From Acidimicrobiia bacterium (GTDB taxonomy: Bacteria; Acidobacteriota; Vicinamibacteria; Vicinamibacterales; CAVVIG01): a stretch of DNA of 64,000 nucleotides. Below are positions 1-64,000 of the stretch, piece by piece (within the stretch, counting starts at the first letter, position 1; every line of letters starts with the position of its first letter). Location: NCBI GenBank assembly GCA_016871175.1, contig VFZL01000022.1, positions 4,533 to 68,532 on the forward strand. Reading direction: 5' to 3'. The notes under the pieces were generated by a model, which made no database searches, was not told the DNA's origin, and saw nothing but the letters and a program-made list of their open reading frames with translations. The translations under genes were made by a program, and so were the position numbers.

Positions 1-613
1 AGCCGCTCACCGGCTCCTCGAAGGTCAGCGTCGTCTGGCCGGCCCGCGCCGCATCCTTCAAGCGTACGAAGGTCGGCTTCTTCACCGCACCGTGCATCGT
101 CACCACGCCCAGGCTCTCGATGCCGTTGCCGACCTGCGCCGGATCCACGGCCTCGTCGAACGGCGTGTCGGGCACCAGAATCTCCGCCGTCATCGAGTCG
201 GCGATCGGCGCCGCAGTGGTTCCGACCTCCAGTGTGCCGCCCTCCATCACCGTCAGGTTGACGACGCGGAGGCGGGTGTTGACGTCAGGCTTGAACGACA
301 GCTTGCCGCGGACCTCGACGCACGGAAGGATCGCGTCGCTCGCCACGTCGTACATGATCGTCCGTCCGGTGCCCACGGCGACCTTGTCGCCCGCCTTCGG
401 CACCTGGCCCGTCGACCAGGTGGCGCTGCTCGACCAGGCGCCGTCGCGTGCCGCCATCACCGTCGGCGCGGCGCAGAAGACGGGCAGTCCGCCGCCCACA
501 CCGTTCACCTGCAGCGTGTGCACATGGTCTTGCGCGGCCGCCGGCGGCGCCGGCGCGAGGAGCGCAGCGGCAGCGAAGACGAGACCAGGCGTCGCGATAC
601 GGCGTATCCGCAC
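1..613 (-). CDS. G8-domain secreted protein (partial, runs off the window start; not in the ORF track)
   Basis: Manual translation from GTG at 613 with GAGGGA upstream. Signal peptide, then the G8-type motif GAWSSSATWSTGQVPKAGDKVAV and GGTLEVGT. Confidence 0.75.
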   Translation of the reverse strand, partial: MRIRRIATPGLVFAAAALLAPAPPAAAQDHVHTLQVNGVGGGLPVFCAAPTVMAARDGAWSSSATWSTGQVPKAGDKVAVGTGRTIMYDVASDAILPCVEVRGKLSFKPDVNTRLRVVNLTVMEGGTLEVGTTAAPIADSMTAEILVPDTPFDEAVDPAQVGNGIESLGVVTMHGAVKKPTFVRLKDAARAGQTTLTFEEPVSG

Positions 614-682
614 GTCCGTGGGTCCCTCAACCAGGTGGCTCGAACGGTCCATCGTCTTGACTCCTCGGTGATGACTCACAGA

Positions 683-1792
683 TTACCTTATCAGTATCCA
701 CAGTGCTCCGAGCGCTCCGCTGGCCCCGAGAGCGAGAAGGAACAGCTGGGCACGCTCGTACAACAGAAGGACTGACAGACCCAACAACCAGGCCGCGGCC
801 GCCAAGGCGTACCAACGGAGCTCGTCGAAGCTCTCCTCGAGGGCTCGTGTGCCCGCGCGCCGGCGCGCCGCCTCGATGATGGCCGATGCCACCTGTCGAT
901 CGCCGTCCTGCTCGATTTCGAAGTAGCGCCCACCACCCTCTGATGCGATCGTGCGCAAGGAGGGCCGATCGAGCACCGAGAAGGCAGGGCTGGCCGACCT
1001 GAGCACGGGGCTGCTGACCTGCCCCACTTCGAGCGGCGCCTGCGGGATGAATCCCCCGTACGAGGTACCCACGCCCACGACGTGCAGGGGGATGTCGGCT
1101 TTGCGCGCCTCATCCAGGGCTTTTGCCAACTGACCGCTCCACGCCTGTCCGTCGGTGACCAGCACGAAGACCTTGCCGTTTGGCGAAGGTCCTTGGATCT
1201 CTTCGTCTTTCTCGACCAGCCGCACACCCCAGTGAATGCCGAGCTCGATGTTGGTGTCCCAGGTCGTATCGTCGGCGAGCGGGAACGGCGACTCGCGCTG
1301 CAGGTGATCGAGGAAGAAGAAGAAGGTGTTCGGGTCGCGCGTCAGCCGCACTTGGGGCGCCGCGATGTGGGCGAAGAGCGCAAGCGCGATGCGGTCGTTC
1401 CGCCACTGCATGGATTCGGCCAGCACGCGGAGGAACTTGATCGACCGCTGCCACCGATCCGGTTTGACATCGCGGACATACATCGACGCGGATCCGTCCT
1501 GCAGGATGATCACATCGACGCCTGCGGTGCGAATCAGCCGCACCAAGGCGCGCGGTTCGCTCAAGGCGACGATCACCAGGGCCAGCGCGAGGATCTGCAC
1601 GAGCCAGAAGGGCCAGGCCCCGAACGCCGAGAGCGATTCGCGGTCTGGGGAACGATGTCGCGCACGAAACGTCAGGACGTCTCGCCGCCGCCGCAGGGCT
1701 TGCCGAATCCAGAGCAGCAGGAGACCGAGCGGCACGAGGAGCAGCCACAAGTAGAGCGGCGCGCCGAACCGGAGGGTCTCGGTCTCGAACAC
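683..1792 (-). CDS. VWA-domain membrane protein (MxaL/BatB-like)
   Basis: N-terminal TM, MIDAS DGSASM, TDG, C-terminal TM; last gene of the MoxR-DUF58-VWA cluster. Confidence 0.8.
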   Translation of the reverse strand: MFETETLRFGAPLYLWLLLVPLGLLLLWIRQALRRRRDVLTFRARHRSPDRESLSAFGAWPFWLVQILALALVIVALSEPRALVRLIRTAGVDVIILQDGSASMYVRDVKPDRWQRSIKFLRVLAESMQWRNDRIALALFAHIAAPQVRLTRDPNTFFFFLDHLQRESPFPLADDTTWDTNIELGIHWGVRLVEKDEEIQGPSPNGKVFVLVTDGQAWSGQLAKALDEARKADIPLHVVGVGTSYGGFIPQAPLEVGQVSSPVLRSASPAFSVLDRPSLRTIASEGGGRYFEIEQDGDRQVASAIIEAARRRAGTRALEESFDELRWYALAAAAWLLGLSVLLLYERAQLFLLALGASGALGALWILIR

Positions 1793-1798
1793 GATAGC

Positions 1799-2500
1799 TC
1801 AGCCCTTTCGAGACTTGGGTCCGCCCTTGCCCGCTTCGGGCTGTTCGCGGCGCTCGTCGCTCCGCTGCGGGACGACGATCTTGAACTCGCTCATGTCGGT
1901 ACCCGGCGGCACAGAGCCCGCGCGGCCGTGCAGGGTGTTGGGGAAGGGCGGTGGGGGTTCCTCTTTCTTCGGGGCGTTTCGAGCGGCGCGAGACTTGATG
2001 AGCGCATCACGCCGGCGCGCGACGTATTCATAGTTGTAGGCGGCGTCGAACTGCCACTCGGCCCTCCGGAGCACGTCGGCGTACTGCGCCATCGCGCCTT
2101 CGAGCCGTTGAATACCGGACGGACCGGCCTCGTCTCGCTTCGCGCTGCGGAACGAGGCGTTGGCGGCCATCAGGAGCAGCAGCGGATCCCGTTCGGTGAC
2201 TTCACCGGTCGTGCTAGTCTTCAGTGCCAGCTCGTCGTAACGATTCCGCCAGTAGCTCGAGGTCGCACGCTGCTCGCGCACGCCGTCACCGATCGTCGAG
2301 AATCCGGGCAACGCCGCGACGTATTTGAGGTCCTCACCAATCGCGTCGTACTCGCTCACTGGACCGTCGAACTCCAGTGTGAGCAGTTGTCGATGGGCGT
2401 CAGCGGTGCGTTGCTGCAGACGACCGCTTCGATACAAGCCAAAGCCGATCGCCGCGAGCAACGCCGCGGCCACCCAATAGCGAAGGAGCGCACTGACCAT
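1799..2500 (-). CDS. TPR-like membrane-anchored protein (MxaK/BatC-like)
   Basis: N-terminal TM, helical DAAYNYE motif, position between two VWA genes. Confidence 0.6.
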   Translation of the reverse strand: MVSALLRYWVAAALLAAIGFGLYRSGRLQQRTADAHRQLLTLEFDGPVSEYDAIGEDLKYVAALPGFSTIGDGVREQRATSSYWRNRYDELALKTSTTGEVTERDPLLLLMAANASFRSAKRDEAGPSGIQRLEGAMAQYADVLRRAEWQFDAAYNYEYVARRRDALIKSRAARNAPKKEEPPPPFPNTLHGRAGSVPPGTDMSEFKIVVPQRSDERREQPEAGKGGPKSRKG

Positions 2501-2527
2501 GGCTCTTAGGAACCCCCAGGACGTGTC

Positions 2528-3631
2528 CTACGGGAACGTCCGCATGAACGGCAACGTCAGTTGCAACACGAGCGCGAGTGTCCACGCCACGACAGCCGCG
2601 AGTGCAAACGGTGCGAAGCGCGGCTGGTTCGTGCTGTAGCGCTTCACCCGGATCGAACCCGGTGAGCGCTTGTCGATGTCTTGGATCGCCTTGAGCACGT
2701 CGTTCTCGTTCGCGGCCGCGTAGAAGCGACCGCCCGTGCTCTCGACCGCTGGTTTCCAGATGCTGTCCGGCACGACCTCGCCGAGCATCTTGCCACGGCT
2801 GGTGCGGATGAGATACACGGGGATCTTCGTGGCGATGGCCTGCGCCATGATGTCGCTGACCGCCGTCTTGCCGATCTGTACCTGCGTGTCCTGTCCGTCG
2901 CTGAAGATCACCATGAGGTTGCCCGCCGCCTCAGCGAAGTTGAACGCGCGAAAGAGACCCGTCGCGCGGTCGATCGCCACGCCAATCGTCGTGCCTTGGT
3001 TGGGGAAGTGCATGAACTCGCCCCAGTCGCCGATGAGCGACGCGCTCAGGAGCACGTTGTCGTAGTCGGTCGTGAACGGCGTCACGACGTACGCCTCGTC
3101 CCCGAACTCGATGAGCGCCACGAGGTCGCGATACTGACCGCCCTTTCGTTGGCGGATGAAGGCGTCCGCCGCGGCAACCGTCGTGAAGAAGGCAGCCTCG
3201 TTGGGTGCCTTGGCGCCCAGCTTCGAGGCCGGAAACGGCGCGAGCATGCTCGAGGAGGCATCGATGAGCAAGGCGATTCGGCGGCCCGGGTGGCTGACCT
3301 CTTCTTCGGCGAGCGTGATGTACGGCTCGGCCAGCGCCAGCGCGAAGAGGGGGAGCCCCGCCACCCAGCACAGCAGCGGGAGGTGACGAGCCGGACCGAG
3401 CCAGGATCCGCGCGTGCGGCCGAGGAGCGCGGGGACGCCGATCCGGTTGCGCGCTCCGCCGCGGCGGAGGGCCCAGCGCAGGAGCAGCATCGCGACGCTC
3501 ACGCCGACGAGGACCAGCAGCAGCGTGAACGCCAGGTCGCGACGGCCAAAGAGGAGATCGGCCGCCCAGAGCTCGCCGACGCGAGCCAGCTCTTCGCGCA
3601 TCCGCTCCCACAGCGCGGCGACTGGAATCAC
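2528..3631 (-). CDS. VWA-domain membrane protein (MxaC/BatA-like)
   Basis: MIDAS DASSSM, PFTTDY, FSDG. GTG start overlaps the upstream TGA (GTGA). Confidence 0.8.
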   Translation of the reverse strand: MIPVAALWERMREELARVGELWAADLLFGRRDLAFTLLLVLVGVSVAMLLLRWALRRGGARNRIGVPALLGRTRGSWLGPARHLPLLCWVAGLPLFALALAEPYITLAEEEVSHPGRRIALLIDASSSMLAPFPASKLGAKAPNEAAFFTTVAAADAFIRQRKGGQYRDLVALIEFGDEAYVVTPFTTDYDNVLLSASLIGDWGEFMHFPNQGTTIGVAIDRATGLFRAFNFAEAAGNLMVIFSDGQDTQVQIGKTAVSDIMAQAIATKIPVYLIRTSRGKMLGEVVPDSIWKPAVESTGGRFYAAANENDVLKAIQDIDKRSPGSIRVKRYSTNQPRFAPFALAAVVAWTLALVLQLTLPFMRTFP

Positions 3632-4869
3632 AGGGCGGGCCGCTCCATCAGCTGCCGCCACGCGCGCAAAGTGAGCCGCTGCATGAGCCACGTCCGCTCG
3701 AGCGAAAGCCGCCGCGCAATGCCCTTCACGGTGGAGAGCGTCTCGTCGAGCGCGACCTCATCGCGTGGACCGCTGTCCGCGTACTGCGCGGCCGTGAACG
3801 TCGCGAGCGCCTGCTGAATCGCCGTCAGCCGCGCGGATCTGGAGGCGCGCGAGGGGTGCGCCGGGATCGGTCCGAGCGCTTTCGACGTGACCGTGCCCGA
3901 GACCACCACGACCGGCCCCGTGCCGAAGCGCGTGCGCACGCCGATCGCGCCAGTGGGGATCGGCTCACCGGGTCCGGCCAGCCGCTGACTTGGCGCGCGA
4001 TCGATCGCGCACTCGCCGACAATGCGCGTGGCGGCGAGTGCCTCCGCGAGATCGTCAGCGCTCCACGGGCCCGCCCCCTGGCGACGGCGTGCCACCGCAC
4101 CCAGGGCGCGCGCCGCACCGCGTAGCATCGACGCTTCGCTCAGCAGGCGCGTGGCGACGGTCGGTCGGCGGACACGGGAGCCGATGCCGCGCGCCAGTCC
4201 TACGAGGACCAGCACGCCGGCCAGGCCCAGCACCATCGCGCCACCCGTGGTCAGCAACCTCGCTCGCGAGGACATGACGTCGAGATCGGCGAAGGTCATC
4301 GTCGACGCGTCTCGGATGTCGGTCGCGTCCGCGGGGACGAGCGAATTGACGCGCAGGGTCTGGTTCGGCATCGCGAACCGGCGCTCCATGCCGAGCGTGG
4401 CGGCGTCTTGGCCCGAACCGCGCGTTTGGATGCGGTAGCTGATTGCCAGCGGGGGGAGCGCGATGTCCTGACTGAAGAAGGCTTCATTGATGAAACGGAG
4501 GTTGTACTGGACTTGGAAGAACGTGCGGTCGCCCGCCTTCACGTCAGGCGCGACCGTTCCACCCAGGACCTCGAACGGTGCGAGCTCGATGGCCCGCGGG
4601 TCCAGTCGCGCGCGATCGACGACCGCCGCGGTCGTCTCGGCCTCGACGATCGCGCAGGTCAGCACGAGCGTAAACGGTTGGCCCACCGTGATCGCGCTCA
4701 CGCTCGTTCGCCACCAGCAGTTCAGCGGATCCACTTCTTCCATCTGCGGCTGCACCTGCGGTGCCTGCGCACGAACGGGCGTGTCTCCTGGCGCGCCGAC
4801 GACCATGCCCACCAGCCCCACGACCCTGAGCGCGCGAGTCAGCCGCGCGCGAGCTTTGAACCAGATCAA
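3628..4869 (-). CDS. MxaA/BatD-like membrane protein
   Basis: Signal peptide, beta-rich N-domain (ITVGQPF), single TM; lies between the DUF58 and VWA genes. Confidence 0.6.
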   Translation of the reverse strand: MIWFKARARLTRALRVVGLVGMVVGAPGDTPVRAQAPQVQPQMEEVDPLNCWWRTSVSAITVGQPFTLVLTCAIVEAETTAAVVDRARLDPRAIELAPFEVLGGTVAPDVKAGDRTFFQVQYNLRFINEAFFSQDIALPPLAISYRIQTRGSGQDAATLGMERRFAMPNQTLRVNSLVPADATDIRDASTMTFADLDVMSSRARLLTTGGAMVLGLAGVLVLVGLARGIGSRVRRPTVATRLLSEASMLRGAARALGAVARRRQGAGPWSADDLAEALAATRIVGECAIDRAPSQRLAGPGEPIPTGAIGVRTRFGTGPVVVVSGTVTSKALGPIPAHPSRASRSARLTAIQQALATFTAAQYADSGPRDEVALDETLSTVKGIARRLSLERTWLMQRLTLRAWRQLMERPAL

Positions 4870-4954
4870 CCCAGCCCCCCTGCCTACCTGACGACCCGCC
4901 GAACCCTACCGACCCGCCTACCCACCCCGCCTATCCGGCCCAGGCCGACCCGAT
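4870..4954. repeat. Degenerate ~9-nt periodic C-rich intergenic repeat
   Basis: cctacctga/cgacccgcc-like units at 9-nt spacing. Confidence 0.55.
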
Positions 4955-5842
4955 CTATTGCTTGCGCAGCCGCCGCTCCGCCGCGAACGCGGTGAGCGTT
5001 GCCGCAGCTTTTGCCTGGTCCGTGTCGATGCGGATCACGTCGAGGCCGCGGTCGGTGGCGCGCTTCGCCACGTCGTCTTGCCAGGCCCGCGCGCGGTCGG
5101 CCAACTGGCGCAACCCTCGCCTCGATATCAACTGCCGTCGTCCCGTCTCGACGTCGTGCACGTGAACCCAGCCGGCGGACGCCGGTGGCAGCGCGAACCC
5201 CGGCGCCGCGTCGACCATGACGAGAAACAGGTCGTGACGCGCGTTGAGGTGCGCCAGCTCGCCGAGCATCCGGTCCGCGTTGTCGAGCAAGAAATCGGAC
5301 ACCACGGCGACGACCGACGTTCGCCGCATCACGCCGGCAATCGTGTGTCCCACATGTTCGGTCCGTACCAGCGGCTCGAGTCCGCGTCCGAACTGATACG
5401 CGTCGAGGCAGTGCATCACCTGGTTCCGACCCGGCTTCGGCAGCACCATCGCCATGTCATCGAAGGCGTGATCGAAGGTAATGAGTCCGAACGCGTCCTG
5501 GAAGAATGTCGCCGACATGCCGATCGTGCCGACGGACCACGCGATGGTCTTGGCAATCGGCGTCGAATCGGTGCCGCACAACGTCGACCGGGAGCGATCG
5601 GCGACGACGACCACTGACGCCGTGCCTGGCTGCTCGAAGTCACGCACGATGAGCGGACTGAAGTTGTTGAGGCTCGATTGCGGCCAGTCGACCACCGACA
5701 ACCGATCGCCCGGCTCCCACGTCCGCAACCCCACGTAGTCGAACCCGGGTCCGTGAAAGAGGCTTCGATGATCGCCCAGCGTGTACTCGCGCAAGCGTTT
5801 CATGACGATCAATTCGATCGCGTCGAGCTCGGCGGGGGACAC
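4955..5842 (-). CDS. DUF58 protein (MxaS-like); start uncertain
   Basis: GDHRS..G.GFDY..LR.WEPGD...VDW, DRSRS and VSDF motifs; directly downstream of MoxR. Confidence 0.85.
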   Translation of the reverse strand: MSPAELDAIELIVMKRLREYTLGDHRSLFHGPGFDYVGLRTWEPGDRLSVVDWPQSSLNNFSPLIVRDFEQPGTASVVVVADRSRSTLCGTDSTPIAKTIAWSVGTIGMSATFFQDAFGLITFDHAFDDMAMVLPKPGRNQVMHCLDAYQFGRGLEPLVRTEHVGHTIAGVMRRTSVVAVVSDFLLDNADRMLGELAHLNARHDLFLVMVDAAPGFALPPASAGWVHVHDVETGRRQLISRRGLRQLADRARAWQDDVAKRATDRGLDVIRIDTDQAKAAATLTAFAAERRLRKQ

Positions 5843-5876
5843 CAACGGCGACTGGTCTGCCCCGACCTGCTCAATC

Positions 5877-6005
5877 CGCCCCGCGTGTCCGCCTACCTGA
5901 CCCACTGCTCCAGCTCCTTGCCGGCCCACCTGCCCACGTGCCCCGACCCGCCCGGCTCCTCGCCTGCCGACCAGCCGTTCCAGTCGACCCCCCGGTCCAC
6001 CAGGC
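5877..6005. repeat. Degenerate ~9-nt periodic C-rich intergenic repeat
   Basis: cctacctga/cccacctgc/ccgacccgc-like units, same family as 4870-4954. Confidence 0.55.
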
Positions 6006-6009
6006 CTGA

Positions 6010-7137
6010 CTATGGAATAGCGACGACTCTCAGCACGTCCTGAATCACCAAATCCGTGGTGAGCCCGTGTGTCGCCGCGTGCGGGCCCAGCCAGATCCGA
6101 TGTCCGAGGATGTACTGCGCCAAATCCTGAATGTCCTCGGGATACACCACGGCGCGGTGACCCACGAGCAGGGCCCAGACCTTCGCGAGACGCCCCCAGC
6201 AAATGATCGCACGCGGCGACGCGCCCAGATCGACGCCGCGCTCGACCAGCTCGGACGGCGAGTGCCGGTGCCAATCGGTCTCGGGATTGAACGGACGGGT
6301 GGCTGCGACAAGCCGCTGGATGTAGTCCGACAGCCGGTCATGGAGGAACACCTGCTCGTTGATCCTCGCGCGGAGCTGGATGATCCGTTCCTTCGACATC
6401 AGAGTTGACAGCCGCACCCGCTTGAAGTCGAATTTGACGAGCTTGGCTTCTTCCTCGGGCGGGAGATAGCCGATGTTCACCATCATCGCGAAACGATCGG
6501 TGGCGGCCTCTGAGAGCGGGAACGTGCCCTGGCCGAGCTCGACCGGGTTCATCGTGGCGATCGCAAAGCTGAAAGCAGGCAGCTCGTAGGTAATGCTACC
6601 GACGGTGACCGTCCGATCCTGCAGCCCTTCGAGGAACGCGCTCTGCGACTTGAGCGGGATGCGGTTGATCTCGTCGAGCAGAATGACCTCGGCCGACGCC
6701 ATCGGACCGAATTCGGTCATGGTTTCGCCGGTGGCCGGGTTGATCATCTGGTAGCCGACAACCTCGGTCGGCTGAAGGTCAGCTCGACCTTGCAGCCGGA
6801 CGAACTTGGCGTCGCTAATCGCGGCCAGAATCACCCCAAAGAACGTCTTGCCGACGCCCGGCACCCCCCGGAGGAGCAAGTTGCCGGCATTGACCTGGCG
6901 TTGCTCTTTCTTGTCGTAGGTGGTCGGGATTTCCGACAGCAAGACGACGTTGGCGAGCGTTTTCGCGGTGTCGTAGCCGACCAGCGCCTTGCTGCCCTCA
7001 GCGACGATGGCTTGGTGAAACTCGATGGCCTCTTGGAGATCCGGATGCAAGCTGGCGCCTTTCGCGGATGCCGCCGACGGGTCTGGGACGCGGCCGCCGG
7101 CCGCGAACGGTCCCCCGGGCATGCCTGGAACGGGCAA
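6010..7137 (-). CDS. MoxR-family AAA+ ATPase (MxaR-like)
   Basis: Walker A GVPGVGKT, Walker B LLDEINR, ATMNP, GTFPLSEA, GASPRA. Confidence 0.92.
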   Translation of the reverse strand: MPVPGMPGGPFAAGGRVPDPSAASAKGASLHPDLQEAIEFHQAIVAEGSKALVGYDTAKTLANVVLLSEIPTTYDKKEQRQVNAGNLLLRGVPGVGKTFFGVILAAISDAKFVRLQGRADLQPTEVVGYQMINPATGETMTEFGPMASAEVILLDEINRIPLKSQSAFLEGLQDRTVTVGSITYELPAFSFAIATMNPVELGQGTFPLSEAATDRFAMMVNIGYLPPEEEAKLVKFDFKRVRLSTLMSKERIIQLRARINEQVFLHDRLSDYIQRLVAATRPFNPETDWHRHSPSELVERGVDLGASPRAIICWGRLAKVWALLVGHRAVVYPEDIQDLAQYILGHRIWLGPHAATHGLTTDLVIQDVLRVVAIP

Positions 7138-7275
7138 TCATAACTTGCTCGGCCGCTTTCGACCCGGCTGTTCCCTAAGGGGGGGTGGTCAGGGATGACC
7201 CGGCGGTTCACACCAGGTTTCCGCCCCGACTTTCCGCTCGACAACTCAGGGGGTATTCGGGAACAGTATTGGAAC

Positions 7276-8070
7276 ATGAGACGGCTCTCTCTCCCGCGAT
7301 TCGTGTGGCCGCTGGCGCTGGCCGCGGCGGTGCTGATTCCACTCGCCTGGGCCCCGGTGGGCGGCCAGGAACAACACCCGGGCGAGTATTCCCCGTTGGA
7401 TGTCGAGAACGGCTCGCGTCTCTACACCGCTCAGTGCATCACTTGCCATGGGCCGATGGGAAACGGCGTGGTCGGCGTCGACCTGCGACGCGGTTCGTTC
7501 AAGCGGGTGACCACCGATGACGAGCTCCGAAAGGTCATTGTCGGTGGGGTGCCCGGCACGGCGATGCAGAAGTTCGATCTCAGCGCGCCCGAGCAGAACC
7601 AGCTGGTCGCGTACATTCGGTCTGGGCTCGAGGTCGGCGGACGCGCGGCGAAGGTTGGCGATCCGACCCGAGGGAAGCAGGTGTTCGACACGAAGGGCGG
7701 GTGCGCCACCTGCCACCGCACGGGGGGGAGTGGGGCGCGCAAGGGGCCGGACCTGAGCGACATTGGCTCGCTGCGCAGCGCGTCGATGCTGCAGCAGGCG
7801 CTGGTCGAGCCGACCGGCTCCATGCTGCCGATCAACCGCCCGATCCGCGCCGTGACGAAGGCCGGCAAGACGATCACGGGACGCCGGCTCAACGAAGACA
7901 CGTACACGGTACAGCTTGTGGACGAGAACGGCCGGCTGCAGTCCCTGACCAAGGCCGATCTCAAGGAGTACCAGGTGCTGACGGCGTCACCGATGCCGTC
8001 GTTTCGCGACAAGCTGACCGTCGAGGAGATCTCCGACGTCGTCGCGTATCTGCTGACCCTCAAAGGCTGA
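7276..8070 (+). CDS. Diheme c-type cytochrome with putative heme-binding domain
   Basis: Signal peptide, CITCH and CATCH, PGTAM, GPDLS and SPMP motifs. Confidence 0.88.
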   Translation: MRRLSLPRFVWPLALAAAVLIPLAWAPVGGQEQHPGEYSPLDVENGSRLYTAQCITCHGPMGNGVVGVDLRRGSFKRVTTDDELRKVIVGGVPGTAMQKFDLSAPEQNQLVAYIRSGLEVGGRAAKVGDPTRGKQVFDTKGGCATCHRTGGSGARKGPDLSDIGSLRSASMLQQALVEPTGSMLPINRPIRAVTKAGKTITGRRLNEDTYTVQLVDENGRLQSLTKADLKEYQVLTASPMPSFRDKLTVEEISDVVAYLLTLKG

Positions 8071-8097
8071 CATTCCCTTCAAAGAGGTTTGCTGTCC

Positions 8098-9750
8098 ATG
8101 GCCCGACGGACTGTATTTGCGACGACACTCGTCGCCCTGAGCGTGGCGACGCTCACGCTGCAGGCGCAAGTCACCCCCGAGCGCCTGTTGAACGCGGTGA
8201 AAGAGCCGCACAATTGGTTGATGTACAGCGGCTCGTACATGAGCCAGCGGTACAGCCCCCTGACGCAGATCACCCCGGCGAACATCAAGAACATCGAGCA
8301 GAAGTGGGTGCTGCAGAACAACGTGTTCGGCCCTTGGCAGGCGACGCCGCTCGTCGCGGACGGCATCATGTACGTCACGCAGCGTCCGAACGACGTCATC
8401 GCGCTCGACGCGAAGACGGGGCGCGTGTTCTGGCTGTATCGCCACAACACCTCACCCGATCAGAAGGCGTGCTGCGGATCGAACAACCGCGGCGTGGCGA
8501 TCCTCGGCGACTCGGTGTTCATGGGGACGCTCGACGGATACCTCCTCTCGCTCGACGCGCACAGCGGCAAGCTGCAGTGGAAGGTGAAGGTCGCCGAGAT
8601 GAAGGCGGCCTACTCCATCACGATGGCCCCCCTCGCCATCAAAGACAAGATCATCGTCGGCGTCGGCGGCGGCGAGTACGGCATCCGCGGCTTCGTTGCG
8701 GCGTTCGACCCGCGAAGCGGGAAGGAACTCTGGAAGTTCAACACCATTCCGTTGCCTGGCGAGCCCGGTAGCGAAACATGGAAGAACGACGCGTGGAAAA
8801 CCGGCGGCGGCCCGGTGTGGATCACCGGCTCCTACGACCCGCAGCTGAACCTCACCTATTGGGGCGTCGGCAACCCCGGTCCGGACTGGAACCCCGATCA
8901 GCGCCCCGGCGACAACCTCTACACCGACTCGGTGCTCGCCCTGGACTTCGATACGGGCAAGCTGAAGTGGCACTTCCAGTTCACGCCGAACGATGCGTAC
9001 GACTACGACTCGGTGCAGGTGCCTGTGCTCGTGGACCTGAACTGGAACGGCACCATGACCAAGCTGATGCTGTGGGCGAACCGCAACGGCTACTTCTACA
9101 CGCTCGATCGCGAGACAGGGAAGTTCCTGGTCGGCAAGCCGTTCGTGAAAGTGAATTGGTCGAGCGGGCTCGACGAGCGCGGCCGACCCATCCAGACGCC
9201 GCAGCCGCCCGGCATGCCGACGTGGCCAGGTAACCAGGGCGCCACCAACTGGTACTCGCCTTCCTACAGTCCACGGACGGGCCTCTTCTACATGTCCGTG
9301 TGGGACGACTACGCCACCATCTATCAAAAGCAGCCGGCGACCTACGTCGAGGGGCGGTACTTCATCGGCGGCGGCTTCCGCGTGCACGGCCCGACGCCGA
9401 ACGCGACGCCGATGCCGACGCTCAGCCGTGGTCCAATCAACAACTGGACCGACGCCGTGGGCAAGGGCGCCGTCATGGCGATGGACCCGAAGACCGGCGA
9501 GCGCAAGTGGCGCTTCGACATGACTGACGTCACCGACAGCGGGATCCTGACGACCGCGTCGGACCTGCTCTTCACCGGTGGCCGCGAAGGGTACTTCCAG
9601 GTGCTCGACGCGCGGAACGGACAGCTCTTGTGGAGGAGCAACCTCGGAGGGCAGATCGTCAACGGACCGATGTCGTATGAGGTGGACGGCAAACAGTACG
9701 TCGCAGTGATCGCAGGGAACAACCTCGTCTCGTTTGCGCTCAGGGACTGA
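8098..9750 (+). CDS. PQQ-dependent dehydrogenase, methanol/ethanol family
   Basis: Signal peptide, vicinal CC (CCGSNNRG), GGEYGIRG, GNPGPDW, YDYD, Trp-docking repeats. Confidence 0.92.
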   Translation: MARRTVFATTLVALSVATLTLQAQVTPERLLNAVKEPHNWLMYSGSYMSQRYSPLTQITPANIKNIEQKWVLQNNVFGPWQATPLVADGIMYVTQRPNDVIALDAKTGRVFWLYRHNTSPDQKACCGSNNRGVAILGDSVFMGTLDGYLLSLDAHSGKLQWKVKVAEMKAAYSITMAPLAIKDKIIVGVGGGEYGIRGFVAAFDPRSGKELWKFNTIPLPGEPGSETWKNDAWKTGGGPVWITGSYDPQLNLTYWGVGNPGPDWNPDQRPGDNLYTDSVLALDFDTGKLKWHFQFTPNDAYDYDSVQVPVLVDLNWNGTMTKLMLWANRNGYFYTLDRETGKFLVGKPFVKVNWSSGLDERGRPIQTPQPPGMPTWPGNQGATNWYSPSYSPRTGLFYMSVWDDYATIYQKQPATYVEGRYFIGGGFRVHGPTPNATPMPTLSRGPINNWTDAVGKGAVMAMDPKTGERKWRFDMTDVTDSGILTTASDLLFTGGREGYFQVLDARNGQLLWRSNLGGQIVNGPMSYEVDGKQYVAVIAGNNLVSFALRD

Positions 9751-9801
9751 TCCGCGGCGAGTCGATAATTCGTCTTTCAAGGGACTTCAGAGGAACGCCC
9801 T

Positions 9802-12027
9802 ATGAACATGCATCGGATAGGACTCCGAACGGTCGTCGGCGCGCTGGTGGCGGGCTTGGGTGGGGCCGCCTTCGTCGCGTGGGCGGGCGTCCAGCCCTCC
9901 GCGCAACAACAGCGCGCGTCGGGCTTCATCCAGGGAACGGTGACCGGTCCGTCCGGCCCGGAAGCTGGCGTGTGGGTCATCGCTGAAACCAACCAGACGC
10001 CCACCAAACTGGTCAAGATCGTGGTCACGGACGATCAGGGGCGGTACGTGCTGCCGGAGATGCCGAACGCAACCTATGACATTTGGGTTCGCGGGTACGG
10101 CCTCGCCGATTCCCGGCCGGTGAAAGGGAAGCCGGGCGACACCGTCGCACTGAAGGCAGTGAAGGCATCGTCGCCGGCGGAGGCGGCCAAGGTCTATCCG
10201 GCCAACTACTGGTACTCGATGCTCGAGGTGCCGGCCAAGAGCGAGTTCCCGGGCAAGGGCGCCGACGTGAACGGCATCCCGCCGCTCTTCCAATCGCAGT
10301 CGCAGTTCATGGACCAGCTGAAGCAGGGCTGTCAGCTGTGCCACCAGCTCGGCAATCAGATAACGCGCACGTTGGACCACATGAAGCCGCTCGGCTTCAA
10401 GACCTCGCTCGAGGCGTGGGACTACCGCGTGAAAACCGGTCAGCGCGGTCCTGAGATGGACGGCATGATGAACCGACTCGGACCCGCCGCCAAGAAGATG
10501 TACGCGGACTGGACCGACCGGATCGCCAAGGGCGAAGTGCCGGCTCACACGCCGCCACGACCCAGGGGCGTTGAGCGCAACATCGTCGTCACGCTGTGGG
10601 ACTGGGGCAATGAGACGTCCTACATGCACGACGAGGTCTCGACCACGAAGGCCAAGCCGACGATGAACGCGAACGGGCCGGTGTACGCAGTGGACGCGGC
10701 GCACGGGAAATACATCGCGGTCAACATGAACGAGAACTCGGCCTACGAGATCCCGATTCCGACCCGCGACGATCCGAAGGCGATGCGCTCGCGCTTCCCG
10801 CAGACGCAGATCAAGCCGTCCAACTTCTGGGGACAGCAGATCGTGCACTCGGGCGTGTCGGATCCGCACAACCCGATGTTCGACAGCAAGGGCCGGTTGT
10901 GGAGCACCTCCACTGTCAGCCAGGGCGTCATCCCGGATTGGTGCAAGGACGCCAAGCTCAACAAGTACGCCGCGTACTTCCCGGCGACCAATCCGAGCAA
11001 CCGTCACGCGTCGTTCTTCGATGCGAAGACTGGCAAGCACGAGCTGCTCTACACCTGCTACGGCACCCACCACCTGCAGTTCAGTGAGGACGCCGAAGAG
11101 AAGGTGTTCTTCAGCGGTGGCGGGCCGACGATCCCGTGGGTGAACGTCAAGGTCTACGACCAGACCAGAGACGAGAAGCAGGCGGTGGGCTGGTGCCCGA
11201 CCGTCATCGACACCAACGGTGACGGCAAGATCACCAAGCCGTGGAACGAGCCAGTTGGTGGCGGCCGTTCCCAGAGCGAGGGCGGCGGCGGCGGGGCGCT
11301 CGGCAAGTTCGATCCGAAGCTCGACACGCGCGTCAACATCGGCAGCTACGGCGTCATCGTGAGCCCGACGGATCATTCCGTGTGGGCGGCGTCGACGAGC
11401 TATCCCGGGCGCATCGCGCGGCTCGATATCGGAAAGAATCCCCCCGAGAGCTGCATCACCGAGATGTACACGATTCCGAAGGACAGGGCCGACACCCACT
11501 TCGGGCCGCGTGGCATCGACGTGGATCGCAACGGCGTGATCTGGATGGCCCTGTCCGGCAGCGGCGGGTTCGCCAGCTTCGACCGTCGCAAGTGCAAGGT
11601 CTTCAAGGGCGGAGAGATCGTTGAAGGCCAGCAGTGCAACGAGGGCTGGAGCTTCTACCCGTTGAAGGACGGCGTGAACATGAAGGGCACCACCATCAAT
11701 GCCGACTTCCACTATTACAACTGGGTCGACCAGTTCAACACGAGCGGCCTCGGTGAGAACACGCCGATCGCCAACGGCTCGGGCTCCGACTCGCTGCTCG
11801 CGCTGAATACGAAGTCCGGCGACTACGTGACGCTCCGCGTCCCGTATCCGATGGGCTTCTACTCGCGCGGGTTGGACGGCCGCATCGATGACCCGAAGAG
11901 CGGATGGAGGGGCCGTGGGCTCTACGCGAACTACGGCACGAACTTCCTCTGGCACATCGAGGGCGGGAAGGGCACGAAGAGCAAGCTCGTGCGCTTCCAA
12001 GTCCGCCCGGATCCACTCGCGAAGTAA
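9802..12027 (+). CDS. Secreted protein: carboxypeptidase-regulatory-like domain, CxxCH and beta-propeller-like C-terminus
   Basis: Signal peptide, VTDDQGRY..P...Y.IWVRGYG, CQLCH, repeats like PRGIDVDRNGVIW. Confidence 0.75.
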   Translation: MNMHRIGLRTVVGALVAGLGGAAFVAWAGVQPSAQQQRASGFIQGTVTGPSGPEAGVWVIAETNQTPTKLVKIVVTDDQGRYVLPEMPNATYDIWVRGYGLADSRPVKGKPGDTVALKAVKASSPAEAAKVYPANYWYSMLEVPAKSEFPGKGADVNGIPPLFQSQSQFMDQLKQGCQLCHQLGNQITRTLDHMKPLGFKTSLEAWDYRVKTGQRGPEMDGMMNRLGPAAKKMYADWTDRIAKGEVPAHTPPRPRGVERNIVVTLWDWGNETSYMHDEVSTTKAKPTMNANGPVYAVDAAHGKYIAVNMNENSAYEIPIPTRDDPKAMRSRFPQTQIKPSNFWGQQIVHSGVSDPHNPMFDSKGRLWSTSTVSQGVIPDWCKDAKLNKYAAYFPATNPSNRHASFFDAKTGKHELLYTCYGTHHLQFSEDAEEKVFFSGGGPTIPWVNVKVYDQTRDEKQAVGWCPTVIDTNGDGKITKPWNEPVGGGRSQSEGGGGGALGKFDPKLDTRVNIGSYGVIVSPTDHSVWAASTSYPGRIARLDIGKNPPESCITEMYTIPKDRADTHFGPRGIDVDRNGVIWMALSGSGGFASFDRRKCKVFKGGEIVEGQQCNEGWSFYPLKDGVNMKGTTINADFHYYNWVDQFNTSGLGENTPIANGSGSDSLLALNTKSGDYVTLRVPYPMGFYSRGLDGRIDDPKSGWRGRGLYANYGTNFLWHIEGGKGTKSKLVRFQVRPDPLAK

Positions 12028-12051
12028 CGCGCGTCGAGCGGCGTGAGGTCG

Positions 12052-12088
12052 AAGGGGAACGGAGGCACCGCCTCCGTTCCCCTTTTTT
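12052..12088 (+). terminator. Rho-independent terminator
   Basis: aaggggaacggaggc-acc-gcctccgttcccctt followed by a T run. Confidence 0.9.
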
Positions 12089-12426
12089 GTTTGCGAGTCG
12101 GACGAAATGTCGGACCTGAAGGCGTTGCCACACGCCTCGGTCCTCGCCTGTCCGCGCTCGGCTGCCCTGAGACCGCGGTGGACGGCCTTCGACCTCCGCG
12201 CGTCGACCATCTGGTGCGCCGACATAAGGGTCGCTCTCACCGAGAGAGGCGCGGCTGTCCAGTGTTCGCCGTTCAACATGTGCCGTTGCAACGTGGCCGG
12301 TCGTGACTTTCCCATGCTGATGGGTGTCTTGATCGGTATCGGCTGTCGGTCGCAGCCAACAAGGGCCTCGGTCCCTCACCCTAACGTCCCCCAGGGGTGT
12401 CTTCCGGTCTCAGAGGGAGTATCTAC

Positions 12427-14369
12427 GTGAAGAGACATTCAGTCTGTGCGAGGTTGGTCGTGGGCGCGGCGGGCGCCACGCTCGTCGCGTCGCTTGCTTT
12501 CGGCCAATCCGCCATTGGACAAACCGGGTTCCCCGCCGGCTCCGCCTCAGGTCCGCCTGATGCGGTGCCGGGACAGTGCTACGCCCAGGTGGTCACGCCG
12601 GCGCAGTTCGCAACCCGCCCTGAGCAGGTTGTGAAGATCCCGGCGTCGACTCGGACCGAGGTGGTGCCGCCGACCTACAAGACGGTCAGCGAGCAGGTGC
12701 TCGTGAGCCCCGAATACAAACAGCGAGTACCCGTGGCGGCGACCCACAAGACGGTGACCGAGGAGGTGGAAACAGTCCCAGCATCCACGAAGTTGGAGAT
12801 TGTGCCGGCTACGTATAAGACGGTGACCGAGCGCGTCATGGTGAGGCCGGAGCGCAAAGAGCTGAGGACGGTCCCCGCGACGTACAAGACGGTGACCGAG
12901 TCGCTTGTCGATCGCCCAGCGTCGACCACCACCGTCACCGTTCCTGCGACGTTCAAGACTGTCTCCGAGCAGGTCATGGTGCGTCCGGCGTCGACGCGTT
13001 ACGAGCCGATCGCGATTCCGAGGCGCCCGGTGACCGAGGAGGTCGTCGTCGCCGAGGCCACGAGCCGTGTCGAGACGTCGGCGCCCACCTACCGTACCGT
13101 GTCCGAGCGCGTCGTGGTCAAAGAGGCTGGCAAACGCCTCGAGGAGGTTCCGGCGGCGTACGAGACCGTGACCGAGCGCGTCATGGTTGCGGAGGCCACC
13201 ACGGAGTGGAAGCGCGGTCGGGTGTGGCTCGGTCAGGCGCGCGAAGTGTGTCCGGTGAAAGGCTTCAAGCTTGATGCCGGCGGCAAGACCGCCAGCGGCA
13301 AGCGGGTCGACGCCGGGTGGCGCAAGCGCAAGGGCGGCGTAAACGATGACGTGATGTGCCTGGTGGAGATCCCGGCGCGCTACGAAAACGTGACGCGGAA
13401 GGTGCTGAAGACGCCCGCCTCCGTTCGTGAGGTCGAAGTGCCTGCCGAGTACGCGACGGTCACGCGTCAGGTGGTGGATGCGCCGGCCGGCTCTCGGACG
13501 GTCAACCTCCCCCCCACCTATGAGAAGGTCACGCGGATGGCCGTCGATGCCGCCGCTCTGAAGGCCCGTGGGTTCAAGTTCGACGAGCACGGTGAGGTGG
13601 TCGCCACGCCGACCGGTGAGCGCGTGCTGCGCGCCTCGTCTGTTGTGAACGCCGGCGTGACCGCCGCCGTTGGTACCGCGGGCACGAGGGGCACGCCAGC
13701 GGTGGCGAGGTCCACTCGTGCGTTGTCGGGCCAAGGGGCCTACGTCCGAGAGATTGCGATTCCCGCCGAGTACCGCACGGTGACCCGCGAGGTCATCGAC
13801 CAGCCGGCTTCGGTGAAGACGGTCGAAGTGCCGGCGACCTACAAGAAGGTAGCGCGCCGCGTCGAGGAGACGCCCGCGCGGACGGAGGAGGTCACCACTC
13901 CGGCGGAGTACACGACCGTGCAGCGCCAGGTGATCGATCAGCCTGCGACCACGCGCGAGATCAAGGTCCCGGCCGTCTATCAACCCGTCACGCGCAAAGT
14001 GCTGGCCACGCCGGCCTCCACGCGCGAGGTCCAGGTGCCCGCGGTGACGCGGCAGGTGGTCGACACGCCCGCGACGACTCGCGAGGTGGCCGTACCAGCC
14101 GTGTATGAGACGGTCAACAGACCGTGCAGGTGAGCGAAGCCAAGGCCGAGTGGCGGTCGATCCTTTGCGAGACCAACGCCACATCCGCGAAGATCAAGCA
14201 GATTCAGCGGGCGCTGCGTGCCGACGGGTTCGACCCGGGACCCATCGACGGTGTCATCCGCGACAAGACCATGCGCGCTGTGAACGCGTATCAACGCCGC
14301 AAGGGCCTGCCCGTGGATGCCTATCTCAATCTGGAGACCGTGAAGGCCCTGGGCGTATCGCCCCAGTAA
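12427..14369 (+). pseudogene. Secreted VPA(T/E)Y-repeat protein with C-terminal peptidoglycan-binding domain, frameshifted near 14120
   Basis: GAGGGAG RBS and GTG; ~23-aa repeats; the second frame continues EWRSILC..IQRAL..GFDPGPIDG (PG_binding_1-like). Confidence 0.7.
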
Positions 14370-14507
14370 GGGCCGACCCAGCCGCACCCGAGCACATCGG
14401 CGCTCGGAAAACAGCATCCTGTTGCAGGCGTCGCCGCGTAACCCTGCTGAGTTGGTCGGAGGCGCGTGGTACAATCCACGCTCTTACGATCGAGGGAATG
14501 AGGCAGG

Positions 14508-15299
14508 ATGTCGCTTGACCAGATCCTGGCGGTCATACCGCCCGGATCGCCTGACGAGGCGCTCGCGCGTCAGCTGAACTTCGACCAGTTGCCCTCCCAC
14601 GTGGCGATCATCATGGACGGCAACGGTCGGTGGGCGGCCCGCCGGCACCTGCCACGAGTGGAAGGGCATCGTGCCGGCATCGACGCGGTGCGCGACGTCG
14701 TCGAGACGTCGGCGCGTCTCGGCATCAAGGTGCTGACGCTCTACGCCTTCTCGGTCGAGAACTGGAAGCGCCCGAAGGCCGAGGTCAACACGCTGATGCT
14801 GCTGCTGAAGCGGTACATCCGCGCCGAGCTGAGCACGCTCGATCGCAACAACATCCGTTTCAGGGCCATCGGACGGATCGATGAGCTCGCGCCGGACGTT
14901 CAGGCCGATCTCGCGCTGGGTGTCGAGCGGACCGCCGCGAATACCGGCATGCTGTTCAACATCGCGTTGAACTACGGCGGGCGGTCCGAGATCGTCGACG
15001 CAGTACGACGCGCGATGGCTTCGGGGGTCGCACCCGCCGATCTCGACGAGCCCATCTTCAGCACGTTCCTGTACACGGGCGGCCAACCTGACCCCGATCT
15101 CCTCATCCGCACGAGCGGCGAAATGCGCGTGAGCAATTTCCTGCTCTGGCAGATAGCGTATGCCGAGATCTGGGTGACGGAGACGCTGTGGCCCGACTTC
15201 CGTCGCCGCGATCTGCTCGAAGCGGTGCTCGCGTACCAGAAGCGAGATCGCCGGTACGGCGGGATCAAGGCGTCACCTGTCGCGCTCAGCGCGAAGTGA
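14508..15299 (+). CDS. uppS: Undecaprenyl diphosphate synthase
   Basis: HVAIIMDGNGRWA, FSVENWKRP, LIRTSGEMRVSNFLLWQ. Confidence 0.97.
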   Translation: MSLDQILAVIPPGSPDEALARQLNFDQLPSHVAIIMDGNGRWAARRHLPRVEGHRAGIDAVRDVVETSARLGIKVLTLYAFSVENWKRPKAEVNTLMLLLKRYIRAELSTLDRNNIRFRAIGRIDELAPDVQADLALGVERTAANTGMLFNIALNYGGRSEIVDAVRRAMASGVAPADLDEPIFSTFLYTGGQPDPDLLIRTSGEMRVSNFLLWQIAYAEIWVTETLWPDFRRRDLLEAVLAYQKRDRRYGGIKASPVALSAK

Positions 15300-15324
15300 T
15301 GTCAGACTCGGCGGAGGCGGCGCG

Positions 15325-16143
15325 ATGACGCGCGTCCTCAGCGGCGCGGTCATGGTGGCGCTCGCTGTCGCGGTCGTGTGGTTCGCTCCTCCGCTGTTGT
15401 TCCTGATAGTCGCGCAGGTGTTACTCATCTTGGCGTTGTACGAGTACCTGTCCCTCGCGGGCCTGAGACCTGGCGGTGGGCTCGGTGGCGGGAGCATCGC
15501 GCTCGCGGGCCTGGCCGGGGCGGCGGCTGTCGCGACGAGCCTGGCGACGGCGATGTCCTCGTCGAATCGACCGCTGCTCGTCGCGATCCTCCTCCTCATC
15601 ATCGTCGTCATGGGAACGGCCTCGATGGTGCGGTGGGCGGGCGGGAGTGACGCGCTGGCCACGGTTGCGGTGGCCCTGTTTCCCACGCTCTACGTCGGCC
15701 TGCCCATCGGGGCGCTGGTGCTCATCCGCGAGCGCTACGGGGTACGGGGGTTGTTCCTGCTGATGCTCACCGTCATGATCAGCGATACCGCCCAGTACTA
15801 CACGGGACGCGCCCTGGGACGACGGCCGCTTGCTCCGGCCATCAGTCCCAAGAAGACGATCGAGGGGGCGATCGGCGGGTTCGTGGTGGGCGGGTTCGCC
15901 TTTGCCCTGATCGGCACGTCGTGGCTGCCGCAGCCCGCGTGGTCGTGGCCGCTTCGCGTGGGGCTGGGTGGTGTCCTCGTCTCGGCTGGCATCGCCGGTG
16001 ATCTCTTCGAGTCGATGTTGAAACGGAGTGCAGGTGTGAAGGACAGTTCGTCGCTCATCCCCGGTCACGGCGGCGTGCTCGATCGTATCGACGCGTTGCT
16101 CTTCGCGGCGCCCGTGTATTTCTGCGCGCTGACATATCTGTGA
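15325..16143 (+). CDS. cdsA: Phosphatidate cytidylyltransferase
   Basis: SPKKTIEG, GDLFESMLKR, KDS...PGHGGVLDRID. Confidence 0.95.
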   Translation: MTRVLSGAVMVALAVAVVWFAPPLLFLIVAQVLLILALYEYLSLAGLRPGGGLGGGSIALAGLAGAAAVATSLATAMSSSNRPLLVAILLLIIVVMGTASMVRWAGGSDALATVAVALFPTLYVGLPIGALVLIRERYGVRGLFLLMLTVMISDTAQYYTGRALGRRPLAPAISPKKTIEGAIGGFVVGGFAFALIGTSWLPQPAWSWPLRVGLGGVLVSAGIAGDLFESMLKRSAGVKDSSSLIPGHGGVLDRIDALLFAAPVYFCALTYL

Positions 16144-17306
16144 AGTCGATTGCGATAGTCGGATCCACCGGGTCGATCGGGCAGAGCGCGCTGGCGGTGG
16201 TCGACGCCCACTCGGAGCGCTTGCGCGTCGTTGCGCTGGCGGCGGGTGAGAACGTCGATCGGTTGTCGGCACAAACTCAGCGCTATCGTCCACGCCTCGT
16301 GTCGATGGGGACCGCGGACGCGCGCCGCCGTCTGCTCGCGCAGGGGCTCCCTGCTGAAGTCACGGTCGCGGCGCCCGGGCGCGAGGGCCTCGTCGCGGTC
16401 GCGTCGCACCCGGACGCCGAGCTCGTGCTGTTCGCGTCCGCGGGCACCGATAGTCTCGAGGCCGTGCTGGCGGCGATCGCGTGCGGCAAGACGATTGCGC
16501 TCGCGAACAAGGAGATTCTCGTCATGGCCGGTCGCATCGTGACAGAGGCGGCGCAGCGCCGCGGCGTGACGATTCTGCCGGTCGACAGCGAGCACAACGC
16601 GATCCATCAGTGTCTGCACGGTCGACACGCGGCCGAGGTGAAGCGGCTCGTCCTGACGGCATCCGGCGGGCCCTTTCGCGGGTGGAGCGCCGATCGGCTC
16701 GCCGGTGTCACGGCCGCGGATGCGCTCCGCCATCCCACTTGGCAGATGGGCCGAAAGATCACGATCGATTCGGCGACGCTCATGAACAAAGGCCTCGAAG
16801 TGATCGAGGCGCATTGGCTGTTTGGTGTCATGGCGCACCAGATTGACGTCGTGATCCACCCGCAGTCCGTGGTGCACTCGATGGTCGAGCTCGTGGACGG
16901 ATCGCTCATTGCACAGCTCGGCGTCACCGACATGCGGTTGCCGATTCAGTACGCGTTCTCCTATCCGGCCCGCTGGACCGCCGCGCTGCCATCACTTGAT
17001 TTGGCGCGCGCCGGCACGCTGGAGTTTGCCGAGCCCGACCGCGCGGCGTTCCCTTGCCTCGGGCTGGCGTACCGGGCGCTGGAAGGGCCCGGCAGCGTGG
17101 CCGTGGTCCTCAACGCCGCCAACGAGATTGCGGTGGCGCGGTTCCTGGAAGGGCGGATCGCCTTCACCGCCATCGGGCGTCTGATCGAAGACACGGTGAA
17201 TGCCCACACGCCCGTCGAGGTGCGGAGCCTCGCAGAAGTGCGCACGGTCGACGCGTGGGCCCGAGATCACGCGCGCGAGCTGGCTCGCGGAGTAGAATTA
17301 GTCTGA
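16140..17306 (+). CDS. dxr: 1-deoxy-D-xylulose 5-phosphate reductoisomerase
   Basis: GSTGSIG, LANKE, PVDSEH, SATLMNKGLE. Confidence 0.97.
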   Translation: MKSIAIVGSTGSIGQSALAVVDAHSERLRVVALAAGENVDRLSAQTQRYRPRLVSMGTADARRRLLAQGLPAEVTVAAPGREGLVAVASHPDAELVLFASAGTDSLEAVLAAIACGKTIALANKEILVMAGRIVTEAAQRRGVTILPVDSEHNAIHQCLHGRHAAEVKRLVLTASGGPFRGWSADRLAGVTAADALRHPTWQMGRKITIDSATLMNKGLEVIEAHWLFGVMAHQIDVVIHPQSVVHSMVELVDGSLIAQLGVTDMRLPIQYAFSYPARWTAALPSLDLARAGTLEFAEPDRAAFPCLGLAYRALEGPGSVAVVLNAANEIAVARFLEGRIAFTAIGRLIEDTVNAHTPVEVRSLAEVRTVDAWARDHARELARGVELV

Positions 17307-17318
17307 GGGTTTGCGCCT

Positions 17319-18641
17319 GTGACGTACATTCTCCCTTTCATCCTCGTTTTGGGTGTGGTGGTGTTCGTGCACGAGCTCGGACACTTCCTGGCCGCGAAGC
17401 GGCTCGGCATCAAGGTGCTGAAGTTCCAACTGGGCTTCAACCCCACCATCTTCAGCATCAGACGAGGCGACACCGAGTACAGCATCGGTGCGTTGCCGCT
17501 CGGCGGCTACGTCAAGATGGCGGGCGAGAACCCGGATGAGGACCGCCAAGGGCATCCCGAGGAGTTCCTCTCGCGCACGAAGTGGGAACGCTTTCAGGTG
17601 CTGGTGATGGGACCCGTGATGAACGTGGTGCTCGCGTACCTGCTGACCATCGTCATCCTTTATCAGGGCGTCAGAGTGCCGGCGTACGACGATCGGCCGG
17701 TCGATGTGGGCGCAGTCGCCGCGAACTCCGCGGCAGCGGCCGCCGATATCCGGCCCGGCGATCGGATCGTATCGGTTGGCAGCCGTACCGTCGAGACGTG
17801 GGAAGAGTTCTCGCTCTTGACTGCCGGACGTGCGAATCAGGATACCGACTTCGGCGTCATGCGCGACGGCACGTTGCGCACGGTGACCTTCAAAGTTGGC
17901 GCGGCGAAGGATAGCAGCTGGGAGATAGGCGACTCCGGCCTGCTGCCCGATGTGCATCCGGTCATTCCCGCCGTGATTGCCGGTGAACCTGCCGAAAAAT
18001 CGGGCATCAAAGCAGGTGACATCGTCACCGCCGTAAACGGCCAGCGGATCACGCTTGCCTCGGAGCTGCGCCGGGTCATCGGCGCCAGTGCGGGCCGAGA
18101 GATTACCGTGTCCCTGCTGCGTGACGGAACCCCGGTCGATGTACGAGCGACGCCGGTCGATCGTGACAATCGCGGCGTTCTCGGCATCCATCTCGCCGAC
18201 GAGACCAAGGAGATCAAGCCGAGCTTCGTTCAGGCGCTTGGACTGAGCGCCGAGAAGAACGTCCAGTACGCGGGCCTTATCGTGACGACGCTCGCTGGTT
18301 TGTTCACCCGCGAGACCAGCCCGAAACAGCTGATGGGCCCGATCGCGATCGCGCAGTTGTCCGGTGAATCAGCGGCGGCGGGATGGCTGGCGATCCTCGG
18401 CCTCATGGCGTCGATCAGCTTGAACCTGGGGCTGCTGAACCTGATGCCCATTCCCATGCTCGACGGTGGGCACATCACCATCATGGCGCTCGAGGGCGTC
18501 GCACGGCGAGATTTCAGCATGAAGGTCAAGGAAAAGATGCTGTTCGTCGGCCTCGTCCTGCTGGTCTCCCTCATGGTCACGGTGATCTACAACGATCTCA
18601 CCAGAATCAGCTGGATCGAACGCCTGATGCCCTGGCGATAG
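17319..18641 (+). CDS. rseP: RIP metalloprotease with two PDZ domains
   Basis: HELGH, LGGYVKM, NLMPIPMLDGG. Confidence 0.95.
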   Translation: MTYILPFILVLGVVVFVHELGHFLAAKRLGIKVLKFQLGFNPTIFSIRRGDTEYSIGALPLGGYVKMAGENPDEDRQGHPEEFLSRTKWERFQVLVMGPVMNVVLAYLLTIVILYQGVRVPAYDDRPVDVGAVAANSAAAAADIRPGDRIVSVGSRTVETWEEFSLLTAGRANQDTDFGVMRDGTLRTVTFKVGAAKDSSWEIGDSGLLPDVHPVIPAVIAGEPAEKSGIKAGDIVTAVNGQRITLASELRRVIGASAGREITVSLLRDGTPVDVRATPVDRDNRGVLGIHLADETKEIKPSFVQALGLSAEKNVQYAGLIVTTLAGLFTRETSPKQLMGPIAIAQLSGESAAAGWLAILGLMASISLNLGLLNLMPIPMLDGGHITIMALEGVARRDFSMKVKEKMLFVGLVLLVSLMVTVIYNDLTRISWIERLMPWR

Positions 18642-18701
18642 GACACACCTTGCGTGTCCCGGCGCTTCGATGTGCGGTTTCAATACGGCCAAAATTTGCT
18701 T

Positions 18702-18729
18702 TGAACCTCATCCGCGTGTACGGCGTCCA
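18702..18729 (+). promoter_or_regulatory. Candidate ECF-sigma promoter
   Basis: TGAACC-N16-CGTCCA upstream of the GGAGG RBS and GTG at 18762. Confidence 0.45.
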
Positions 18730-18761
18730 ATTTGCAAGGTTGGGTCGAAACGGAGGTTCTT

Positions 18762-19277
18762 GTGAAGCTCATCCACTTGGGTTCGTTTGGAGCGATTGTG
18801 GCGATGTTGTTTGCGCTGGCGGTTCCGGCAGCCGCGCAGAGTCAGAACTCGATGTCGAACGCCGACGTCCAGCGCCTCGAGGCCGCCATTTCCGATGCGT
18901 CGCGGGAGTTGGCGGGCGTGGGACAGCGCGATCTTTCGCCGCAGCTCGAGGGCATGCTCGAGGAAGCGCGGGAGGACACCATCTACCTGAAGGTGAAAAT
19001 GCGAAAGGGCGAGTCGGTGCCGCGGTCCGAGTACTTCGACCTGCGTGACCGCATCGACGACATCCGAGCCCGCGCGAAGGGGACGGCCGCGCCGCCGCGC
19101 GCGACGACATCCGGCTCCGCGCCTGCCGCCACGGCCGGAGGTGCCAGCCCGTCGAACCCAGGTCGATCGACCGCTTCCCGCGGCGAGTGTTCGGCGGATT
19201 GGCGAGCGTTGGTGTCGAGGGCGGTGGCGTGGCCTTCTGGGCCCACGCCGGAGGCTTTCTCGCCGGCCTCGTACTGA
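18762..19277 (+). CDS. Secreted hypothetical protein, probably truncated at ~19180
   Basis: GGAGG RBS, signal peptide, helical domain, Pro/Ala/Ser linker; the tail runs out of frame over a rhomboid remnant. Confidence 0.6.
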   Translation: MKLIHLGSFGAIVAMLFALAVPAAAQSQNSMSNADVQRLEAAISDASRELAGVGQRDLSPQLEGMLEEAREDTIYLKVKMRKGESVPRSEYFDLRDRIDDIRARAKGTAAPPRATTSGSAPAATAGGASPSNPGRSTASRGECSADWRALVSRAVAWPSGPTPEAFSPASY

Positions 19278-19366
19278 TCAAGCTGTTCGCCACCTCGTCT
19301 CGCGTCACCGCACATTCGTCCGAGCACTTCCAACCGCGTCGAGTCGGTTGGGAGTACCGTCGTTAA
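19187..19366 (+). pseudogene. C-terminal remnant of a rhomboid protease
   Basis: Manual translation VFGGLASVGVEGGGVAFWAHAGGFLAGLVLIKLF...* holds the catalytic-His motif AHxGGxxxG; no GxSG half upstream. Confidence 0.75.
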
Positions 19367-19412
19367 CCGGTGGGGGCTCCGCCCCGAAACGCGGCTCAGT
19401 GGCGGGGCGGGC

Positions 19413-19835
19413 CTAATGAGCTCGGAGCAAGAGCACCGGGATCCTCACGAGGTGCCGAAGTCGATCGACTGTCGTTCCCTTGACGACATCAGCGAGGAAG
19501 CGGTGACCGTGCGTGGACATCGCGATGAGGTCGGACCCTTCGGCCTCTGCCACACGGATGAGCTCAGTGACCGGATCGCCTTTCGCGAGTCGCGTCCGGA
19601 CCGGAAACCCTTCGTCCCTGAGCGTCGCCTCGAGCGTCGCCAGGTACTCACGGTCCGTACGCATCTCCTCAGACTCACGGAGCTGAAGGTCGTCGAAGTG
19701 GCGCGCGGCCCATCCGTCAGCCACGTGAACGAGCAGCAGCTCGGCGCCCGTCAGGCGCGCGAGCCCGCGGATGTGCGTGAGAATGGTCTGGTCGGCGTCC
19801 GAGTTCTCGATGGCGACGAGGATCCGCTTGTACAT
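19413..19835 (-). CDS. Universal stress protein
   Basis: MYKRILVA, DLIAMSTHGH, GTT...IPVLL. Confidence 0.9.
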   Translation of the reverse strand: MYKRILVAIENSDADQTILTHIRGLARLTGAELLLVHVADGWAARHFDDLQLRESEEMRTDREYLATLEATLRDEGFPVRTRLAKGDPVTELIRVAEAEGSDLIAMSTHGHRFLADVVKGTTVDRLRHLVRIPVLLLRAH

Positions 19836-19888
19836 GCCCAGAGCCGCGAATCTTACCCTATGCGCAGAGCGCCCGACTTGACGTGATC

Positions 19889-21247
19889 TCAGACGAAGAG
19901 GTCGGCGAAGGTCTGATAGAGCAGCCACACGTTGAGCGTGGCGATGATGACCGCGACGGTCCACGCCAGCCCCTTCACCCACCCTGAGCTCACGAACTCA
20001 CCCATCTTCGCCCTCTCGGACGTGAACTGCACGAGCGGAAACACCGCGAACGGCAGTTGCAGGCTGAGGATCACCTGGCTCAGGATGAGCAGCGGGCCGG
20101 TGCCGCGGTCGCCGTAGATCAGGATGACGATGACGGCCGGCAAGATGGCGATGAGGCGAGTGATGATCCGCCGCAGCCACGGCCGCAGGCGCAGGCTGAG
20201 AAACCCTTCCATCACGATCTGGCCGGCGAGCGTACCGGTCAGAGTGGCGTTCTGGCCGCTGAAGAGCAGCGCGAGCGCGAAGACCGTGCTCGCGACCGAC
20301 GTGCCGAGCAGCGGCGACAGCATCTTGTAGGCGTCCGAGATGTCGGCGATGTTCTCATGCTCCGTGCCGTGGAAGGTCGCCGCGGCGAGAATGAGGATGG
20401 CGCCGTTGATGAAGAGGGCAGACATCAGGGCGACCGACGAATCAATCGTTGCGAAGCGGATCGCCTCCCGCTTGCTCTCGACATCGTCCTGATACTTGCG
20501 CGTCTGCACGATCGACGAGTGCAGGTACAGGTTGTGCGGCATCACCGTCGCGCCGAGGATGCCGATGGCGATGTAAAGCATGTCGGTGTTGCGGAGGATT
20601 TCGAGGCTCGGCGCCGTGCCCGCGGCAATCGCGAGCGGATTCGGCTCCGAGAGGTAGATCTCGATGGCGAACGAGACGGCGATGAGCAGGATGAGGGTGA
20701 CGACCAGCGCTTCGACGTAGCGGAAGCCGCGGTTCTGCAGGTAGAGCACGATGAGGACATCGGCCGCCGTGAGGCATACGCCCCAGATGAGCGGGAGGCC
20801 GAAGAGGAGGTTGAGCGCGATGGCGGCGCCGAGGACCTCCGCCAAGTCGCAAGCGGCGATGGCGATCTCGCAGAGGAACCACATCGCGAAGGTGGCCCTG
20901 GGCGAGTAATGGTCGCGACAGGCCTGGGCCAAGTCACGTCCGCTGGCGATCCCGAGGCGGGCGGCGAGCGCCTGGAGCAGGATGGCCATGAGATTGGAGA
21001 TGACGATGACGCTGAGCAGGGTGTAGCCGAAGCGGGCGCCACCGGCGATGTCCGTGGCCCAGTTGCCCGGGTCCATGTAGCCGACGGCGACGAGGTAGCC
21101 GGGCCCAGCGAAGGCGAACAGTTTCTTCCAGAATCCGGCCGTGTGGGGGATCGCTATCGAGCCGTGGAGCTCCGGCAGCGATACTTCACTTGACGGAAGC
21201 CTCCATCCACCAGTCGGTTGCGAAGCTTGTTCGGTGCTCACGTGCAT
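19889..21247 (-). CDS. mntH: Nramp divalent metal (Mn2+) transporter
   Basis: GYMDPGNW, GATVMPHNLYLHS, SQVILS. Confidence 0.95.
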   Translation of the reverse strand: MHVSTEQASQPTGGWRLPSSEVSLPELHGSIAIPHTAGFWKKLFAFAGPGYLVAVGYMDPGNWATDIAGGARFGYTLLSVIVISNLMAILLQALAARLGIASGRDLAQACRDHYSPRATFAMWFLCEIAIAACDLAEVLGAAIALNLLFGLPLIWGVCLTAADVLIVLYLQNRGFRYVEALVVTLILLIAVSFAIEIYLSEPNPLAIAAGTAPSLEILRNTDMLYIAIGILGATVMPHNLYLHSSIVQTRKYQDDVESKREAIRFATIDSSVALMSALFINGAILILAAATFHGTEHENIADISDAYKMLSPLLGTSVASTVFALALLFSGQNATLTGTLAGQIVMEGFLSLRLRPWLRRIITRLIAILPAVIVILIYGDRGTGPLLILSQVILSLQLPFAVFPLVQFTSERAKMGEFVSSGWVKGLAWTVAVIIATLNVWLLYQTFADLFV

Positions 21248-21267
21248 GATTTTGATAAATCAAAATC
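21248..21267. promoter_or_regulatory. Palindromic operator at mntH (MntR/DtxR-like)
   Basis: Perfect inverted repeat GATTTTGAT-AA-ATCAAAATC just downstream of a TG-n-TAGACT -10 box on the minus strand. Confidence 0.7.
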
Positions 21268-21420
21268 TGCACAGAGTCTAACACGAGTCGCGCGATCCTG
21301 GTCCAATGGCGGGGGCCGCATCCACCGGTGGGGCCGCAGCATGCGACCGGCCGACAGGGCCTTCTGGCGCCGTGCGAGGCCGATTTCAGGGCCTTCTCAC
21401 TGGCGTGTCGCGGTGCCTGT

Positions 21421-21837
21421 TCACCGCGCAACGCGACGCCGTCGGTAGGTCTTCCCGTCGCCGACCTTTACGATTTCGAGTGTGACTTGGCGCATCGACC
21501 GTGGGTGCATGCCCAACTGACCTGCCGCGGCTGGCGAGATGTCGAGGATGCGGTTCGGCTGCACGGGCCCTCGATCGTTGATGCGCAGCACTACACTTCG
21601 ACCGTTCCGAGTGCTGGTCACCTTGACTTCAGTGCCGAACGGCAGCGTCTTATGGGCGGCGGTGAGCTTGGCTCGATCGTAAACCTCGCTGCTGGCCGTG
21701 GTGCGACCGTGCAGCCGATTCGAGTACACCGCGGCGAGGCCTGTTTCCATCTCCCCGACCGTCTGTGGCGAGGCCGTGGCCACCGACGCGAGCACGAGCA
21801 GTGATCCGAGCAGGGCGGTTCGAACGCGTGACATCAC
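21421..21837 (-). CDS. RlpA-like double-psi beta-barrel protein
   Basis: TAAHKTLPFGT, RINDRGP, LDIS. Confidence 0.9.
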   Translation of the reverse strand: MMSRVRTALLGSLLVLASVATASPQTVGEMETGLAAVYSNRLHGRTTASSEVYDRAKLTAAHKTLPFGTEVKVTSTRNGRSVVLRINDRGPVQPNRILDISPAAAGQLGMHPRSMRQVTLEIVKVGDGKTYRRRRVAR

Positions 21838-21892
21838 GCCGCTCCAGTAGGGGGCTGGGTTCGACCTCAGTATAGATCGCGCAGGTCGGGAC

Positions 21893-22879
21893 TCACGGTG
21901 TGTCCGCGAAGAGTCGCGGTACCGTGCGCACGACGTTCCTCAGCTCCGGGTACTCGGCGACGAACGCGTCGGGATAATCGCCATCGATCGGCTCGCCGAG
22001 CTGATGTTTGATCATGGCGGCGTTGGCGACCGACTTTGCCGAGAAGTGGTTGTTCGTATAGACGTACGTCTTCTTGACGATCTCGCGTGTCGCCTGGACG
22101 GTCTCGACGAACTCAGTGAGCTCCTCGTTCGAGTACAGATGGTTGTACCGATCCTCGCTCGCGCCGTGGCGCCACCACTGGGCCGCGTTTCGACCATGCA
22201 GGCGCAGGTAGTAGAAGCCTTTGACGTTCGGCAGGTAGTTCTGCCGGATGGAGCAGCGAAATTTCGGCTCGTCGATCTGGCCCCACGCGGCACCGAAGTC
22301 ATTCAGGAGGGCCAGCGTCTCCCCGAGTGCATCGCTCCAGCTTCGGTGGCGAAGCTCCACCGCGACAGGGAAGTCGTGAAACAGCTCCAACAACCAGGTG
22401 ATGTAGGAGCGTTCCGCCTCGGCATTCTTGTAGCTCGGCGGGAACTGGGCGAGCAACGCGCCGAGCTTTCCAGCAGAGGCCAACGGATCGACGCCACGCT
22501 TGAACTCGTCGAGATCGGCGAGGCTGGGTCGCACCAACTCGGTCACTAGGTCGCGCGCGACTACCGCATCCACATCGGCGGGGATCTGCTTCCGCGCCCG
22601 CTCGGCATACATGCCCGGATGGGTGAACTTCTGGTACAGCTTCACTGAGAAGTCGAAGCTCGGCGGAGTCCGCCGGGCCCACGCGCGGCTCACCTCGGGC
22701 TTCGGTTGCCCGTAGAACGTGGTGTTGATCTCGACCGTGTTGAAGTGCTCGGCGTAGTAGGAGAGCTCGTCGAACGACTTCGCGCGCCCGCGCTTGGGGG
22801 GGTAGAAGATGCCGTCCCACTTCCCCTTCCCGGTCGGATAGTTCCAGCCGGAGGTGCCGATACGCAGCTCGCCACTCAC
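21893..22879 (-). CDS. DUF72 protein
   Basis: IGTSGW, VEINTTFY, LAQFPPS, VELRHRSW, RLHGR. Confidence 0.9.
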   Translation of the reverse strand: MSGELRIGTSGWNYPTGKGKWDGIFYPPKRGRAKSFDELSYYAEHFNTVEINTTFYGQPKPEVSRAWARRTPPSFDFSVKLYQKFTHPGMYAERARKQIPADVDAVVARDLVTELVRPSLADLDEFKRGVDPLASAGKLGALLAQFPPSYKNAEAERSYITWLLELFHDFPVAVELRHRSWSDALGETLALLNDFGAAWGQIDEPKFRCSIRQNYLPNVKGFYYLRLHGRNAAQWWRHGASEDRYNHLYSNEELTEFVETVQATREIVKKTYVYTNNHFSAKSVANAAMIKHQLGEPIDGDYPDAFVAEYPELRNVVRTVPRLFADTP

Positions 22880-22899
22880 AGATACAATGTACTGCACTC

Positions 22900-23021
22900 C
22901 ACCGCGATGCGGCTCGCGCGCGAGATGGGGCGTGGGGCAAAGCCCCACGTGATAGAGGAGCAGAGCGGGGCATTGGGCCCCCGCGAGCGACTGAGCCAGG
23001 GTGTGGGGCAGCACCCCACGG
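22900..23021. repeat. REP-like palindromic intergenic element
   Basis: Hairpins cgtggggc-aaa-gccccacg and gtgggg-cagca-ccccac; core 22963-22997 resembles the reverse complement of 43057-43092. Confidence 0.6.
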
Positions 23022-23022
23022 G

Positions 23023-23664
23023 ATGTTGACTGTCAACGAGATCTTCCATTCGATTCAGGGCGAATCGACACGCGCGGGCACACCCTGCGTCTTCGTCCGG
23101 CTGACTGCGTGTGACCTGCGATGCCGCTGGTGCGACACAACCTACGCGTTCTACGAAGGACGGAAGCGCGACGTGAGCGACGTGCTGGCCGAGGTAGGGC
23201 GGTACGACTGTCAAACCGTCGAGATCACGGGCGGCGAGCCCCTCCTCCAAGAGGATGTGTATCCCCTGATGGAGGCGCTCCTCGCCGAGGGACGGACCGT
23301 GCTGCTTGAAACCGGGGGACATCGCTCCATTGAGCGCGTACCGGCACGCGTCATTCGCATCGTCGATGTGAAGTGCCCCGGCAGTGGCGAAGCGCACCGG
23401 AACGACTGGGAAAACTTGAATCGCCTCTCCGCGCACGACGAGGTGAAGTTCGTCATCCAGGATCGAGCAGACTACGACTATGCACGGGACGTGGTGCAAC
23501 GGCATCGACTCGAATCACGGTGTGCGGCCGTCCTTTTCTCGCCGGTTCACGGAGTGATGGATCCCAAGACGCTGTCGGAGTGGATGCTGCACGACCGTGT
23601 GCCGGCGCGCCTCCAGTTGCAGCTCCACAAATTGATTTGGTCGCCGACCGCGCGCGGCGTGTAG
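23023..23664 (+). CDS. queE: 7-carboxy-7-deazaguanine synthase (radical SAM)
   Basis: [29 protein letters not shown]. Confidence 0.93.
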
Positions 23665-23668
23665 CGCG

Positions 23669-24364
23669 ATGCCCCCGAGTCGACCGGCGGTCGTGCTGCT
23701 CAGTGGCGGCCTTGACTCTTACACGGCTGCAGCGATCGCGCAGACCGAGGGGTTCGAGCTCCATGCGCTGACCATTCACTACGGGCAGCGACACGCACAC
23801 GAGATCGAGGCCGCGAAGCGAGTGGCCCGGGCGCTGGGAGTCCGCAGGCACCTCGAGACGAATGTCGACCTAAGGGGTATCGGAGGATCGTCACTCACCT
23901 CCGACACACCAGTGCCCACCGATCGCGACCTGGGCGACGGGTCGATTCCGGCCTCGATTGCGTCTACCTACGTGCCGGCACGCAACACGATGTTTCTCTC
24001 GCTCGCGCTCGGTTGGGCCGAGGTGCTCGATTCGCGCGACCTGGTCATTGGCGTCAACGCGGTCGACTACTCCGGCTACCCCGACTGCCGCCCGGAGTTC
24101 ATCGCCGCGTTCGAGCGGCTGGCCACACTCGCGACACGGGCCGGCGTCGAGGGCGCCCGGTTCACGATCCACACGCCGCTCATCGCCCTCACCAAGGCAC
24201 AGATCATCCAGCGCGGTCTCGCCCTGGGCCTCGATTACAGCCTCACGCACAGCTGCTACGCGCCGACCGCGGATGGTCGACCGTGTCGACGCTGCGACAG
24301 CTGCGTGCTCCGCGCCCGGGGGTTCGCCGAGGCGGGTGCGAGAGATCCGCTGATCGATGATTGA
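23669..24364 (+). CDS. queC: 7-cyano-7-deazaguanine synthase
   Basis: [27 protein letters not shown]. Confidence 0.96.
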
Positions 24365-24373
24365 ACCGGAGAT

Positions 24374-25888
24374 TCACCGTTTGAATTCCACGACGCGCAG
24401 CAGCAGCGAATCGATCGCGCTGTCGACCTCGCCTGCCGGTGCGCCGTAGTTGTTTGCGAGGATCGCGAAGGCGACAGGTTCCCCGTCGGCCGTCTGGGTG
24501 AAACCGGAGAGAGATCGGGCGTTTCGCATCGATCCGGTCTTGGCCTGCACGCGTCCTTCGGCCGGGGTGCCTTTCAGTCGGCCGCCGAGCATGCCGTCGG
24601 CACCGGCCACCGTCAGTGTCGCCCGGAAGGGGCCGTCGAGCGTAGGCGAACGCCCGACGTGGGCGAGCGTTGTGACGAGCCCTTCGGCGGTGATCAGGTT
24701 GTACCGCGAGAGGCCCGAACCGTCGGCGAGCGTGGCCTGGCTTGGATCCACGCCCCAATCCGCGAGGACGCTGATCGCCTGTTGGCGTCCACCCTCGAAA
24801 GTCGGCATGCCGAATTTCCCCCCTATCGTCTTCATGAACGTCTCGGCGTACTGGTTCTGACTAATCCGCATCATCGTTGCCGCCAGTGTTCGCAGCGGCG
24901 GAGAGCGATGTACCACCAGGGGGACCGCATCCTGCAGCCTCGGAGGATCGTCGAGATCGTCGAGATCAACGGCTGGGCCCTTGACCTCGATGCCGTTTGC
25001 GATCAGCGCCTTCCGGAGCTCCTCGACGAAGTGCTGTGTTGGATTCTCCACGGGGATGCGACGGTGGACGGGCTCGGCGCCGACGGGAATCGAGCCGGAC
25101 ACCTCGAGGACAGGGCGGTTCGCCGGCCGTCGCGTGGAGACCTGAGCAGGCGAGCCAGCCACGCCGGTGGTCACACGATTCCGTAGCGTCCAGCCGCTGG
25201 CCGCGGTCGCACATGTCACGTTCGCGGGTACGCCCGGCGTCGGACCCGGCGTCACGGTGAGGACGGTGGCGTTCACGTTCAGCTGCAGTCCACCGACGCC
25301 TGCCGAGTATGCCTCATCCATGTCGTCCCACATCCACCCCTGGCCGTACGGTTCGTCCTCGATGGCGTTATCGTCGCCGATGACACGTCCAGAGAGTGAG
25401 CGGACCCCCAGTGCCTTCAACCGTTCGGCCCACGAGCGAAACAACGGCTCCGCGGCGACCTCTTCCGTACCGATGGACGGATCGCCAGAGCCGCGCACGA
25501 TCAGATCGCCGTCGAGGAACCCGAAGTCGATTGCTCCGAGGCCGAGTACCTGGGTTTCGTAGGTATAGTCCCATCCCAATCGCTCGGCGGCCGTCGCGAG
25601 CGTGATCACCTTGAGACTCGACGCGGGGATCAACAGCTTGCGTGGGTTTCTCGCGTACAGCGTGTCATCGGACGCGAGCGAGCGGATGACGACACCCCAC
25701 GTGCCGGCGGCAAGTGACGGTACGTCGAGCGTGCGATCGATGTCCTGCCGAAGGCGGGTGAGGGCGGCAGACGTCGCCGTGACCGGATTGGCGGGCGTGC
25801 TGACCGGACGAGGGCCGCGGCAGGCGGTCAGCAGGAGGGCACAGGCGACCGCGGCGCACACGCCGGGCTGCCCGCGAGGTGGCCTCAC
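24374..25888 (-). CDS. dacB: D-Ala-D-Ala carboxypeptidase/endopeptidase (PBP4, S13), lipoprotein
   Basis: PASSLK, SQN, DGSGLSR, AKTG. Confidence 0.92.
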   Translation of the reverse strand: MRPPRGQPGVCAAVACALLLTACRGPRPVSTPANPVTATSAALTRLRQDIDRTLDVPSLAAGTWGVVIRSLASDDTLYARNPRKLLIPASSLKVITLATAAERLGWDYTYETQVLGLGAIDFGFLDGDLIVRGSGDPSIGTEEVAAEPLFRSWAERLKALGVRSLSGRVIGDDNAIEDEPYGQGWMWDDMDEAYSAGVGGLQLNVNATVLTVTPGPTPGVPANVTCATAASGWTLRNRVTTGVAGSPAQVSTRRPANRPVLEVSGSIPVGAEPVHRRIPVENPTQHFVEELRKALIANGIEVKGPAVDLDDLDDPPRLQDAVPLVVHRSPPLRTLAATMMRISQNQYAETFMKTIGGKFGMPTFEGGRQQAISVLADWGVDPSQATLADGSGLSRYNLITAEGLVTTLAHVGRSPTLDGPFRATLTVAGADGMLGGRLKGTPAEGRVQAKTGSMRNARSLSGFTQTADGEPVAFAILANNYGAPAGEVDSAIDSLLLRVVEFKR

Positions 25889-27249
25889 TGCACGAGTTCG
25901 TCCAGCCGTGTGATTGCCTCGTTGAGCTTCTCTGCCTCGACCACCATCGCCCCGGCATCGTCGGGGCGGGCCGCGAACGCGTCGTTTCCGCTCTTGCCGA
26001 ACGTGGCGCGCTCCTCGGATCGGCTCTGGTCGTATTTCATGTACACGCTGAGCGTGGGCGCGTCGAGGCCCGTGCCGGTCCTCGCGTCTCGAAACGACGT
26101 GGCGCGAACGTCCGCGAGGCCGGAAAGCAGGGCTTCAACTTTCTCTCGATCGAGCTCTTTCTCGGTGGGGCTGACACGCTTCCAGATGTCGGGCTTGTCG
26201 CCTTCCGTCTTCACGCGTTCGATCACCATCGATTTACCGCTCCACGAGAGCTCGGCACGGGATGCATTGAACGCACGGAAGTCGAACACGTCCTTGCGAC
26301 GGAAGTCATCGAGACTCTTCTTGAAGTCGTCGGCGAGCGACTTGTCGACGGTGGCCACGAGAGTCTTCGAGGCGTACCGTGCGTGAACGCCGTCCGATCC
26401 GGCGTCGGATCCGAACTCGACCACCACCGGCTGCGAGCCTTCTGCGTTGATGGTGACCTTCACCGCTGGATTGTCCAACCCGTATGGCTTCAGATCCCCA
26501 GAGGCCACCTGTTCGGTGACGATGGACTTGATTTGTGCCGACTCGAGCCGGCCGATGAGCGCCTCGGAGGCGCTGTAGTCGGCGCGCGCGTCAATCGGCT
26601 TGCTCACCCGCCACTCGGTCGTTTCACCCTTCTCGCCCTTGGTGATCTTCGTGAGGACCACGGGCTTCCCGGCGCCCGTGATCTCGATACTCTGGATTTT
26701 CGCGCGCGGCACGCTGACGAGCGCCTTGTCGCGCAGGTCGAACGTCGAGCGATTGAACGTGGACTCGTGGTACGCGGCGATCAGGAACACGCGCTGGTCA
26801 TCGTTCCTGCGCGCGTAGAGACCTGCGCCGGTCGGCGACTTGTCGCCGACGTACAGGTGCCCCTCTGGCACATCCTTGCCCTTGAAGTCGATCTGAATCC
26901 GCGGCTTCTCGAGGCCGAATTCGGCCAGGTTGGCAGGATTCTCGTCGACCACGCGCGTCAGTTCGAGGCCGCTGACTGCGCCCGCGATGCTCACGGCGTC
27001 CGAGGACGAGGCCTTCGCCTCGATGGGTGCGCTGATCTTCCAGTCCGATCCGTCGCGCTTGAGCGTCGTGGTGTCCCCTGCGTCGTTCTTGACGGTGATC
27101 TCCTCGATCTGCTCGCTCTTGGCGGCCGGAAACGCCTTCTCGAGACCTGAGCTCACGGCGCTCGGGTCGCGGTTCGAATCGTAGTAGATGTACCCGCCGA
27201 GCCCTGCCAGCACGACGAGCAGCGCTAGCGTCGACAATCCCCCGCGCAT
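25885..27249 (-). CDS. DUF4340 protein
   Basis: N-terminal TM, repeated (F/Y)GLxxP and DLRDK motifs; position in the Gld-like ABC operon. Confidence 0.8.
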   Translation of the reverse strand: MRGGLSTLALLVVLAGLGGYIYYDSNRDPSAVSSGLEKAFPAAKSEQIEEITVKNDAGDTTTLKRDGSDWKISAPIEAKASSSDAVSIAGAVSGLELTRVVDENPANLAEFGLEKPRIQIDFKGKDVPEGHLYVGDKSPTGAGLYARRNDDQRVFLIAAYHESTFNRSTFDLRDKALVSVPRAKIQSIEITGAGKPVVLTKITKGEKGETTEWRVSKPIDARADYSASEALIGRLESAQIKSIVTEQVASGDLKPYGLDNPAVKVTINAEGSQPVVVEFGSDAGSDGVHARYASKTLVATVDKSLADDFKKSLDDFRRKDVFDFRAFNASRAELSWSGKSMVIERVKTEGDKPDIWKRVSPTEKELDREKVEALLSGLADVRATSFRDARTGTGLDAPTLSVYMKYDQSRSEERATFGKSGNDAFAARPDDAGAMVVEAEKLNEAITRLDELVQ

Positions 27250-28836
27250 TTACTTCCTCCGTCGCCACCACGAGTAGACGCCGGCGCTGAACACGGCACC
27301 CGGCACCACAATCATCGCGGTCAGAATCACCCAGATCTGCTGTGTGACGGTGAGCGACAGGCGGCGGTCGCTGGGCTCACGCGGTCGGATCGAAATGAGG
27401 TTCTCCTGCTGCGACAGCCAGCCGACGATGTTCATGAACATGTCGCGGTTGCCCTGCACCCCGAGGGCGAAGTTGGCGCTGAAGTCCGAGTCGCCGACCA
27501 CCGCCATACGCGCCTCGCGCTTCGGCGTGTCCTCCTTCTTGGCATCCTCGGGCTTGGCGTCGGCGGGCGTTGACGCAGGCACGGCGACCGCCGCCGCCAA
27601 CGAGATCGGGCCTGCTTTGTCGCCCGTTGCTTCGTCCATCCCGGCGCCCGTCGAGAGCGAGGTCATGTCTCGCTCGGCCCAGCTGGCCGCGCTGGTCTCG
27701 ATGAAAGATTGCGCGGTTCGTCCGTTCGTGCCACCCGATGCCGGGTTGACCGATCGCGCGAGCGGATAGAGGGTGATCATGTTGTTGAACCCCTCGGTGA
27801 TGGCATGAGGCGGGTAGGTCAGCGCGACGGGCGAGGAGGCATCGCTCCCGAACATCCGTCCCATTCCGCTCGTATCGATGACGACGTTGGCGCCGACCTC
27901 GATGCCCCAGTCCTTGGCAAGGGCCACGAGGTTGGTCAGCGGTGGCGAGTCAGGTTTGATCTCCGGGTCGAGCATGAGCAGGAGCTTGCCCTGCGTGTCG
28001 AGGAACTTCTCCAGCGCTTCGATCTCCGGGGGGAAGAAGTCGTTCACCGGCCCGGCGACGACGACGATCGACGCGTCGTTTGGCACCGATCCGGTTTGTG
28101 CCAGGGCGAGCCGCTCGACGGTGTAGTTCTCACGCTTGAGCGCATCGCCGATACCGTTGAAGCCGGTCCGCTCCATGGAGGTCGGGTCCTTCTCGCCGTG
28201 CCCTTGCGTGAAGTAGACCTTGCGCGTTTCGCCGCTGACGACCTTGATGATGCCGTTCGTGATGTCCTGCTCTGTGCTCGAGGTGACCCGCTCGGTCCGG
28301 TCCTTGTATTTGATGACGTAGGTGCCGTACTGCTGAATGCCGGCCTGCTGCGCGGCGGTCCGTTGCCGGTCCGGATCGATGTACTCCGTCGTCAGTTGTT
28401 TGGAGACGTACTCGTATTCGCGCAGTCGATCTCGGTGCTGCTGGAAATCGCGATCGAACACCTGGATCTGGAGCGGGGCGTCGAGCTTCGCCAGCACGTT
28501 CTTCGTCTGGTCCGACAGGCTGAACTGTTGGTTGGAGGTCAGGTCCCACCGGTAATTGCGACGGGAGCTGATGTAATTCACCGCCACGAACACGGCCGAG
28601 GCCACGATGACGCCCACTATCGTCATGAACCAATAGCGCGCCTGTCGCGTCGAGAACATCGCCGCGATCTCGCGCCACTGGGTGGCCATATACGCGACCA
28701 TGGCCACCAGACCGGCGATCGCCAGTCGGACGGACCATTGCTGGTCGATAGGAATGACGTTGATCCGCACCAGGACCGCGAACACCACCAACGCGGTGCC
28801 GATCCAGCCGATGATGTTGAAGATTCGCGTCACCAT
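27250..28836 (-). CDS. GldG-family ABC auxiliary component
   Basis: DLT...FSLSDQT, VYFTQGHGE, VVGDSDF, GNRDMF. Confidence 0.85.
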   Translation of the reverse strand: MVTRIFNIIGWIGTALVVFAVLVRINVIPIDQQWSVRLAIAGLVAMVAYMATQWREIAAMFSTRQARYWFMTIVGVIVASAVFVAVNYISSRRNYRWDLTSNQQFSLSDQTKNVLAKLDAPLQIQVFDRDFQQHRDRLREYEYVSKQLTTEYIDPDRQRTAAQQAGIQQYGTYVIKYKDRTERVTSSTEQDITNGIIKVVSGETRKVYFTQGHGEKDPTSMERTGFNGIGDALKRENYTVERLALAQTGSVPNDASIVVVAGPVNDFFPPEIEALEKFLDTQGKLLLMLDPEIKPDSPPLTNLVALAKDWGIEVGANVVIDTSGMGRMFGSDASSPVALTYPPHAITEGFNNMITLYPLARSVNPASGGTNGRTAQSFIETSAASWAERDMTSLSTGAGMDEATGDKAGPISLAAAVAVPASTPADAKPEDAKKEDTPKREARMAVVGDSDFSANFALGVQGNRDMFMNIVGWLSQQENLISIRPREPSDRRLSLTVTQQIWVILTAMIVVPGAVFSAGVYSWWRRRK

Positions 28837-29603
28837 TACGCCCGCCACCGTTCCGTATCGACCGACTTCGCCGTCAGATAGAGTCCGAACGCGATGAAGC
28901 TCACATAGTAGATCGCATGCTTCGTGTCGAGCACGCCTTTGGCGAAGTCGTCGAAGTGGTCGACGATCGACGCGAAGCTCGCCGCGTCGCCGTACCACGC
29001 GCCGCCGGCGATGCTGCTGATCCAGCTGATCACCCAGAACAGCAGGAAGACCGCGAAGGTCGCCATGGCGGCGACGATCTGGTTGCGCGTCAGGCTGGAA
29101 ATGAAGAGCCCGACCGAGATGAAGCATCCGCCCAGCAGCAGGAGGCCGAGGTACGCGGTGATGAGCGGCTTCCACTCCGGCGATCCGTAGATGAACAACA
29201 TCCCGATGTGGATCACCGTCACCAGCAGCATGATGGCCCAGAGTGCGAGGGCGCCGAGGAATTTCCCGAGGATGATCTGCAGGTCGGTCACTGGCGACGT
29301 GAGAAGGAGCTCGATGGTGCCGGACCGCTTCTCCTCCGCGTAGGCGCGCATCGTAATCATCGGCATCACGAAGAGGATCACGACCGTGACGTTCTGTAAA
29401 AGCGGCCGGATCATGTGCTCGTTGATGTTGATCGCCTGCGGGCCCATCGGGGACATCTGCCCGCTGATCTGAACGAAGTACGCCAGCATGATCCAGTAGA
29501 AGTAGCCGTACACCAGCGCGAAGAAGCCGATCACGATGTAGGCGATCGGGGAGGCGAAGTAGGACCGGAGCTCCTTGCCTGCAATCGCGAGGATGTTACT
29601 CAT
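28836..29603 (-). CDS. ABC-2 permease (GldF-like)
   Basis: KELRSYF.SPIAY, EEKRSGTIELLLT, GKFLG. Confidence 0.9.
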   Translation of the reverse strand: MSNILAIAGKELRSYFASPIAYIVIGFFALVYGYFYWIMLAYFVQISGQMSPMGPQAININEHMIRPLLQNVTVVILFVMPMITMRAYAEEKRSGTIELLLTSPVTDLQIILGKFLGALALWAIMLLVTVIHIGMLFIYGSPEWKPLITAYLGLLLLGGCFISVGLFISSLTRNQIVAAMATFAVFLLFWVISWISSIAGGAWYGDAASFASIVDHFDDFAKGVLDTKHAIYYVSFIAFGLYLTAKSVDTERWRA

Positions 29604-30600
29604 GGGGCACCTCTTCGATGGCCGCTCGGTTGTTGTCGTTCGGGGTTTCAGGCCCGCTCGGCGCGCGCTCGTCTTCGGTCGTCAGCGAAAGGAACACATC
29701 CTCGAGGCTCATGCGCATCGGGCGAAGTTCCAACAGCCCCCACCCGTTCCGCACCACCGCCTGCGCGAGATCCCGCCGCACGTCACGGCCGCGCTCGCTG
29801 TCAACCTGGTAGCCGACGATGCCGTCACGCCGGTCGGCTTGTACGACACGAGTGACGCCGCCGACCTGCGAGAGAGCGGTCTCAACGGTGGCGCAGCCCC
29901 CGTCGATCTGGATGTACATCGCTTCCGATCCGCGCAACTTCGACGTCAGGTTCTCGGGCGAGTCGACCGCAACGACCTTGCCTCTGTTGATGATGACGAC
30001 GCGAGTGCAGGTCTGCGAGACTTCCGGCAGGATGTGCGTGCTCAGAATGATCGTGTGGTCGCCGGCGAGCTCCTTGATGAGCTGTCGCGTCTCGTTGATC
30101 TGCTTGGGATCGAGCCCCGCAGTCGGCTCGTCGAGGATCAGCACGTCCGGGTTGTGGATGAGCGCCTGCGCGAGCCCGACGCGTTGCTTGTACCCCTTCG
30201 AGAGCTTCCCGCATGCCCGGTCGGCCATATCGTCGATACGTACCCGGCGCATGACGGCGTCGATGCGCTCGCGCCGCTCAGACTTCGGCACGCGCTTGAT
30301 CTTGGAGATGAAGGTCAGGTACTCCCGAACGGTCATGTCCGGGTAGAGCGGCGGAGTTTCGGGGAGGTACCCGGTCCGCCGCTTGGCCTCGATCGGTTGA
30401 TGGAAGACATCGTACCCGGCAACGGTCGCGGTGCCTTCCGTGGCGGGCATGAAGCCCGTCAGTATCCGCATCGTCGTCGTCTTGCCGGCGCCGTTCGGAC
30501 CGAGGAATCCCAAGATCTCCCCGCGTTCCACGCGGAAGCTGACGTCTTCAACGGCGGTGAAGCGGCCGTAGCGCTTCGTGAGGTGCTGCACCTCAATCAC
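29596..30600 (-). CDS. ABC ATP-binding protein (GldA-like)
   Basis: GPNGAGKTT, LSKGYKQR, ILDEPT. Confidence 0.93.
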   Translation of the reverse strand: MIEVQHLTKRYGRFTAVEDVSFRVERGEILGFLGPNGAGKTTTMRILTGFMPATEGTATVAGYDVFHQPIEAKRRTGYLPETPPLYPDMTVREYLTFISKIKRVPKSERRERIDAVMRRVRIDDMADRACGKLSKGYKQRVGLAQALIHNPDVLILDEPTAGLDPKQINETRQLIKELAGDHTIILSTHILPEVSQTCTRVVIINRGKVVAVDSPENLTSKLRGSEAMYIQIDGGCATVETALSQVGGVTRVVQADRRDGIVGYQVDSERGRDVRRDLAQAVVRNGWGLLELRPMRMSLEDVFLSLTTEDERAPSGPETPNDNNRAAIEEVPHE

Positions 30601-30770
30601 GACGAAACCTCGTTTCAGTAATCGCGGGGTTGCGCCCCGCGTGCGCGCCACCGGTTCAGCTCCCACGTGTGACCAGCTCCGGCGCGTCTGGGGTAGGTGA
30701 GCGCCGATACGAACGGCGCCGACTCAAAATTTTAACCGAACCGTGAAAAAATGGGTAGTGGAGGATTGCG

Positions 30771-31244
30771 ATGTCATTGAGCGTGGGATCCGCGGCACCG
30801 GACTTCACCTTGCCGAACCAGGACAATCAACCGGTGACGCTGAGTGCGCAGCGGGGATCGCCTGTTATATTGGCGTTCTTCCCTGCCGCGTTCAGCTCCG
30901 TGTGCACCAAAGAGCTATGCACGTTCCGCGACAGCATGTCGAGGTTGAACAGTGCAAGAGCCCAGGTGTTCGGTATCAGCGTTGATACATTTTTTGCCCT
31001 TAAGGCCTTCCAGAAGGATCAGAGTCTGACGTTCCAACTGCTGAGCGACTTCAACAAAGATGTGATTAAGGCTTACGACGTGTACAACCCCGACATGATT
31101 GGCCTCAAGGGGATTTCCCGCCGGGCCGTCTTCGTGGTCGACGGCGAGGGAGTCATTCGCCACAGCGAGGTTCTGGCGGACGCCAGAAACGAGCCGAACT
31201 ACCAGGCGGCATTCGCGGCGTTGAGCGGGGCTGAACCGGGGTAG
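30771..31244 (+). CDS. Peroxiredoxin (AhpE/BCP-like)
   Basis: APDFTL, FFPAAFSSVCTKELC. Confidence 0.9.
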   Translation: MSLSVGSAAPDFTLPNQDNQPVTLSAQRGSPVILAFFPAAFSSVCTKELCTFRDSMSRLNSARAQVFGISVDTFFALKAFQKDQSLTFQLLSDFNKDVIKAYDVYNPDMIGLKGISRRAVFVVDGEGVIRHSEVLADARNEPNYQAAFAALSGAEPG

Positions 31245-31265
31245 CCGGGCTGGCCGGCCGTGATC

Positions 31266-31297
31266 TATAATGAACATATGAACAATCGTTTATATGT
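31266..31297 (+). promoter_or_regulatory. TATAAT -10 box followed by an ArsR/SmtB operator
   Basis: TATAAT at 31266-31271; inverted repeat ACATATGAAC-AATC-GTTTATATGT at 31274-31297. Confidence 0.8.
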
Positions 31298-31315
31298 CGA
31301 TGGGATGGTTCAATC

Positions 31316-31714
31316 GTGACGGCCGGGGCATGGGGTACGTCGTCGGCGAGCGCGCTCCCTCCCGCACCTGAGCCTTCGCCACGCCACGACCGACTGGATG
31401 ATGAGTCAGTAACGGCGCTGGCCGAGACCTTCCGCATGCTCGGCGATTCCACGCGCGTCCGCATTCTCGACGCGCTCTCTCACGCCGAGCTCTGCGTCCA
31501 GGACCTCGCACGACGCGTCGACCTGTCCGAGTCAGCCGTTTCCCATCAACTGCGGCTTCTGCGCGGTATGCGGCTCGTGCGTCCGCGCCGCGCGGGACGA
31601 CAGGTCTTTTACGCCCTCGATGATCAGCACATCGTCCGCCTGTTCGCCCAGGGGCTGGAACACGTACAGGAGCGGGGGCGTGGTCGTGCGCGCGCAGTGG
31701 TGGATCGTGAGTAA
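31316..31714 (+). CDS. ArsR/SmtB metalloregulator
   Basis: ELCVQDL, SAVSHQLRLLR, alpha5 site DQH-x10-HVQE. Confidence 0.9.
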   Translation: MTAGAWGTSSASALPPAPEPSPRHDRLDDESVTALAETFRMLGDSTRVRILDALSHAELCVQDLARRVDLSESAVSHQLRLLRGMRLVRPRRAGRQVFYALDDQHIVRLFAQGLEHVQERGRGRARAVVDRE

Positions 31715-33851
31715 CCTGGCCACCACGGCCTGTTCCGTCTGCGAGGTGCACGCGGAATCCACCTTCGCCATCGAGGGGATGGACTGCCGGGAGGAGGTGG
31801 CCCTCATCGAGCGCCGATTCAAGCACCTGGCTGGCCTCGAGGCGTTCAACGCGGACCTCATGGGGCATCGCCTCCATGTCAAGTATGACGCCGCGAAGTT
31901 GACGACGTCCGCCATTACGGCGGCTGTCGCGGACGCTGGCATGCGCGCGTGGCTGGAGCACGAGGAACCTCTGGTCCGGCCGGATCCGCAGGAGGCCCGC
32001 CGACGGCTCGTGCTCCTCATCGGTTCGGCCGTCGCATTCGCGGCTGGATTCGGGCTGTCGCTCCTCGGATGGAACACGGGCTCGACTGCTCTCTACGCGT
32101 CATCGCTCGTGCTGGGCGCGCCCGTGACGCTTCGCAAAGCGCGCCACGCGCTCAAGGTCGGCGCACTCGACATCAACGTGCTCATGGTGGTCGCCGCGCT
32201 GGGCGCCATTGCGCTCGGCGAGTGGTCCGAGGCGGCGGCTGTCGTGTTCCTGTTCGCGGTCGCGCAGGCGCTGGAAACGCGCACGCTCGAGCGCGCGCGC
32301 TTCGCGATTCGTGCGCTCATGGATCTGGCCCCGTCGCAGGTCGTCGTGCGCGACGGGAACACCGAGCGCGTCTCGTCCATCGATGCGGTCGTGCCTGGTG
32401 ACGTCATCGTGGTGAGGCCGGGCGAAAAGATCCCGCTGGACGGTGCGGTCGTGGCGGGTGTCAGCGCCGTCAACCAGGCGCCGATCACGGGTGAATCCCT
32501 GCCGATTGACAAGGACATCGGCGACGAGGTGTTCGCCGGCACGATCAATGGCCGAGGCGCGCTCGAGGTGCGCGTCACACGCCGCCAACGCGACAGCACG
32601 CTGTCGCGCATCATCCACCTCGTCGAGCGGGCTCAAATGCAGTGCGCGCCCTCCCAGACGCTCGTCGAGCGCTTCGCGCGCGTATACACCCCCGCTGTCC
32701 TGGCCTTGAGCGCCGCGGTCGCCCTGGTGCCACCGCTCGCGTTGGATGCGGGCTGGCGTGACTGGGTGTATCGGGCGCTCGTCCTGCTGGTGGTGTCGTG
32801 CCCGTGCGCGCTCGTCATCTCCACGCCCGTTTCGGTGATCGCGGCCCTCGCCGGGGCGGCGCGGCGCGGCGTGCTCATCAAGGGCGGCGTGCACTTGGAG
32901 CGGGCCGCTGGCGTTCGGTGCGTGGCGTTCGACAAGACTGGCACGCTGACCCGTGGCGTGCCGGATGTGGTCGCGATCGAGCCCCTCGGAGGCGTGACCG
33001 CGAACGAGGTGCTGGCGATGGCCGCGGCGGTCGAACATCGGTCCGAACATCCGATTGCACGCGCGATCGTGCAGCACGCCGAGGCGCTGGGTGTTCCACA
33101 CCGCGCGGCCTCTGCGGTCCGTGCGCTGCCGGGCCGAGGCGCCGAGGGCCTCATAGATGAAGTTCGTACGCTGGTCGGCAATCGGCACCTGTTCGCCGAG
33201 CGCGGGCTCTTGACGGCGGATGTCGAGATGACGATGAGGCGGACCGCCGACGCCGGTGCTACCCCGGTGATCGTGGCGCGAGGCGGCGTACCGCTGGGCG
33301 TTATCGCGGTGGCCGATCGGATCCGCTCCGTCAGCCGTGACGTGGTGGATCTCCTGAGACTCCAGAACATCGAGCATGTCGCCATGCTGACCGGCGACAG
33401 CGCGGCCACCGCCGCCGCGGTCGCCGCCGAGCTCGGCGTGGATCAGGTCCGGCCCGAGCTGATGCCAGAGGACAAGGTTGCGGCCATCGACGACCTGCGC
33501 AAGCGATTCGGGAGCGTCGCGATGGTCGGTGACGGCGTCAACGACGCCCCGGCTCTTGCCGCTGCCGATGTCGGCATCGCGATGGGCGCGGCCGGGAGCG
33601 ACGTGGCACTCGAGGCCGCGGATGTCGCGCTCATGTCGGACGATCTAACCAAGATTCCCTACGCGCTCAGGCTGAGTCGATTGACGCTCCGAAACATCAA
33701 GACGAACCTTGCGATGTCGCTCGCGCTCAAGGGGGTGTTCGTGATCGCGGCCGTCGCTGGCGTCGCGACCCTGTGGATGGCCGTCCTCGCGGACACTGGC
33801 GCGTCCGTCATCGTGATCGCGAACGCCCTGCGGTTGATGCGGACTGACTAG
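31707..33851 (+). CDS. Heavy-metal P1B ATPase (Zn/Cd/Pb type, CadA/ZntA-like)
   Basis: CSVCEVH, GMDCREE, TGES, CPC, DKTGT, GDGVNDAP, TM K and ADTG signatures. Confidence 0.93.
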   Translation: MSNLATTACSVCEVHAESTFAIEGMDCREEVALIERRFKHLAGLEAFNADLMGHRLHVKYDAAKLTTSAITAAVADAGMRAWLEHEEPLVRPDPQEARRRLVLLIGSAVAFAAGFGLSLLGWNTGSTALYASSLVLGAPVTLRKARHALKVGALDINVLMVVAALGAIALGEWSEAAAVVFLFAVAQALETRTLERARFAIRALMDLAPSQVVVRDGNTERVSSIDAVVPGDVIVVRPGEKIPLDGAVVAGVSAVNQAPITGESLPIDKDIGDEVFAGTINGRGALEVRVTRRQRDSTLSRIIHLVERAQMQCAPSQTLVERFARVYTPAVLALSAAVALVPPLALDAGWRDWVYRALVLLVVSCPCALVISTPVSVIAALAGAARRGVLIKGGVHLERAAGVRCVAFDKTGTLTRGVPDVVAIEPLGGVTANEVLAMAAAVEHRSEHPIARAIVQHAEALGVPHRAASAVRALPGRGAEGLIDEVRTLVGNRHLFAERGLLTADVEMTMRRTADAGATPVIVARGGVPLGVIAVADRIRSVSRDVVDLLRLQNIEHVAMLTGDSAATAAAVAAELGVDQVRPELMPEDKVAAIDDLRKRFGSVAMVGDGVNDAPALAAADVGIAMGAAGSDVALEAADVALMSDDLTKIPYALRLSRLTLRNIKTNLAMSLALKGVFVIAAVAGVATLWMAVLADTGASVIVIANALRLMRTD

Positions 33852-33854
33852 CAC

Positions 33855-35231
33855 CTACTTCCTGACGGGCCCTTGGCGTTCGTCGAGGTCTTCCAGCGGC
33901 TCCGGCGTCAGGGGTTTCGAGAGCCAGATTTTGGCCACCCGCAGACCGTCCACTGCGATGACTCGCATCTGTCGGCGCGCCACGTCGATCGTATCGCCGA
34001 AACGCGCGCGACGGCTGAGACGACCGAGCACGAACCCGCCGACCGTCGTGTAAGTCTCCTCGTCGATGTCGAGGTCGAAGCGTTCGTTGACGTCGGGCAC
34101 GAGCGTAAGGCCGTTGATCTCGGCTGAGCCATCCTCCAGCGGCGTGATCCAGGCAGCGCCCGGACCGGCCCCGAGGTCGCCGACGATCCGCTCCATCAGC
34201 GATTCGAACGTCACCATCCCTGCGGTGCCGCCGTACTCGTCGATCACGATCGCTTCGCGCACGCCACGCTGGCTGATCTTCGCAAGCAGATCGTCGGCCG
34301 CTATCGTCACGGGCACCGTCACCGCTTCGCGCACGAGCTGCGCCGCATCGATCGCGCGGCTCCCCGATGCCAGCGTCCTCACGATGTCGGTGACGTGCAG
34401 GATCCCCAGAATGTTATCGAGACTGCCTCGGTACACGGGCAGGCGCGGATAGCCGTGGCGTGTGAGCGTGTCGAGCAGGCCCTCGAGGGACGCGTCCGCG
34501 TCGATCGCGACCAGCTCGGTGCGAGGGATCATGACCTGCCCGGCCGTGAGATCCGCGAACGCGAACACGCGGTGGAGCATCTGCTCCTCCTGTTCCTCGA
34601 TCACGCCAGCTTCCTGGCTCGCCGTGACCAGCATCTTGAGCTCTTCTTCCGAATGGACCATCGCGTGCCCGCCTCGGCTTCTCAGTCCGATCACATTGAC
34701 CACTGCGCGCCCAGTGCCGTTCAGGAGGCTGATGAACGGCCAGAAGACCTTCATGAAGAGCTCGGTCGGCTTGACGACCCACAGCGCGGTCCTTTCCGAC
34801 CTCTCCAGTGCCACCGTTTTCGGCGCCAGCTCTCCAAGGACGATATGGAGCGAGGTGACGATGGCGAATGCGGTCGCGACGGCGATGCTATGGGCCGTCG
34901 GCGCGACGAAGGCGGTCGGGAGCTGATTCAGCAGCGGCTCGACCAGACTCGCCAGCGCCGGCTCGCCGATCCAGCCGAGAGCGATGCTCGCCATCGTGAT
35001 GCCGAGCTGGGTGGCGGCGATATAGCCGTCCGGATGGGAGACCGCCCGACGTACGGCGCGCGCCCCCCAGTGCCCCTCGGCCACGAGCTGGTCGATGCGC
35101 GTCTTGCGGACCGTGACGATCGAGAACTCGGCAGCGACGAAGAATCCGTTGGCGAAGACCAACGCGAGCACGCCCACCAGTCGCCACACGATGCCGGCCA
35201 GGGACAGGGATAGGTCTCCGGTTACTTCCAT
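33855..35231 (-). CDS. Hemolysin/CorC (CNNM-CBS) family transporter
   Basis: NGFFVAAEF, QLGIT, GELAPK, IDEYGG. Confidence 0.92.
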   Translation of the reverse strand: MEVTGDLSLSLAGIVWRLVGVLALVFANGFFVAAEFSIVTVRKTRIDQLVAEGHWGARAVRRAVSHPDGYIAATQLGITMASIALGWIGEPALASLVEPLLNQLPTAFVAPTAHSIAVATAFAIVTSLHIVLGELAPKTVALERSERTALWVVKPTELFMKVFWPFISLLNGTGRAVVNVIGLRSRGGHAMVHSEEELKMLVTASQEAGVIEEQEEQMLHRVFAFADLTAGQVMIPRTELVAIDADASLEGLLDTLTRHGYPRLPVYRGSLDNILGILHVTDIVRTLASGSRAIDAAQLVREAVTVPVTIAADDLLAKISQRGVREAIVIDEYGGTAGMVTFESLMERIVGDLGAGPGAAWITPLEDGSAEINGLTLVPDVNERFDLDIDEETYTTVGGFVLGRLSRRARFGDTIDVARRQMRVIAVDGLRVAKIWLSKPLTPEPLEDLDERQGPVRK

Positions 35232-35539
35232 GCGGAGAGATTACAGAATTACAGCCGTGCGTGCGAGGTTCGGGATACCCCCCTCCCCCAGCCCACGGAA
35301 CAGGTGGGTCTCGGTCGCGAACGCCCGTGCGTCCAGGCCGTCCCGTCACAGGGCGGCGGCGCGCGGATGGGCCAGCGCACCCCTGGCCGTGCCGCCACCC
35401 GCCGCCGTCGGCTCGACCGGGATGCCTAACGCGTCGCGCTTGGGACTCCAGATATGTCGCGGGGAGTGGCAGCGACGCTCCCAGCAGGCCCGCAACGGCC
35501 CGCGAAGGGGCAGAGAGGCTGGAGGCGACTCTCTTCGCG

Positions 35540-36259
35540 CTACGCCTTCCGATTGGAGAAGAAGTGCGCGTCGACGAAGTTGTCGATGGCCGCCTGATTG
35601 GCGGAGTCGACCGATTCGAACTCGATGCCCATGCCGACGCGGCGATCGCTCCAGGCCACCTTACCTTCGGCGTCCACGTCCCGCCTCGAACCCGGGAGAC
35701 GAAAGCGGACCTTGATCACGGAGCCGCTATCGAGCGGGCTCGTCGTGCGAATGGCCATGCCGCCGTGGCTCAGGTTCAACGTCAGCGCCGCCGCAATCGT
35801 GTTGCCAAACCGGTACTGAATCGGGATACCGAGCACCACGCGCGGGCTCGCGCGGCGGTTGAAGTTATCCGGAAACAGGCGAGGCGCCAGTGACGGCAGG
35901 ATGTGCTGCACGGCGCTGTATTCGTTGACGTAGCCCGCGACACCGAGCGCCGCCAGCTCGCGGACTTCCTCGGCACTGGCAATGGTGCCGCTGAAGATGA
36001 GCACCGGTAGCTTGCCGCCGTCCAACTTCCGAAGACTGCGCACGAGTTCCACGCCCGGCTGGTGCGGGAGGCGCAGGTCGAGGACGATGAGATCGAGGTG
36101 GCTGAGATCCGCCCGGACCCGGGCGAGCAGCTCGGCGGCGCTCCTCACGACCACCGCCTTGTGCCCGGCGTTCTCGAGGGCGGCGCGGAACCGGTCTCGC
36201 ACGAACGCCGTGTCGTCGGCAATGATGACGGTCTTGGTCGAGACCGATGCGGCGGTCAT
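35540..36259 (-). CDS. Response regulator with C-terminal PilZ domain
   Basis: ADD...LDLRLP receiver; RRASPR and NLSHGG PilZ motifs. Confidence 0.87.
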   Translation of the reverse strand: MTAASVSTKTVIIADDTAFVRDRFRAALENAGHKAVVVRSAAELLARVRADLSHLDLIVLDLRLPHQPGVELVRSLRKLDGGKLPVLIFSGTIASAEEVRELAALGVAGYVNEYSAVQHILPSLAPRLFPDNFNRRASPRVVLGIPIQYRFGNTIAAALTLNLSHGGMAIRTTSPLDSGSVIKVRFRLPGSRRDVDAEGKVAWSDRRVGMGIEFESVDSANQAAIDNFVDAHFFSNRKA

Positions 36260-36436
36260 CTCGTGGTGTTATCGGCGCTGCAAGCCGAAGGCCGCGTTGC
36301 AGGACTGCTCACGATATAGCTATAATCCCATTTTCTTCGAGCAATTCGTGAGATTACGCCCGATTGGGCGGATTCTGGCACGCCAGCGACCCAAACGCCA
36401 AACCGGACCCTCGCGGCCGAATCGCAACGGAGACAC

Positions 36437-36685
36437 ATGGCCACCTGCCCAGAGTGTGACGCTCCCATCGAAGTCGACGAAGTGGACGCCGACGTCGGCG
36501 ACGAAATCAGCTGCACCGAGTGCGGCCAGAACCTCGTGGTCGTCAATACCGACCCCCTCGAGCTCGACTTCGCCACCGACGAGGATGACGAAGACGAGGA
36601 CGATGATGACGATCTCGACGATGAAGACGACGAGCTGGACGACGACGCCGACGATGACGTGGAGGACGGGGACTGGGACGAATGA
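36437..36685 (+). CDS. LysW/ArgW-like zinc-ribbon protein with long acidic tail
   Basis: GGAG RBS; CPEC...CTECG...DPLEL; Asp/Glu tract; ends EDGDWDE. Confidence 0.8.
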   Translation: MATCPECDAPIEVDEVDADVGDEISCTECGQNLVVVNTDPLELDFATDEDDEDEDDDDDLDDEDDELDDDADDDVEDGDWDE

Positions 36686-37491
36686 ACGAGAAGGCCGGAG
36701 CGCTGCGTGAGACCCTCCGCTCCATGGGCACCGTGATCGTCGCCTACAGTGGCGGCGTCGACAGCGCATACTTGGCCTGCGTCGCTCACGAGGTCCTCGG
36801 TGACCGCGCGCTTGCCGTCACCGCCGAGAGCCCGAGCTACCCGCGTCGGCACCGTGAGATGGCGCGCGACATCGCGGCGCGCTTCAACCTGCGCCATCGG
36901 ATCATCCACACCAACGAGATGGCCCTGGCAGAGTACCGGGCCAACCCCTCGAATCGGTGCTACTACTGCAAGCATGAGTTGTACTCGCAGCTGACGCGAA
37001 TAGCCGAACCGCTCGGCGCTGTCATCGTTGACGGCAACAGCGCGGACGACCGCGGCGATTATCGACCGGGCCGCCAGGCAGCGCGTGAATTCGGAGTCCG
37101 GAGCCCGCTGGACGAAGTCGGCCTCGGGAAGGACGACATCCGCGCGCTCTCGCGCGAGGCGGGCCTGCCAACGTGGGACGAACCGGCCTCTGCGTGCCTT
37201 TCCTCCCGCATTCCGTACGAGAGCGAGGTGACCGACCGAAAGCTCCGGATGATCGAGACGGCCGAGGACGCGCTGCGGACCCTCGGCTTTCGCGTGTGCC
37301 GCGTCCGCCATCACGATGACCTCGCACGTCTAGAGCTGGGCCGCGACGAGCTTGCGCGCGCGCTCGATCCGGAGGTGAGTCGGGCCATCGTGCGCGAGCT
37401 GAAGCAGGCCGGCTATCGTCACGTCACCCTGGATCTGCAGGGGTACCGAATGGGCAGCCTCAACGAGGGCCTGCCGCTGCGACCGGCCTGA
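36682..37491 (+). CDS. larE: LarE-type ATP-dependent sulfur transferase
   Basis: PP-loop SGGVDS, CYYCK, DYRPG, ACLSSRIP, RVRHH, GYRMGSLN. Confidence 0.88.
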   Translation: MNEKAGALRETLRSMGTVIVAYSGGVDSAYLACVAHEVLGDRALAVTAESPSYPRRHREMARDIAARFNLRHRIIHTNEMALAEYRANPSNRCYYCKHELYSQLTRIAEPLGAVIVDGNSADDRGDYRPGRQAAREFGVRSPLDEVGLGKDDIRALSREAGLPTWDEPASACLSSRIPYESEVTDRKLRMIETAEDALRTLGFRVCRVRHHDDLARLELGRDELARALDPEVSRAIVRELKQAGYRHVTLDLQGYRMGSLNEGLPLRPA

Positions 37492-37497
37492 TGCGGT

Positions 37498-39978
37498 GTG
37501 ACGACCAATAGGTCCGCCGTGCTGCTCGCGGTGATGGTGCTCGCGCTCCATCTGCCGTACACGCCCGCGTCTCTCGAAGACCTCGATTCACTCAACTTCG
37601 CGCTCGGCGTGCGCCACTTCGACGTGGCGCAGCACCAACCCCACCCGCCCGGGTATCCCGTCTACGTCGCCGTGGCGAAGGCCGTGCAGGCCGTCGTGCC
37701 GGACGTCACAGACGCTCTGTCCCTCGTGAGCGTGGCTGGCGCTGCTCTGGCCGTTTTCGCCATCCTGGCCCTGTTCCGGGTGTGGCCGTCCGCGCAGCGT
37801 GACATCTGGGTGTCCGTCGTCGGGACGACGCTCGCCATCACCTCGCCCCTCTTCTGGATGACGGCGGTTCGCCCGCTCAGCGACATGCTGGGACTGGCGA
37901 TCGCGGTCGCAAGCCAGGCGCTGACGCTCCGAGCGGTGAGGCCGAACACATTCGTCCTCGCGGCGTTCGTCGCCGGTGTGGCCGCTGGTGTCCGGTCGCA
38001 AGTCGTGTGGCTGACGGTACCGCTCCTGGCGATGGCGATCTGGATGCGAGGCGGCGAGGGAGCCGGCCGCCCTCGTACCGCGGCCACGGCTCTTGTTGCG
38101 TACGTCACGGGCGTATTCTTGTGGGCCGTGCCGCTCGTGGTGCTGTCTGGCGGTCCGAGCGCCTACGTGCGCGCACTGGCGGACCAGGGTGGTGAGGATT
38201 TCGCGGGTGTCGCGATGCTGGCGACACAGCCGTCCCCTCGTCTGCTGCTGTCGGCGCTCTACGCAACCTGGATCGCGCCGTGGAACTACTGGCCGCTCGC
38301 GCTCGTCGTGCTGAGCGCGGCCGTCGCCGGGTGCCTGCGCTACTGGCGCCTCGCACCGGTGACGCTTGGCTGGTTGGCGGTGGCGTACGGTCCGTACACC
38401 GCGTTTCATCTCCTGCTTCAGGAGACGGCCACTACGCGCTACGCGCTGCCGCTCGTGGTGCCCATCGCGTATCTCGCGGCATGCGGTCTGGCGGTCTTGC
38501 CACGACCAGGTGCCGCAATCGCCGCCGGTGCGATCGCGGCCATTGGCGTGGTGATGACCCAGCCTGCGCTGCGTGCCTACGCGCTGAACCCCGCGCCAGC
38601 CTTCCAGGCGGTCGAGCTCATGGCCAGTGCCGCGGCGGAGTCGGACCGACCGGTGCTGGCGATGCACCGCCGGCAGGAGCTCGAGATGCGCCGCCCGCTT
38701 CTGTGGAATCGCGACCGCTTACCACAGTGGGCCGCCCGCCTGCCCTCTCCCCCCAAGCTCGAGTGGTTGGAGCTCGTGAAGTACTGGAACGGTGGAGGGC
38801 GTGCCCCGATCTGGTTCCTCGCGGATCCTCCTCGCAGTGACCTGCGGCTCGTCGACAGTCATGCACTGGAAAAGGTGCGTGAGTACCGCTGGCCGTTCGA
38901 CGCGACCAATCTCCTCGGCGGCGTGCGACCGAACGTCATGGACCTCTACCGAGTGTCGCCCCCCGCGTGGTACGCGGGCGAGGGCTGGGCCCTGACCCCT
39001 GAAACCGCCGGCGTGGCCGGCGAGAGGGCGCGCGGGCCCGGCCTCGCGCCCATTCAAGCGTGGGTCCGGCGCCAATCCACTCCGGCCATTTTGATGTTCG
39101 GCGGCCGAAAGCTCTCAGGTGCCGAGCCGACTGACGTCACCGTGGCGATCGAAGGCCGCACGATCTGGACCGGTCCAGTCGCGCCGGGGTTCTTCCTCCA
39201 CTTCGTCCGTCTGGAGCCGGCGGCACTCGCCGGATCCGGAGACTACGCCGAGCTGACCGTGAAGAGCGGAACCAACGAGGTGGCGATCGAACAGTTCGAC
39301 GTACAGACCACCGAGCGCCCGGTGTACGGATTCGGCGAAGGCTGGCATGAGCTCGAGTACAACCCTCGGACGGGTCGGATGTGGCGCTGGACGAGCGAAC
39401 AGGCGGTGCTCCGCGTGATGGCGCCCCGCCGCGCGCTCGCCCTGCGCCTCATCGGGGCGTTCGAAACGTCGGCTGCGACCGCTCACCTGGTCGTGCGTGC
39501 AGGAAGACGGGTGCTCTCGGAGCAGGACGTGCCCAGGGAGTTCACGCTGGACGTGGCGATTCCGTCGGATGTCGTGGCCACCGACGCCGAAACCTTGATC
39601 ACGCTGGAAACGGACCAGTGGTCCGTGCCCGCCGAAACCAACTGGTGGCCCACCCAGGATCGTCGTCACCTGGGACTCCGCGTGTTCGAGCTGACGCTGA
39701 CCGATTCACGCGCGGTGACGCGCATGGGCGGCGGGGTGGGCACGCTCGCACGCACAACCCGAGCGACCGAGGATGGACAGAGGCACTGGTCGGCCGTCGG
39801 GAGCCGACAGCTCTTCGCGTCGGCGGTCGACGTACGACGCTCAGCTCAACCTGACTGCGGAGCGTGGATACCCCGCAGTCAGACCGGTCAGCGCCTCACG
39901 CTAGCATTTGCAGGACCCGCCGGACTTGCTGGACTTGCTCGACTTGCCGGACTTGCTCGATTTGCCAGAACCCCTTGA
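37498..39978 (+). CDS. Multi-TM GT-C/PMT-like glycosyltransferase; last ~90 codons look like read-through
   Basis: DS.NF.LG...QPHPPGYP motif, many TMs, periplasmic beta-domain ending DRRHLGLRV. Confidence 0.7.
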   Translation: MTTNRSAVLLAVMVLALHLPYTPASLEDLDSLNFALGVRHFDVAQHQPHPPGYPVYVAVAKAVQAVVPDVTDALSLVSVAGAALAVFAILALFRVWPSAQRDIWVSVVGTTLAITSPLFWMTAVRPLSDMLGLAIAVASQALTLRAVRPNTFVLAAFVAGVAAGVRSQVVWLTVPLLAMAIWMRGGEGAGRPRTAATALVAYVTGVFLWAVPLVVLSGGPSAYVRALADQGGEDFAGVAMLATQPSPRLLLSALYATWIAPWNYWPLALVVLSAAVAGCLRYWRLAPVTLGWLAVAYGPYTAFHLLLQETATTRYALPLVVPIAYLAACGLAVLPRPGAAIAAGAIAAIGVVMTQPALRAYALNPAPAFQAVELMASAAAESDRPVLAMHRRQELEMRRPLLWNRDRLPQWAARLPSPPKLEWLELVKYWNGGGRAPIWFLADPPRSDLRLVDSHALEKVREYRWPFDATNLLGGVRPNVMDLYRVSPPAWYAGEGWALTPETAGVAGERARGPGLAPIQAWVRRQSTPAILMFGGRKLSGAEPTDVTVAIEGRTIWTGPVAPGFFLHFVRLEPAALAGSGDYAELTVKSGTNEVAIEQFDVQTTERPVYGFGEGWHELEYNPRTGRMWRWTSEQAVLRVMAPRRALALRLIGAFETSAATAHLVVRAGRRVLSEQDVPREFTLDVAIPSDVVATDAETLITLETDQWSVPAETNWWPTQDRRHLGLRVFELTLTDSRAVTRMGGGVGTLARTTRATEDGQRHWSAVGSRQLFASAVDVRRSAQPDCGAWIPRSQTGQRLTLAFAGPAGLAGLARLAGLARFARTP

Positions 39979-40140
39979 GTCGCTGCCGCAGCCCTTGGAA
40001 GACCCGCCCCCTGCCACGACGTCAAGATCAGTGCCGGTCAGCTCGATCAACCCAGCAGGATTTTCGAGGGCGGGTTGCTCGGTCGCGCTCAGAGTGGACC
40101 GAAAGATCGGGGCTTTCCATGCACGGACGATGCTCTTCAT
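39901..40140 (-). CDS. RiPP precursor with mersacidin/lichenicidin-family leader
   Basis: MKSIVRAWKAPIFRSTLS..ENPAGLIELT..DLDVVAGG leader; 34-aa Ser/Lys/Gly/Cys core; GAGG-containing RBS upstream. Confidence 0.85.
   Translation of the reverse strand: MKSIVRAWKAPIFRSTLSATEQPALENPAGLIELTGTDLDVVAGGGSSKGCGSDSRGSGKSSKSGKSSKSSKSGGSCKC
39923..39967. repeat. Five tandem 9-bp repeats encoding the (G/S)KS core units
   Basis: gacttgctg gacttgctc gacttgccg gacttgctc gatttgcca. Confidence 0.9.
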
Positions 40141-40543
40141 GACGACCTGCCTCTTCCTCGCCGTCGGGCGAGGGTCGGGGCTCGACTTCATGCCGAGCGC
40201 CGCTTGCCCGACAGCAAGGCGGGTTCCTGGTCCAACCGTTCCTGGACGTGCGTTTCGCGCGTGAAACTTCAGCGGGCAGTGGACACAGGACGTTGTGGGG
40301 CTTGGACAGCACCTCGGGTACTCCGCGACCGTCTGAGGTCCAGGTGGACGGCGTCCTCTCAGAACAGTGTGTCAGCTCGCACGCCGAGTCCCCAAGCTTC
40401 GAGAACCTCGAATAAGACCACAAGAAGAAGAATTAAGTCACCAAGCAACAAGAACTATCTGATACGCTAACTCAGCGAGTGACGCGTTGATGGGTTTCCA
40501 TAAGGCACTGACTTGCTGCGACTTATTGGATCTATTTCGCCGG

Positions 40544-41302
40544 TCAGCGGTTCGGCTTGCGCGCGAGGCACAGCAACGAGCCCCCCGCCGGGCTGTTGAA
40601 CCACCGGAGCCACCAGCTTTCGAGGTAAAGGATGCCGCTCAGGAGGAGGTTCACGGGTGCGGCCGGTACGCTGATGTCCGTCTCGGCCTGAGCCTCCTCC
40701 GGCAGCCCTCGCCAGCGCTGGTAGGTTCTGATCACCAACATGGGCACGAACAGCGAGGCGTTCGTATAGGTGATGCGTTCGATCGTGAAGCCCGCCTGCG
40801 TCAGCAGGCGCGTCAGCGACGCTCGGCTGTACCGCCGAATCTCGCGCGCGAGCACGGAGTGATCACCCTTTAAACAGTCCATGGCGGCGACATTGATCAG
40901 GATGCACCCGCCGGGTTTGATGACACGGAACATCTCTCGGACCGCCGCCTTCTCAACGGGGTCGGGCAGGCCGTAGAGGACGTCGAACGACGTCACTACG
41001 TCGAAGGCGTTGCTGTAGAGCGGAGCATCGGAGACGCTGGCTTGAACTAGCCGACGCCGGCCGGCCTGGCGTCCGATCTGGAGGCCGACGAACGTGACGT
41101 CAAAGCCATAGGAGCGGCCGAAACGGTCGAGCAGGTCCAGATTAACGCCCGTTCCGCACCCAAAGTCTACGAGACGAACGTCCGATAAGCCCTGCGTCGC
41201 CCGCTGCAACCACGGGGAGACGAACCGGCGCAAGCCTTGGAACCAGAAATGACGCTGCTCCGCCCGCGCCGTGGCGGGCAAGAGTTGGTCCATTTCATGC
41301 AT
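40544..41302 (-). CDS. Class I SAM-dependent methyltransferase
   Basis: EQRHFWF, DFGCGTG, FDVVTSFDVL, RVIKPGG. Confidence 0.88.
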   Translation of the reverse strand: MHEMDQLLPATARAEQRHFWFQGLRRFVSPWLQRATQGLSDVRLVDFGCGTGVNLDLLDRFGRSYGFDVTFVGLQIGRQAGRRRLVQASVSDAPLYSNAFDVVTSFDVLYGLPDPVEKAAVREMFRVIKPGGCILINVAAMDCLKGDHSVLAREIRRYSRASLTRLLTQAGFTIERITYTNASLFVPMLVIRTYQRWRGLPEEAQAETDISVPAAPVNLLLSGILYLESWWLRWFNSPAGGSLLCLARKPNR

Positions 41303-41364
41303 TGTGCCTGTCCGATTTCGCGCGCTGGGTCCCCATTTTGTTCCTCATTGCCGTGCAACTGTGA

Positions 41365-41394
41365 TTGACACCGCAGCAATCTGGTCTGTAAGCT
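41365..41394 (+). promoter_or_regulatory. Sigma70-like promoter of pal
   Basis: TTGACA-N18-TAAGCT; GAGGAG RBS downstream. Confidence 0.5.
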
Positions 41395-41424
41395 GACGGG
41401 CACTCAATCTGAGGAGTGTGATCG

Positions 41425-42012
41425 ATGATTCGCCTACGCCGGTATCTTCCAGTCCTCGCGTTGCTTGTGACGCTCGGCATCATCGCGGCGGCCTGCGGCA
41501 AGAAGCCGGTTCCGCCACAAGCGCCCCCGCCGCCTCCACCACCGCCGCCTGTGGTGCAGGTGCCGCCACCGCCGCCGCCCCCCCCACCACCGCCGCCCCC
41601 GCCACCCCCGCCACCGGCGCCGCTGACCGAAGATCAGATCTTCGCACGGAAGTCACTGGCGGAGCTGAACGCGGAGCGTCCGCTTGGCGACGTGTTCTTC
41701 GACTACGACCAGTCGACCATTCGCGACGATGCGCGCGGTCCGCTGGAGCGAAACGCCGATTGGATGAAACGCTGGACCAGCACGCAGGTCACTATTGAAG
41801 GACACGGCGACTCGCGCGGTACTCCGGAGTATAACCTAGCGCTCGGCACGCGTCGTGCCGACGCCGTGAAGACGTATCTCGTGAATCTCGGCGTGCCCGC
41901 CAGCCGCCTCACAGTTGTGAGCAAGGGCGAGGAGGAGCCGCAGTGCCGGGATGAGAGCGAGTCCTGCTGGCAGCAAAATCGTCGCGGGCACTTCATCATC
42001 ACAGCGAAGTAG
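41425..42012 (+). CDS. pal: Peptidoglycan-associated lipoprotein (OmpA-like) with poly-Pro linker
   Basis: Lipobox AAAC, FFDYD, EGHGDSRGT.EYNLALG.RRA, SKGEE, NRR. Confidence 0.9.
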   Translation: MIRLRRYLPVLALLVTLGIIAAACGKKPVPPQAPPPPPPPPPVVQVPPPPPPPPPPPPPPPPPPAPLTEDQIFARKSLAELNAERPLGDVFFDYDQSTIRDDARGPLERNADWMKRWTSTQVTIEGHGDSRGTPEYNLALGTRRADAVKTYLVNLGVPASRLTVVSKGEEEPQCRDESESCWQQNRRGHFIITAK

Positions 42013-42020
42013 CTGCTCTC

Positions 42021-42100
42021 AAGGCGGGTAGGCGGGTAGGTATCAGGTGGGTCTGCTGCCAGACCCTCCTACCTGCCCACCCGCTTACTTCTCCCGCTCG
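42021..42100. repeat. G-rich/C-rich imperfect hairpin after pal (possible terminator)
   Basis: ggcgggta x2 ... gggtctg-ctgc-cagaccc ... cctacctgcccacccgc. Confidence 0.5.
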
Positions 42101-42347
42101 AGAGTGATGAACCCACCGACAGTCAGCGTGAGCTCGCGGATTCCCGCTGGTCGTGCTCAGAGGATCGCCAGCGCGGCATCTGCTGACCAACCTGCATCGC
42201 TCGATCTCTAGCGACGGAGTCTCGGGCCGTCCGTGTGCGATGACATCGACCACCGAACATCGAGCGGCCGCTGACCACTGCCAGGAGACCAACGACCAGA
42301 CTTTGTGTTATGACTAGAGGGCCAGCCGCCTGCGGAGGTATTCCGCA

Positions 42348-43034
42348 ATGCGTCGATCCCTCGTTCGCCTCGCCTTCTGCCTCGTCGTGCTCATCGGCAT
42401 GTGGGGCACGTCGACATCCGCGTCCGCGCAGCCACACAGCGGGACGATGTTCTTCACCGTGGGTGCGCTCGCCAACAACGAGCGGACGTCGCACGCATCG
42501 AGCTTCGGCGGCGATCCCTCCGATCTCAACGGGACCGTGCCGGGCGGGGCCTTGGGGCTCGGCGTGTATTTGACACCCGCGTTGTCCGCGCGCGTTGAGT
42601 GGTCGATGACCAGCTGGCTCGAGTACGAGACGGAGCTGTACGTCTATCCGCTGGCGATAGGTTCCGGTTCCATCGGCTTGCGGATTTTCGCACCGCGGTT
42701 CCAGGGCAAGCGGATGTCGAAGACGGGGCTCGCCCTTCTGGGTTATCGCGTCGGCCCCGAGCGAGCGGCCGTGGAGCTACTCGGAGGGATCGGGTGGGTG
42801 GCCCAGTCTACGCGATCCTTTTACGACTCTTGGATCGCCATTCCCGCGAGCGCTGTGATGGGCCTGGTGTATCCATACGGCGAATCGAGCTTGTATGACG
42901 CGGTGGGTGTCATGGGCGTCGACGCCACGGCGGCGCTCACCGATCACGCCGCGGTCGTACCGCAGTTCCGCACGTATGTCTCGAACGGGATCTTGAGCAT
43001 GCGCCCGGGTCTCAGCTTCCGCTGGACGTTTTGA
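42348..43034 (+). CDS. Putative small outer-membrane beta-barrel protein
   Basis: GGAGG RBS, signal peptide, alternating beta strands, terminal FRWTF. Confidence 0.65.
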   Translation: MRRSLVRLAFCLVVLIGMWGTSTSASAQPHSGTMFFTVGALANNERTSHASSFGGDPSDLNGTVPGGALGLGVYLTPALSARVEWSMTSWLEYETELYVYPLAIGSGSIGLRIFAPRFQGKRMSKTGLALLGYRVGPERAAVELLGGIGWVAQSTRSFYDSWIAIPASAVMGLVYPYGESSLYDAVGVMGVDATAALTDHAAVVPQFRTYVSNGILSMRPGLSFRWTF

Positions 43035-43036
43035 TC

Positions 43037-43200
43037 AGGGCTCGGCTCCGAACTCCGGCTCGGTCGCTGCGGGGGGGCCCCACGCCCCGCTCCGCTTCCT
43101 TGCGGCGCGCGCGGCGAGACCCCAGAAGCCTTCGCGCTCTCGTAAGGCCGCACCAAAGCAGCGAGCCAGGCGCTGAGCGCCGAACGAACCCAGGATCCCT
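43037..43200. repeat. REP-like palindromic element between convergent genes
   Basis: GC-rich hairpins; similar to 22963-22997 in inverted orientation. Confidence 0.55.
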
Positions 43201-43203
43201 CGG

Positions 43204-43629
43204 TCACGACTCGGGCAGTGTAGGCACGGCGACGAGGATCGCCACCGTACCGACCACTCCTGCCGCAAGAGTGGCCGCAGTCGCCAAGCGGGACGCGGAT
43301 AGCAAGAGAGCGCTCGACACGAGGACGGCCGTCCACATCGCGGCCAGTGCTCTTCGCTTCGCGGTTGCCGACATCCCGCCCTGGTGCTCGAAGCGTCTGA
43401 CGGTCGGCCCGAACCAGCGGTGGTTGGCCAGCCACGCGGCGAAGCGGGGGGAGCTGCGCGCGAAGCAATAGGCGGCAACGAGCACGAACACCGTGGTGGG
43501 CATGCCCGGCACGAACACGCCGATGAAGGCGCACGCGACCGCACCCCACCCCACGCACACGAGCACGAAACGCGCTGCCAGGGCGCGCTCGCCGACCGGA
43601 CGCACGATCTCGGGGTCCACGCGGGGCAT
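43204..43629 (-). CDS. YbaN (DUF454) membrane protein
   Basis: IGVFVPGMPTTVF..AAYCFARSS.RF..WL..H..FGP. Confidence 0.88.
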   Translation of the reverse strand: MPRVDPEIVRPVGERALAARFVLVCVGWGAVACAFIGVFVPGMPTTVFVLVAAYCFARSSPRFAAWLANHRWFGPTVRRFEHQGGMSATAKRRALAAMWTAVLVSSALLLSASRLATAATLAAGVVGTVAILVAVPTLPES

Positions 43630-43895
43630 GGCTTCTGTGAATCGGCGCTGCACTCTCACACAATACCTCCGCGCCGCAACCATTGCCACCGCCGCGGCGT
43701 TTGCGCATCTTGGCGACGGCGGCAGGGCCCCAACCGACGGACTCGGCGTACGACGTTGTTGGCCGGGGTCTCACCGCCATTCACCGATTCAGCGTCCGAG
43801 GGCTGCGAGATTGGGTTTTTAATACCCTCACGGTCGCCGCGGCCCATTCGTCGCGGCCCGGTGCCCAGGACCAGCGGGCTCCAGAGGACCAACCT

Positions 43896-44750
43896 ATGAG
43901 CTTCACGCCCACTCTCGTCATCGGCCTTGTGATGACCCTGCTAGGAGCCGTTCTACTCTTCGACCGGTTGGCGCTGGTCGACATCCGGACGGTTCTGCGG
44001 TTCTGGCCGCTGTTGCTCACCTTGTTCGGCCTGAGTGTCATCGTCCAGGCACTCAGAGAAGACGGTACCAGCGAGGCTGGTGGTCGGAGTCGTCCCATCG
44101 TTTCGCCTGGGTTCGTGTTGATTCTGATCGTGATCTGGCTCGTAAGCACTCAAGCCACGGATCGGCGATTTCTGCGATCGGGCGCGTCCGAGGATCCGGA
44201 GCTCTCGCTTCTTGCGGTCATGGGGAAGGACGAGCGCGCCAGCACGTCCACCGCTTTTCGCGGCGCGCAGATGACCACTGTCATGGGCCTAACGCGGCTC
44301 GATCTACGGCAGGCGACCCTCGCGAGCGGTGGCGAGGCCACGGTGGATGTCCTTGGTGTGATGGGGGCGGTCGAGGTGTTCGTCCCCGAGGGATGGACGG
44401 TCGACCTGCGAACGAGGGCGGTGATGGGCGGCACGCGGGACCGCCGAGGTCTCTCTCCGGACGAGGGCGACGATGACGATGACCGCGGGCCGCGTCGTGA
44501 GCGGCGTCGTGCCGCACGTGATCGCACCGATACTCGAGCGGCCCCGGCTGCATCCACGCCCGCGCCGCAGCCCGCCGGGACAGCCTCGACTCCGACCGCG
44601 CCATCCGAAACGCGGTCGCCCACTGGGGCGCTCAGTTCTGGCGACACTTCATCACCGGCGGCAACGGCGAGTGACGCATCAGCAGCCCCGCCGCCGCGCC
44701 TTGTCGTCAAGGGCCTCATCGTGGCTGGCGCGCTGAGTATCCGATCATGA
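43896..44750 (+). CDS. LiaF-like protein (TM domain plus DUF2154-like domain)
   Basis: RFWPLLL, FRGA..MG..LDLRQA, VPEGW.V. Confidence 0.75.
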   Translation: MSFTPTLVIGLVMTLLGAVLLFDRLALVDIRTVLRFWPLLLTLFGLSVIVQALREDGTSEAGGRSRPIVSPGFVLILIVIWLVSTQATDRRFLRSGASEDPELSLLAVMGKDERASTSTAFRGAQMTTVMGLTRLDLRQATLASGGEATVDVLGVMGAVEVFVPEGWTVDLRTRAVMGGTRDRRGLSPDEGDDDDDRGPRRERRRAARDRTDTRAAPAASTPAPQPAGTASTPTAPSETRSPTGALSSGDTSSPAATASDASAAPPPRLVVKGLIVAGALSIRS

Positions 44751-45526
44751 CCCGCGCGACTTCATCATCGGGCCCAGAGGTCACCTCCGACGGACGGCCC
44801 TGGGGACCGCGTGTGCGCGCACGAGCATTGCGGCCCAACGATGCGCTGTCGCACCTGGCCATGGGTATCTTCCTCACGATGCTCGGCTTCGTGTTGAGTT
44901 TGGATCGGTTCGAGCTGGTCGACGCGTCTCGCGCCCTGCGCTGGTGGCCACTTGGCTTCCACGTCCTCGGCGTCACGATGCTCTTGCGGCGACCCGACTC
45001 GCGTGGGCGGTTCTGGGGGATCGCCTGGATTGCCGTGGGCACGTGGTTGCTGCTCGCGAGTCTGGACGTCCTGTACATCGATCTGGGCGATCTGCTAGGG
45101 CCCGGACTGTTGATCCTGATCGGTGTGAGGCTGATGACGAGAGGTCGTCGCGCTCCGTCGGTAGCCGAGGATGACGCGCTGAGCCGGCCCAGTCTGATTG
45201 CGTTGTTGGCCGAGGCGCGACGAAGCGTCACGCAGGAGTTCGAGGGTGCGTCCATGACCTCTGTGATGGGCGGTTGTCATCTCGACTTGCGGCAGGCGTC
45301 GATTCCGTCGGGTCGAGTACCCGTCGTCGACGTCTTCGCCGTGATGGGTGGACACGAGATCATCGTCCCGGCGACGTGGACTGTCGTGCTGGAGGCCCTG
45401 TCGATCCTCGCCGCGGCCGAGGACAAGCGCCTGCCGCTCGTGGGAACCCCACCGCCTGGGGGAAGCGGCGCGACAATTCTCGTTCGAGGCACGCTGATCT
45501 TCGGAGGCCTCACGGTAAAGAACTGA
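44747..45526 (+). CDS. Second LiaF-like protein
   Basis: RWWPL, FEGA..MGG..LDLRQA, VPATW.V, FGGLTVKN. Confidence 0.75.
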   Translation: MTRATSSSGPEVTSDGRPWGPRVRARALRPNDALSHLAMGIFLTMLGFVLSLDRFELVDASRALRWWPLGFHVLGVTMLLRRPDSRGRFWGIAWIAVGTWLLLASLDVLYIDLGDLLGPGLLILIGVRLMTRGRRAPSVAEDDALSRPSLIALLAEARRSVTQEFEGASMTSVMGGCHLDLRQASIPSGRVPVVDVFAVMGGHEIIVPATWTVVLEALSILAAAEDKRLPLVGTPPPGGSGATILVRGTLIFGGLTVKN

Positions 45527-45560
45527 TTGGTCATTGGTCACGACAGGCCCCGCGGCAACC

Positions 45561-46622
45561 ATGCACCCCGTTCTCTCCGATCGGCGCTATGTGCTCGTGT
45601 ACCTGCTCGTCTGGCTCCTGTTTGGAGTGTTGCTGGCTGGCGGGTTCGAGGGCACCGGCGAACGCGGGTTGGTGTCGCAGCTCGTCTTCGTCCCGACGAC
45701 CGTGGCGTACGCGTTGGCATGTCTGTCGACGTGGTATCTCTGCCGCGTGTTCCCCCTGGAATCGGACGCGAGTGTCTGGCGAGCGTTGCCGGTGCACGCG
45801 CTGGCGTCCGCGCTCGCGAGCGGCATCTGGGGCATTACCGTATCGGGCTGGGCCCGCTTGATCGATCGTCTCGCGGGCGATATCGGCGCGGTGCGGGTCC
45901 AGGCGGACCGCGGGCCTGCGCTGTTCCTCCTGGGCATGCTGCTGTACTCGCTCGCGACGGCGGTGCACTATCTGTTGATCGCCGTGGAAGCGTCCCGCGA
46001 CGCCGAGCGGCGTGCGCTCGAGCTGAACCTGGCCGCGCGCGAAGCTGAACTGAGGGCGCTGCGCGCGCAAATCGACCCGCACTTCATGTTCAACAGCCTC
46101 CACTCCATCAGCGCGCTCACCACGACGGACCCCGTGGCCGCCAGGCGGATGTGTCTGCTCCTGGCGGACTTCCTGCGGGACACGCTCCGCCTCGGGGCCC
46201 ATCAGCGTATCTCGTTGGCTGAGGAATTCGCGCTCGCCGAACAGTTCCTCGCCATCGAGCAGATCCGTTTCGGATCGCGGCTTCGCGTCGAGCGCCGCGC
46301 CGCGGAGGACGTTGGCACATGCCTGGTCCCGCCGCTCATCCTGCAGCCGCTCGTGGAGAATGCGGTGGTGCACGGCGTGTCGCAGCTCGTCGAGGGTGGC
46401 ACCATTCACATGACCGCGTGCCGGACGACCGGCCTCCTGACGATCTCCTTGGAGAACCCCTGCGATCCGGAACGTCTGCGCTCGCGTGGCGTCGGGCTCG
46501 GGCTCGATGTGCTTCGGAGGCGGCTGGCGGCGCAGTGTGGCATTGCCGACGTGGTGCACGTGGCGGAAGGGGTCGGCCGCTATCGTGTGGAGCTTCGCCT
46601 TCCGGTGGTGACCGCTGTATGA
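45561..46622 (+). CDS. LytS/YehU-type sensor histidine kinase
   Basis: LRAQIDPHFMFNSL, EQIRFG.RL, LQPLVENAVVHG. Confidence 0.92.
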   Translation: MHPVLSDRRYVLVYLLVWLLFGVLLAGGFEGTGERGLVSQLVFVPTTVAYALACLSTWYLCRVFPLESDASVWRALPVHALASALASGIWGITVSGWARLIDRLAGDIGAVRVQADRGPALFLLGMLLYSLATAVHYLLIAVEASRDAERRALELNLAAREAELRALRAQIDPHFMFNSLHSISALTTTDPVAARRMCLLLADFLRDTLRLGAHQRISLAEEFALAEQFLAIEQIRFGSRLRVERRAAEDVGTCLVPPLILQPLVENAVVHGVSQLVEGGTIHMTACRTTGLLTISLENPCDPERLRSRGVGLGLDVLRRRLAAQCGIADVVHVAEGVGRYRVELRLPVVTAV

Positions 46623-47386
46623 GTCGAGACGCGACGGCGCCACAGCTCGCGCCCCTGCGCGTGGCCATCGTCGACGATGAGCCGTTGGCCCGCAGCTACC
46701 TGCGCGAGCTGCTCGCGGCACATGACGACGTCGAGATCGTGGCCGAGTGTGCCAACGGGATCGAGGCGGTGAAGGCGTGTGCCGACATCAAGCCGGACCT
46801 GCTGCTCCTCGACATTCAGATGCCGAAGCTAGATGGCTTCGACGTGCTCGAGCTGATCGGCCACGCTGTGCCCGTCATCTTCGTGACCGCATACGACGCG
46901 TTCGCAGTCCGCGCGTTCGAGGTGCATGCCGTTGACTTTCTGCTCAAGCCGTTCGGGCCGGAGCGCCTGGCCGAAGCGCTGACTCGGTCGCGAAGCCGAC
47001 TCGGATCGGCCGATCTCCAACCCGTGCATCGGGTGTTGGCCGAAGTGCGGACAGGCCGTGCGCCGCTCAGTCGGATACTGATTCGCGACCGCGCGGACGT
47101 GCACGTCATTCCCGTCGAGAAGATCGACTACATCGAATCGCAGGACGACTATGTCGCGGTCCGTGTCGACGGGAGGAGCCTGCTGAAGGAGCAGACACTC
47201 TCGGAGTTGGCCGAGCTGCTGGATCCGAACCGATTCGTTCGCATCCATCGGCGGTACGCGCTCAACCTCACGCGGCTGGTCCGAATCGAACAGTCCGATA
47301 CGGGGAGCCGCACCGCCACGCTTCGCGACGGAACGGAACTCCCCATCAGTCGCAGCGGATATGCACGGCTTCGCGAACGGCTGTGA
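46619..47386 (+). CDS. LytTR response regulator
   Basis: VDDEPLAR, LDIQMP, FVTAYD, FVRIHR, PISR. Confidence 0.93.
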   Translation: MSRDATAPQLAPLRVAIVDDEPLARSYLRELLAAHDDVEIVAECANGIEAVKACADIKPDLLLLDIQMPKLDGFDVLELIGHAVPVIFVTAYDAFAVRAFEVHAVDFLLKPFGPERLAEALTRSRSRLGSADLQPVHRVLAEVRTGRAPLSRILIRDRADVHVIPVEKIDYIESQDDYVAVRVDGRSLLKEQTLSELAELLDPNRFVRIHRRYALNLTRLVRIEQSDTGSRTATLRDGTELPISRSGYARLRERL

Positions 47387-47410
47387 ACGGGTATTGGGTC
47401 ACCTCTGAAT

Positions 47411-49345
47411 CTATACGCGCGCCGTGCGGGTGGAGGCGAGATTGAACGTCTGATGCCAGTTCGAGTCCGCGCCTCGGCCCGTGCGTGAGACATGGACGTC
47501 GAGCAGGTACGGCCTGCCGTCGCGTGTGGCGTGCACTCCGCGCTTCAGGGCCGCCTCGAGATCGGCTGGCGCCGTCACGCGCTCGGCCTTGACGCCCTGG
47601 CTCTCTGCGAGCTTGACGAAGTCGATGTCCGGATCGCCGAGATACAGGCCGTGGTACTTGCCCGTGGAGGTCATACGCCCGTTGTAGCCGGCGAAGGCAC
47701 CGCGGACCGTCTGATAGTACTTGTTGTTCGACACCACCATGAGCACGGGGACGCCGTACCGCGCGAGGGACCACAGCCCCGCCGCGCTGTACATGACGGC
47801 GCCATCGCCAATCGTCAGGATGACCTGCCGATTCGGCGCCGCCAGCTTCGCTCCCAGTGCCGCGCCGACCCCCCACCCGAGCGCGCGTCCACCGTTCTCG
47901 AGCCACATCCGCTCATCGTCTCGGAAGCCGTATTTGATGAACGTCCCGGACGCTTCTCGGCCGCTCCAGTTCTCGCCGACGATGATCGCATTGCGATCGG
48001 CGACGCGGTCGAGCTCAAAGGACACCCGCTCTGGATGAATCGCGGTGCCCTCGAGGTCGGCGCGAGCGGCCTTCTGCTGCGTGTCGCGCGCCTTCTCGAT
48101 GGCGGCCGTGATTGTGGCGAGACGAGCGGACCGGATCTTCTGGAGGCGATCGGCTGTGGCCAGCGACTGCACGGCATCGATCAGGTCCCGTGTCGCTTCG
48201 GCCACGTGGCCCACGACCGCCAAATCGAGCGGCATCGTCCGCCCCATCGTGTCAGGGTCGATGCCGACCGCCGCGAATCGCGCGCCGCTGAGGAGCGGCT
48301 GCTCAGGAGTGGCGTTGCGGCCGGATCCGATGGCGTAATCACCGAGATCGCGCGTCCCGTACTGAATCACGCAATCCGGGCCGGTCTCTGGATACGCCAT
48401 CCGGAAGTTGCTGGCGTACTGCCGATGGGCCGTCGGGAAGCTCTTGAAGGCGGTGATGCTGTTGCCAGACCCGCCGGCGACCGCGAGACCCAGGAGTTCG
48501 GCGAGCTTGACCACGTCGGCCTGCGCGCCCGACTTCCAGACTTCGTCGCCCACGACGATCGCGGGACGCTCGCTTTCGATGAGCATGCGCGCGAGCCGTT
48601 CCACTTGACTCTTGGAGGGGCGCGGACGCGGATCCACGAGAAAGGCGTCGCGCGGAAGGATCTCAGCAGAGACGTTCGCCCGTTCGAGGCCGGCCGACGC
48701 GTAGCACACGTACACCGGTCCACCAGGTGCCGCCATCGCGACGCGATACGCACGCCGCGTCATCAGGGGGAACGACGCGGGGTCACGCGCTTCCCACGCC
48801 ATTTTCTGGAACTGACGCGTGATCTCGATTTGGCTGAAGCCGGGCTTGGGCATCAGCATCGCGTCGTCGAGGAAGCCACTGATGTCCTTCATGCCGGCCG
48901 TGACGACGATCGCGGACCCGTCACGGTAGGCATTGGACAGCTGACCGGCCATTTGCGCCGTACCGCCGATCGCGTGAACGTTCACGAAGGCCGGCTCGTT
49001 TGTGACCTTATGATAGCCGTCGGCCATCGGGATCACGATGCCCTCGTGTAGGCCCATGATCACCTGCAGCTCCGGGCGGTCCGTCAACGCGTCGAAGAAT
49101 CCGACCTCGTACGAGCCAGGATTCGTGAAGATGTACTTTGTCCCAGCGGCCTTCATCTGCTCGACGACGAGGTCGCCGCCGGTGCCGGTCGCGACATGGC
49201 GTCTGGCGGCACTGGTCGCACCCTCCTGACTCGCGGCCACCACCGCTCGCGCACCCGCGACGCTGAAACCGGTCGCGACGAGCTTTTCGAAGAATCGACG
49301 TCGGGACAACGCGCCGGCCAAATACTGCTGCAACAGGTGCTGCAT
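47411..49345 (-). CDS. Thiamine diphosphate-binding enzyme (benzoylformate decarboxylase-like) with Tat-like N-terminus
   Basis: NPGSYE, GLHE...MADGY, GDG-x~25-NN; SRRRFF at the N-terminus. Confidence 0.85.
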   Translation of the reverse strand: MQHLLQQYLAGALSRRRFFEKLVATGFSVAGARAVVAASQEGATSAARRHVATGTGGDLVVEQMKAAGTKYIFTNPGSYEVGFFDALTDRPELQVIMGLHEGIVIPMADGYHKVTNEPAFVNVHAIGGTAQMAGQLSNAYRDGSAIVVTAGMKDISGFLDDAMLMPKPGFSQIEITRQFQKMAWEARDPASFPLMTRRAYRVAMAAPGGPVYVCYASAGLERANVSAEILPRDAFLVDPRPRPSKSQVERLARMLIESERPAIVVGDEVWKSGAQADVVKLAELLGLAVAGGSGNSITAFKSFPTAHRQYASNFRMAYPETGPDCVIQYGTRDLGDYAIGSGRNATPEQPLLSGARFAAVGIDPDTMGRTMPLDLAVVGHVAEATRDLIDAVQSLATADRLQKIRSARLATITAAIEKARDTQQKAARADLEGTAIHPERVSFELDRVADRNAIIVGENWSGREASGTFIKYGFRDDERMWLENGGRALGWGVGAALGAKLAAPNRQVILTIGDGAVMYSAAGLWSLARYGVPVLMVVSNNKYYQTVRGAFAGYNGRMTSTGKYHGLYLGDPDIDFVKLAESQGVKAERVTAPADLEAALKRGVHATRDGRPYLLDVHVSRTGRGADSNWHQTFNLASTRTARV

Positions 49346-49390
49346 TGAAGACTCCAGCGAAATCAGTTTACAGCCATCAGTCTACTCCGT

Positions 49391-49426
49391 ATCACTTGCA
49401 AGGCTGCCATCACTTGCAAGGCTGCC
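49391..49426. repeat. 18-bp tandem duplication
   Basis: atcacttgcaaggctgcc twice, covering the stop codon of the MBL-fold gene. Confidence 0.9.
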
Positions 49427-51065
49427 AGACGACCGAACCGCCGCTGCCGCTCGTGGGGCAATCCTTCGCGGCGGATCCCATCGCCTTCATGAAGGTTGAC
49501 AGCGGCACCGGCCGACCGTGCACGGGCGCAAGAGTCGCCACGTCGAGGTTTAGCGTCTTCATCGTCCGGTAGAGCGTGGTCATGGCCTGAGTCGGCGAGG
49601 CGGTGGGCGCCTCGTGCGTGTCGAAGAGATTCGCCTGGATGAGAATCCGATCGGCGGGCAGGTACGCCATCGCCATGCCCTCGACGTGCCGAAGAGGTTG
49701 GACATAGAAGACGTGCATTGAGCGTGTCCCGTCAGTGATCACGTATCGTTCGTTGAAGCTCTCGTAGTTGTAGCCCTCCGCCAGCTCGGTCGGTGGCCAC
49801 AGCGACACCATGTCGGGCGCGACAGTGCGAGGGCGGTAGTTCAGTACGTCGCGGTTCAGGAAGTTGATGTTCTTGCGCTGTGTGACGATCGTCGCGCCGA
49901 TGTGGAGGTACGTGCGGATGCCGCCGATGTGATCGAAGTGCTGGTGCGAGTTGACGAGGTAACGGATCGGCTTGTTCGGCACGCGGCGCACGAGCTCTTC
50001 GATCACAGCCAAGCTGCGCGCTTCGCTGGTCGGGGCCTCGAACACAGCCATGAAGTCCTTGAACTCCACGCCGATGCTGTTCGCAGGCCCGCCGCCCAAG
50101 AGAAAGACGCCCGGGGCGAGCGTATCGACGGTCACTGCGGGCGCCGCGTAGGGCGTCCGACGCACGCTTTCGGGGACAGCGACCGAATCCGGACACACGT
50201 TCGGTTCGACCTTCGCGAACGTGCCACCGAAGGCGTTGTGCCCGGCGGACACATTGTCGAAGCCGTAGTTGTCGTCCCACCCTTGATGTGAGTGCCAGGC
50301 CGTCGGCCACTTGACGTTGCCGAAAGGTTGTTGGTTCGTCGATTCGTGTTCGTAGTTGAAGTCGCCCAGCGCGGGCTCGGCGACCATCGTGTGGATCCGC
50401 TGAATCTGGTTCTGCTGATTGATGGTCGCGTCGATGCGGTACTTCCCGACGGTGATCGTCACGACGTGGACCTTCTGCGGAATCGTCGTCGGACCGTCAC
50501 GCCCCATCTCGCCGAGCTCCCACCGCCACACGGCTTTGGGGTTGGCACCTGGGAGACGAGCGGCCTTGACGAACCCATGCGGGTTCATCCAAATCTCGAG
50601 CTGACCACGTTCGACGTCCTCCGGTGACATGCGGACCGGCGGCGCGCCCATCCCGTCGATGTGCCAGCCATCGTTGCCGTTCACGATGAAGGTCTGATGG
50701 GCGTTCTTTTGGGTGGGCGTGCCGTCCTGCCAGCCCAGACCGTATTTCCACGACGCGGGGTTGAGACCGGGCTTGCGGTCGAATTCTTCCTTGATCGTGC
50801 GCGTCTCGAAATTGATCGACCGCGTGTAGTTGGCCAGGGTGTCAATGCGCGGCCAGTCCACGTTCGGCGCCGACTCGAACGCCTGGCCGACGGCGCCGGC
50901 ATAGCCGGTGCCGGAGAACGTGATGCACCGGAGATTCGCCTCGCCGATCTCAGCGGCAGCGGCCGCCAGCACAGGCGAAGGATCGACGTAGCCTGGTGTG
51001 AACGGCTGTGCAAGCCCGACAACGGACACTAGCCCTGCAAAGGCTAACCCAATCGTGGCTTTCAT
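49410..51065 (-). CDS. Secreted MBL-fold metallo-hydrolase
   Basis: Signal peptide, SHQHFDHIGG, PVHG. Confidence 0.82.
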   Translation of the reverse strand: MKATIGLAFAGLVSVVGLAQPFTPGYVDPSPVLAAAAAEIGEANLRCITFSGTGYAGAVGQAFESAPNVDWPRIDTLANYTRSINFETRTIKEEFDRKPGLNPASWKYGLGWQDGTPTQKNAHQTFIVNGNDGWHIDGMGAPPVRMSPEDVERGQLEIWMNPHGFVKAARLPGANPKAVWRWELGEMGRDGPTTIPQKVHVVTITVGKYRIDATINQQNQIQRIHTMVAEPALGDFNYEHESTNQQPFGNVKWPTAWHSHQGWDDNYGFDNVSAGHNAFGGTFAKVEPNVCPDSVAVPESVRRTPYAAPAVTVDTLAPGVFLLGGGPANSIGVEFKDFMAVFEAPTSEARSLAVIEELVRRVPNKPIRYLVNSHQHFDHIGGIRTYLHIGATIVTQRKNINFLNRDVLNYRPRTVAPDMVSLWPPTELAEGYNYESFNERYVITDGTRSMHVFYVQPLRHVEGMAMAYLPADRILIQANLFDTHEAPTASPTQAMTTLYRTMKTLNLDVATLAPVHGRPVPLSTFMKAMGSAAKDCPTSGSGGSVVWQPCK

Positions 51066-51123
51066 AGTGCGCCGATTCTGACACGGAACGGGCTACATAG
51101 AATGGTGTACCTTTAATCACCCG

Positions 51124-51501
51124 ATGACCGAGGCCGAGGTTGCCCAGACGCTCCTCAGGCATGCTGAGAATTTCTTTCCCAAGGCGTGCCCCACGTGCCA
51201 GCGCCGCTTCACGAGCCTCCATGAGTACGTGAGGCTGACCACCCCCGTCGGTCCGTGCGTCTCGTATGACGTGGAGTCCACCCGGCGCACGACCGCCATC
51301 GGGACGCTGGCCCTTGCCAATAGCCCCTGTGGCAATACACTCTCCTTGACCACCGACGGACTGGCGATCGAAACCCGCGTGCGCCTCCTGGAGTGGGTGA
51401 GAGCCGAGGCGGCCCGGCGCGGCGTGAGCCATACCATCGTGCTGTCCGACCTGCGAGTCAAGATGCGTGCGTTGATACGCGACGGTGAACCGGAGCCATG
51501 A
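51124..51501 (+). CDS. Small Cys-containing hypothetical protein
   Basis: FPKACPTC and PCGNTL; ATGA overlap with the next gene. Confidence 0.6.
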   Translation: MTEAEVAQTLLRHAENFFPKACPTCQRRFTSLHEYVRLTTPVGPCVSYDVESTRRTTAIGTLALANSPCGNTLSLTTDGLAIETRVRLLEWVRAEAARRGVSHTIVLSDLRVKMRALIRDGEPEP

Positions 51502-52106
51502 ACAGACCTCTACAAGGCGCGATGCTCATCGCATTGGGGGCCGTCATCGGGGGTCTTGCGGTGTCACAGTGGGATGCGCGTCTCGCACCGTCGACGACGG
51601 TCGCGGGCCAGACCGCGGCGACCCCGTCGGGAGGTGCGAGTCACGCGGTGCCTCCGGCGGAAGGAACGCTCGAGGCGGACGTCGCGGCGTTGAAGGACGC
51701 TCGCCCTTCGCAATCGCACGCGATGATGGACGTCGGGTATCAGTTCGCGAACCTGTGGTTCGCGGCCGAGAAGACGAACTGGCCGCTCGCGCGCTTCTAC
51801 TTCAACGAGACGCGGAGCCACATCCGCTGGACGATCCGGCTCCGTCCCATTCGGAAACACCCTGACGGCAGCCCCGTCGACTTGAAGGCCATCTACGACG
51901 CCATCGAAACGAGCTCGATGGAGACGTTGAAGCAAGCCATCGAAGCCAAGGACTCGACGAAGTTCGTGTCGGCGTACAGGCTGATGATGGAGTCCTGCTA
52001 CGCCTGTCACAAGGCGAACGGGTTCGATTACCTCCGCCCGCAGGTGCCGACGCGGCCGCCGCAGACCGTCATCAACTACGATCCGAACGCGACTTGGCCG
52101 CAGTAG
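51498..52106 (+). CDS. Helical c-type cytochrome-like protein (class II-like)
   Basis: Signal/TM, HAMM, C-terminal CYACH. Confidence 0.7.
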   Translation: MNRPLQGAMLIALGAVIGGLAVSQWDARLAPSTTVAGQTAATPSGGASHAVPPAEGTLEADVAALKDARPSQSHAMMDVGYQFANLWFAAEKTNWPLARFYFNETRSHIRWTIRLRPIRKHPDGSPVDLKAIYDAIETSSMETLKQAIEAKDSTKFVSAYRLMMESCYACHKANGFDYLRPQVPTRPPQTVINYDPNATWPQ

Positions 52107-52113
52107 GCCTACG

Positions 52114-52692
52114 GTGCCGACCAGTCCGTTCGATCGGATTCTGGTGATTGCCGCGACGAGGGCAGAGCTGGCTGCGGGGGGCGACTGGCTGACCGAGTGC
52201 TGCGGGGTAGGGCCTGTCGACGCTGCGGCCGCGGCGGCCTGTGCGATCGCCAACCATCGCCCAGCGGCTGTGGTGCATGTCGGCATTGCGGGCGCTCGCC
52301 GCGCATCCTCCTTACGCCCGCGCGATCTCGTCATCGGCACGGAGTCCCTCTACTGCGACCTCGACGTGCCCGAGCGATTCGCACCACGCCGACTCGTGAC
52401 GAGCACCGCGCTGGTCGCTGCCGCAGGCCGCGCACTACCAGCTGCCGCTCGCTGTGCCATCGGGACGAGTGGTCGCGTGGGCGGCACGACAGGGTGCGAC
52501 GTCGAGGCGATGGAGGGGTTCGCCGTGTTGCGCGCCGCGGCGCTCGCCGGCGTGCCGGCCATCGAGGTCCGCGCGATTGCGAACGCCATCGAGGAGGCCG
52601 ATCGGGCGCGGTGGCGCTTCGACGAGGCCTTTGCCGCCATTGTGACCGCGACGCCGTCCCTGGTCAGAGAGATCGCGGCATGCGTGACCTGA
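52114..52692 (+). CDS. mqnB: Futalosine hydrolase (PNP/UDP family)
   Basis: GVGPV.AA, GIAG, EAMEG, EVRAIAN, W.F..A; adjacent to mqnD. Confidence 0.75.
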   Translation: MPTSPFDRILVIAATRAELAAGGDWLTECCGVGPVDAAAAAACAIANHRPAAVVHVGIAGARRASSLRPRDLVIGTESLYCDLDVPERFAPRRLVTSTALVAAAGRALPAAARCAIGTSGRVGGTTGCDVEAMEGFAVLRAAALAGVPAIEVRAIANAIEEADRARWRFDEAFAAIVTATPSLVREIAACVT

Positions 52693-53465
52693 CCTTCGGC
52701 TTTTCGCCGTGCCCGAACGACACGTTTGCATTCCACGCCCTGGTACACGGGCTCGTAGATGCACCATTTCGGGTGCGGCCCGTGCTGCTCGACATCGAAG
52801 AGCTCAATCGCCAGGCTCACGACGGAGCCCTCGATCTCACTAAGCTGAGCGTTGGCGCGTTCGCTGCAGTCGGCAACCGCTACCGGCTCTTGCGGAGCGG
52901 CGCCGCGCTTGGACGCGGAGTCGGGCCGCTGGTGGTGGCACGAACGCCTCGCCTGCTCGAAGACGCCGTCCGTGGCACCGTGGCGATCCCTGGGCGAGAA
53001 ACCACGGCGTTTCGGCTGCTGCGACTGGCGGCGCCGTCATTGAAGTCGGTCGTCGAGCTGCGATACGACCGGATTCTCGGCGCGGTCGAGCGCGGCGAGA
53101 TGGACGCCGGGCTGATCATCCACGAGAGCCGCTTCACGTATCAGGATCACGGCCTCGTCAAGATTGTCGACCTGGGCGACTGGTGGGAGCGCGAAACGCG
53201 GCTGCCCGTGCCACTGGCGGGCATCTGCGCGCGATCGGACCTCGACGACGGACTTGTTGCCGCTGCCGAGCGCGCGATCCGGGAATCGGTGGCGTACGGG
53301 TTCGCCCATCGGGACGCGAGCCGCGCGTACGTTCGCGCGCATTCGCAGGAAATGTCGGACGTCGTCTGCGATGCGCATATCAACTTGTACGTGAATGAGT
53401 ACAGCCTAGACATTAGTGACGAAGGGCTGCGCGCGATTCAGCGGCTCGTCGCTCAGGCTACGTAG
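52680..53465 (+). CDS. mqnD: 1,4-dihydroxy-6-naphthoate synthase
   Basis: SPCPNDTF, GAALGRGVGP, IIHESRFTY, HINLYVN. Confidence 0.93.
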   Translation: MRDLTFGFSPCPNDTFAFHALVHGLVDAPFRVRPVLLDIEELNRQAHDGALDLTKLSVGAFAAVGNRYRLLRSGAALGRGVGPLVVARTPRLLEDAVRGTVAIPGRETTAFRLLRLAAPSLKSVVELRYDRILGAVERGEMDAGLIIHESRFTYQDHGLVKIVDLGDWWERETRLPVPLAGICARSDLDDGLVAAAERAIRESVAYGFAHRDASRAYVRAHSQEMSDVVCDAHINLYVNEYSLDISDEGLRAIQRLVAQAT

Positions 53466-53528
53466 GCGACGGGACGAGCCGGCCCGCTCCTCGCTGCGCA
53501 CTGGTCTGCCGCCTGCTACGATTGGCGC

Positions 53529-54044
53529 ATGACGTCGGAGCGGCTGACCTATCAGCCAGTGTCCGCAGCCTACGTCGACTCATTTCACTCGCTGATCCAG
53601 GATGCGCATGTCAGGCAGTACCTGTGCGATGGCAATGTATTTCCCCGCGAGTGGAGCGAGGAGCGGGTGCGCGACAGCAGTGCGCTCTTCGAGAGCGGAG
53701 GCGTGGGTCTCTGGCTCGCCTACGACACGTCATTGGACGAGCTCGTGGGGTTCTGTGGCTTCCTTGTTTTCCCGTCGCTCTCCGTGGAACCGCAGCTCGT
53801 CTACGCGATGTTCGAGCGATGGACGGGCCGGGGGTACGCCACGGAAATGGCGCGCGCTGCGATCGCCGAGGCACGCACCCATCCTGGGTTCGACGCGATC
53901 TTGGCTGGTGTCGACGCGGTGAATGCCGCGTCGGTCCGAGTCCTGGTGAAGCTGGGGTTCCGACCAATCTCGTCGCAACCGGGAGCCTTCGGCGAGACCG
54001 TGCTCATGGGGCTCGACACGCACCCGCTTCGGTCGCCGGGCTAG
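53529..54044 (+). CDS. GNAT N-acetyltransferase (RimJ/RimL-like)
   Basis: SERL, GRGYATE, NAASVRVLVKLGF. Confidence 0.88.
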   Translation: MTSERLTYQPVSAAYVDSFHSLIQDAHVRQYLCDGNVFPREWSEERVRDSSALFESGGVGLWLAYDTSLDELVGFCGFLVFPSLSVEPQLVYAMFERWTGRGYATEMARAAIAEARTHPGFDAILAGVDAVNAASVRVLVKLGFRPISSQPGAFGETVLMGLDTHPLRSPG

Positions 54045-54084
54045 CGCGCGCCGCCCACCGCTCTTTGACCGCGGATGCGGGTGC

Positions 54085-54879
54085 TCAACGGAAGCGATCC
54101 TCGAGCCACGCAACGCCGAAGTCGATCAGCTGTGGCCCATCGAGCAGGGTCGCCGGCGCCTGACCGACCGGACCTACCGTACCGCGCCCTGATGCCAGAA
54201 AGGCGCGCGCGATCTGCGCGAAGCAATCCTGCGGAAGCCGATCGTTCACCGGCTCCGACGTATCGAACTCTTCGAAGGTGATCCACTGGGGGCCATCGGG
54301 TCCCGGCATCAGACGCCGGTACGTGACGATCCGCTTGTCCGGAATGCGCGCACGGTGCTCCGCGTGGTGAAGCAAGGTGATGGTGTCGAGAGGGGCCCCG
54401 AGTATCAGCACGTTCCCGTTGACCTCGATCACCCGCGCGAACGGAGTGCCCTCACCGTATCCGTAGCGGAACGGATGGTCCTTGACAATCCACTGGGCCC
54501 GAGGGCCCAGCGCGACGACCCCAGCGTCGGGATGATCGCTCCTGAGGGCACCGGGCCAGACACGCAGGGCTTCGTGGAGAACGCCGTGATCGCGCGCGGC
54601 GTGCGCGAGGCGCTTGTCGAACACGGGAACCTCGGGATCGCCGTCCTCGAAGTGCGGCTCGAAGTCTACATACGCGGTCAGTGTGCCGGTCGGACCGACC
54701 GCATCGAGCAGCGCATGGACGATCGTGTTGACGCCACCCACGACAGGTCCGATTGCCCGCAAGCTGGCATGCACCATGACGACGTCGCCAGGCGTGACGC
54801 CAATCTGCCGGAGCTGCGTGGTGAGGGTCGAGCGCGTGGCGTAAACGGTCTTTGTGATCATCTGGTCCACGCGCCCCAT
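54085..54879 (-). CDS. AAC(3)-family aminoglycoside N3-acetyltransferase homolog
   Basis: VMVHASL, RSDHP, YGYGEGTP, ITLLHHAE, EFDTS. Confidence 0.88.
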   Translation of the reverse strand: MGRVDQMITKTVYATRSTLTTQLRQIGVTPGDVVMVHASLRAIGPVVGGVNTIVHALLDAVGPTGTLTAYVDFEPHFEDGDPEVPVFDKRLAHAARDHGVLHEALRVWPGALRSDHPDAGVVALGPRAQWIVKDHPFRYGYGEGTPFARVIEVNGNVLILGAPLDTITLLHHAEHRARIPDKRIVTYRRLMPGPDGPQWITFEEFDTSEPVNDRLPQDCFAQIARAFLASGRGTVGPVGQAPATLLDGPQLIDFGVAWLEDRFR

Positions 54880-54932
54880 CGTGGCATATGGGCGGCCGTT
54901 GGGCGTCCTCACGGCGCCGACGCAGATGCGCG

Positions 54933-55658
54933 TCACTGCGCGAGCACAGCCTGACACTCACGATCGATCCGCTCCGCGGCCGCGCGCGGATTGGCATCGC
55001 CGATGATCGGGCGGCCCACGACCAGATAGCTCGCGCCCGCCGACAGTGCCTGGCCGGCAGGCAGCGTTCGCTTCTGATCGCCCTTCTGGTCGCCCGCGCT
55101 GCGGATGCCGGGCGTGACGATCGCGAAGTCGGGTCCGCACGTCCCTCGAATGAGAGCGATCTCGTGAGGAGAGGCGACCACTCCGTCGAGGCCCGCCTTT
55201 TGGGCGAGGGCTGCGAGACGTTGCACCTGGTCCGCGATCGCAGACGTCACACCGACGTCAGCGAGTGCAGGTTGGTCGAAGCTCGTGAGCACCGTGACGG
55301 CGATGACCAGCGGCGCGGCCGTCGGCGCCTTGTGCGCCTCTTCCAGCGCAGCCGCCTTGGCGGCACGCATCATGTCCAGGCCGCCAGACGCGTGCACGTT
55401 GACCATCCAGACGCCGAGACGGGTCGCCGCAGCGACCGCTCCTGCCACCGTGTTCGGAATGTCGTGAAACTTGAGGTCGAGAAACAGGCGATCGCCCCGC
55501 TCAACCATTTGTCGGACCAAGGTCGGGCCGCGACTGGTGAACAGGCGGCTCCCGATCTTGTAGCCGCCGACGACACCGCGCAGACCATCGGCTAAGGCGA
55601 GCGCGTCTTCGACGGTGTCAACGTCGAGTGCCACGAGGACGGGACTGGGGGCCATCAT
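54933..55658 (-). CDS. pyrF: Orotidine-5'-phosphate decarboxylase
   Basis: VALD, DLKFHDIPNT, TPGIR, VVGRPI. Confidence 0.96.
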   Translation of the reverse strand: MMAPSPVLVALDVDTVEDALALADGLRGVVGGYKIGSRLFTSRGPTLVRQMVERGDRLFLDLKFHDIPNTVAGAVAAATRLGVWMVNVHASGGLDMMRAAKAAALEEAHKAPTAAPLVIAVTVLTSFDQPALADVGVTSAIADQVQRLAALAQKAGLDGVVASPHEIALIRGTCGPDFAIVTPGIRSAGDQKGDQKRTLPAGQALSAGASYLVVGRPIIGDANPRAAAERIDRECQAVLAQ

Positions 55659-56608
55659 TTCGCGTGCTGCACTTCATCCGCGTGCATCCGTGCGGTACCT
55701 ACCAGGTCGGCCACGCGAGCGATGCGATGCCGGGTCAGGTACTCGGTGACGCCGTCGGTGAGCTTGGACCAGATCAGCGGATCCACGAAATTCGCGGTGC
55801 CGATTTGTACCGCTGTGGACCCTGCGATGATGAACTCCAAGACGTCGTGAGCATCGCTGATGCCGCCCATGCCGATCACGGGAATCTTCACCGCCTGCTG
55901 ACACTCGTAGACCATGCGCACGGCAATCGGCCGGATCGCGGGTCCACTCAGGCCTCCCATGCCGTTCGAGATCTTCGGTCGGCGTGTCTCGACGTCTAGC
56001 GCCAGCGCGAGGAACGTGTTCACCAGCGAGACGGCATCGGCACCCGCCTCCTCTGATGCCCGCGCGAACGACGCGACATCGGTCACGTTGGGCGTGAGCT
56101 TGGGGACGAGCGGGAGGTGGGTCGCCTTTCGAACGGCCGAGACCACGTCGTGCGTGCCGATGAGGCTGCAGCCGAATTGGATGCCGCCTTCTTTGATGTT
56201 CGGGCACGAGATGTTGAGCTCGATGCCGTGCACCCCCTCTGCGTCGGATACGATCCGCGATACCTCGGCGTACTCGTCGATGGTCGTGCCGCACACATTG
56301 ACGATGACGGTGGCGCCACGGTCGCGCAACTCCGGCAATTGTTCGGCGACGAACCGCTTCGCGCCGATGCCCTGCAGGCCGATGGCATTGATCATTCCCG
56401 CGGGTGTCTCGACGACGCGCGGCGCCGGATGGCCCTCGCGCTCAGACAAGAAGAGCCCTTTCGACACGACGGCACCCAGCGTCGACAAATCCACGACATC
56501 CGCGTACTCGACGCCGTAGCCGAAGCATCCGCTGGCCGCCATGAAGGGGTTCTTCAGCGTCAGCGAACCGACGCGGACCGACAGGTCGGGCGCGAGAGTC
56601 GGCATCAT
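55655..56608 (-). CDS. pyrD: Dihydroorotate dehydrogenase 1B catalytic subunit
   Basis: ASG.FGYG, NISCPN, KLTPN, GGLSGPAI. Confidence 0.95.
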   Translation of the reverse strand: MMPTLAPDLSVRVGSLTLKNPFMAASGCFGYGVEYADVVDLSTLGAVVSKGLFLSEREGHPAPRVVETPAGMINAIGLQGIGAKRFVAEQLPELRDRGATVIVNVCGTTIDEYAEVSRIVSDAEGVHGIELNISCPNIKEGGIQFGCSLIGTHDVVSAVRKATHLPLVPKLTPNVTDVASFARASEEAGADAVSLVNTFLALALDVETRRPKISNGMGGLSGPAIRPIAVRMVYECQQAVKIPVIGMGGISDAHDVLEFIIAGSTAVQIGTANFVDPLIWSKLTDGVTEYLTRHRIARVADLVGTARMHADEVQHAK

Positions 56609-57426
56609 GGGTGCCCGTCCCACGCGATGCGGTCTCCAGCCATTACCGGACCACCGATGCACGAGCGGACGTGGTGCGGACGGCCGTCGGCGCCGATCAT
56701 CGGCACCACGCAGCTATAGCAGCCGCCGAGGCCGCAGCCCATGATGCGCTCGACGGACACCTCGCACGGCGTCCGGTGCTTCAACGCAACTTTGGCGGTG
56801 GCCTCGAGCATCCCCTCCGGTCCGCACGCGTACACCATGGTCTGAGCGCCGGCCGGTCGAGCCCCAAGGGCGCGGTCGAACGGGGTCACGACGCGGCCCC
56901 GTTCGCCGCGGCTCCCGTCCTCAGTCGAGAGCACGAGCCGGACGCCGAGCTGCTCGAAGAAGTCCAGGTAGAAGAGCTCTGCGGCGCCGCGTGCGCCATA
57001 GAACAACGTGACATCCACGCCGCGCGCCCGAAGGTCTTGCGCGAGGACCGCGAACGGCGCCAAGCCGACGCCACCCGCGACGAGCCACGCGTCGACCGGC
57101 GGGCTCACGTGCGTGAACGAGGTGCCGAGCGGTCCGAGGATCGACACGAGTTGTCCCGGTCGGGCCTGGAAGAGCAGATTCGTCGACACCCCCGCGCGCT
57201 TGTTGAGGATCGAGAAGCCCGTGGCCGTCCCCGACGAATCGCGGAAGACCTCGAAGACGGAGAACGGCCGGCGTAAGAGCGGATCGTGACCCTCTCGGGC
57301 CTTGATCATCACGAACTGCCCGGCCGCTGTCGTTGCAGCAATGGCCGGCGCCGCGAACGCGAGGACGTTGTAGTGAGGGGAGAGGGGCGTGTTGGCCGTG
57401 ACTTGCGCGACCAGATCGACGGGCAC
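56605..57426 (-). CDS. pyrK: Dihydroorotate dehydrogenase electron-transfer subunit
   Basis: [27 protein letters not shown]...C..GPV. Confidence 0.93.
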
Positions 57427-57477
57427 GGAGCCAGTATATCGAAGATCGATTTTGGATTTCAGGCTATACTGCGACAG

Positions 57478-57511
57478 CTCTTTAAGAGCGCTCCAGCGAG
57501 AGCGCGAAGAG
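57478..57511 (+). promoter_or_regulatory. PyrR-binding RNA stem-loop
   Basis: CTCTTTAA-GAGCGCTCCAGCGAGAGCGC-GAAGAG resembles the CUUUAA/UCCnGnGAG consensus; just after TATACT (57465-57470). Confidence 0.75.
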
Positions 57512-57633
57512 GTGCTCATGCCGGCATCGTCCGTTCGCCTTCGCTCACGTCCTTCCTGTCCGTTTTCGAGTCCCACATTGCGGTGCTCGTCTTGGCGCGG
57601 CGTCGCACTCGCGTGGCCGTTGGAGGGTTCGCC

Positions 57634-58164
57634 ATGGCCGTGGTGATGGACGCCGACCGCATGAGCCGCACGCTCACGCGGATTGCGCACGAGATTCTCG
57701 AGCGCAACCGCGGACTCGACGAGCTCGCCCTCGTCGGTATCCGCAGGCGCGGCGTCCCCCTGGCGAAGCGGATCGCCCAGGCGATTCGCGAGATCAACGG
57801 CCACGAGGTCCCCACCGGGACGCTCGACATCACGCTGTACCGCGATGACCTGATGCGTCACGCCGTCGGCTCACAGCCGGTGATTCGCCGAACCGAGATC
57901 CCCTTCTCGATTGACGACAAGCGGATCCTTCTCGTGGACGACGTGTTGTATACAGGGCGAACGATTCGCGCGGCACTCGATGCCCTCATCGAGTTCGGGC
58001 GTCCCAAGTCTATCCAGCTCATCGTCCTCGTGGATCGCGGCCATCGCGAACTGCCGATCAAGGCCGATTACGTCGGCAAGAATCTCCCGACCTCCTCAAA
58101 CCAAAGCGTCCAAGTGCACCTCATGGAAGTCGATGGTCGAGACGAAGTGGAGATCGAGGGATGA
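57634..58164 (+). CDS. pyrR: Pyrimidine regulator/UPRTase
   Basis: [36 protein letters not shown]. Confidence 0.96.
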
Positions 58165-59084
58165 AGAAGGACCTCCTCAGCATCGACGATCTCACCCGTG
58201 ACGAAATCTACACGGTGCTCGACACGGCTGACGCGATGCGGGAAATCGGCGAGCGGCCCATCAAGAAGGTCCCGACGCTGCGCGGCAAGACGGTCGTGAA
58301 CCTCTTCTACGAGCCGAGCACGCGGACACGGACGTCGTTCGAGATCGCCGAGAAGCGATTGAGCGCGGACACGCTCAATATCGCGGTCGCCGCCTCGAGC
58401 GTCAGCAAGGGCGAGACCCTGGCCGACACGGCGCTGAACATCGAGGCGATGGCTCCGGACATGATCGTCCTCCGTCACGCTTCGTCGGGCGCGGGGCACT
58501 TGCTTGGGCGCATCTGCAAGTCCCGTATCATCAACGCCGGCGACGGTATGCACGAGCATCCGACCCAAGCACTGCTCGATGCGTTCACGATTCGACGCCA
58601 CAAGGGCGGCATCGAACGCCTCAAGGTCGCCATCGTCGGCGACCTGCTGCACAGTCGCGTGCTGCGGTCTAACGTCTTGCTGCTGACGAAGCTCGGCGCC
58701 GACGTGTGGGTCTGCGGACCACCGACGCTGGTGCCTGCTGGCATCGAGCGCCTGGGCGTTCGCGTGAGCTTCAAGCTGAATGAGGCCGTGGCCGATGCCG
58801 ATGTGATCATGATGCTCCGCATCCAGCAGGAACGGATGCAGGGCGGGTTCTTCCCGTCGCTCCGCGAGTACTTCAATGTGTTCGGACTGACACGCGAGCG
58901 TGTGGGCCGCGCGAGACCCGACGTGATCATCATGCATCCCGGTCCGATGAACCGTGGCGTCGAGATCGCGTCCGAGGTGGCGGACGGTCCGTACTCGGTG
59001 ATTCTCGAACAGGTGGCCAATGGTGTGTCGGTTCGGATGGCGGTGCTGTACTTACTGGCTGGCGGCGTAGAGGAGATGGACTAG
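58161..59084 (+). CDS. pyrB: Aspartate carbamoyltransferase
   Basis: [23 protein letters not shown]. Confidence 0.97.
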
Positions 59085-59086
59085 TC

Positions 59087-60421
59087 ATGGCGGGCCGAGA
59101 GAAGCGGTTGCTCAAGGGCGGACGAGTCATCGATCCCGTCAACGGTCGAGACGGGGTCTTCGACGTGTTGATCGACGCTGGCACCATCGCCGCCGTCGAG
59201 CCGTCGATTACCGCGAACGGCGACATCGAGGTCGTCTCGATTCCGGCGGGTTTCGTCGTGTGTCCGGGCCTCATCGACATGCACGTGCACTTGCGCGAGC
59301 CGGGCCAGGAGCACAAAGAGACCGTAGCGACCGGCGTCGCCGCGGCGGTCGCGGGTGGCTTCACGGCCGTGGCGTGTATGCCCAATACGTCGCCGGTGAA
59401 CGACAACGCCGGCGTGACCAGCTACATCCTGCGCAAGGCGGCCGAGGCGAACCTGGCGCGGGTGTATCCGATTGGCGCCGTGTCTCGCGGACAACACGGC
59501 GAGCAGCTGGCTGACATCGCGGAGCTGAAGCAGGCTGGCTGCGTCGCCATCACAGACGATGGGCATCCGATTGCGACGGCGTTGCTCGCGCGGCGCGCGC
59601 TCCAGTACGCCCGCATGCTGGACATGCCGGTCATCGAGCACTGCGAGGACCCGACCCTCAAGGCCGATGGCGTGGCGCACGAGGGGTTCAATGCGTCCTC
59701 GCTCGGCCTCCGCGGCATTCCCGGCGAGGCCGAGTCGATCATGGCTCAACGCGACATCGCGCTCGCGGAGCTGACCGGCGGATCGATTCACATCGCGCAC
59801 ATGAGCGCACGGCAGACGCTCGACGCGGTTCGCTACGGCAAGGCGCGGGGCGCGACGGTCACCTGCGAGGTGACACCACATCACTTCGTTCTCACCGACG
59901 ACATGCTGGTGGCGCCGGTGCCGTACGACACCAACACGAAGATGAATCCGCCGCTGCGCGAAACCGCGGATCGGGACGCGATGCTGCAAGGGATCGCGGA
60001 CGGAAGCGTGGACGTCATTGCCACTGATCACGCGCCGCATCACTACGACGAGAAGCACGTGGAATTCGATCGTGCGCCGTTCGGCATCACAGGGCTCGAG
60101 ACAGCCGTGTCGCTGTGCTTCGATCGACTGATTCACCGTAACATCATCGGCCTGCGACGTCTGGTCGAGTTGCTCTCAGTCAATCCTGCGCGCATCCTCC
60201 GCGTGCCTGGCGGGTCGTTGTCGATCGGCGCGGCGGCGGATGTGACCATCCTCGCACCCGATCTGCCGGTGACCGTCACGACCTCGACGATGCGGTCGCT
60301 CTCGAAGAACACGCCGTTCGACGGCTGGCAGCTTCGCGGCGGGGTCGCCGCCACGCTCGTCGCGGGTCGCGTGGTCTTCGCGAACCCGGTCGTTGACCTC
60401 GCGCTACGGCCGATAGCTTGA
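59087..60421 (+). CDS. pyrC: Dihydroorotase
   Basis: DMHVHLREPG, KMNPPLR, ATDHAPH, KNTPF. Confidence 0.95.
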   Translation: MAGREKRLLKGGRVIDPVNGRDGVFDVLIDAGTIAAVEPSITANGDIEVVSIPAGFVVCPGLIDMHVHLREPGQEHKETVATGVAAAVAGGFTAVACMPNTSPVNDNAGVTSYILRKAAEANLARVYPIGAVSRGQHGEQLADIAELKQAGCVAITDDGHPIATALLARRALQYARMLDMPVIEHCEDPTLKADGVAHEGFNASSLGLRGIPGEAESIMAQRDIALAELTGGSIHIAHMSARQTLDAVRYGKARGATVTCEVTPHHFVLTDDMLVAPVPYDTNTKMNPPLRETADRDAMLQGIADGSVDVIATDHAPHHYDEKHVEFDRAPFGITGLETAVSLCFDRLIHRNIIGLRRLVELLSVNPARILRVPGGSLSIGAAADVTILAPDLPVTVTTSTMRSLSKNTPFDGWQLRGGVAATLVAGRVVFANPVVDLALRPIA

Positions 60422-60654
60422 GTGGCGGCTGCTCGCAGGCCGTAGCGGGCGATCGCCGACCGGTCGAGGATGAACCGGACGGTGCACTGGCACCGCGGAG
60501 ACGGGAAAGGACCATCGACAACGACAGCCAGCTCGTGCCCGGCATCCACCGACGGGAGTGCCGCCGGCGCGCCTGAGGTCGTGTCTCCCGCGGGCTTCGT
60601 GATTTCGTGATATGGTGAAAGTACCGTCGCGATCGACCCAGGTGCGACGTCAAA

Positions 60655-60814
60655 AAAAGGCTTCAAGCGACCACGCTCGCGTAAGCGGGCACCACGATAC
60701 GGTCGCGGCCGGGAGGTGCATGCATGGCAAACACCACCGGGAGTCGTCTCTAGGGAGACACTTCCCAGACAGGGGAAAGGGCCGGCGGGGAGACCTGCCG
60801 GCCCTTTCTTTTTT
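60655..60814 (+). ncRNA. Candidate structured small RNA (or micro-ORF mRNA)
   Basis: Several consecutive stems followed by a strong terminator, in a convergent intergenic gap. Confidence 0.4.
60776..60814 (+). terminator. Rho-independent terminator
   Basis: gaaagggccggcggg-gaga-cctgccggccctttc then TTTTTT. Confidence 0.88.
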
Positions 60815-61062
60815 CGGCATCAGGGCCATCACGCTCATCCGGCGCCAGACAGCCACGATCTCGACCAAGGCTTAATCACGATTCTCGGTTGGATTGACGT
60901 CGCTGCGTCGCGAAGCCCAGGTGCCGGTGGCCGGACACGCGCTGCGCGGACCGACGGAGCCATTTCGGCGCAATCGAGACGCGCTCGAGCGTTTGCGGCG
61001 GAAGGCTCGCGCGGCATCTCCCCTGAGCCAGACTCCCGGAGCCGCGACAGCGAACGCCGCTC

Positions 61063-61144
61063 AGGGCGGGAACGGCAGGAAGGAGGGCGGGTAGGTCCTT
61101 GCCTACCAGCCCACCCTCGCGCCCTTCCCGCCGTTCCCGCCCTT
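61063..61144. repeat. Long inverted repeat after the TonB-receptor stop codon
   Basis: agggcgggaacggcaggaagg ... ccttcccgccgttcccgccct. Confidence 0.75.
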
Positions 61145-61778
61145 CTAAAAATCGAACTGCGCGCCGAACTTGGCCAAGCGTCCAGCCAGGATCTGCGTCG
61201 GCGTCGGCCACGCGGTACCGAACCGCGTGTTGATCGCGAGCACCGAGTTCGCGTTCAGCACGTTGTAGACGTCGAACATCACCTGGAAACGCTTGGCGCC
61301 GCCCAACCGGAAGATGCGCGTCACGCGGGCATCGACCTGCGTGATGCGGTTCTCGAACACCGTATTGGGGACGATGAGACTGAGGATCTGGTTCGCCGCG
61401 CTGCCCGACAGGTTGCGGCCGAGCGATGGCGAGATCGCCGCGTTGGTGGCCACGTAGGTCGCGGTAATCGGAAGGCCGGGCAGGTTCTGGAACGTGCCGC
61501 TCGCCTGCAATCCGTAGGGCAGTGAGTACGACCCGTTCACCTTGACTTGCGTCGTCGCCAGCCACGGTGTGGACTGATGGCAGAATGCTTGGTTCCGCGG
61601 ATCGATCGAGGTGGCCACGGCCGTCATGCCGGCGGCGAACAGTTGCGGGTTACCCTCCACGTGGCACCAATCGGTTGTCGTCTTGCCGGTGCTGACGCCG
61701 CCGGCAATCATCGACCCACGGCGGAGGCGGCTGCCGAACGTGAGGTCGACGCCGTTGTACACCTCGGTCTGTTTCCCG
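61145..61778 (-). pseudogene. C-terminal fragment of a TonB-dependent receptor (Oar-like)
   Basis: KVNGSYSLP.G, FDVYNVLNAN, terminal FGAQFDF; 5' end joined to kinase sequence. Confidence 0.8.
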
Positions 61779-62636
61779 CGCGCCCTCGAGGGCAAGACGT
61801 ACGGCGCCGATGTCGGGAACGCGCTCCCGGATCGACTTCTTCAGGCACAGCCGCAGCGTCTGGTGCACATGCGCGGGTACCGAGGCCGGCAGTGCGTCCC
61901 ACGCAGGCTCTTTGTTGATCACGTTCGCGAGCGTCTCGGCGACATCGTCGCCCCCGAACGCGCGTGCGCCCGTGAGCATCTCGAACAGCACACAGCCGAA
62001 CGCCTAGATGTCCGCGCGCTTGTCGACGGTCTTCCCCTTCGCCTGCTCCGGCGCCATGTAGCCGGCGGTGCCAAGGATGACGCCCACGCCAGTCATCTGC
62101 GCCGGGGAGGTGAGCGTGGGCGACATCGACAGGCTTGGCGACGAACCGGCCCGGAGCTCCATCGCCTTCGCGAGGCCGAAGTCCAAGACTTTCACGGTCC
62201 CATCACCGCGCACCTTGATGTTCGCGGGCTTGAGATCGCGATGGATGATCCCTTGCTCGTGCGCGGCTTCGAGCGCCTCGGCGATCTGCGTCGCGATGGG
62301 GAGCGCTTCATCGAGCGGGATCGCGCCGCGGGCGATCCGCTGGGACAGATCGTCGCCTTCGACGAGTTCCATCACGAGGGCCAGCGTGCCGCCGGACTTC
62401 TCGACGGCATGGATCGCGGCGATGTGCGGATGGTTCAGCGACGCGAGCGTCTTAGCCTCGCGCTCGAACCGCGCCAGGCGGTCGGGGTCTGCGGCAAACG
62501 CCTCGGGCAGGATCTTGATGGCCACCTGACGGCCAAGCGTCGTGTCGGTCGCGCGCCACACCTGCCCCATCCCTCCCTCGCCGATGGGTGCGGTGATCTG
62601 GTAGACGCCGAGCCGGGAGCCGGGCGTGAGCGCCAA
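61779..62636 (-). pseudogene. Ser/Thr protein kinase with internal stop and missing C-terminal part
   Basis: GEGGMG, VAIK, HRDLKPAN, DFG, YMAPEQ; TAG at 62004-62006 in RADI*AFGCVLFEMLTG; frame continues to RLALEGA. Confidence 0.85.
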
Positions 62637-62660
62637 CGGTGAGCGTGATGATACGGTCCT

Positions 62661-63299
62661 TCAGGCGGGCCACCGCCCAGACCGACGGCGATAGAGCACG
62701 TCAATGGCCCACGGCAGGTCGAACCGCGTGCCGTCCCACGTCGGAGGCGTCCCGATGACGTGGGGCGTGGCGTCGCGGAGCGTGGGCAGGCGTTGCGGCG
62801 CGGCGAGGGCGACCTCGAGGGGCGCGCCATCGGGGCGGAGGAAGGTCAGCGCGCCGTCGCGTCCGCGGATGACACCGAATCCGCCTTCGTGCATCGCGCG
62901 GTGATGACGTCGGCACAGCCACACGAGGTTGTCAAGGCGTGTGGCGCCGCCGTCGGCCCAGTGCGCCAGGTGGTGGGCATCGCATCGGCGGGACGTGCAG
63001 CCCGGAAAGCGGCAAGTCGTGTCGCGCGCGGCCAGCGCGCGGCGGATCGATGGCGGAATCGTGCGCGTCTTGCGCCCCACGGCGAGCACGGCCCCGTCGC
63101 CGTCGTGACGCATGGACACCAGCGAGGCATCGCACGCGAGGCGCTGCGACGTTTCCATCGAAACGTACACGGCGCCGTGATCGACTTCGAGGGCGCCGTC
63201 AAACGCGTCGGATGCCGCGGCGCTCACGGGCACGGCTGCGGGCGCGGCCTGGTCAACGCCGGACTCGGCAGTGCTATCCCCGGACTCGGTCGTGCTCAC
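62661..63299 (-). CDS. HNH endonuclease (DUF222-associated type), probably N-terminally truncated
   Basis: RLACDA, ARD..CRFPGC, AHH..HWADGG.T...NL..LCRRHH. Confidence 0.78.
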   Translation of the reverse strand: MSTTESGDSTAESGVDQAAPAAVPVSAAASDAFDGALEVDHGAVYVSMETSQRLACDASLVSMRHDGDGAVLAVGRKTRTIPPSIRRALAARDTTCRFPGCTSRRCDAHHLAHWADGGATRLDNLVWLCRRHHRAMHEGGFGVIRGRDGALTFLRPDGAPLEVALAAPQRLPTLRDATPHVIGTPPTWDGTRFDLPWAIDVLYRRRSGRWPA

Positions 63300-63544
63300 G
63301 TGGATAGCGGTCGCTGTCGAAGGGGGAAGAAACCGGAGAGGAGCCGGAGGGCCGGTGGGTCCGATAAAGCGCGTTCGGTTATCCCAGACCCCGCTAAGCC
63401 GCCTACGATCTCCAACTCATCGTGTCCTCCCGTTGGTGGTTGCCCGCCCCTCCGGGGCGGGCGCAACGCGTCTCTGTGTTCCAGTCTCTGTGTGGCTCGG
63501 ATATCCGGGCCCTCGTACCGGGAAACCAGCAGCCCGAAGCCTCG

Positions 63545-64000
63545 CTAAAAGTCCAACTGTGCGCCGAACTGGAAGCGTCGCGCGTCGACCAGCGAGATCG
63601 GGTTGTACCACTGCGCGCCCCAGGTTTCATTGCGCGTGAAGATCGTCGAGTTGTTGAGGAAGTTGAAGGCCTCCACGAACGTCCGGATGCGCCGGTTGCC
63701 CTGGAACCGGAACGTGCGCGAGAACTGCACGTCGTTCGTGTACACGTAGCTGTAGAACAGCTTGGTCGGATCGACTAGTTCCACGGCGATGCTGGCCACG
63801 CCGCCGGTAAGCGGGCGGCCGGCAACCGCCGCATTTAAGGTCAACGCAGATCCGATCGGGATGCCCGGTCGCGCCTGGAACGTGCCGCCCACCTGCAGGT
63901 CCCACGGCAGTCGATACGACCCCGACGCCTTGTACAGCGTGCGAAACGGAGGCGTCTGCTTGCAGAATCGGATGAAGTTCGGGTTCGAGTTCGTCAGATC
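63545..64000 (-). CDS. TonB-dependent receptor (Oar-like), C-terminal part; runs off the window end
   Basis: KASGSYRLPW, EAFNFLN, terminal FGAQLDF. Confidence 0.8.
   Translation of the reverse strand, partial: DLTNSNPNFIRFCKQTPPFRTLYKASGSYRLPWDLQVGGTFQARPGIPIGSALTLNAAVAGRPLTGGVASIAVELVDPTKLFYSYVYTNDVQFSRTFRFQGNRRIRTFVEAFNFLNNSTIFTRNETWGAQWYNPISLVDARRFQFGAQLDF

What the first reader, a model, noticed from the sequence alone, without database searches (positions are those of the whole stretch)
39901..40140. Orphan RiPP precursor with a lanthipeptide-type leader and a repeat-built Ser/Lys core
Seen: a 79-aa ORF with a 45-aa leader (IVRAWK..FR..L...ENPAG.IEL...L..VAGG) and the core GSSKGCGSDSRGSGKSSKSGKSSKSSKSGGSCKC. 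The core has 14 Ser, 7 Lys and 3 Cys, no hydrophobic residues, and comes partly from five 9-bp tandem repeats. Known: this leader matches the mersacidin/lichenicidin class II (LanM) family and is cleaved at GG by C39 peptidase transporters. No LanM, YcaO, rSAM maturase or LanT lies in this 64 kb. Inference: it is a trans-processed precursor of an undescribed cationic RiPP. Ser far exceeds Cys, so poly-dehydroalanine, lysinoalanine, D-Ala or O-glycosylation chemistry is possible, and repeat slippage could vary the core.
Basis: partly seen in the sequence, partly recalled or inferred. Interest (0 to 1): 0.85.

Follow-up and report, generated by a model that had tools for sequence, protein, structure and literature searches.

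The report
Stranded lantibiotic-type precursor gene, Ser/Lys core
A real but stranded peptide-precursor gene sits alone on a small DNA insertion in a genome where none of the enzymes that process such peptides were found; its relatives elsewhere point to a possibly new kind of phosphorylated secreted peptide.

Summary
Window 39901-40140 (-) encodes a 79-aa peptide. Its 45-aa leader scores 43.5 bits on TIGR03898 (mersacidin/lichenicidin type 2 lantibiotic; cut-off 23.5). Its 34-aa core has 14 Ser, 8 Gly, 7 Lys and 3 Cys and is partly built from 9-bp repeats.

It belongs to a family with low-complexity Ser/Gly/Lys ("SK-type") cores, found mainly in metagenomes. In relatives the precursor is followed directly by LanM, HlyD and a C39-peptidase ABC exporter: LanM follows in 15 of 16 SK-type loci with enough downstream DNA.

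Here the gene lies alone, with its 3' hairpin, on a ~0.86-kb insertion between two convergent genes that abut in a same-genus genome. The 96.8%-complete assembly shows no LanM, LanC, LanB, YcaO or C39 domain and no second precursor. I read it as a stranded lanA, probably unprocessed. "Processed in trans" is not supported but cannot be excluded, because about 3% of the genome is missing.

Side result: all 10 distinct LanMs next to Ser-rich cores keep the kinase residues but lack the Arg and Thr needed for phosphate elimination. All 11 LanMs next to ordinary cores keep both. The family may therefore yield poly-phosphoserine peptides rather than dehydroalanine or lanthionine peptides.

The parts
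39901..40140 (-). lanA-type precursor ORF, 79 aa plus stop codon (39901-39903)
   Evidence: TIGR03898 43.5 bits; 11 homologues
40006..40140 (-). Leader peptide, aa 1-45, ending in VAGG (double-glycine type end)
   Evidence: TIGR03898 match covers aa 4-45; invariant columns W8, P11, R14, L17, P28, G30, I32, E33, L34, G36, L39, V42-G45
39904..40005 (-). Core peptide, 34 aa: S14 G8 K7 C3 D1 R1, ending in SCKC
   Evidence: core type shared with homologues
39922..39965 (.). 9-bp tandem repeats (4.9 copies) that encode the KSS/KSG units of the core
40150..40159 (-). Purine-rich Shine-Dalgarno-like stretch (GAGGAAGAGG); its GAGG ends 9 nt before the ATG
   Evidence: read; function inferred
39851..39882 (.). 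GC-rich hairpin (10-nt perfect arms, 12-nt loop) beginning 19 nt after the precursor stop codon
   Evidence: I7; MFE -42.1 kcal/mol, z -3.0. By my reading of the folds, 14 of the 16 Ser-rich loci folded have a comparable hairpin after lanA
39691..40552 (.). ~862-bp insertion relative to same-genus and same-family genomes; single copy in this genome; holds only the precursor gene, its hairpin and about 400 nt of upstream non-coding DNA
   Evidence: homology to G002 and G001 ends at 39690 and resumes at 40553. In G002 the two flanking genes overlap. Single copy. GC drops to 0.49-0.57 at 40300-40600
39691..39978 (+). Read-through tail of the neighbouring TMEM260-like GT-C ORF (37498-39978). It is not conserved in orthologues and overlaps the 3' end of the precursor by 78 nt on the opposite strand
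   Evidence: orthologues match only up to query residues 731-753 of 826. The G002 orthologue stops 8 codons after the conserved block

Best explanation
It is a genuine class II (LanM-type) lanthipeptide-precursor gene of a subfamily with low-complexity Ser/Gly/Lys cores. It is stranded in a genome where its processing and export machinery was not found.

How the complete system works in relatives (gene order shown, chemistry inferred):
- The conserved leader (IRAWKDPxFR ... NPAGMIELTGTxLDxVAGG) docks the peptide onto a LanM encoded directly downstream.
- LanM phosphorylates core serines with ATP.
- A C39-peptidase ABC transporter, working with a HlyD-type adaptor, then cuts after the GG motif and exports the core.

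In this genome only the precursor gene, its 3' hairpin and about 400 nt of upstream DNA are present. They lie on an ~0.86-kb insertion between two convergent housekeeping-type genes. The insertion arose either by illegitimate insertion of a cluster fragment or by deletion of lanM-hlyD-lanT after a whole cluster had inserted; this step is inferred.

Without LanM and the C39 exporter, any translated peptide would stay unmodified, keep its leader and remain in the cytoplasm. I therefore regard the gene as an intact but probably functionless remnant of horizontal transfer.
For: Identity of the gene:
- Leader HMM hit above the cut-off, and homologues share both leader and core.

Gene order in relatives:
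- LanM follows the precursor in 15 of 16 SK-type loci that have at least 600 nt of downstream DNA (14 of 15 distinct, because L017 and L018 are identical).
- The full LanM-HlyD-LanT order is seen in L005, L006, L015, L017/18, L022, L023 and L027.
- No other gene is conserved in these clusters.

Insertion:
- The order CNNM, RR-PilZ, LysW, LarE, GT-C, MT, Pal is kept in G002 and G008, where GT-C and MT abut. In G002 they overlap by 17 nt.
- The window has 862 extra bases at that point.
- Only the ORF in the insert resembles the relatives' loci, and there is no LanM remnant.
- The hairpin after lanA is the usual feature of these clusters.

Missing machinery in the own genome (4.44 Mb, 85 contigs, 96.8% complete):
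- No match to PF05147. The same search does find it in the genomes of L006 and L005.
- No match to a LanM protein query.
- PF13575 gives only 10 bits.
- A profile built from 11 LanMs found nothing among 62,137 six-frame ORFs at E<=10.
- No PF03412 match (the tool's control genomes matched in 7 of 14), and my own C39 profile reached only E 0.17.
- No PF04738 or PF02624 match.
- No second precursor.

Distribution:
- The precursor was not found in 40 related genomes, including 2 of the same genus.
- It was not found in 400 sampled genomes of the phylum; two of those have only leader-level matches of 37 bits.
Against: - The ORF is intact, keeps every invariant leader residue and has a good ribosome-binding site. 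That fits a working gene as well as a young remnant.
- About 3% of the genome is unassembled. Horizontally acquired islands and plasmids are the parts most often lost in binning, so a LanM cluster elsewhere cannot be excluded.
- L021 lies on a contig syntenic with G000 contig C6. There an SK-type precursor is followed directly by HlyD and LanT with no LanM within 2.9 kb upstream. In this lineage LanM may therefore be dispensable or encoded at a distance.
Confidence: 0.6

Rival explanations
1. One reading: a functional precursor processed in trans by a LanM and exporter encoded elsewhere in the same organism, in the unassembled ~3% or on an unbinned plasmid or island. This would resemble the scattered ProcA genes served by one ProcM.
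For: - The ORF is intact, with conserved leader residues and a ribosome-binding site.
- The sequence is identical in samples of two studies dated 2018 and 2025, apart from one upstream SNP.
- One LanM serving many dispersed precursors is established for ProcM (29 ProcA substrates; PMC3475617, whole text read).
Against: - No LanM, LanC or C39 signal appears anywhere in 4.44 Mb, and the positive control worked.
- There is no second precursor. Genomes with trans-acting LanMs normally carry a cluster-linked copy as well.
- In 15 of 16 SK-type loci the precursor is directly linked to LanM.
Confidence: 0.2
2. The peptide has a LanM-independent role. It could act unmodified inside the cell, or be modified by a general enzyme of the host, such as one of its many Hanks-type Ser/Thr kinases.
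For: - L021 and L026 show an SK-type precursor with the exporter but without an adjacent LanM, in a relative of this lineage.
- The genome encodes at least 8 Pkinase-like loci.
Against: - The kinase next to the L021 precursor is a conserved chromosomal gene. It is 74% identical to G000 C6:132551-133519 and lies in the same RsmE/kinase synteny there. Its adjacency is therefore probably incidental.
- No C39 exporter was found here, so the leader could not be removed in the usual way.
- No data show any function.
Confidence: 0.12
3. The ORF is a chance open frame in GC-rich DNA, and the real coding sequence is the opposite-strand tail of the GT-C gene.
For: The 826-aa GT-C ORF overlaps the precursor by 78 nt, and long spurious ORFs are common at about 66% GC.
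Against: - HMM E-value 2e-11 and homologues at E 4e-25.
- The GT-C tail beyond about residue 735 is absent from all three orthologues, which stop there.
Confidence: 0.03

Closest known systems
Mersacidin/lichenicidin-type class II lanthipeptide precursors (NCBIfam TIGR03898), with LanM such as LicM2 and a LanT-type C39 ABC exporter
   Same: - Leader profile match above the cut-off, with a GG-type leader end.
- In relatives the downstream enzyme has DUF4135 plus LanC-like domains.
- Its closest solved relatives are LicM2 (6ST5, E 1e-78 and 9e-27) and CylM (5DZT).
- A C39 ABC exporter is present in relatives.
   Different: - The core is low-complexity Ser/Gly/Lys with no hydrophobic residues.
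- 12 of 23 complete SK-type cores have no Cys, so they cannot form lanthionine.
- The relatives' LanMs lack the elimination Arg and Thr, and half have lost the zinc ligands.
- Here no LanM or LanT was found at all.
Dispersed ProcA precursors served by one ProcM (prochlorosins)
   Same: A precursor gene located away from any synthetase gene.
   Different: Those genomes do encode ProcM (PMC3475617, whole text read). Here no LanM was found in a 96.8%-complete genome, and only one precursor copy exists.
Engineered elimination-deficient LanMs used as leader-dependent kinases (LctM R399M/T405A, ProcM T516A, CylM R506A/T512A)
   Same: The same two positions are naturally substituted in every LanM found next to a Ser-rich core: Arg to Cys, Ser or Ala, and Thr to Ser, Ala or Met. 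The kinase residues are kept. The mutants' behaviour is taken from PMC3475617 (whole text) and PMC4550811 (passages).
   Different: These are natural enzymes and are untested. Thr to Ser keeps the hydroxyl and also occurs in 7 of 150 LanM representatives that retain the Arg, so it may be tolerated.
Ser/Lys/Arg-rich repeat regions of Bacillus spore-coat proteins CotB and CotG, polyphosphorylated by CotH; diatom silaffins
   Same: Ser/Lys-rich repeats that serve as substrates for multiple serine phosphorylation. For CotB, CotG and CotH I saw only the abstract of PMC7821199 in the listing. Silaffins are recalled from memory and come from no call.
   Different: Unrelated proteins and kinases. They are not leader-guided and not exported by a C39 transporter. 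This is a resemblance in how it may work, not family membership.

Membership tests
TIGR03898 mersacidin/lichenicidin family type 2 lantibiotic (precursor) | Profile score above the curated cut-off over the leader | tested here: met
   43.5 bits against 23.5, aa 4-45 on profile positions 2-44 of 44
TIGR03898 mersacidin/lichenicidin family type 2 lantibiotic (precursor) | Leader ends in a double-glycine type site followed by a short core | tested here: met
   VAGG at aa 42-45, invariant in 12 of 12 aligned sequences. Cleavage itself was not tested.
Class II lanthipeptide system | A LanM (DUF4135 dehydratase plus LanC-like cyclase) encoded with the precursor or elsewhere in the genome | tested here: not met
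   None in the window or the genome; the positive control worked. Caveat: the genome is 96.8% complete.
Class II lanthipeptide system | C39-peptidase ABC exporter (LanT) for leader removal and export | tested here: not met
   No PF03412 match (the tool's control genomes matched in 7 of 14). My own C39 profile reached only E 0.17.
Class II lanthipeptide (product) | Core carries Ser/Thr and Cys that can form thioether rings | tested here: met
   14 Ser and 3 Cys. Ring formation cannot be tested here. 12 of 23 related SK-type cores have no Cys.
Class II lanthipeptide (product) | Ser/Thr are dehydrated (phosphorylation followed by elimination) and cyclised | not testable with these tools
   Sequence argues against efficient elimination in the relatives' LanMs: 0 of 11 rows keep Arg506 or Thr512 (CylM numbering), against 11 of 11 for LanMs next to ordinary cores.
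SK-type subfamily (defined here: this leader plus a core with S+G+K+R+H at least 75%) | Leader homology and core composition | tested here: met
   The window core is 88% S+G+K+R+H (30 of 34). 24 of the 49 loci fetched are of this type.
SK-type subfamily (defined here) | Gene order lanA, LanM, HlyD, LanT, with a hairpin after lanA | tested here: not met
   Only lanA and the hairpin are present.

The most novel reading that the evidence does not exclude
The window's gene is a stray member of an undescribed RiPP-like family. In this family a LanM clade has become a leader-dependent serine kinase: kinase residues kept, elimination Arg and Thr lost, cyclase zinc site decaying. The exported products would then be multiply O-phosphorylated Ser/Lys peptides, polyampholytes resembling silaffins or CotB/CotG. 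They would not be lanthipeptides or dehydroalanine peptides. Such peptides, from bacteria known so far mainly from metagenomes, could act in mineral or metal binding, in the extracellular matrix, or in surface conditioning rather than as antibiotics.
Probability: 0.35. Interest if true: 0.75.

Novelty: new variant of a known kind. Interest (0 to 1): 0.45.

Why it matters
For this genome the result is a correction. The gene would be annotated as a 'type 2 lantibiotic', yet none of the machinery such a peptide needs was found, so it should not be counted as biosynthetic potential. It also shows how a precursor-only fragment can land between two genes and extend a neighbouring ORF by about 95 codons.

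The wider point is the family it belongs to. Ser/Gly/Lys repeat cores, half of them without Cys, are paired with LanMs that carry the same two substitutions chemists introduced to turn LanMs into peptide kinases. If confirmed by mass spectrometry, this would be a natural leader-guided peptide polyphosphorylation system and a new end-point for the LanM scaffold. The test is simple: co-express the precursor with LanM and look for +80 Da ladders rather than -18 Da ladders.

Tried and rejected
- Pfam on the precursor gave no family.
- tblastn of the precursor against the plasmid collection found no match.
- Rfam on 39300-40900 gave only a Hammerhead_1 match of 19 bits against a gathering score of 34, E 0.25, which I take as chance.
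- The sigma-70 promoter and intrinsic-terminator scans of 39500-40700 found 0 sites each. The hairpin lacks a T-run.
- 10-nt direct repeats at 39884-39893 and 40540-40549 were considered as target-site duplications. I rejected them: five such exact 10-mers occur in 1.4 kb, and the homology breakpoints lie elsewhere.
- I looked for a LanM remnant or other gene remnants in the insert. There were only sub-35-bit tblastx/tblastn scraps.
- The Ser/Thr kinase next to the L021 precursor was considered as a dedicated peptide kinase. I rejected it as evidence because it is a syntenic chromosomal gene in G000 contig C6.
- The neighbouring TMEM260-like GT-C (22.9 bits, just below the Pfam cut-off of 24.2) and the SAM methyltransferase were considered as tailoring enzymes. 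I rejected them because the same pair abuts in relatives without the precursor.
- The ESM Atlas gave only leader-type clusters at 0.81-0.82, below the level of evidence.
- Expression: no RNA holder was listed among the 15 runs, so nothing can be said either way.
- X7 and X8 gave only low-depth fragments, and parts without cover are not interpreted.
- Literature searches and passages of PMC7268733 and PMC11251773 gave no description of Ser/Lys-repeat LanM substrates or of natural elimination-deficient LanMs.
- The organism's name could not be obtained.
Full report
**1. The observation**

Window 39901-40140 (minus strand) is an open frame of 79 codons beginning MKSIVRAWK. GAGG lies 9 nt upstream of the ATG. 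The first 45 residues end in VAGG. The remaining 34 residues are S14 G8 K7 C3 D1 R1.

Tandem Repeats Finder reports a 9-bp unit, 4.9 copies, at 39922-39965, and the repeat finder shows five copies in register.

NCBIfam TIGR03898 (mersacidin/lichenicidin family type 2 lantibiotic) matches residues 4-45 with 43.5 bits against a cut-off of 23.5, E 2.2e-11. Pfam has nothing.

**2. It is a real gene family**

A search of 5.8 billion proteins returned 11 homologues of 76-93 aa, with E 4e-25 to 2e-11. They share 52-79% identity with the window protein, a near-invariant leader, and Ser/Lys/Gly cores that mostly end in SCKC or SGKC.

Scans of genome and metagenome contigs added 6 and 43 loci. I classed the 49 loci by core composition:
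- 24 are 'SK-type' (S+G+K+R+H at least 75% of the core).
- 2 more are Ser-rich but below that threshold (L012, L027).
- 18 have ordinary Cys/Thr-rich lanthipeptide cores.
- 1 is truncated and 4 could not be parsed.

SK-type cores are 22-55 aa and use different repeat units (GKS, SGKSS, KSH, GGGSGK, RS). Of the 23 complete SK-type cores, 12 contain no Cys.

The named genome records are titled Blastocatellia, Acidobacteriota, Ardenticatenia and 'Heliobacteriaceae' metagenome-assembled genomes.

**3. What surrounds the gene in relatives**

Pfam on L006 shows the precursor followed by three genes:
- a 1084-aa protein with DUF4135 (447 bits) and a LanC-like domain (226 bits);
- a HlyD-family adaptor;
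- a 705-aa ABC transporter with an N-terminal C39 peptidase.

tblastn with these three proteins against all loci gave the following:
- LanM starts within 600 nt after the precursor in 15 of the 16 SK-type loci that have at least 600 nt of downstream DNA. L017 and L018 are identical, so this is 14 of 15 distinct loci.
- The full LanM-HlyD-LanT order occurs in L005, L006, L015, L017/18, L022, L023 and L027.

All-against-all comparison of ORFs from ten loci found no further conserved gene.

I folded 80 nt downstream of lanA in 16 Ser-rich loci. By my reading of the folds, 14 have a clean GC-rich hairpin. The window has one too, at 39851-39882: 10-nt perfect arms, -42.1 kcal/mol, z -3.0 against mononucleotide shuffles.

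**4. What surrounds it here**

The neighbours are a TMEM260-like GT-C membrane protein (37498-39978, +; 22.9 bits, just under the Pfam cut-off) and a SAM methyltransferase (40544-41302, -).

In a same-genus genome (G002) and a same-family genome (G008) the order CNNM, RR-PilZ, LysW, LarE, GT-C, MT, Pal is kept. In G002 the convergent GT-C and MT genes overlap by 17 nt.

Nucleotide homology to G002 and G001 ends at window 39690 and resumes at 40553. The window therefore carries about 862 extra bases at that point.

Features of the insert:
- Only the precursor ORF resembles the relatives' loci, and there is no LanM remnant.
- It is single-copy in the genome.
- Its upstream part is AT-richer (GC 0.49-0.57) than the flanking genes (0.65-0.74).

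The GT-C orthologues align only to residues 731-753 of the 826-aa ORF and stop there. The last ~95 codons of the window's GT-C ORF, including the 78-nt antisense overlap with the precursor, are read-through into the insert.

The insertion is not an assembly artefact. Contigs of about 29.3 kb from two runs of a different, later study cover 39200-41000 with one substitution (40442) and no indel. All runs holding the stretch are labelled lake-water metagenomes, apart from one biofilter run with a small share that I did not lay.

**5. The rest of the genome**

The assembly has 4.44 Mb in 85 contigs and is 96.8% complete with 0.44% contamination. Results of the searches:
- PF05147 (LanC-like): no match. 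That search matched none of the tool's control genomes, so I repeated it on the genomes of L006 and L005, where it matched in 2 of 2.
- L006 LanM protein as query: no match.
- PF13575: best 10 bits, E 0.5.
- A profile built from 11 LanMs: no hit at E<=10 among 62,137 six-frame ORFs.
- PF03412 (C39): none, with the tool's control genomes matching in 7 of 14. My own C39 profile reached only E 0.17. The ABC exporters present lack the peptidase domain.
- PF04738 (LanB) and PF02624 (YcaO): none.
- TIGR03898: only this one locus, and no paralogue by tblastn.
- Fifteen radical-SAM loci exist. The only one in the window is QueE, next to QueC.

The precursor was not found in 40 related genomes, including both same-genus genomes. 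It was not found in a 400-genome sample of the phylum, where two genomes have 37-bit leader-only matches. The same phylum sample came back when I centred the search on the genome of L006. I infer from this that both genomes belong to one phylum.

**6. Interpretation**

The gene is a true lanA-type precursor, but here it is stranded. It arrived on, or was left behind as, a 0.86-kb fragment, and neither the synthetase nor the leader-cleaving exporter was found in the genome. I give this reading 0.6.

It survives only if the machinery lies in the missing ~3% or on unbinned DNA.

A LanM-independent role gets 0.12. It draws some support from L021 and L026, where an SK-type precursor is followed directly by HlyD and LanT with no LanM within 2.9 kb upstream. 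That contig is syntenic with G000 contig C6 (CarboxypepD-reg protein, RsmE, Ser/Thr kinase; 74% identity for the kinase). It therefore comes from a relative of this organism. The kinase beside that precursor is a resident chromosomal gene, not evidence for a dedicated modifier.

**7. What the family probably makes**

I aligned the LanMs and numbered them through CylM (5DZT). The residue roles come from PMC4550811 (passages):
- Zinc ligands: Cys875, Cys911, His912.
- Kinase residues: Lys274, Asp347, His349, Asn352, Asp364.
- Phosphate-elimination residues: Asp252, His254, Arg506, Thr512.

The results:
- All rows that cover the kinase residues keep them.
- At Arg506, the 11 rows (10 distinct enzymes) next to SK-type or Ser-rich cores have Cys (8), Ala (2) or Ser (1).
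- At Thr512, the same rows have Ser (6), Ala (2) or Met (3).
- All 11 LanMs next to ordinary cores have Arg and Thr.
- The local alignment is gap-free.

Zinc ligands are intact in 3 of 6 distinct Ser-rich-type enzymes (L006, L022, L027) and lost in 3 (L015, L017, L023). They are intact in 11 of 11 ordinary LanMs.

Among the 150 best 50%-identity representatives of 1.84 billion proteins, 136 have Arg+Thr and only 5 lack the Arg. Those 5 include the two closest hits. The Arg-less enzymes therefore appear to be a small clade.

Replacing exactly these residues in LctM (R399M, T405A), ProcM (T516A) and CylM (R506A, T512A) gives enzymes that phosphorylate but eliminate poorly or not at all. Such mutants have been used as leader-dependent peptide kinases (PMC3475617, whole text; PMC4550811).

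My inference is that the mature products of complete SK-type clusters are multiply phosphorylated Ser/Lys peptides rather than poly-dehydroalanine, lysinoalanine or D-Ala peptides.

Against this inference:
- Thr to Ser keeps the hydroxyl, and it occurs in 7 of 150 representatives that retain Arg.
- Half the enzymes keep the zinc site.
- Several cores, including the window's, keep C-terminal Cys, which suggests that some ring formation survives.

I put this reading at about 0.35.

**8. Comparison with what is known, and novelty**

By leader, the gene is a member of TIGR03898, and databases already label relatives 'type 2 lantibiotic'. By system, it fails two defining features of a class II lanthipeptide locus in this genome: no LanM and no LanT.

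Six literature searches and passages of two genome-mining papers gave no description of this core type or of natural elimination-deficient LanMs. Supplements were closed and might list the family.

The nearest functional analogies are the engineered LanM kinases and the polyphosphorylated Ser/Lys/Arg repeats of CotB and CotG (PMC7821199, abstract only in the listing). Silaffins are recalled from memory.

I rate the finding as a new variant of a known kind. The locus itself is of modest interest because it is probably inert. The family it points to is the more interesting lead.

Noticed in passing
Related loci L004, L005, L006, L008, L013, L015, L017/L018, L022, L023, L027 (LanM genes directly downstream of the precursors): Every LanM next to a Ser-rich core lacks the phosphate-elimination Arg and Thr (CylM 506 and 512) but keeps the kinase residues. 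Three of six distinct enzymes have also lost the zinc ligands of the cyclase domain. All 11 LanMs next to ordinary cores keep all of these residues.
   Followed up: yes
L021:1811-5020 and L026: Here an SK-type precursor is followed directly by HlyD and a C39 ABC exporter, with no LanM within 2.9 kb upstream. The left part of the contig (CarboxypepD-reg protein, RsmE, Ser/Thr kinase) is syntenic with G000 contig C6:127371-133522, so the contig comes from a relative of the window's organism.
   Followed up: partly
L005:10565-16970: LanM and LanT are each split over several frames (4-5 ORF pieces each). They may be pseudogenes or carry frameshift errors of the assembly.
   Followed up: no
window 37498-39978 (+): The TMEM260-like GT-C ORF has lost its ancestral stop and reads about 95 codons into the inserted DNA, overlapping the precursor on the opposite strand. 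Orthologues stop 8-10 codons after the conserved ...RHLGLR(V/L)(F/Y)E block.
   Followed up: yes
window 40239-40278 (-): Weak Hammerhead_1 match (19 bits against a gathering score of 34, E 0.25) inside the insert, upstream of the precursor. Probably chance.
   Followed up: no
L061 (G001:C106) about 7790-7981: In the same-genus genome G001, the DNA after the GT-C stop is a run of GGTAGGCCGGGT-like tandem repeats up to the contig end. The same intergenic spot therefore also varies there.
   Followed up: no
window 36437-36685 (+) and 41425-42012 (+): A LysW-like zinc-ribbon protein has a long poly-Asp/Glu tail and lies directly upstream of LarE. The Pal/OmpA lipoprotein has a run of about 30 prolines.
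   Followed up: no
L004, L006, L008 record titles compared: Three records that carry SK-type clusters are titled 'uncultured Heliobacteriaceae'. Yet the phylum sample centred on the genome of L006 returned the same genomes as the sample centred on the window's genome. The title and the grouping disagree.
   Followed up: partly
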